Shown here one piece after another: positions 1-64,000 of a stretch of 64,000 bases of DNA (its first letter is position 1; every line of letters starts with the position of its first letter). A program made the position numbers and the translations under genes. Where the stretch lies: contig NW_026889765.1 of NCBI RefSeq assembly GCF_033153115.1, positions 28,148,001 to 28,212,000 of the forward strand, in the 5' to 3' direction. The notes under the pieces were generated by a model. It did no database searches. It worked only from the letters and a program-made list of their open reading frames with translations, and was not told the DNA's origin. This DNA is from Saccostrea echinata (Eukaryota).

Positions 1-30
1 TGTCGTCGTTGTTGTCGTTGTCATTGTTGT

Positions 31-61
<31 letters not shown>

Positions 62-65
62 AAGG

Positions 66-99
<34 letters not shown>

Positions 100-102
100 A
101 GT

Positions 103-150
<48 letters not shown>

Positions 151-1744
151 TTCTTCCAAGGGGAGATAATTAAGAAAGATAATGAAAAATTAATGGCATC
201 ATTAAAAAATCTTCTCAAGAACCACTGTGCTTGAAAATATGAAACTTATGTGGAAGCATCCTCAGGTAGTGTAGATTCAAGTTTGTTCAAATCATGACCC
301 CTGGGGGTCGGGTGGGGCCACAATGGGTGATCAAAGTTTTACATAGGAATAATCTTTAAAAATCTTCTTCTCAAGAACAGCAAAGCCATGATTGGTCGTA
401 TTTACATGGAAGCATCCTCAGGTAGTGTAGATTCAAATTTGTTCAATTCATGACCCCCGGGGGTCGGGTGGGGCCACAATGGGTGATCAAAGTTTTACAT
501 AGGAATATATAGAAAAAATCTTTAAAAAATCTTCTTCTCAAGAACAGCAAAGCCATGATTGGTCATATTTATATGGTAGCGTCCTCAGATAGTGTAGATT
601 CAAGTTTGTTCAAATCATGACCCCCAGGGGTCAGTTGGGGCCACAATGCGCGATCAAAGTTTTACATAGGAATATATAGGAAAAATCTTTAAAAATCTTC
701 TTCTCAAGAACAGCAAAGCCATGATTGGTCATATTTACATGGAAGCATCCTCAGGTAGTGTAGATTCAAGTTTGTTCAAATCATGACCCCCGGGGGTCGG
801 GTGGGGCCACAATGGGCGATCAAAGTTTTACATAGGAATATATAGGAAAAATCTTTAAAAATCTTCTTCTCAAGAACAGCAAAGCCATGATTGGTCATAT
901 TTACATGGAAGCATCCTCAGGTAGTGTAGATTCAAGTTTGTTCAAATCATGACCCCCGGGGGTCGGGTGGGGCCACAATGGGCGATCAAAGTTTTACATA
1001 GGAATATAAAGGAAAAATCTTTAAAAAATCTTCTCAAGAACAGCAAAGCCGTGATTGGTCATATTTATATGGTAGCATCCTCAGATAGTGTAGATTCAAA
1101 TTTGTTCAAATCATGACCCCCGGGGGTCAGTTGGGGCCACAATGGGCGATCAAAGTTTTACATAGGAATATATAGGAAAAATCTTTAAAAATCTTCTTCT
1201 CAAGAACAGCATAGCCATGATTGGTCATATTTACATGGAAGCATCCTCAGGTAGTGTAGATTCAAGTTTGTTCAAATCATGACCCCCGGGGGTCGGGTGG
1301 GGCCACAATGGGTGATCAAAGTTTTACGTAGGAATATATAGGAAAAATCTTTAAAAATCTTCTTCTCAAGAACAGCAAAGCCATGATTGGTCATATTTAC
1401 ATGGAAGCATCCTCAGGTAGTGTAGATTCAAGTTTGTTCAAATCATGACCCCCGGGGGTCGGGTGGGGCCACAATGGGTGATCAAAGTTTTACATAGGAA
1501 TACATAGGTTAAATCTTTAAAAATCTTCTTCTCAAGAACAGCAAAGCCATGATTGGTCATATTTAAATGGAAGCATATGCATCCTCAGATTATTTAGATT
1601 CAAATTTGTTCAATTCATGACCCCCCCCCCCCCCCCCCAATCACTTTTTTATTTAAACTTTTCAACCTTTCAAGACTGAACTGATTTCTGCTTTTTCCTA
1701 GCCATAGTGCTCAGGTGAGCGATATGGCCCCTGGGCCTCTTGTT
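1..1744 (+). mobile_element. Non-autonomous Helentron/HINE-like element carrying ~9 tandem 166-bp satellite units (oyster Cg170-like); 5' end outside window; lies in a GPR180 intron
   Basis: GTC/GTT microsatellite at the start; 166-bp period (caagtttgttcaaatcatga at 601 and 767); terminal CAGGTGAGC...GGCCCCTGGGCCTCTTGTT hairpin end; a complete inverted relative lies at 19400-20003. Confidence 0.8.
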
Positions 1745-1765
1745 TATATCATCAGTTTATTGTTT

Positions 1766-2180
1766 GGACCTATATTTTCAGTCTTTGATGTGTTGTACCA
1801 GTTTGCTATGCTGTACATGCTTCTGACCTATATTTTCAGTCTTTGGTGTTTTGTCTCAGTTTGCTATGCTGTACAAGCTTCAATTCTGACCTATATTTTC
1901 AGTCTTTGATGTGTTGTACCAGTTTGCTATGTTGTACATGCTTCTGACCTATATTTTCAGTCTTTGATGTGTTGTCCCAGTTTGCTATGCTGTACATGCT
2001 TCAATTCTGACCTATATTTTCAGTCTTTGATGTGTTGTCTCAGTTTGCTATGCTGTACATGCTTCTGACCTATATTTTCAGTCTTTGGTGTGTTGGCTCT
2101 GTTTATTATGCTGTACATGCTTCTAACCTATATTTTCAGTCTTTGATGTGTTATCCCAGTTTGCTATGCTGTACATGCTC
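1766..2180 (+). repeat. 7-copy 58/63-bp tandem repeat made of an intron 3' end plus the first ~40 nt of a GPR180 exon
   Basis: cctatattttcAG|TCTTTG(A/G)TGT unit with acceptor G at 1781, 1839, 1902, 1960, 2023, 2081, 2139. Confidence 0.95.
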
Positions 2181-2291
2181 CTGAGTCTCAGTCTGGGCTG
2201 GACACTGGGCACCTCCTACAGATTTGCACACCTACAGATGGTCAGTCGTAAACCAGCAGCTAAAGTTGTAGGTGTACTTGGAATTGTTCAG
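2140..2291 (+). CDS. GPR180: Integral membrane protein GPR180, internal exon (upstream exons outside window)
   Basis: ttttcag|..|gtgagt; translates (V)FDVLSQFAMLYMLLSLSLGWTLG...VLGIVQ, matching the GPR180/TMEM145 'MLYLLLSLxxGWT' motif. Confidence 0.88.
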
Positions 2292-2946
2292 GTGAGTGTT
2301 ACCAGTATATGGCACACGACTGTCATGTGGTTTTGTGTGTTAAACATGAATTGGAAAACCAGAATATTTAATTAAAGTCAGAAAAGTAACCAATTTTTTT
2401 CAGTGGTCTATGTACATGAACTTGAGGGGAAATTTACAGTGTGTCTAATTAGGTACATGTAAAACATCATGCACATGTGCCTAATAATTTGAAATATCAT
2501 GAAAGAAAAATCTTTGTAGAGAACAGCCAGAAATATATTTTACATTTATTCAACATGTACAGAACTATCTGATCAGAAAGCTCTGATTGATTTTCTATCA
2601 TTGATATTTATTTTCAAATACTGGGAAATCATTAATATTTGTGGAGGTTTAATTTTCGTGGTACATATATGAAGAGACCCACAAATTCATGTGCTCCACA
2701 AAATGTAAAATTTAAAAAATTGACAATTTGACACATTTTCAACCACCACATAATCAATCCCCAAGAAAAAACCATGAATTTTTTTCTCAAACCACAAAAA
2801 ATTGACCCCACAAAAATATGTAATTTTACAGTACGTATTATAACAGTCAACTGTTTCAAGTTGTATCATGTATGTCTTAAGGCAGTTGTGTTTGTATATG
2901 GGGCTGTGTTGTTTGTTTGTTTGTATATTATTGTATTTGTTTGTAG

Positions 2947-3138
2947 GCTGTTTTGTTTGTTTGGGAGCAGATTCAGGACAGTGACCACAGGATGTACCAC
3001 GCACATCGCAGCTTTGCGGGAATAGCCCTAGTCATTTTGCGGATCCTGCTGGCAGCTTTATTTGCATGGAATCTGAATGTAACTGTGTCTTCAGAACGCA
3101 GCGCTCTACGACGAGAATTTTATAAATCATTTACAAAG
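2947..3138 (+). CDS. GPR180: GPR180 internal exon
   Basis: tgtag|..|gtacc, 192 nt, phase 0/0; AVLFVWEQIQDSDHRMYHAHRSFAGIALVILRILL...SERSALRREFYKSFTK resembles GPR180 (LLWEQ..YHSH..AGILLIVLR..ERSTLKREFY). Confidence 0.92.
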
Positions 3139-4074
3139 GTACCTTTTTACTTCTTGATTAAATGTTTTAAAACATAAAACATATGTGTATGTGCATATAT
3201 TTATAACCCTCATTCCCTCCGCTTGAGAAGTGGGTAGGGGGTATATTTAGTGATGGAGCTGTCCGTCCTTAACACTTGGGGGTACCCATCTCTTATCTGC
3301 AACTCCTATATCATGGAATAAAATTTAATAAGACCCTCACAGATTCTTTATTGCATAGTGTCATTGTGCATCTCATATTTTGCATTTGGACATTTGGGGT
3401 TTCTCGGAACAAAACATAAACACTGCCATTATTTCTATAACATTGAGGGTACCCATCTCTTATCCCTAACTTCTCTTATGCCACTGAATAATGAGACTTT
3501 CAAAAAATCATTATTTCATAGTGCCATTGTGCACCTCCTATTTTCTGGTTTTAATCGGACAGAAATTTCGGGTTTTCCATAGCAAAACATGGACATGCCA
3601 TTCTTCCTATAAAATAGGGGTACCCATCTCTTATTCGCAACTCCTCCTATACCAATGAATAAAATTTAATGAGACTTTTTAACAAAATCTTCATTACATA
3701 GTGCCAATGTGCACATCTTTTGCACAAATTTCATTCGATTTGACAGAAATTTGGGGATTCCCATAGCAAAACATGGTCACTTTCTTTCTATAAAATTGGG
3801 GGTGTCCATGTCTTATCTGCAATTCCTCTATACCAATGAAATAAATGAATAAAATTTGATGAGACTTTCACAAAACTTTCTTACTTCTTGTCTCAATCAG
3901 ACAGATATTTTGGGTTTCTCATAGGTAAACCTGGACATTGCCATTCTATAACATGGGGGGTTGGGGGGGGGGGGGGTTGGGGTTACCCACCTCTTATCTG
4001 CTAGTTGAAAAAGTTGTTCTGAATTCTATTTGTAGTATTTTAATTATTTAATGAGCACTGGTTTTATTTTACAG

Positions 4075-4152
4075 AGCTGTATGCTTTGGTTTTTATGCTA
4101 TCCACTTTTAGTTGTCCTGTCCTGGATATTCTATGAATATCTTCGTTATAAG
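4075..4152 (+). CDS. GPR180: GPR180 internal exon
   Basis: ttacag|..|gtatgt, 78 nt, phase 0/0; SCMLWFLCYPLLVVLSWIFYEYLRYK. Confidence 0.9.
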
Positions 4153-4342
4153 GTATGTTGATGTATTATAGTAAGGTGCTTCAATCTCAACATTTCAATA
4201 TGTTAAAAAGTGATAAAAACTAATTGAACATACTGTATGATATTTTATTTAGGATTTTCACCATGGGACTCTCCAAGGTTTAAGAATCCAGCACTAATTT
4301 AAATACATTACCACTTTCAGACTTTAGTTACTAAGTATAGTT

Positions 4343-4790
4343 CATCCTCACAATGTCAAGGTTTTGTGATTTCGGAACTCCACACATACCCTTGACATAA
4401 GTTGTTATTTAAAAGTTTGGCTTGCGGTTACACATGACGTAATGGGTAATTATAAACTAACCAATGAGAATTTATTCTTCAAATCCATCGTTATCAAATT
4501 GCTCAACTCCAGAGCACATCTTTTGTGATTGTAAGGAGGATGATCTTCAAAATCCCCGATGTTAATCATTTAAAGTAACTAGTCACAAATCCTACAATAT
4601 TGACACTTTCCATTTTAAAGACGAGTCATATTTGTTTCCGAAACTTATCGATAATAAAAGCTGTTTTGTGATCAGTCCTAGACCAGGAACAAATGAAATA
4701 GTAGCTTTCTAGCCCAATTTTTAAATAGCGACTTATGGCAAGGGTTAGTGTGGAGTTCCGAAATCACAAAACCTTGACATTGTGAGGATG
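4343..4790. mobile_element. MITE with ~43-bp perfect (~80-bp imperfect) TIRs and 9-bp TSD
   Basis: CATCCTCACAATGTCAAGGTTTTGTGATTTCGGAACTCCACAC and its reverse complement; AGTATAGTT at 4334-4342 and 4791-4799. Confidence 0.9.
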
Positions 4791-5094
4791 AGTATAGTTT
4801 GACTCAGTCTCACTCATTCTAAACATGGTTATTTCAGTTGTCTGGACCTTTTTTATCAACTAACATAGTTATTGTAATAATTAAGAATTAAAGATGAAGT
4901 TGCAAAACAACATGAAGATCATATAGGTCCAATTTACTATATTAATGGTTGAAATTTAGAACAATTTCATTTTTATTAATTTTTTAAGTTTACCTGAGAC
5001 AAAAGCTTAAAGTTTGTTCAAATCATGGCCCCCAATGGCTTGATACAAATGTAATTTCTCCATATGCTGATTCTGTGATTTTTCTGTGTTCCAG

Positions 5095-5250
5095 CTAATC
5101 ACTATGGGCGTGGTCTTATGTCAGTGCTGTGCTGTGGGCATGTTGTACAAATTGTTCTTCTCTAGAAGCCTGTACTGGGAAATATCTGCACTCTCCAGCA
5201 CACTTCCACTGAGAATGGACAGAACTTTAGGACATAAACTGTACTCCTGA
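5095..5250 (+). CDS. GPR180: GPR180 last coding exon
   Basis: ttccag|LITMGVVLCQCCAVGMLYKLFFSRSLYWEISALSSTLPLRMDRTLGHKLYS*; SLYWEhSxLS..TLPL is the GPR180 C-terminal motif; AATAAA near 6538 and 6701. Confidence 0.92.
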   Translation, partial: LITMGVVLCQCCAVGMLYKLFFSRSLYWEISALSSTLPLRMDRTLGHKLYS

Positions 5251-6929
5251 CCAATCTTTTGGTCATTCACTGTAGTCCTTATCAAACTTCAGGACATAGA
5301 TTGTATTTTTGTCAGGTTTTGTGCTTGAATTTTTTTTAATATGTGCCTGTATTTATTGCATTAAAGAGAGACATTTTTGGTCAAGGGCTTTGGGTAGCAT
5401 TTTTCTTTCAAAAAATGAAGCTTAATGCACTTCACATTTCTTTCTTAATGTTTTTGTGCTTTGTTATAAAATTATATACCTGATCAGATACATGTGTATC
5501 AAATGCTTATTTAAAATTTGAGAACAGCAGTCTGCCAAATACAAATTGAAATATATTTTGATACATGTACATGTATACAATGATGTGCACACTTAATTAT
5601 GCATTAAAAAAGAATCATATTACTTTTCTACATGAAATGGGTAAAACTTGAAGTGCATAGTATCTGTAAATTAATGTTGCTTAAATTTCATTAATGGCAT
5701 GCATCTAATTTATATTTAATACTCAAAGTAGATCAGAATATAGTATACTTGCATTCAAATTTGAACAAAATGTGAATGTGAGTATCACAAGATACATTGT
5801 CTGGTTATATATTTATACCCCAGCCGAACTAAATTGAGTATATATATAAAAGAAAGAAAAATTAAATTGGTGGTAGGAAGTGCATGGATTCATTATACAT
5901 TTTCATGCCTTGTTTTTGCACTCACTGCTCATAAGAGTGTCTTTATAATGTTACATGACTTTTATGATACTGTATACAGTACTGTGCACTAGAATACATT
6001 TTTATTTTCACTGTCATCCATAAGTGGCAGATTTGAAAACTCAGCTTATTAAAGGTGAAATGCTGTAATTACGGATTTACAATTACATGTATTAGTTGAA
6101 TGTTGAATTTGCATTAGCAAAATTTAAGTTAGTTGACACTGGTTTTCTGTTTGCATGAATTTTATTTCATTTATTTTGTAAGTTGCCAAAACAAGAAATC
6201 ATGCCTTTTAAAATTCTTTGTTTACATGGTTAGGATAAAGCCTGTGTATGGAAACATGTTGAATGGTAAACCTGACATAAGTGTGTTTTCTTGTAAAATT
6301 TGCATGGCTGTTGAATGGAGTGTTTATGTACAATTTTTTGTACATGTATCTACATGTGCATTATGAACATTTATATGAAGTGAGGTATACTAAAAAATTG
6401 TATGTATGCTACTAAAAGGGCTTGTAGTTTATGAATGCTCTGATCGAGTGCTTTGTACATTAAATCTGAAGGGAGATTAATTCAAATTATTTAAGCACAC
6501 CAGAGGAAAAGCCTGTGTACACAGTATATGTATATTGAATAAAATATTCATTGTATAAAAAGAGTGTAAATGTGTGTGAAGAAGAAATGTAACTGTATGT
6601 AATAACTATGTAAGTGTGTTTGTTGTAACATCTAATTGTGTTCATGATATCATTGATAAACTGTGGTTGTACAAGTCATTATCAAGTTATTTAAAATTAA
6701 AATAAATTTTATGAATCTTTTACGTTGTAATTGCTGAAAAATGTGCTTAAAAGGCAATTGAATGGTTTACATAGTTTGGGTGGTTTTACTTTTTGTATAC
6801 TGTGAAATTAATTTCATCACAGGCACCTGTTTCTGTAATAAATAGTTTGTAATGCTGTGGGTTAAAAATTTATTACAAAACAAGTGCCTGTGGTTTTCAT
6901 GGTGAAAAGACCACAAATTTATATTTATA

Positions 6930-7310
6930 TTTAACTGTGACATCCTACAATGTGGCCTAAATTGATTGTGCTTCTACTTAGGTAGCCTATATTGACTGAT
7001 GTCCTACACTATTGCCTATATTGACTGTTACATCATACATTAAAGCCTAATTTGACTATATCTACTACAGTCTAAATTGGCTGCAACATCCTAAACTTAT
7101 GGCTAAATTGACAAAAGTCCTACATATTGCCTAAATTGCCTGTGACAACCAAAACTAAATTGTTTGTGACATTGTACACTACTGCCTAAATTGACTGTGA
7201 CATCCTATGCTATTGCCCAAATTGAATGTGGCATCTATACTATAGCCTATATTTACTGTGACATCCTACATTACAACCTATATTGACTGTGTTATTCTAT
7301 ATGGTAGCTA
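6930..7310. repeat. Degenerate ~31-bp minisatellite
   Basis: repeated ttgactgtgacatcctacactattgcctata-like units. Confidence 0.8.
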
Positions 7311-8213
7311 ACATTTATAATCTATTTCAATAATTCTATCACAGGGAAGCCGAATTATTTTCCTTAAAAATTACAGTGTTTCCAAATGATACCCACTCAA
7401 ATGCTGAATCCAGACCAACATACACATTAAAAGAGAGTTTATATATGAGTTACGTGAATTAGAAATTTGTTACAAAAAGACTTAATAGGTGTATGAAAGA
7501 AGTTTTGAAATCAAGTACAAATACAGTTGAATTTCAATACTGAGAATGAAAAGGAAGTCGTAATTCACAAACACTTTTTTACTGTTTTTTAACCTCAATA
7601 TCTTGAATCCTCCAATATCTCTGGGTTTTTTCTCGTCTTTCTAGATTAAAAGAGAAACCGTGTAATGGTATCGTATCAGAGTTGCAGCTTTTTAGTCTTT
7701 TATTCTAATTTTTACTATTAATTTCATTTGTATGCTCCAGGTTCAAAAAGCCTCTTCTCTAAATTTTTATTTAATCAAATATTCATGTAAATAGTTCATA
7801 TAAGCTTTGATAAACTTACATACGTATTTTCAAAAATAATGCCAAATTGACTTTAATTTCTGCTTTAAACCAGCAAAAAATCACTTTTATCATCATATCT
7901 TCATTTTAGCAAAAATCAAAAAACACCAAAATGGAAGACTGCATTTTTATATAATTCTTCCTCACATGACTTAGATATAAATTCAATAAATCATAAGTCT
8001 TCATACTGCACAGACTACTACATGTATAAATTTTGTCTTTGTCGTACTTCTCATGAACACTCCCTAGGATCCACCTCTTGTTTATATCAGTACGTGTTGT
8101 GTGGTATGTTGATGGTCCTTTATTACCATCTCCTATCTCAGTCATCTCCTCAAAACTAAGTCACCTCCTCATAACTAGGTCACCTCCTCCTATCTGTGTC
8201 ACCTCTATTTCTG

Positions 8214-8809
8214 TCACCTCCTCCTGTCCCTATAATTATCACTGTATCTATCCCTGGGGGACCTGTCCCTTCGACGAGGTGAATACTCCCTAACTTGTCT
8301 AATTGGAGATCGATCTCGAGTTCTGGGCTTCGGGGAATAATCTCTGTCTCTATCTCTCCTGTACGGAGGAGAATTCTCTCGTCGCCTAGGTGACTCCTTG
8401 TTTCTTTCTCTATCCCCTCTGTGTGGAGGGGACTGTTCTCGCCGTCTGGGTGATTCCCTGTCTTTTCGTCTGGGGGAAAAGTCTCTACCTCTTGGTGATC
8501 TGTCCCTGTATCTATCATCTCTGTATCTGGGTCTGTCTAATGAAGATCCAGTATCTCTATCCCTACCTTGTTCTCTATACCTCACTGGAGATCCTTCTCT
8601 ATCCTTTAAGTCTCTATCACTCTCTTTTCTCCTATCTATTGATGACTGTTGTCTTTGATTTTTAGTTTGTTCTTTATCAGGTAATTCTTTTGTGCTTTGG
8701 GATTTTTCACTCCTTCTTTTATTCTTGATTTTGCTAGAGTCTTCACTATCACTGTCCGACTTCTGCTTCTTCATCTTATTTTTCTTTTTCTTCTTCTTTG
8801 CCTTTTTCT
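8214..8809 (-). CDS. RBMX2: RBMX2 exon 5 (Lys-rich plus RS/SP-repeat tail)
   Basis: acceptor ttaacag, phase 1; EKKAKKKKK...RSPR..SPRRR...RDRRR*. Confidence 0.88.
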
Positions 8810-9411
8810 CTGTTAATACGGAAGTATCATTTATCAAATCTTCTTTCAATAAATTCATGAATTGACAGTGCATTTACTTATAAGAAGAATTACCAGCAAA
8901 TGCATCATTAATATTGTAAAATTACCTATCAAATCCATAAAAAAGGGTACCTTGTGAACTAAATGATTAAAGTTTTCGTAATATTTATTAGACTTGTGGC
9001 ATGCATGTATCATTAAAAAATACAACGAGTAATAATAGCTAGTGTATTACTGACATAAGTAAGATAATTAGGTAACTCTCTTGTATTTAAGGTACACTAT
9101 GTCTCTGAATTGAGGACCAATGACAGGGGAAAAAATATGGTATATGGATCAAGTTTGAGGTAGTGGATTTTGGTTGACGTACAAAGAAGTATGAAAATTT
9201 TGCAAAAATGATTCATTATCAATACAGATCACACTGACAAGAATAAGGAATTGCAAAAAATCTTGCATTTTTGTTTACCCTTGAAACATCATACCTAAAA
9301 TTCTTCTCTATATTGCATTCACTCATACAGAGCAAAAAACATCAAAGTCCAAAAAAAAGAGAGCACACTCAAGAGGAACTACCCTTGTGAATCATGATCA
9401 AAGTTACTAAC

Positions 9412-9592
9412 CTTTTTTGTTTTTCTTCACTGGTATAGTATAATCCTCTTCCTCAGAATCACTGTCCTCGTCCTCTACTTTGGGGGCAATCCCCTCCAGC
9501 CTCAGTTTCTTTGTTACCTCATCCTCATCCCCATGCTCTTTGGGGACTTTGTAATTTTCCACATGATCTACACGAATGGTTCTTCCTAAGAG
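9412..9592 (-). CDS. RBMX2: RBMX2 exon 4
   Basis: LLGRTIRVDHVENYKVPKE...; cag|..|gttag, phase 0/1. Confidence 0.93.
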
Positions 9593-9826
9593 CTGTATGT
9601 AAACAAACAAATGGACTGTTATTATCCATTTTTAACAGGCTAACTCATAGATTTTGCATCCCCTACTTAAGGAAAAATATGCAGATGGAGAAAGAAAAAA
9701 CGATCAACCTTCAACTTTCAGCTTTTGGCCTTGAAGTCAATAGGGGTCTTTAATGAGTAAAAGAAATTCATGACCTTATGTTTCTCTAACATGATAATAT
9801 CCAAAACTTAAGAGATTTCAGCTTAC

Positions 9827-9956
9827 CTTGATTCCATTCAGGTTATCTACAGCTAGTACAGTGCTCCTCTGATCTTCATAACAAATGAAGCAAAATCCAC
9901 GAGACTTTCCCGTCTTTCCATCTCTCACCAAGTTGATATTCACCAATTCGCCATAT
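9827..9956 (-). CDS. RBMX2: RBMX2 exon 3 (RRM, RNP1)
   Basis: [43 protein letters not shown]; taag|..|gtaag. Confidence 0.95.
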
Positions 9957-10082
9957 CTTACAGAAAATAAAAGATTTAATTTAGATGTATCCATAGAATT
10001 TAGTAGGTTATTAAATATTTATTGAATAATTCACTGTATTCATCATGTAAAGTAACTGGTTAATACACATATAATATAATTA

Positions 10083-10258
10083 CAGTCAAACCTCATTATC
10101 TCGAATTTGATGGGACCGAGAAAAAAACTTTCAGATATCTGAGGGTTCGAGATATCTAACTTAAAAGACTTAAAAATTAAGTGGTTGGGACTTCCAAATC
10201 AATTTGACATATCCATGGTATTTGAGATATCCATATTCTAGATATCAAAGTTCAACTG
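10083..10258. mobile_element. Tc1/mariner-like MITE (degenerate)
   Basis: TA|CAGTCAAAC...GTTCAACTG imperfect TIRs; internal GATATC repeats. Confidence 0.55.
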
Positions 10259-10325
10259 TTTGATTATATTTACAATAGAAATGTACAATTGTATGAAAAC
10301 AAACCATAACGTAATGACTACTAAC

Positions 10326-10484
10326 TGTGAGAACACTGCTATTACATCTCCCTCTGTCAGGTCATAGGGAAGTCCCCCGATAAAGATCCATGCACTGTCC
10401 TTGTACTGGTCATGCCATGATTTCTTCCCTACTAGACCTAACTCTAGTTCTCTCTCATTCATCTTCTGAACATTTTTTATGTTT
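10326..10484 (-). CDS. RBMX2: RBMX2 exon 2 (RRM, RNP2)
   Basis: NIKNVQKMNERELELG...SWHDQYKDSAWIFIGGLPYDLTEGDVIAVFSQ; phase 2/2. Confidence 0.95.
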
Positions 10485-10594
10485 CTGTTAAACAAATTCT
10501 GCAGATATGAGCATTAATTCTGATGGATAGTTTTTTTTCAAATGAAAATCTAGGATAAATTTTGAACTTATGATTTCAACATTAAAATGCATAC

Positions 10595-11213
10595 TGTAGT
10601 GAAGTTGCATATGTAAATATATCCCCTGTGACCTTTCACCCTGACCTCATAGCCACCCACCCGTGCCGGCACGCTTCCCACATCAGTCGAGTCCTGCCAG
10701 TCTACCTATTCACCACGTTACCTGTTATTCTTGTGTTTGTTGCATGTACCCGTGTTTACCCAACATGTAAACCTGGGTGTTTCGTCGTCACCTTATACTA
10801 AAGTAGGCGACATTATTAGTAAAATCCCCTAATTTTACTACATTGGCGTTGCCGGTAGGATTTCCATGTCATATTAAATAATAGTCATATATTTTCGGCT
10901 TACATTCCTCTAGTAAGTAAATTACAACATTTGCCCCTTGCTTTATTAAATAAAACGGGAAGGAATGTAGTGAAATTGCATATGTAAATATATCCCCTGT
11001 GACCTTTCACCCTGACCTCATAGCCACCCACCCGTGCCGGCACGCTTCCCACATCAGTCGAGTCCTGCCAGTCTACCTATTCACCACGTTACCTGTTATT
11101 CTTGTGTTTGTTGCATGTACCCGTGTTTACCCAACACGTAAACCTGGGTGTTTCGTCGTCACCTTATACTAAGGTAGGCGACATTATTAGTAAAATCCCC
11201 TAATTTTATTACA
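10595..11213 (+). mobile_element. Miniature LTR retrotransposon (TRIM), 619 bp, in RBMX2 intron 1
   Basis: two 248-bp TG...CA LTRs (10595-10842, 10966-11213) differing at 4 sites; PBS TGGCGTTGCCGGTAGGATT; PPT AAAACGGGAAGGAA; TSD ATAC. Confidence 0.93.
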
Positions 11214-11544
11214 ATACTTATAGACAAAAATTTGGTCTTTGAAAAGAAAGCTTTGATTTACATACATGCCATTGGTATATTATACATACTGTAAAACAGT
11301 TTTTAAACTGAAGCTGATGTTTTATCGAAAATTTTCTCACATAAACTCGGCGGAAAATAAAGTAGTTTAAACAAAATATTCATAAAATAAACATCATCAA
11401 GTTACAATTACTTTTTCGAATTTCCTCTGAAATCGTAAACATCCCTGAGTTTGCTCTGAATCACCATCTATAAATGTTACATTTAATTTCAATGGATTAA
11501 TCGTTGCTAACTTATGTTATATAATTAAAAATAAAGTATATTAC

Positions 11545-11558
11545 GTTAGAGGGTTCAT
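11545..11558 (-). CDS. RBMX2: RBMX2 exon 1 (MNPLT)
   Basis: ATG AAC CCT CTA AC|gtaa; MNPLT is the conserved RBMX2 N-terminus and the phase fits exon 2. Confidence 0.9.
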
Positions 11559-11599
11559 GATGCCAGGCAGCAAAATGTCTATTTCTTCTATCAACGTTA

Positions 11600-11720
11600 C
11601 TTCTCTAAAAACCCTCACTTGAAGACTTCCGGTTTTCGGGTGCAAGACATGTCGTACGTTTTTGAATTTGGTGGGTCAGTGTAACATTAGTCCCCATACA
11701 CTCAGGCGACACATCGTTGA
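11600..11720 (-). promoter_or_regulatory. Probable RBMX2 proximal promoter with ETS-type CCGGAAGT site
   Basis: ACTTCCGG at 11625-11632, ~70 bp upstream of the ATG. Confidence 0.45.
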
Positions 11721-23749: not shown

Positions 23750-25217
23750 GGTCTTACTTAAAAACGATACAGTTGCAAAACCAACTGTGGAAAACCTAAG
23801 AAGCTATTTAAAATTCGCTCCATAATGGTACTTGTTAACTCGTCATATATGTAGGCCCCTATTAAAATAGTACGCTTGGAGCAAAAGCCCCCCCCCCCCA
23901 CACACACACACACATGAATACATTGGCAATATATCGTGATGACAAGCAACCTCTGTGAATGACAGGTTTGTTACAGATCACGGAATTATAACAATCCATT
24001 ACATCTGTCATTAACAGCTGTGTTACTGCAGGAAATCGACGGGTTTGCATGCATTGCAATGCATCTTTTAATATATACTTTTTACACTATAATCTCTTTG
24101 GTTTTCTTCTGGTAAATTTTATTTTAAAGAAAGAATGAATAACTATAATTATTATTATTTTTCGGGTTGGGGGGATCTTCAAAATTATGAAAGTGCTTAG
24201 ATTAATATTTGTATATAAACTGTGGCATACACGCACAAGCTTAAGCAACTGCTAATTCTAGTAGTCATGAATAGGTGATTTCTAGCTAGAACCCCTGGTT
24301 TACAAATGGCCATACAAACTACTTAAATCATTTTCTAGCTGATGTACAATCTATGCCAGCTTTCCAATCACGAAAGGCATTCTTATGACTTGGAAATACT
24401 TGTTCAATGTGCAATCTCTTCCCATAACTGAGGTTAAAAATTCTTTATGCCTGTATTTCTAGTAGTCATATGCAATAGATCTAATATTTATTTTGCTCAA
24501 ATACAAGCACTCTTCATGCAGGAAGCAAATCCCCTCAGTCTACTCTTAGACTAACATTCACATTTGAATAAAATGGTTTACTGGCAATGGAATTTTAATT
24601 AGTCAATGTACTTTAAATGAAGAGAAAACCACAAGATTTCAAAATTCATTTGCAAAGTAGATAGAATCATACAAATTTTTGCCTACATTCTATTAAATTC
24701 ATAAATTATCTTTCTTTAAATTTGTATACAGTGTTAGCCCCAGTTTTCGCAGAAAGCCATTTCCCCCCTTATACCTCTCTGTTTTTATTAGACTTTGCAT
24801 GTGATCTACGACGGATCATTATGCTGCGTCTCACATGTGGCTTATTAATTGGTTATTGCTAACCGGAAACGTTTACGATTGGCAAAATGTGAATTATGAG
24901 AGGGACTGATTGGCCGATCGTGATGCCTATAATTATCGGATAGTGTATGCATCATTCTGTGAATTCTGAGAATACTGTAACATGTAGGAAAATCCATAAA
25001 TCAAATTACGTACCAAAATTAATTTAAAACACAAACACAGTTACAAAACATCAGGGAATAGTTTTACAAAAGGATATTTGACTAAGAATACAGATCTCAG
25101 TTGTGCATTTAAAAATCACATTGTTTTTTACTGCAAGTGTCATTTATTAGTGTACAGTAATGTACAATTTAAGCGAATCAATTTTTCCACATCATTATAC
25201 ACAGTCATGTAATTATT

Positions 25218-25602
25218 AACAAGAGGCCCACGGGCCTTAACGGTCACCTGAGTTATACAGCTCTGTTAAATATCATACATGAATAATCAAAGGGAAAAAA
25301 CTTCTCAAAGTAGAGTAAAAATCCCTCTGCATATTTAAAAGACCATGCCCAAACCCAAGAACCCAAAACCCAGTGGTTATGAATTTCACAAATTTGGTAA
25401 AAACATCTTTGCTTACATGTATTACAACTTTGTACTTAATAAGCCTGCTAGATACCCAGGAGCAGAGAATATTCTTTTAAAATGCATTTTCATTACATGA
25501 TCAAGACATTTTCATTACATGGTCGAGAGAGCCCTGTCCTAACACCTGAACCTCTGTCTCAGGGGCAATAGGTCACCGGTGTGATTCAGGTAACCTAGAA
25601 AG
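25218..25602 (-). mobile_element. Degenerate Helentron/HINE-like element
   Basis: AACAAGAGGCCCACGGGCC..GGTCACCTGAG end and AGGTCACC..TCAGGTAACCTA opposite end. Confidence 0.6.
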
Positions 25603-28264
25603 GTACTAAAAAATTTGCAAGATAATAGGATAAACCTCCAGTATTCTCTCGATCTCTTTTTTGTCTTAGCTTTTCAAAAGAGCTTCTTGTTAATTAATAC
25701 AATTTTAATTGCATAGGGGCATTCAGATATTCATTTTGGTAAAAATACGATAAAAAAAAAGTTCACATTTTTTCCTCAGTTATCATTCTTTTTCAAAAAT
25801 GGGAAAAAAATATCAATGAAGTTGTAAAATTTTCCTATTTAATCAGACACAAAAAGGCTCGTTTTCAAAAGTTGCTCTTGATCATGGAATTAACTTTCGC
25901 TCGAACAATTAAATTCCCACTGTACATTCATAAATCTTTGTCTCTAGAAGAATCAGGTTTTTTTTCTGTCAGAATTCCCAGGGATGTGACAGCCAATCAG
26001 GGACCAGAGACACGGGTTTTTACTGTACATAAACCTGGTCGATGGTTTGGCGAAGAACAGCTAGGGGAAGTCAGGTCCGCAAAGAATGCATTTATAATGT
26101 AAGAATTTAATTTACGAAACATTTCATCGAAAGGCCGCTACGAAATCAATGAAATAACATTAACCAAGTTACACAACATTCGACTTTGCTTAAATCCTGA
26201 AGCATATGTAAACCATGGCATAACACTCCCTATGTATTTACATAAACTGTAGACAAATTCACATCCATCGCCATTGTTTATCGGAGTCCACGGATTATAA
26301 AATGTAATACAACGTGAACAATTTCTCCGATCTTTGGCTTAATTTACATTCATATAATGCGATGAATGAAAACCTCTGGGGAAATCCGAATGTTTTTTGA
26401 CAGTCTTCATATTGATCAATTACAAAAATTGTGTTCACATCAAGGCTTACAGGAAAAAATTCAAGGAATATATTATGTCCATCTGGGAGCTTATTGCTAG
26501 ATCGGAACTTGATAACCTCCAGATAAGTTTGGTACGGATAGTAAATATTGATTGAAACATTGATTCTCAACAAAAAAAATCTTGATGACATTTAGCTTGT
26601 TTGATTAATATTCAACTTTTTTTGGCAAAGAAAACTATAACTATAAAGTACATCATACACAATATACTAATCAATTTAAGATTACTAGCAATCGACAAAG
26701 ATGATTTTTGAGACGCCCCCTGCCCCCGCCAGATTTCTTGATAACATCCGGAGGGGAGCGTTCTGTCAAGCACGCCGAGAACAACCACAGGAATTCCATT
26801 TTCCCTTTCATCTCGAGCTTTGTAACCAATCTGCAGTCAACATGAACATGTTCTCGGAAGGACGAGCTACATGGGCCTGCTTTTAGAATCTCATTCAGAG
26901 TGATTTGATTACTGATCCGAAATAGTAAATTACTATACAGAAGGTGTTTTTACCTTACGCGTGATATTACTTAATGAAAAATACATTTCATGTATTAGTT
27001 ACAAGAGTATTGAATACCTATACCTCATAAATGAATTCCCATACAAAACCAGTGACAATTAGGGCCAAAAGTGTACACGTACCTCTACACCCTTGTACAC
27101 TGCAACTACCCCATCACTTTAATAAAAGCAGTTACAACCCTTATACACTTAAATTAGAATCCTGACTTTTTTCTGATGCAAGCAAAACTTTTTAAATTTA
27201 TAATGTTATAGTATACTATTAGGTTAGAATCAGAGGAATCCCGAATAGAAGAATCAATGTTCGGGAAATCGGTTCCTACTTCACTCACGCAATACATTTT
27301 TCATACACATTAAGATATTTCTTATCTGAATGGTTATAGAAAAAAAAATACAGTCCTTCTTTGGTGGGAAAGAATTTATTTTAAAAAAATTACTATGATT
27401 TGCAATATAAATTGCTAAATTCTTATAGAACTGTAGTGACAAGAGACATGGAAGCGAACTAAAATACAGTCAGAGTTGTAATATCAATCTTTCCATCTCT
27501 TCTGTATTTCATCAATATTTTTATGTGGTGCCGAGAATGGTTGTTTTTCCCCGAAAAAAGTCTTTCTTGTCTACCATTTCTTGAATCATAAAAAATTAAG
27601 TACATATCACACCACACTGCATTCTCTATATTTGAGCATGTTGACATGGTTTAGTGCGGGCTAAACTTCCGAAACATATGTCAATGTAATAAGGCATTGA
27701 TGAATTTTCATTAAATAATCATATAAGTGAATTTTTTTGCTGGGGTCGCTTTAACGTTGGCCTTAAAGATAATGACTAACCGACGCATGTAATTCACACA
27801 GCGATATGGATCTAAGCATTCGAAGAGGATTACCATGTTATTCAATTCAATAAGTTGGTTGCATAAGATTGCCATCTCTAAGAGACGCTTTATGCATACG
27901 AAACGCTGTTTATCGATACAAACCATGAAAGGAATCAATATTCATTATTGTCCCATCGCTCGAGTCCATCCATTGCAAACACAAGCATTTAACCCAAAAC
28001 TAGCAGGTTTTGTTATCAACATCAGCGTGTGCAGAGAGACCATCCGCTATCAAATTAGAACTATTTATCAACATGATCAAACTAGCTATTTAAAGACAAG
28101 TGTCCCGAACGAAACATTTTAGATGCATTGTGGGTTTCACACAAGTATCATTTATTCGTTTAGTGCACTGTTATTTATTATATCTTATTTTTGCGAGATT
28201 GTCGTTTGGTATTTCTAAGCGAAACAAAATTTTCAAGAATTTTGGTTATTGTTCTGAATAATTT

Positions 28265-28414
28265 AGGAATGACTCTAATTCTTGGCCAAATTATTCGAGT
28301 ATAACATGGTTTGGGTTTACGCTTTATAATCCGCGAAGCGGATTATAAAACAGCGTAAACTGACCCAAACCAGGTTATACTCGAATAATTTGGCCAAGAA
28401 TTAGAGTCATTCCT
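28265..28414. repeat. 150-bp near-perfect palindrome with GCGAAGC apex; part of a larger element extending to ~29312
   Basis: AGGAATGACTCTAATTCTTGGCCAAATTATTCGAGTATAAC...CCGC GAA GCGG...GTTATACTCGAATAATTTGGCCAAGAATTAGAGTCATTCCT; arm fragment CCAAACCAGGTTATAC recurs near 29229. Confidence 0.85.
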
Positions 28415-28620
28415 TATAATTTAATTTTAAAATCATTAAATAACTATGGGTGTAAAATTTCGTTGCTTTTTATTAGTTCAAATTTGCCGCTCAATAATAC
28501 AACCGTAGTAACGGAAGTGATGGGAAGCGAGGGGAGGTAAAAAATGATACATAGGCCTAGCGGCCTTGTTGTTTGTTTATATGTTGTAAGATCGAATTAT
28601 TGTTTGGAGTGAAAGGTACA

Positions 28621-29119
28621 TTTATTAGTCCCCTACCGGTGAAACCGGAGGGGACTATAGGTTTCCTCTGAGTCTGTCCGTCCGTCTGTCTGTCTGTCCG
28701 TCTGTCTGTCTAGCTGTCTGTCTGTCTGTCCCTCTGTCTGTCTGTCAGTCTGTCCCACTTGGTTTTCCGCACTTTTTTCCTAAACGCTTGCAGATATTGA
28801 GCTGATTTTTGGTATGTTAGTGTATCTTGATGAGTTACAGATCAAGTTTGCATTTCGTTCCGCTTCACTGAATTTTGACGGAAATACGGCCTTTTCAATT
28901 TTTAGGGGTTTTCCGCAATTTTCTTCTTAACGTTTTCAGATATTGAGCTGATTTTTGGTATGTGACTTAACTTTGATTAGTTATAGATCAAGTCTGCATT
29001 TCGTCCCGCTTCATTGATTTTTGACGGAATTATGGCATTTTCAATTCTTAACGGGAACCAGATTACACTTGCCGGTAGGGGACTAGTATTGCTAATGCAA
29101 TACTCTCAGAATGCTTGTT
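28621..29119 (+). mobile_element. Pearl/CvA-type Helentron-associated element
   Basis: TAGTCCCCTACCGG / CCGGTAGGGGACTA subterminal inverted repeats; GTCT/GTCC microsatellite; 2 core repeats; T-rich ends; second copy at 59152. Confidence 0.82.
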
Positions 29120-29567
29120 AAATCTGGAATTTTCCACGAATCCCGAGGACTGGAAATGAGAGGATTGTATGGATACAGATGATTCAGCTGGTTGTCCGGG
29201 GGGGAGGGGGGGGGGGGTTGTCCCCATACCAAACCAGGTTATACAGAAATAATTTGTGTTCCTTTTTGGATATTAACCAATCAGAGGCTAGAATACAAAC
29301 AAAATTAAATTATTCTTTAATAGTAGTTTTATAGGCGAGAATGAAATTTTTGCGAGCAGAGGTCTCGCGTAATTACGCGAAAATAAATTTCTCACGAATA
29401 AAGAGTGATTTACAGTATTTTTTCCATGTATAAAATGTATGAAGCGTATGAAGATTTGCAATGATGGAAATATCAAGTTTCCAGGGATTATTCACATTAT
29501 ATAAAGGTTATAAATAAAGTCCTTTTTCTATAGACAAAGTAAAAAATTTATCTTAAAAGACAAAATT

Positions 29568-29600
<33 letters not shown>

Positions 29601-30097
29601 TATTTCTCTCTTCTTCAAACTTTTTGTTCAATAGGTTATTTATTTCTGCATCTTGACGGTCTGAAAAAATCTCAACCAGTAAGAAGAATCTCATGGGCTT
29701 TGATGGTCACTTGACTATCGGAAGTATTCCTAAATGCTTTTTAAGCTCTGCCACTTGTACAAGGTTTCATAAACACCTGTTACAAACATTTTTTATATGT
29801 TGCTCTTCCACAAATTTAGATGTTCAACCAAAAATCACAATTTTCTGTCAGCAAAAAACTTTTAATTTATCTCATTTACTAGGTAATAAAGCAAGACGAT
29901 GTCATGTTTGTCCTATAAATGACCTTAAATTTGTCCATATTACCTACATGTAGAATTATTGCTTCGACAGAACCTTGATCATGTTTAGCAATTTTATATA
30001 AAGTTGTGAGCTTCTAATGATTCTCCATTTATCACACTCGATCAAAGGTTGTGTTGGAACGACTTAGTCAAGTAGACCCCTCAATTTTTTAAAATGG

Positions 30098-30231
30098 NNN
30101 NNNNNNNNNNNNNNNNNNNNNNNNNNNNNNNNNNNNNNNNNNNNNNNNNNNNNNNNNNNNNNNNNNNNNNNNNNNNNNNNNNNNNNNNNNNNNNNNNNNN
30201 NNNNNNNNNNNNNNNNNNNNNNNNNNNNNNN
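30098..30231. other. Assembly gap
   Basis: 134 N. Confidence 1.
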
Positions 30232-31246
30232 GGATCCAGTTCTAAATTATATTTAAGGTTATGGAATTTTTTCTGAATTCAGTCATCGTGAAAATGAAAT
30301 ATGTTACATGTATTTTTAATTAGTCAGCCTCAGTCTGGGGTTTGAAACCCTAAACATAATCTGACTGCAACATGAGCAGTGAGCTGACGGCATAATGTTA
30401 TTTAAACCCAAATTTCATAGCATTTTGTTCAGTATATCCAGACAAAGATTTCCCTGAGCACATATTTCAAGGATCCATTGTAATGCATAACATATAATCA
30501 ATTTAAACCATCCTGCATGCACCCTTGATGTCTTAAAATTCACAAATTAGGAAGAAGAGATTTTGCATCTTACATTTATGCATAAAATTAGTTAGATCTT
30601 CAGGAGTAAATGCAAAGACTTTCCAAAATATAACCAAGTTTACCAAGGTTACACCATGAATTGAACTAGAAAACTGAATTTAGATACAGTTATAAGCTTT
30701 TGTATTATTTAGAGCACGACATCTATAATCGAGTTGAATCTCAACAGTGGTCAAGTTGTCAGATTTTTAACACAAGACTAACAAGACCTTGCTATTTTGC
30801 AGAAGATTTTTAAGCTATTTTTCTCTGTGCATTACGTAAATTTTTATCACAAATTATAATCCCAATCTAATGCATAATGCAATCTAATGCCCATGATTTG
30901 AAAAAAATGAATCCACACAATTTAAGAATGTTTGCATATTTGTTTGATTTAGTAGGTGCCTGATTATCTTATACGATTTTTTCATATAATTTTCGCTGTA
31001 AAACTCTGATCCCTTATAGAAACCAAACCCTACCCCGAGGCCATGATTTGAACAAACTTGAATCTACATCAACTGAGGATGCTTCCTGATTTATGACTAA
31101 TCATGCTCTGTTATTCGTCAGAAGAAAAATTTTAAAGATTTGTTTCCTATGTATTCCAATATAAATCTTTAATCACCTTATTGTGGCCCCACCCTTCGCG
31201 CATGAGTCACCTGAATCTACACTTCTTGATAATACTTACATAGATA

Positions 31247-31790
31247 ATGAAAATATGGAAATAACGAACAGTGTTCAAGCTCAAAAGTCCATTAAACATA
31301 CAAATCAGGAGCAGAGCAAACACGGACCTCTAAAACATGCATCAGAGGTGGGATTAGGTGCCATGGAGGAGTGAGCATCCCCTGCCGACCGGTCACACAA
31401 TATGTGTGCTCCTTGTCATGATCGGGAAAAAAGGAAAAATCCGTCGACAATTCAGTATGTAATAATGGCCTAACAATTAGTATGAAAAACGTCAGTCAGT
31501 TTGACTTAATGTTAGATTGTTTTTGCTGGCAAGATCAAAGTATCGACCATAGAACTTACGAAATGATGACTTTAAAAGAAACTGCTGATATTCTTCATCA
31601 ACTTGTTTGGCAATAACCTACCTCGTTTCAGAAATTGATCACACGAAGAGCATGCTCTTGCGTATCGAATCAACTAAGAGATATAAACCCCGTTTGCAGG
31701 TGATAAAGGTACATTGCTGCATAAGTAACGGAAGTTGACGACTGAAAAGTTAGTCATCACGTTTATCATAAAGCTTTTTTGTTAGATTAC
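31247..31790 (-). mobile_element. Penelope-like retroelement 3' fragment
   Basis: minus strand encodes degenerate LYDKRDD..VNF..SNVPLSPA.GVYIS.LIRYARACS followed by the terminal repeat shared with 58910-59150. Confidence 0.7.
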
Positions 31791-33171
31791 CATTAACGTC
31801 TTTTCATGTAAGGGTCTTTTTTCAAGTGTCTTTTCAAGTAACTAATCATGGCCTTGCTGTTTTTCATCTGATTTTTATAAAGAAAAAAGATTTTTTTCCT
31901 ATGTACAAGTATTCCCATGTAGAAGTTCCTATTGTGGTTCCGACCTACATGTACCCCCAGGGGCCGTGATTTAAACAAAATAGAATCTACTCTGTTTCAA
32001 ATTAAAAAAAGAAGTTTTCTTATAAGCTTCAGATTTTCTAGCCCAGTGTTTCTTGATTCTCAATTATCTCCCCTTAAAAGAGGACGGGGCTCCTGATTGA
32101 ATAAATTGAAACTCCATTCACCCAAGAATGGGCTGTGGCAAGTTTGACTGAAATTGGCTCTGTTCTAGAGAGAAAAAGGGTCGAAAGTTAACAGACACAC
32201 AGAGGGATGGACAAACGGACGCCGGACAAAATGTTAACACCTCTTTTTCAACAGCTAAAAATGGATTTTGTTACCGTGTTTCTTTAGAATGAGTATATAT
32301 GAATTCTGTTCTGATTGGAAATCTGATTGTATTGGTTTGTGAGACATGTAAATAGTGTAGAAACATCTATACTTATAAATTAATAAATTTTGCAAATAAA
32401 CTCCGAAACGGGTGCACCAGAGTTCTTACTTACTCCTCTAAGAATACACACGATACAAGATGATGTCCGTAAACTATATTTAGATTTCACTTGCATTGTA
32501 AGTATCGTACATTAAATTAAAAGTCTACTTTTATTTTCTATAAACAGCCATGAAATAGCAAAAACGTGAGTACGGTGGCGTTTCCGGTTGGCGGATCAAA
32601 GTTACTGTCAATTTTTAATGAAACTGACAACAAGCAATCGTTTATTTATTTCCTTGAACGTCATTACTGAATTATTCAATCAAAACTTAATTTAAATGAT
32701 ATAAAAGAAATAAGTTGTGATAACCGATTAAAAAGGGAAATGTGCAAGTTATTTTCGTCATTCACCGATCGTAATATTGTCGGAAGCTTCTAGAACATCA
32801 TATAGCATCGAGCCCGATGTTAAAAAGAAAAAAAATAGCTTTTGTGTGAATGGTCATTGAAATAATGGTAAATCATTGATAACACTGTAAGTTGTGAATA
32901 TATTTATATATCGAAAGACTATTACATATATGTAGTAGGTTTTCCTAATAAATTTATCGGTAAAATTTGTATATATTCCTCACTGAAAGCATCGTGGCAA
33001 CGAACCCGAAGTACAATTTGTACTTCATAATAAACTTGCTTACATGAAAAGAGAATATCAATGAATAAGGCATTATTCAAATACAATTATGTTGTTTAAT
33101 TTTGTGCTTTAATTTATACATTTCAGTTTTTTTCTGAATACAGTCTTTTGTATCAAATACTCGGCCTATTC

Positions 33172-33329
33172 CAGTGGCGGATCCAGGAATCTTGAAAAAG
33201 GGGGGCAACCAGTTTGGGGTTGGGGTAGGGGCCCACGGACACACCAAAAAAAAATGATTTATTAAATTTTATGTATATTTTGGACACAAAACGGGAGGGG
33301 GGTTGGGCCTCCCTCTAAATCCGCCAGTG
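33172..33329. mobile_element. Short hAT-like MITE with 5-bp TSD
   Basis: TATTC|CAGTGGCGGAT...ATCCGCCAGTG|TATTC. Confidence 0.72.
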
Positions 33330-34854
33330 TATTCATAGGGCGTTAAATAAAAGCTAATTTTTACACAGGTACTTTTAAGTCTTGGATTATAAATATGTAT
33401 ACATGTACCTTATTGATATGTAAAAAAAAAAAAAAAAGAGGTAATTTATTCGTGACGGAAATGAAATAAGAGCATTTGAAGTACAATATCCATAACATAG
33501 TACATTGTATATAACAGGTTTCACAATAAACGTCAATTAATGATTTTGTTATTTAAGTTTTACGGGGGGGGGGGGGGGTTGGAGACGTACTTCTACTTCA
33601 TGCGGGATTTTGAACAAAGTATTTCTTCCTGCTATAAGCCTGTAGGCTGTCAGTAGAAACTACAATATATATATTATTAGATTTTTTTTCTGTCGGTAGT
33701 GGTATAAATTCAATTCCCCGCGCTTGCGCGGGATTTCATCTAGTTATAAATTTAAAGGAAATACAACGATCCAACAAGACACAATATTTGTTTTACTTTT
33801 TTATTTGCAAATGTTCGCTCCATCAGTCAATAAAACACATCACAGTGCTATTCATGTTTTAATTTAAACCATTGCTCTATTTAGATGAACCTTGAGGTAT
33901 GATGGTATGCAAACAAAAGTACCTAATAAATGAAGAATGTATGGCCTTTTTTTCATAATTTACACTTCCGCCTCAAAAACTTTAACCTGCAAAGCGAAAA
34001 TTAATTTTAACCATACCATCATCAGGATCATATGAGTTTAATATATCAAATGGTCAGTTTAGAGTTGCAGAGTTATAATTTCAAAAGCTCCATGAGAAAT
34101 TGATTCAGAGCCATGATATCATGAAAATTTCAGCAATTAGAACACGTCCAAGGGGATTTCGAAGCAATTTTACTGAACGGGATAAACATACTAATGTAGA
34201 TCAGAGCAATTTAAACTAAACATTTGTGTCCGAAACATTATTAAAATCGACACATACATTTCTACCGGACATATCCAATGACAATTTGACATAATTTCCT
34301 TTCCAGAGTTTCATGATCTAACGGTGGTTTAAGGACTTATTGTCCCCTAATAAAACATATCATTCATTTCTGCTCTATCACAGAATATTAGCAAAATTTC
34401 AAATCAAAACATTCTCTATTTCCTTAGCTGTAAGTTAATCGCAAATCACTATCCAGGTCTAGTTGTTCACTATGCTAGCACTTACAACAACATAGTTGTC
34501 ACCTAAATCACGGGGAAGTCATTATCCCATCCCCAATTCTCCAAAGGATGGAGACTATTTTTTGAAAACTTTTCCGTCTTTCACAAGAACGAGTCTTCGA
34601 ACATAACTTTGAAGACCTGTCTGGAATGTATTCAAACTGTTGCCTTTAACAATAAGGTCTCTAATTATCTTAACATATTTCAAAGATAAAAGTCTATCAT
34701 CTCAATGTTATTCCTAAAGGTCAGCGTAACAGAGACTTGAAGAGAGAAAAATTGTTTTTCACCAATGGCCTGAAGGAATGTAATGACCTTGACTCACAGG
34801 TGTCAAAAGTCAAGGTCACTAGGCTTGGCATCTTAAATACGAAAATCTTCCCAA

Positions 34855-35171
34855 CATGGCCGTAGGAACCGGGGGGCACGGGGGGGGGGGGCGTGCCCCC
34901 CCCCCCCAATAATTTTGCCGATATATAGATTACTATAGAAAACATAGCTACTACACGCATGTGCCCCCTCAATTAAAACGTCTGATGACCTTTTTTTTTT
35001 TTTTTGTTTGTTTTTTTTTTTGTTTGTTTGTTTTTTGTTTTTTTTTGTTTGTTTGTTTTTTTTTTTTTTTGCTTGTCAAGGAATTTTTGGTAGTCGATAG
35101 TGCCCCCTCAACTGAAAATGTATGACTGTGCCCCCCCCCCCCCCAAACTGAAATTGCTTCCTACGGGCCTG
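34855..35171. mobile_element. hAT-like MITE with 5-bp TSD and G/C/T homopolymers
   Basis: CCCAA|CATGGCCGTAGGAA...TTCCTACGGGCCTG|CCCAA. Confidence 0.72.
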
Positions 35172-35929
35172 CCCAAGGCAATATTTTGTGACAGTTGATT
35201 AATACTTCAACGCTGTTATCCGTTATATAACGAACATTTAAACGTCACTATCTCGATTTAAGAACATTCAGATGTCATCAGGATTACATACTTATGTCCA
35301 AGGGTACGACATATTCTAAAGATGTCATAGTAAGTTGGGACAATCGTGTGTGCCTTAACATCAACATGTCTAGTTATATATTTCCCCAGGGAGATCTAGC
35401 TTACCATCTGGATCTCCTCTATCAAAGAAGGTTTTGTTATGAATTTATTTTGATGCTGTTGATCTTCAGTAGGTTCAGTGGTTTTGGAGAAATCAAGAGT
35501 GAAAAAAGAGAACAGAGGGAAATAGACTCTGAGTTAACATTTGAACAGAAAGCATACATGGTCCTCTTACATTAAGTCGAATGTTGACTGACATTTTTCA
35601 TATACTAGTAAATTGTAAGGCCATTATTTCAACTGAATTGTCTACGAATTTTTTCCGTTTGCCCGATCATGACTAGAAGCACACGGCGGGTACGACAGGT
35701 CGACAGGGAATGCTGACTCCTCCTTGGCAGTTGATCCCACCTCTGATATTTTTAGAGATCCATGTTTGCTCTGCTCCAAATTTGTTTTGTTTCAATGGAC
35801 TTTTGAACTTGATTACTGTTCGTTATCTTCATTTTTCATGTAACCCTGACTCAAGCAGGGATTGAATACCGGACCCAGGAGGCATCAGTTTTATAATTTT
35901 GGTAAAGTACTACTTGTAAATATGAAAAC

Positions 35930-36311
35930 TACGGAAGCCGGTAGGTGCCAGGTAGAAAAATATTTTATCTGGCGGCCGCCAGATACGTTTCTGGCGGCCG
36001 CCAAATAATTATCTGGCGGCCGCCAGATAAATAACTGGCGGCCGCCAGAAACCTATCTGGCGGCCGCCAGAAACTTATCTGGCGGCCGCCATATAATTTT
36101 CTGGCGGCCGCCAGATAAAAAGATCTGGCGGCCGCCAGATAACTTGTCTGGCGGCCGCCAGAAAGTTATTTGGCGGCCGCCAGATAAGTTTCTGGCGGCC
36201 GCCAGTTATTTATGTGGCGGCCGCCAGATAATTATTTGGCGGCCGCCAGAAAGTTATCTGGCGGCCGCCAGATAAAATATTTTTTCTACCTGGCACCAAC
36301 CGGCTTCCGTA
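35930..36311. mobile_element. IS3EU-like MITE that is almost entirely a 14-unit GGCGGCCGCC palindrome array
   Basis: TACGGAAGCCGG...CCGGCTTCCGTA TIRs; 6-bp TSD GAAAAC; 22-bp period. Confidence 0.92.
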
Positions 36312-36519
36312 GAAAACAATCATGTCCATAAGTAAAAAAAAGGATTTTCAAATTTGTAAAGTACTTTTTTCAAAATATGTCCATTTGAGTACCACCATGG
36401 GATCTTAACCAGGGGTCCATGAATTTAACAATTTTGGAACAGGTTTCAGTGGTCATTATAATCTTGAAAACAATTTTTTGTTAGCCATTCATGTGTAAAG
36501 AAGAAGATTCTCACGAAAA

Positions 36520-37400
36520 TATTAACAGCAGTGAAGGAGAAACTTCGAGAGTACTGTATAACAACATATCCGAGAAGTGGTGCAAATCAGATGTGGATAC
36601 TTAAAAACTCCAAGGAATTAGAAAATTTGATATTCATAAAATTTTACCAAAATCAATAGCATCAAAACGTACGACTTTTCAACACATTATACAACCATTC
36701 CCCATGATAAATTAAAGACCAGACATTTTGACATCGTAGACAACTGCTTTTTCAATAAAAACGACGACGTTCTAGCAATTAACAATATTCAGTTTCATTC
36801 CTACATTGATTCGATATATCCCATTTGAACTCGAAGTAAAAGACACCACAGAGTCTGACACATCTGTTTCATATTTGGATATTTACTACAGAAAGCCATT
36901 GATGGCAAGCTGACAACTTAACTTTATGATAAACGTGGTGACTTCAACTTTTCTATTGTCAACTTCTCTTATTTATGAAGCAATATAACATTGTCATTTG
37001 CATATAGAATTTATGTCTCCAAGTTGATTTGATACGCAAGAGCATTTTCTACGAACGAACAATTTCTAAAAGGAGGCAGGTTATAGCAAATAAGTTGAAG
37101 TCAACATTTCGCAAATTCTAAGGTTGATACAATGACCTTCTTTGCAAATACAATCGGTCGTTAAGTTGAATGTTGATTACCGTTTTTCATTAAAAAAAAA
37201 ACTGTTAGGCCATTACTTTCATGAATTATCTACGTTTTGGTTCGTTTACCCGATCATGACAAGGATCACACGGCGACAGGGGATGCTAATACTTCCATGG
37301 TACCTGATCTGACCTATTTTCAGAGGTACGTGTTGGCTCGATTTGCTCCAGTTTGTATTTTTATATTGACTTTTGGAAGTGATCACTGCTCGTTATATTT
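36520..37400 (+). mobile_element. Penelope-like RT pseudogene fragment (internally deleted, frameshifted)
   Basis: QMWILKNSKEL, YDFSTHYTTIPHDKLK, DDVLAINN, YDKRGDFNFSIVNF motifs with stops. Confidence 0.78.
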
Positions 37401-38439
37401 AAATAACATTTTTAAAGGTATTATGTATTTTCAATATACTGTATGACCAACTTAGCCTCACCTTATGGTCTAAATACTGGAGAGACAACGGGTCAATAAA
37501 TCTAGTATATGTATTTGGTAAAGGTTTATAGTCATTGAAATTATTTAATTTTTTTTGTCCACTAGATCTTCTTTTCAAAGGAACAATATTTTTCAAAAAT
37601 GTGATGAATTTTTAATCTTTACCAAACTATGCCCTACCCTATAGCCTGAACAAGGTGGGTATGAGTTTTTAATTTTGATAAAGGTTGAATACTCCTTTAA
37701 ATCATCTAAACAGTTTGTCTACTTAATGTCTAGGCGTTAAGAAGATTTTTCAATATATGCCCCACCATGAGCCATGAATTTCATAATTTTTATAATCTGA
37801 GGATTAATTGCTGTTTATAATCATCCTAACAGTTTGACTGCTTGCTGTTTAGAAGAAAAGACAATTTTTTGATGGTCTTGGTCCCATCCCTCAGGTCCCC
37901 GAGAAGCAGAGACCATATTTTTTGTCCTCTTTACCCATAAGCACCGGTGATGTGAATACACTTCACAAAGAGGATTTTAAAGGCTCCAATATTTAGGGAA
38001 CCCCGTTTTTTCAACAAGCAACAAAAATTTTGAGTATTATGAATTTTGTCGAAAGTTACTTCACACAATGGGTCAAGACATTGACACTTTGTCGGAATGG
38101 ATAAAAAGTATAAGATGTTTATTTAAATCTCGTATTTAATAGTTGAATGACAAAAAAAAAATGCAGACCATGTATCCCTCTGTCTTCAATTAAAAAGATT
38201 ATATGATCAGTATGCACTAGTTTTAGCTGATAAACATGAAACAACATAGTCTTTGTTTATAAGGCTCATTAATACAAATGCATTTCAGAACTCTGATTTA
38301 ATTCTACCAGTGGCAATCCCACGTATACCCATAGATCATTATAATTATGATTATATGTCAATTTTAAATATGTTTGATATTCCAAAAACACAAATTGAGT
38401 AACCATACCTATACTGGATTCCAAACATAATAACAACCC

Positions 38440-39960
38440 TTACAGAGACTAGTAAATGCTCCACCAAGCCTCTTTCATTACTCTTTGTGAAAATATTAAC
38501 ATCAGAGAAGGGAGACCTTAAAAAGTATTGTGCAACAACATATTCAAAGGCGGTTTAATAAAATTTGAATGCTAAAAAAAACCCAAAGAACTTTTTGAAC
38601 TCACAAAATTTTGCCAAAATCAATAGCATCAAAACGTAAAACATTACACTTTATACGACCATTCCCGATGGTAAATGAATTAAGAGCAGACTCTTTGACA
38701 TCATAGACAACTGTTCCTTCAGTAAAAAGGGAACTACATGCAAGATATGTTCATATCTTGTGACTGGTCATTTTACTTTGTTAAATATTATTCTGAATTC
38801 ACACACAAACACTCTGTATTTGATATTTAAAATCATCATTGACAATATATATATGTGTAGTCTATGGAGACCAGGTGTTCCAACAATTGTTGGAATTGGT
38901 ACTAAATGTCCCCATTGTTAGCCTGTTTTTTGTATTCTAATTTCAGAAAAGCAAAATTTATCCAAAAAATTCTACATGAAAAGAGGAAAACAACTGCCGT
39001 TGCCTTCCATTCGAAATTTACATACTTAAGGATAAATAACACAAACATTTTTTTCTTCCAGAATTCAAATTCTTTGCTTAAATAGGTGCCTGTCTTACTA
39101 AAGAAGTGATATATGTTTAGTTTAACTTCATGTTTGACCAAGCGGTGAAAAGTTGAAAAATGTAACTTTACAATTCAGTACAATTTTTGAAAAGATTTAG
39201 AATGTAAGTTTTGTTCCTGTAAAGTTTCTGGGAACATTTTCAAGTTAAATTTCCAAATTAGATTTCCATTGAAAGAAATATTTTAAAAATAAAACATATT
39301 AACTCTTCTGTGTTGAAGATAAGAAAATTCGTTTGTGTTTGTATGAATCTTTAAGACATAACAGACACTGACACATCCGTTTCATATTTTAAGTTTAGCT
39401 AGTATATAGCTTATTTATATAATATATAGTATATAGTTTAATTAGATAGAGTAAGACACTGATAGCAAACTAAGAACTAAACTTTATGATAAATATGTGA
39501 TGATCTCAATTTTCTCTAGTCAACTTCCTTTATACAAGTATATGTGGCAATAAACGTATATCACCTGCGTAAGGTGTTTGTGTCTCGCAGTTGATTCGAT
39601 AGGCAAGAACAATTTCTAAACAGAGGCGGACTACTGACACATAACTTGATGTTACATGGGTTGGGGTCAACAGTTTCCAATATTTTGCAAATTCAATGGC
39701 CGATTCAATGACCTTCTTCGCACTTTCGAATGTTGACTGACGTATTCAATACCGATTGTTAGGCCATTTTTATACTAAATTGTCTACAGTGTATTCTTTT
39801 TACCTGATCAAGGCAAAGGGTTCAAGGCGGGTGTGATTGACAGGAAATACCTTTACCTCAATATCATGACATCTGATCCACCTCTAATGTTTTCAGAGGT
39901 TCTTGTTTGCTCTGCTGTCAATTTGTATTGTTAAACTGGACTTTTGAGCACGATTACTGT
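38440..39960 (+). mobile_element. Second, more degraded Penelope-like RT fragment
   Basis: clear similarity to 36520-37400 (caaaatcaatagcatcaaaacgt; aactttatgataaa; gttgattcgata). Confidence 0.7.
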
Positions 39961-42162
39961 TCTTCATGCTATATATCAAAATCGGTTGAAATAATTTCAA
40001 CTGATCAAGATGAGAAGCTAAAAATTTTCAAAAGTTTATGACTGACACGCGACGAACAAGTACAGACAAAAACCAAGTTTACTCATACTTGGTGGAGGTA
40101 AGTTGAAAATTTACAACATAAGTTTATGATATCAAATAACTACAAATGTCGATATCTTTTTTTTTAATGTTGAATAATATTTATTATATTGTCAACTTTT
40201 ACAAATCGTACTGTCTATAAAAATATGTCTGTGCTTGTGGGATAATATGTTAAAGCAGGACAATTGTTATATTGATGAATACTGCAAAAAGTTTTTTAGG
40301 ATTCTATACAGCAGGTGGACGCTTAAATGCCAAACGAGATATTGCGCGAAAAGTGCATCCTGTTATTTTTATGCTCCTGTACAAGAAGATAAATGGTGAA
40401 GTCATAGTGTACACAGATCAGCGCATGATGTGTATGTTGTCGGGCTTATACATGTAAAGCAACTAAATGTCAGTCTGTGCATCTGATATAAGAATTTCCC
40501 GAATTCCTCAAATAGCTACAGGGATTAGGTCAGCTATTAACGACTTGTTACATAACATATTCTAGAACTAGCATCCCCCACAAAAGACATATAGTCTATA
40601 TACTTCCACTAAAGAATCATTTACATCTCGAAATGTCGAAATGCTCTACTGTCTACACGAAATACTCTACTTGTAGTGAAAGTTGATATATAAATGGAGG
40701 GAAAATGTTCAAATGTGACGATCTATTTAATTAATTCTCTTCCAAATGTTTATGAATAAAGTTTTACTGTCCATGGAAGGGCAGATCGATATCATACCTG
40801 TGACAGGTGATTGAAACAGGGATGCCCGTGTACTTGCACTGTTAGAACAGGTATAAATTCGCTAGATACACGGGACGGTTGTCAATCTGTTGTAATTAGT
40901 GTAGCTTAATTGAAATAGCACGGTAGATAACAGTCTCTATCAATCCCAGTTGTTACATCAGGGACCTAGGATCAATACTGAATGTACAGTGTGCGTGCAA
41001 CAGGTTTTTACAAATCTGTTTCGCGATCGAATCGCTTTATCACCTCACAATAAACCCGTGCTGACACGATAATTGTCACTTCCTTTGTTTGTATACTACA
41101 AGATAAAATTAATATACAGTCTGTCCTAACTTTGTGGATCATGCGTGTTCGAGGTAGTGATGAATCTGATGACGTATTTTATATAATGAAAATACCAGAT
41201 GTCACACAGAACAAAACTGTACTTCTTTTGATGTTGTAGGCAATTTTTTCATCATATTAGGTGATCATTATCTAACACTGCAATTGATTCTCTCCCCTAA
41301 ATCTCTGAATAGCAAAAGGGTGTTCCCCTAGGAATACCAGTGCCCTCATCAATAGAACACTCTGTCTGACCTTGCAGATGTGAAAGATACAACTCATTTA
41401 TAAACATGTCAGAAAATTCCCCGTTATCGGAATTTTTAAGCTTATCTCTCGGTCTTTCGTTAGGGTTTTTTGTTACCGTTTTTCAACAGATATTCTATCT
41501 CGGTGTTTTCAAGGTCATTCGATGAACAAGTGTGCATGTGTGTGTGTGTTTGAGCACAAAATAACATTATTTCCTGTTGGGCTTTTGATTTTCACCCAAT
41601 AAATTATTTGTTCATTACATAGACAATGCTTTAATGAAACAATGAAGGACAATCCTGTGCGGAGTTATAAACCAATGTCATAAAAATTAACGAAAAAAAA
41701 ACCACAATATTTTTTATGCAAATCTTTAACCTGTTATTTATTAAAATTAAGTAAATAATTAGTATGACTTCATCCCATGTCAAAAAGAAAAAGTTACATA
41801 ATTTCCTACAATTCAACTGGTTGTAACTTCTTTCTGAAACTACTTTTTGTTTATTTAAACCTTGACTATCAGTTCGTTTCAAAACTTAGCTTTCGGAATC
41901 CAATTTTAGTTCTTGAAAACTCCCGATTCTTTACTAAGTATTTCAAATACATGTAAGGTTAACATGTGAATGCCATAGTTCCTCGGTAAAGCTTGTCATC
42001 ATACTATAACTTTACTAACTTTTTAGTCTAAATTTGGTTAAAAATTTTCCTCGTGACCTCTAGTTTTCCTAACCTTGTTAAGATCCAGTATCATCCAGAT
42101 AGAATCTTTGGTCCTATGTGTTCAGAAATCAATACGATATTTGTCAGCTGAGAGCAGCAAGC

Positions 42163-43441
42163 TACGATGGCCGATAGCGGCCGTCAATTTACACTAACGT
42201 TATGTGTGTAACATGTACAGCATTTTCAATGAAAACTCACTGACACATTACACCCAAAAGGAAAAGTGTACAAAGTGTACAGTGTCAAAGCAAATTTCAT
42301 GTACACTCTACACCAACGTTTTACGTGTAAAATGTCAGTAAAACTTTCATGTACACTCTACACCTAAAGGTGATATCAAGATTCAAAACAGATCCAATGT
42401 TTCTTTATCGTGCTGCTCCCTCAAAGTGCCTCTTGATGTTCACATAAACCTGAAGTAATTTTTTATTTATATTTTCGCTATAAGGAAATGGCTAAATAAA
42501 TGCGTCTGTCCAGTAGAAGATATCAAACAGTTCATATAGTTCTGGAAGTGAAAAATCTTGTTTCTAGTAAATATGGATGAAAGGTTATAATACATTTCAA
42601 AATATATAAAGTGAATCATTTTCTTTTACTTAGCAGTAATATTTACAATCATTTTCACACAATGTGAAATGAAAACAAGAATTGTTTTATATTGTGTGAT
42701 AATTATCACTTTCCATTTTTTGACTGGAAAATTTGAATGCTGATGTACCTCTCCTACTGGCAGACTGATCCGTTTTCCAAGCTGTGTCCTAAATAGCATT
42801 TTCGATAGTTATTATCATGATCTGATTAAGTACCTGTAATTTAATTGATGACCCTTTTAAACCTTTCATAAAATATACTAATTTTGCTCTTTACTGATTA
42901 TTTACCAAAGAACTTAATTTGCCAGCATTTCCTCAGGCCCCAAAACCATAAAATGAGAATAGACCTAAGTCAAAATTTTGATTTTTTAGCATCTTGAATT
43001 TTTTTTATATTGTTGCTTAAAAATTTGCAATTTTATATAACATTTAAACTGAAATATATGATGAAAATTTGGTTTCAATATCAAAATTATTTCAAAAGTT
43101 ATATTGGTTTGAAATTTTGACTTAAATCTATTCGCAGTTTATGGTCTTGGGGCCAGATCTATGTGAACTTCAAGAGGCACCTTGCGGGAGCAACACAAAG
43201 AAACACGTCTGGTTCCGTTTTGAATCTTGATTCACCTTTAGATGTAGAGTGTCCCTGAAAGTTTTTCTGACACTTTACACACATAACTTTGGTGTAGAGT
43301 GTACACGGAATTTGTTTGACACTGTACACTTTGTACACTTTTCCTTTTAGGTGTAATGTGTCAGTGAGTTTTCAGTGAAAATGCTGTACATGTCACACAC
43401 ATAACGTTAGTGTAAGTTGTCGGCCGCTATCGGCCATCGTA
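42163..43441. mobile_element. IS3EU-like non-autonomous element with ~280-bp TIRs
   Basis: TACGATGGCCGATAGCGGCCG...CGGCCGCTATCGGCCATCGTA; 6-bp TSD GCAAGC. Confidence 0.88.
42937..43153. mobile_element. Nested PIF/Harbinger-like MITE
   Basis: CAG|GCCCCAAAACCATAAA...TTTATGGTCTTGGGGC|CAG, ~40-bp imperfect TIRs. Confidence 0.7.
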
Positions 43442-44572
43442 GCAAGCCGCCACCAATAATAGCTTCTTCCCCCTTCTGTCATTTCGATTTATCATCAATG
43501 TTCGAGATATTCTCTTATCCAAGTTCGAATACATAAGCTAAGAGCGATATATACTTAATGTAAGCGTTTTTCCAATACTTGGCCATTGTCATTTTACGCA
43601 TAAAATTAATGTGATTGTTAAGTAATACACATATTAAGTAACCAATACATTGTATAAACATTTGATTCACTAATTAAACTTGTCTTTCCAGGAGAAATCG
43701 GTAACACATTTTTTTGTCAATTCTGTTGATAAGAGGCAACATCCCAATTAATTAGTTGAAAAGCTTAATTAAGGAAAGGGCCTATTAAACAGCTGCTTTT
43801 GCGATAAATTTATTTTGCATGAATGTGCGTATAACCCGTAATGGTACTACTTCCAGATACGATGAGTTGAAGAATGCAAATGCAGAAACCGAGAGCAAGA
43901 AGAAGTGACGATTCCAGATTGTCAGATCGGCCGGTGTAGCGAGGGTATAGGAAGTCGGTCACACATACATAAATCAGCCGTGATATGGGTAACCTACATC
44001 CTTAAACAAGATACGCTATAATGTAATTTATATAGTGTACCCTTTGGCAACCGTAAAACTGCGCCAATAGAATTATCAAAGAAAAGATGAAATGTGTTGA
44101 CTGTCACCCGATATCCCTATCACATAGGAAGTAATGTGTGAGGAAATGAGAGCTTATTATTTATATATTACAGGATTTATATATAAATGTATCAGATAGA
44201 GAAAAAAAATGTTAACACTATATATGTTATAATAGGAGAGTTGTTAGACATTATTGGAGAAATATATTTAAGAATTAAATGATATTTTAATGGGTGTCCA
44301 TTTATCAGAAGAGGCACGCATTGAATAATATAAGTTTAATGAATATAAGTTTAATTTATTTGTTTAAATATTTACATTTGCAAATGTTTTCTTTTATATA
44401 ACACTATTAAAAGCAACGCGTATCTATATCCGTATAATTTAATTCTGGTTGAAACGCCGTTTTTGATTGGATAAAAAATTTACTTTATATTGTATAAATT
44501 GGGTTGCCTACGTTACAATGACTTTCGTCAAAATCGTATCGATCCGCCTGACGTTACATTCAAATTTCGAAT

Positions 44573-44718
44573 NNNNNNNNNNNNNNNNNNNNNNNNNNNN
44601 NNNNNNNNNNNNNNNNNNNNNNNNNNNNNNNNNNNNNNNNNNNNNNNNNNNNNNNNNNNNNNNNNNNNNNNNNNNNNNNNNNNNNNNNNNNNNNNNNNNN
44701 NNNNNNNNNNNNNNNNNN
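44573..44718. other. Assembly gap
   Basis: 146 N. Confidence 1.
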
Positions 44719-44846
44719 AATTAGAAAAGATTTAATTTACAACGTTACAAGGCACTGTAGCAATTCTTGTTATTTTATTATTAAAGCTTATAGAAAACAC
44801 GTATATTATCAAACTTTTTGGTGTTGTCTCTGATTCTTATTCTTTA

Positions 44847-45138
44847 GTCCCCACTTGGTGCAGTGATTAGAGAGTTTGCTCTAGAGTCGAAGGGTAAGGA
44901 GTTGATCCTTACGTCGCAGGGTCGAATCCCCACTGCAGAACGTGGTCCCTTGGATCAAACCGTATAAACTAAGGTTCGGTGTCGCAGTTGGTGCTGGCAC
45001 GAAAAAGATCCCTCACTGCTCAAAGGCTGTATGTAGTGCATGAGTATAGGTCTTAGTTTGCAGCCCTCCAACAGCAAGTGGTGGCGTCTCTGTGCGAGTG
45101 AAAAATTCTCGAAGAGACGTTAAACAAACAAACAAATC
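44847..45138 (+). mobile_element. tRNA-derived SINE (Meta-domain-like), copy 2
   Basis: similar to 20396-20634; B-box-like GGGTCGAATCCC; AAAC tail; TSD ATTCTTTA. Confidence 0.8.
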
Positions 45139-45923
45139 ATTCTTTAAAAATCTTCGTTAACAAACAAAAAGTCGTATTCTTCATAGATGGTAAACCAACC
45201 ACGTTAACCGCTTACCTTCACTATTAGCTATTTTCATATAATTTCCTTTTAAATGTAAAGCAACGGCTTATAAATTACTAGTCAAATCAACATGAAAAGC
45301 TTTTTTCTTTATTTTGAAAATCAATCTTAATGTTATCTAGAGAGAGATGCATGTTACTACAAATCTTTATTTTTGCAATAATACTGCAGAGAATGCATTC
45401 CCTTTCCAAAATCCTATGTACTACATGTATATGCTCAGTATATTTGGCCCTTGAACATGTTCCAATGTGGATGAAATATTTTGCACATTTTACTCGAAGA
45501 AATAAAACGTGAAATTCTATTTATGGGACCAAATCACTGTCAAGGTAGTCTTAATACTGAGTAATATTATTATAATATAAGTTAAGTATATTATAATATA
45601 TGGAATAAAATTAGTGGACAAGACCTATCCTAACTTGTTCAGCTTGGAAGTTCATGTATCAATTAAATTGATTGATTGATTATTTCTTGTTTAACGCCGA
45701 ATCGATAGTATTTCAGCCATATTTCGGCAGCTACATGTAAGTATCAATAAGAAGAATAAAATGGCATTTTATTATATGCGGTCATTACTTGTTTTGCCAT
45801 TTTTTTCAATATACAACTTCAAGTGCGACTCTCTTGAATGTGCGTTATTGATACATTTATCATAAGTTTTTTTGTATTTCAGCTTTTATCAATGTTTTGG
45901 ACACCATTAGAACCAGTCTTTAA

Positions 45924-46408
45924 GGTCAAGATCTAGTAAATAAAAGGAGCCTACAGATTTCTCAAATTTGAGAAATAAATTCCTTTAATGAAGCTTTATA
46001 AGTATAGCTTGGTCAAATAAGATGGTTCGGGGCATAATTTGTAGATAAACAAGACGAAAAATCATATTTTAAACTGTCATTTTCAATGAAAAATTGAGAA
46101 AATCAGCCATGAATTTGGGAGTTTTTTTCCATATCAGACAAATTAATGTATCCAGATTGCCTACAGTCTCTCAGAAAACGGTAATTTGTATGTTCTTAGC
46201 CTTTTCTGTAAAATAATATTAAATTGAATATAGGTTTCGGGATTACTTTTCACATATTTCAAATTGAATTCCAGGAAAATACTATATTTTCTACATAATT
46301 CTATTACAGCCATAAAGTACGGGAAAAGGAAAGTATAAATTTGATTATGACGTCATAATGAATCAAGCATCAAAAAGGCAGTCTAAAATCATTTACTAGA
46401 TCTTGACC
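45924..46408. mobile_element. Kolobok-like MITE
   Basis: TTAA|GGTCAAGATCTAGTAAAT...ATTTACTAGATCTTGACC|TTAA. Confidence 0.82.
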
Positions 46409-47764
46409 TTAAAGCAGTCCTTTCTTTTGGTCATGGTGTTCAAATAGAGTCTACGGTACAAAGGTTACCTTTACTAACAATGATCTGATGAAAGCAAATG
46501 AAATATTTTCACACGGTTTTCATTCACATACAAAACTCTAGACACTTTACAGTGTCAATAAGCCATATCCTGATTCTCCATTTCTGGATAAGAATTTGTT
46601 TTCAGAACAGATTACTTTATGAAAATGACAATCTCTGGCCCCATAAAAGCCATAACGACGGCCGATACAAGACTTTGTGATGGAAAACAAACAATTTTCC
46701 TTCAAATAGGAAGGCCCTAAACCCAAAGGAGACTCTATAATGATAATATTTCCAAATCATGCTTTATCACTAAAGAGAGTCAACACAGAGAGACAGATGG
46801 GCCTCTATCGTCCTGTCGGACTCTGAATCCCAGAGGCGGGTGTGGGTCCGCCGGATCAATACTCCGTAACTAGAGCTATGCCACGTTTACGAGGTATCGT
46901 CCCAAGTCCGCAGTCGAACGATCAATGGAAGTCTGGAGGTAATAATATATATAAACTTGTATGTACATGTATAACTGCTCCATTCAGTGAGTAGTTTTTA
47001 GTTTCAAAGGCTTTTCTGTTTTTTGCATTTATCGCTGTGTGAGTCACGGATTTTTAATTAAATTGTTATACCTGTATGCAAATATTTCCGTTTCAGCAAA
47101 AAAGAGAATGCTAAACAAAGATGAATTACACGCCTGAAGACAGAGTAAATCATAATGAATTTACAGCACTTGGAAATAAATTCAATATGGAGGAATGACT
47201 CTTCGGTAAATGAACACGGATGTGACGTAGAATCTCATTTATATTAGCAACTTCCCACCGAACACATTCAGTTTTATATTAAACAAAATGATGGCAATTA
47301 AATTTTTTATCTGTTCAAGGTCTCTGTTGATATAAATTTTTCAAACTTTTATGAATGTTTCAATTAAATTGTTTAACTTTCACTAGCCATCACTACATGT
47401 GACTCAGACATATGGACAAGCAGGCATATGGACAAACAAATATAATTTAAAGCCAAAAAAGGGGGGGGGGGATTCAAAATTGATCCAATTTTTTAAAATT
47501 CTAAATTCACTTTTAAAAATATGTATTTTCACTTGAAGATCAATTTCAAGAAAAAGCTCGACTACATGATCCTATAATTCTTCAATCATTCAATTTCAAT
47601 TTATTACTAAAAATTACATGTAGTATATGAAATAGTTAATTTTGCCCATTATAAATCATCAAATAAAAGAAAAAAAACTGAATAAATGTAATTGTATTCA
47701 TACACTGGACGGCACAGTATACTTGTAGTGAAGTGATACATTGGAAATATTCATCAACATTCAG

Positions 47765-47766
<2 letters not shown>

Positions 47767-47808
<42 letters not shown>
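47767..47808. repeat. (TC)n microsatellite
   Basis: ~21 TC units. Confidence 0.95.
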
Positions 47809-47810
<2 letters not shown>

Positions 47811-50800
47811 AGAAAGAAAGAGAAAAAATATTCGTCTATATTTAATATTTAATTTGCATGTTAAACAGGAAGTAGAAATCATCTTTTTAAATCGTATCTT
47901 AATCAATGGTTCGTGACTTCAAAGAAGACAACAGAGGAGTGTTATTTAAAAAAAGGGGATTTATATATGAACTCCTCAATGAAGAATCCCTTACCACAAT
48001 TCCATTGTTTAACTCCGAATCACCGGATTACACTATTGACGGGAAACACAATCGATTTTAGCAATGCCTTTATTACATTATACAATGTTAATGAAGCGCT
48101 TAAAAAACGAAGAAGACTATTGCTTCAAAAACTATAGGATTGCCTCACCTAAGAGTCATCATAGAGAAAAAGCGCGTCATGAAGTTTATTTGTTTATTTC
48201 CCAATAAAAACTAGTTAGCACACACGATTTCATCATGATAAAGTAACATTTTATTATAGCAAAGAATATACAGCTGTGATTAATGGAAGGTTGTGTGGCG
48301 CATATTGTTTTCAGACGGAATACAGCATTAATGAAAATCTACAACTGACAATATGTTGAAGACTCTGGGCCGTTATCCTCCCGGGAAAGACTCTGTCCCA
48401 GTTCTTGGTTTTAATTTAAAATCGATACCCCCTCTCATTGGTGTTTAATTTTCCTCGGGACTGACTTCCATTAACCGCCGGCAGTACCACAACAAGGAAT
48501 GGTCACTTTATCATAAAATTCCCGGAATAAATACATTTTAACCTCTCAGATAATGAATTGGTCGCAAAGCTTAAGTGTGATTTATTGTCAAACGTTTACT
48601 TTCTAAACGTCCAGCAGGGTTCTATTTCTATACGATTAAATGCATTCTGAGTAAGGTAATTAACTCTGTGATTTTTACTGAATTCAAACAAAACTTAACA
48701 TTATCAAAGGTGCAGTAAAAGCCATGTGGCTCTACTTAAATCATTCAAATCAATGACAAGGAAGAGAAATGATCATAATCGTGAAGATCCTTAAAATAAT
48801 TTGAACAATTTTAAAGAATACTTCAATCTTTTATACAACAAATTCGAAACTTGTTAAATTACACGCTACATGTATACGAGTACTTAAAATTACTATTATT
48901 AACCATATAGTTTACTGCAGTAACCTGTTAGTTTGAAACATTCTAAAAGGAACGTATTTAACGCTTACTTTATGAACCATGCTGCATTACATAGAAATTT
49001 TGTTTCATTTCTAATAATACAAAATCTTATAAAAGTTATATAATATTAAATTAAATAAGATAGAGGAATCGAAAATTAATTAGCATTTTGGCTAATTCCC
49101 CACCCCAAATTTTTGAACTATCACAAATTCAGTACAGGCGTTTCAGAAAATGAATAATTATTGTAGGCCAAAAGCTAAATTTAGATAGTACAAAAACAAT
49201 AACGTTTTCTCCCGATTACAGACGTAGTGTATCAAACACTTATCGCATTATATGCCAACAATCATTAGCTATATCAATAAACTTAGTGTATCGGATTCAT
49301 TATAGTAGTTAAAGAGCCACCATTATCAATTACAGAAAACATCAAAACAGATAATACTATATAGTAATCGTTATCCTATATACTACAGACACAGGGATTT
49401 AGTAAATAGAAAAAAAAGACACGAAGAACGGAATTTAAATAACATTTTTAATTACTTCTACGTGTATGGGAATCTTAGCGTACTTATATGGTCATTTAAT
49501 CATATTTTACGTAAAAAACACTATCTTAACTGCTTCCTGTGTAGATCTAGTGCATTTGTTAAATTCTTAAATTCATTTTTTTTTCTTTATGAGGACATCT
49601 TAATAAAATGCTATTTTTCCAATGCATAATGAATCCATAAAGTTCTGAAATTGCCCCCCCCCCTCCCCCCCGACATCCTAATATGCAGAAATATTTACCT
49701 CTACTCTTCATAAACAAAGTGTTTCTGTAAAGTACACAATGACTTTTGTCCCCAGTCATTTGATTAAAAACCTTTCAGTTTGTCAAGGAAAGGAAGAAAA
49801 TGGCCTTAGTTTCAGAGGCAATAACAAATTATCACCCAAATATGGCACATGGCAGCACTCCTCGACGGCTTTCTGTCAAGGACATGATAGAATGGCATTT
49901 ATTGGTCTATTTAATCAGCCAATAATTATACAGCGGGGAACTACTAATTCTCTAATTACCGAGGAATAAGTCTTCAGTTAATTTGTTATGTAGTCGAGAC
50001 CAAAGGGAAGCATATAAAAGGAACCTCCGCGTGTTGAAATATCTAAGTCCAAACGTACTCAAATTACAAAAACATTTCGGAAAATCAAAATTACCTCTAT
50101 AATCCCTCTACTATTGAAGGTAGATTGTAAACTTACTGAATCAAGTTAATAAATTTACAGATCGTTTGACAGCTGTTATAAGAAGCAATTTTAAATGTGT
50201 TTAAGGCCTAAATAATCCTCTAACGAAGCTTGTCAAAATAATAATGAAACTGCAGGGAATATCCAATAAATGTTTTAGCCATGTTTTTGAAGGGATGTGG
50301 TGCATCATTACGTGCATGTATCACCTTTTCTGTACGGATTTTGTTTGAGCTGCAAATCAGGCTAACTACATGGAAATGTTGTATTTGATGCACATACATG
50401 ACGTGCATGTATCAACTTTTCTGTACGGATTTCGTTTGAACTTCAAATCAAGCGAAATATAGGCTGTATTTGATGCACATACATGTACCAGTTTTTATTT
50501 TATTTTCAAATGCTACTAGTATTATAAAATACTTATAGGTTGAAGAACTAAAAGGTCTCTCAGGAAAAAAAACCCAGAGGTACTCTGTTAATTTTTTTTA
50601 TCAAGCTCATTAATTTTTAACTCTACACTGCATATAGAGAAGGGGGGTTGAAAGCATTATAGGTAGATATAATAATTATTATAAGCTAACATCAGCCTTT
50701 CTTTCATTTTTTTAGGGAAAAAACCTTGAAGTATCATGATAAATCTGATAAGGGCATGCGGGCTTCCATGTAGACAGGGAATGATAAACACATGATCGGG

Positions 50801-51204
50801 AAGGCTTGGGCTATTATCATTTTATACTCACTTTTAACTGAGAGAGCGCACGTGTTCCACGAATTCCAACATTATGATACACTGTACATATACTCAGCAG
50901 TGAAATAGGTCGATCATATTATAGCGGTATAACATGCAGTTATTAAACCCCTGTTAATGTCAGTCAGTGCTCACAGCTATCAGATTATTTGACTCCTGAG
51001 ACGAGCCCTCGAGGAGATAAAGTGCTATTTAGAATAATTTGGCTACATTGCCAGATGTTATGCTACTGATTTGATGGTCAGCTGGATTTTCTCGAGGCAA
51101 GTAAACCCCGATTTATGTAAATAAATGAATTGGCGGATCCAGTTACAGTTGTAGATATCTAACCAGGATGTTTTCAAGAAGAAAAAAAATTGGCTGAGAC
51201 TCAC

Positions 51205-51705
51205 CCTACAGACGCTGCAGCTCCACCTAACGGAGTATGCAGTATCACAGTCGACTCTCTCCAACAAACTGGCAAACAGTTGAAACTCCTCAAAAGCACT
51301 GTTATCGCTTCTCATCAGGTCTACCAGAGTTTGGTTACATTCAATTTTGCCCATCCATCTCTCGGATTCATTTTGAGGTATTATATGGTTGAGAGTGTAC
51401 ATATTGCAAAATTTTAAGTGTATCTCGGGAGGCCTGAGCGTCCTTTTATCGACACAAATATCTTGTATTAATTGTTTATCAAGAAAAAGGCACTGATTCT
51501 TGATTTTAGAAGGTACATTCGAATGATACACTGGTCCGCAAACGGAGAGCTCAGGAAAACCCGAGCCAAGACACGCTTTTGTAAACACCATGACGGTTGT
51601 TACAAGGATAACACACTGTGTGTATGTGCACCTTGTCCAGATGGTCGGTTTGTGAATGTTCGGCTTAACATATGACGTATTCCCATCTTCATAGCTTAAT
51701 ATCAT
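51205..51705 (-). CDS. NALF1: NALF/FAM155 (NALCN auxiliary factor; NLF-1/Mid1-like) coding exon 1
   Basis: ATG preceded by an in-frame TGA; hydrophobic N-terminal segment; LKFCNMYTL..C..D..A.EEFQLFASLLERVDC...YSVRWSCSVCR|gtgagt, phase 0, joins exon 17214-17043. Confidence 0.88.

Positions 51706-64000: not shown

What the first reader, a model, noticed from the sequence alone, without database searches (positions are those of the whole stretch)
1766..2180. Seven tandem copies of a GPR180 splice acceptor, only the last productive
Seen: the unit is branch-like motif + pyrimidine tract + CAG + the first ~40 coding nt, spaced 58,63,58,63,58,58 (a 121-bp higher-order repeat). All seven AGs sit in the same cctatattttcAG|TCTTTG context. 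The upstream acceptors either shift the frame or, for the two in-frame ones (1839, 1902), hit TGA within about 22 codons. Only the last copy has CTAAC instead of CTGAC upstream, although just ~13 nt from the AG. Inference: the spliceosome must bypass six decoy 3' splice sites, so copy number could tune productive versus NMD-targeted GPR180 mRNA, and the single G>A change may select the right site.
Basis: partly seen in the sequence, partly recalled or inferred. Interest (0 to 1): 0.7.

Follow-up and report, generated by a model that had tools for sequence, protein, structure and literature searches.

The report
Splice-acceptor "mirage" repeat in oyster GPR180
The end of an intron plus the first 45 bases of the next exon of an oyster membrane-protein gene (GPR180) are repeated seven times, the assembled transcripts of this species splice only at the last copy, and the array is likely a tolerated example of a repeat type already described in lancelets and humans, with a hint that two later point changes help the cell pick the right site.

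Summary
The array is real: seven 58/63-bp copies of the intron 5/exon 6 border of GPR180, with seven copies on a second contig that is probably the other haplotype. All six upstream acceptors would give premature stops. In 6 of 7 runs laid, one spliced contig starts at the last acceptor and none covers the array. This is a 'mirage' minisatellite, known from amphioxus and paralleled by human CBS 844ins68 and F7; the scan has noted many on other DNA, and paralogous oyster genes carry five more. A copy-number rheostat has no support here. Two extras: (1) the unit just before the used acceptor carries two G>A changes in both haplotypes, the only 2 of 55 transitions that improve a branch-like motif (post hoc); (2) one run from a related organism holds the repeat junction at a third to half of exon depth, which may mean an upstream acceptor is used there. 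Most likely: exon definition picks the last acceptor, perhaps sharpened by those changes. New member of a known kind; modest interest.

The parts
1..2139 (+). 3' part of GPR180 intron 5 (phase 1, 2,635 nt; its donor lies 496 nt before the window)
   Evidence: exact spliced alignment of P0023; donor position
1745..1781 (+). original intron tail and first acceptor (AG ends 1781), with TTTAT at -23 and -36; the only copy with non-repeat intron upstream
1767..2184 (+). minisatellite: 7 copies of 58/63 bp, each 13-15 nt intron tail + AG + first 43-45 exon bases; units 2 and 4 carry a 5-nt insertion
1838..1839 (+). pseudo-acceptor 2 (in frame, TGA at codon 17)
1901..1902 (+). pseudo-acceptor 3 (in frame, TGA at codon 22)
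1959..1960 (+). pseudo-acceptor 4 (frameshift)
2022..2023 (+). pseudo-acceptor 5 (frameshift)
2080..2081 (+). pseudo-acceptor 6 (frameshift)
2102..2106 (+). TTTAY motif made by a G>A at 2105 (A at -35), private to unit 6 and shared by both contigs; predicted branch site
   Evidence: role inferred
2123..2127 (+). CTAAC made by a G>A at 2125 (candidate branch A 2126, -14), private to unit 6 and shared by both contigs
   Evidence: role inferred
2138..2139 (+). acceptor in use
   Evidence: contigs of X1, X3, X5 join the upstream exon to 2140; X2, X4, X8 pieces start at 2140
2140..2291 (+). GPR180 exon 6 (152 nt), with the highest-scoring donor of the gene under a generic matrix
2947..3138 (+). GPR180 exon 7
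4075..4152 (+). GPR180 exon 8
5095..5250 (+). GPR180 exon 9, coding part to the stop

Best explanation
This is a tandem duplication of the GPR180 intron 5/exon 6 border, amplified to seven copies, that is likely tolerated because the spliceosome likely defines exon 6 between its strong donor and the nearest acceptor, so the six upstream copies are removed with the intron. Shown: the array, its origin across the splice junction, the premature stops behind every upstream acceptor, and use of the last acceptor. Inferred: a first 58-bp duplication at a 2-base GA overlap, later slippage or unequal exchange (a 5-nt insertion spread to units 2 and 4), choice of the site by exon definition (152-nt exon against 210-510 nt), loss of any mis-spliced RNA by nonsense-mediated decay, and a secondary sharpening by two G>A changes that give the last acceptor better branch-like motifs. 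Any use of upstream acceptors is then a leak, not a control.
For: Last acceptor used: X1, X3, X5 contigs carry the end of exon 5 directly before 2140 (exon 5 end); X1, X2, X4, X8 have no depth at 1782-2054 and one spliced contig each: 6 of 7 runs laid. The upstream units have decayed without regard to coding (amino-acid changes in 5 of 6 units on the window's contig). The other seven internal or first exons are 50-207 nt and the exon 6 donor scores highest (8.9), while all seven acceptors score the same over -12..+2, so the choice must come from outside the core site. No good donor lies inside the array (best 4.5, next 1.8) and the array folds worse than 100 of 100 shuffles. An orthologous intron in another animal has a single acceptor at the same phase (L011). 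Same class and same silent outcome in amphioxus (PMC3087553 passages; PMC3902484 passage) and distal use in CBS 844ins68 (PMC2630376 passage). Five further junction arrays in two of three paralogous loci of this genome.
Against: Run X6 (organism C) holds a 73-nt record that runs exon start, intron tail, exon start, at depth 6.4 against 11-18 for the exon, so the copies may not be silent everywhere. All RNA evidence is assembled contigs, which drop rare variants, and the runs are only guessed to be RNA. Exon definition and decay were not tested in oysters here. The two G>A changes are unlikely by chance under a post hoc test (about 0.001 nominal), which suggests that the array was not neutral.
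Confidence: 0.7

Rival explanations
1. Branch-point compensation is the main selector: the duplication was leaky, and the G>A changes at 2105 and 2125 were selected to draw U2 to the last unit.
For: Unit 6 has two private changes shared by both contigs, and they are the only 2 of 55 transitions (5 of 165 substitutions) that create a yTnAy at -18..-40 or a CTAAC. The X6 junction record has 2 other letters against units 3-4, which are accounted for without a change at +44, so it likely reads CTGAC (inferred from mismatch counts, letters not shown). A yTrAy at -16 occurs at exon 4 of the same gene. A precedent is in the title of a CBS VNTR paper seen only in a reference list.
Against: Post hoc test on two changes; terminal units of mirages diverge anyway (PMC3087553). 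CUGAC is a well-used branch motif and 90% of human branch points lie 19-37 nt upstream (PMC4315302). 3 of 8 GPR180 acceptors have no yTrAy within 60 nt. X8, which shares 5 of the 7 listed exon variants of X6, has one unbroken spliced contig.
Confidence: 0.17
2. Rheostat: copy number sets the share of mRNA sent to decay and so tunes GPR180 level.
For: All six upstream acceptors put a stop 377-672 nt before the last junction; the junction is present in X6 at a third to half of exon depth; the junction is shared with an organism whose exon differs at 5 of 87 and 8 of 86 letters, so it is old.
Against: 7 copies on 2 of 2 contigs; no array sequence in 6 of 7 runs; units decay freely; copy number did not change site choice in F7; similar arrays sit at many unrelated junctions.
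Confidence: 0.08
3. Assembly artefact: one acceptor expanded by read errors.
For: None beyond the general risk for tandem repeats.
Against: Units differ by up to 9 of 45 letters; a second contig has the same spacing with 11 differences in 621 columns; the junction occurs in an independent run.
Confidence: 0.01

Closest known systems
Amphioxus 'mirage' minisatellites (globin BflGb6 and BflGb9, Adh3, troponin C, PGBD5); PMC3087553, passages of abstract, section 16 and supplement legends seen; PMC3902484, one passage
   Same: Tandem copies of the 3' end of an intron plus the 5' part of the next exon (as BflGb6); units keep the AG; splicing stays normal; terminal units diverge most; unit size within the 10-160 bp range
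   Different: Oyster, not lancelet; copy number equal on the two contigs (BflGb6: 6 and 3); two branch-like changes before the used acceptor; junction seen in one run of a related organism
[quoted passage not shown]
   Same: Duplicated intron end plus exon start; the downstream site is strongly favoured and normal mRNA results
   Different: Two copies, not seven; its mechanism through G-runs and hnRNP H is recalled, not read, and the oyster unit has no G-runs
Human F7 intron 7 37-bp VNTR, with 6-16, CBS intron 13, lamin B2 and PDGF arrays; PMC1557585, abstract, passages and section 10
   Same: Minisatellite repeating a splice site into the intron; the exon-nearest site wins; some arrays leak to the next one or two sites
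   Different: Donor side rather than acceptor side; length polymorphism is documented there, not here

Membership tests
Mirage minisatellite | Tandem repeat whose unit spans an intron-exon boundary of the host gene | tested here: met
Mirage minisatellite | Units keep the splice dinucleotide | tested here: met
   7 of 7 keep CAG on both contigs
Mirage minisatellite | Regular splicing is not disturbed | tested here: met
   6 of 7 runs show only the last acceptor at contig level; minor use cannot be seen in contigs, and X6 holds the junction
Mirage minisatellite | Tandem-repeat turnover with boundary units excluded from homogenisation | tested here: met
   units 1, 3, 4, 5 differ from the consensus at 0-2 letters, unit 6 at 8 and 4, unit 2 at 5 and 4
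Mirage minisatellite | Length instability between alleles | tested here: inconclusive
   7 copies on 2 of 2 contigs of one assembly; no population data
Regulated unproductive splicing (splicing coupled to nonsense-mediated decay) | Alternative site gives a premature stop well upstream of the last junction | tested here: met
   6 of 6 upstream acceptors, 377-672 nt before the last junction
Regulated unproductive splicing (splicing coupled to nonsense-mediated decay) | The unproductive isoform is made at a measurable level | tested here: inconclusive
   absent from 6 of 7 runs; junction record in X6, source unresolved
Regulated unproductive splicing (splicing coupled to nonsense-mediated decay) | Its share changes with condition and rises under a decay block | not testable with these tools
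   needs raw reads or experiments
GPR180/TMEM145 family (host gene) | PF10192 transmembrane domain and orthology to GPR180 | tested here: met

The most novel reading that the evidence does not exclude
A mirage caught before and after repair: in a related oyster lineage the duplicated acceptor leaks into stop-bearing mRNA at a sizeable share, while in this lineage two branch-point mutations in the unit before the true acceptor were selected to silence the decoys. The locus would then be a natural paired experiment on how branch point and exon definition override first-AG scanning.
Probability: 0.17. Interest if true: 0.5.

Novelty: new member of a known kind. Interest (0 to 1): 0.24.

Why it matters
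As it stands it is one more junction-spanning minisatellite, useful mainly as a small, clean test system: seven acceptors identical over -13..+4, one used. If the leak in the related organism and the compensating changes hold up, it would show selection acting on a mirage and give a direct test of what selects among identical 3' splice sites in a mollusc. I found no paper on this locus: searches for GPR180 with oyster (1 listing, on ciliates), Saccostrea with tandem repeat and splicing (11 papers, 10 listed, none on this), and mirage with minisatellite and splice (3 papers, none on molluscs by title).

Tried and rejected
Branch-motif profile for this genome: 143 exons predicted ab initio in 1.22 Mb showed no yTnAy, yTrAy or CTrAy peak against 2,281 decoys; but only 5 of 60 top predictions sent to Pfam (60 of 97) had a clear non-transposon domain, 2 were transposon pieces and 1 doubtful, so the test is inconclusive. 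A first self-training attempt found only 5 seeds. Genome-wide rate of mirages: 1 of 161 predicted exons in a random 1 Mb had a duplicated junction, against 80 of 3,085 non-exon AG and 21 of 801 non-exon GT sites, and 2 of 15 in paralog loci; splice motifs were not enriched in 180 random arrays (0 and 2 observed, 0.5 and 2.3 expected) at a threshold that missed the GPR180 array itself. These give no reliable rate. RNA structure hiding the decoys: rejected, z +1.99. Mini-exons or recursive splicing in the array: no good donor, and AG is followed by TC. C58 as a separate gene copy: similarity first seemed to end at 11,900 but resumes past a 12-kb insertion at about 100%, so it is read as the other haplotype. 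No earlier notes on look-alike stretches. Paper searches returned nothing; two returned nothing relevant by listing. Supplementary alignments of PMC3087553 were not opened and may show comparable changes in terminal units.

Full report
Observation. Tandem Repeats Finder gives an array at 1767-2184, 7.0 copies of 58 bp (86% matches), also at period 121. The AG of each copy ends at 1781, 1839, 1902, 1960, 2023, 2081 and 2139, spacing 58,63,58,63,58,58. Read in the phase of the true exon, all six upstream acceptors meet TGA, the two in-frame ones at codon 17 and 22.

Host gene. Exons 6 and 7 match PF10192. The database holds 448-aa proteins named GPR180-like of Saccostrea echinata on contigs with the lengths of C16 and C58. 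An exact spliced alignment of P0023 gives nine exons of 50-207 coding nt; intron 5 is 2,635 nt, phase 1, starting 496 nt before the window. The protein around this exon is nearly invariant in bivalves. L011, from another animal, has the same intron position with one acceptor.

Reality of the array. The region occurs twice in the assembly. The copy on C58 also has seven units with the same spacing and differs at 11 of 621 columns. C58 stays collinear with the window beyond a 12-kb insertion, so it is most likely the other haplotype. The junction pattern is found only at these two places. Units 1, 3, 4 and 5 are within 2 letters of the consensus; units 2 and 6 differ at 4-8; units 2 and 4 share a 5-nt insertion; several changes alter amino acids, so the copies are free of coding constraint.

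Which acceptor is used. Nine runs were listed, all assembled contigs only guessed to be RNA; seven were laid. In X1, X2, X4 and X8 one contig each starts at 2140 and joins exons 6-7-8, with no depth at 1782-2054. In X1, X3 and X5 the loose end before 2140 is the end of exon 5. Contigs drop rare forms, so minor upstream use is not excluded.

The exception. X6 (organism C; exon differs at 5 of 87 and 8 of 86 letters) has six records on the stretch. Counted from the exon start they cover +1..+40 (depth 16), +11..+101 (13), +11..+45 (6.4), +16..+101 (4.9), and +16 through the intron tail to +30 of the next copy (73 nt, 6.4). This is the pattern of a loop in a graph of 31-letter words: the last record is the edge that returns through the duplicated acceptor. 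It has only 29-30 letters on the short side of the join, one short of the tool's bridging rule, and is one record in one run. It shows that the duplication is shared with that lineage. Its depth is a third to half of the exon's. It may come from use of an upstream acceptor, or from unspliced RNA or DNA summed over several like copies; the record is unbroken where the upstream intron would enter, which mildly favours the first. Its two mismatches are explained by known differences, so it likely has CTGAC, not CTAAC; that is inferred, as the letters were not printed. X8 shares five of the exon variants and shows no loop.

Mechanism. The seven sites score alike over -12..+2, so selection comes from context. 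First-AG scanning from the original branch region would choose 1781, which is not what the contigs show. Exon definition (established knowledge, recalled) predicts the acceptor nearest the donor: 152 nt against 210-510 nt, with the best donor of the gene. No usable donor lies in the array and it has no unusual structure. Upstream use would give 272-309-aa products with the stop 377-672 nt before the last junction, likely decay substrates.

The G>A question. Unit 6, which lies directly before the used acceptor, has two private changes on both contigs: 2125 (CTAAC, candidate branch A at -14) and 2105 (TTTAY, A at -35); on the window's contig it has also lost its internal AG. Only 2 of 55 possible transitions improve a branch-like motif by my definition, and these are the two. 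The nominal chance is about 0.001, but the definition was chosen after seeing the data and edge units diverge anyway. Three of eight GPR180 acceptors lack any yTrAy within 60 nt. My attempt to learn the oyster branch profile was inconclusive.

Known kinds. Earlier notes of this scan pointed to amphioxus 'mirages' (32 findings in at least 16 genomes hold the search words) and to two donor-side cases in this genome. [quoted passage not shown] Human CBS 844ins68 duplicates an intron/exon junction and the distal site is strongly favoured (PMC2630376 passage). In the F7 donor array only the exon-nearest site is used, and 1-12 copies did not change that (PMC1557585 abstract, passages, section 10); the same paper lists arrays that leak to one or two further sites. 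In this genome two of three paralogous loci examined carry five more junction arrays.

Verdict. A real, old, tolerated mirage; new member of a known kind. The rheostat reading lacks support. The possible leak in a relative and the two branch-like changes are the only features above ordinary, and both rest on thin evidence. Interest 0.24.

Noticed in passing
L022:4137-4349, 6418-6532, 6602-6951 (G000:C9, gene of P0051): Three more junction-spanning arrays in one paralogous gene: two acceptor-type (49/63 bp, last pair 98% alike; 60 bp x1.9) and one donor-type (31 bp x11.3), the last two flanking the same exon.
   Followed up: partly
L024:4913-5233 and 1060-1159, minus strand (G000:C43, TMEM145-like): Two donor-type arrays (85 bp x3.7; 27-30 bp x3); a third array (3625-3864, 34 bp x7) starts right behind a donor. 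The family seems richer in such arrays than predicted exons elsewhere (2 of 15 against 1 of 161); unexplained, baseline weak.
   Followed up: partly
L024:3987-3865 and 1818-1696, minus strand: Two versions of one TMEM145 exon; one fits P0036 (83%), the other P0037 (80%) over the same residues: likely mutually exclusive exons kept across oysters.
   Followed up: no
L039:9035-9229, minus strand (G000:C1): CUB-domain exon whose donor recurs 4 times in the following 300 nt.
   Followed up: no
window 251-1625: 166-bp satellite, 7.7 copies, in the same intron; shorter on C58, where intron 5 is 1,952 nt against 2,635.
   Followed up: partly
window about 11,895; G000:C58:6321325-6333343: 12-kb insertion on C58 relative to the window; the two contigs are about 96% alike over the GPR180 5' half but 99-100% downstream.
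   Followed up: no
window 12,020-12,375: About 350-bp element matching its own reverse complement, with 96-98% copies on many contigs: likely a young miniature inverted-repeat transposon.
   Followed up: no
window 22,682-23,715 and 35,965-36,275: 22-bp arrays built of palindromic units.
   Followed up: no
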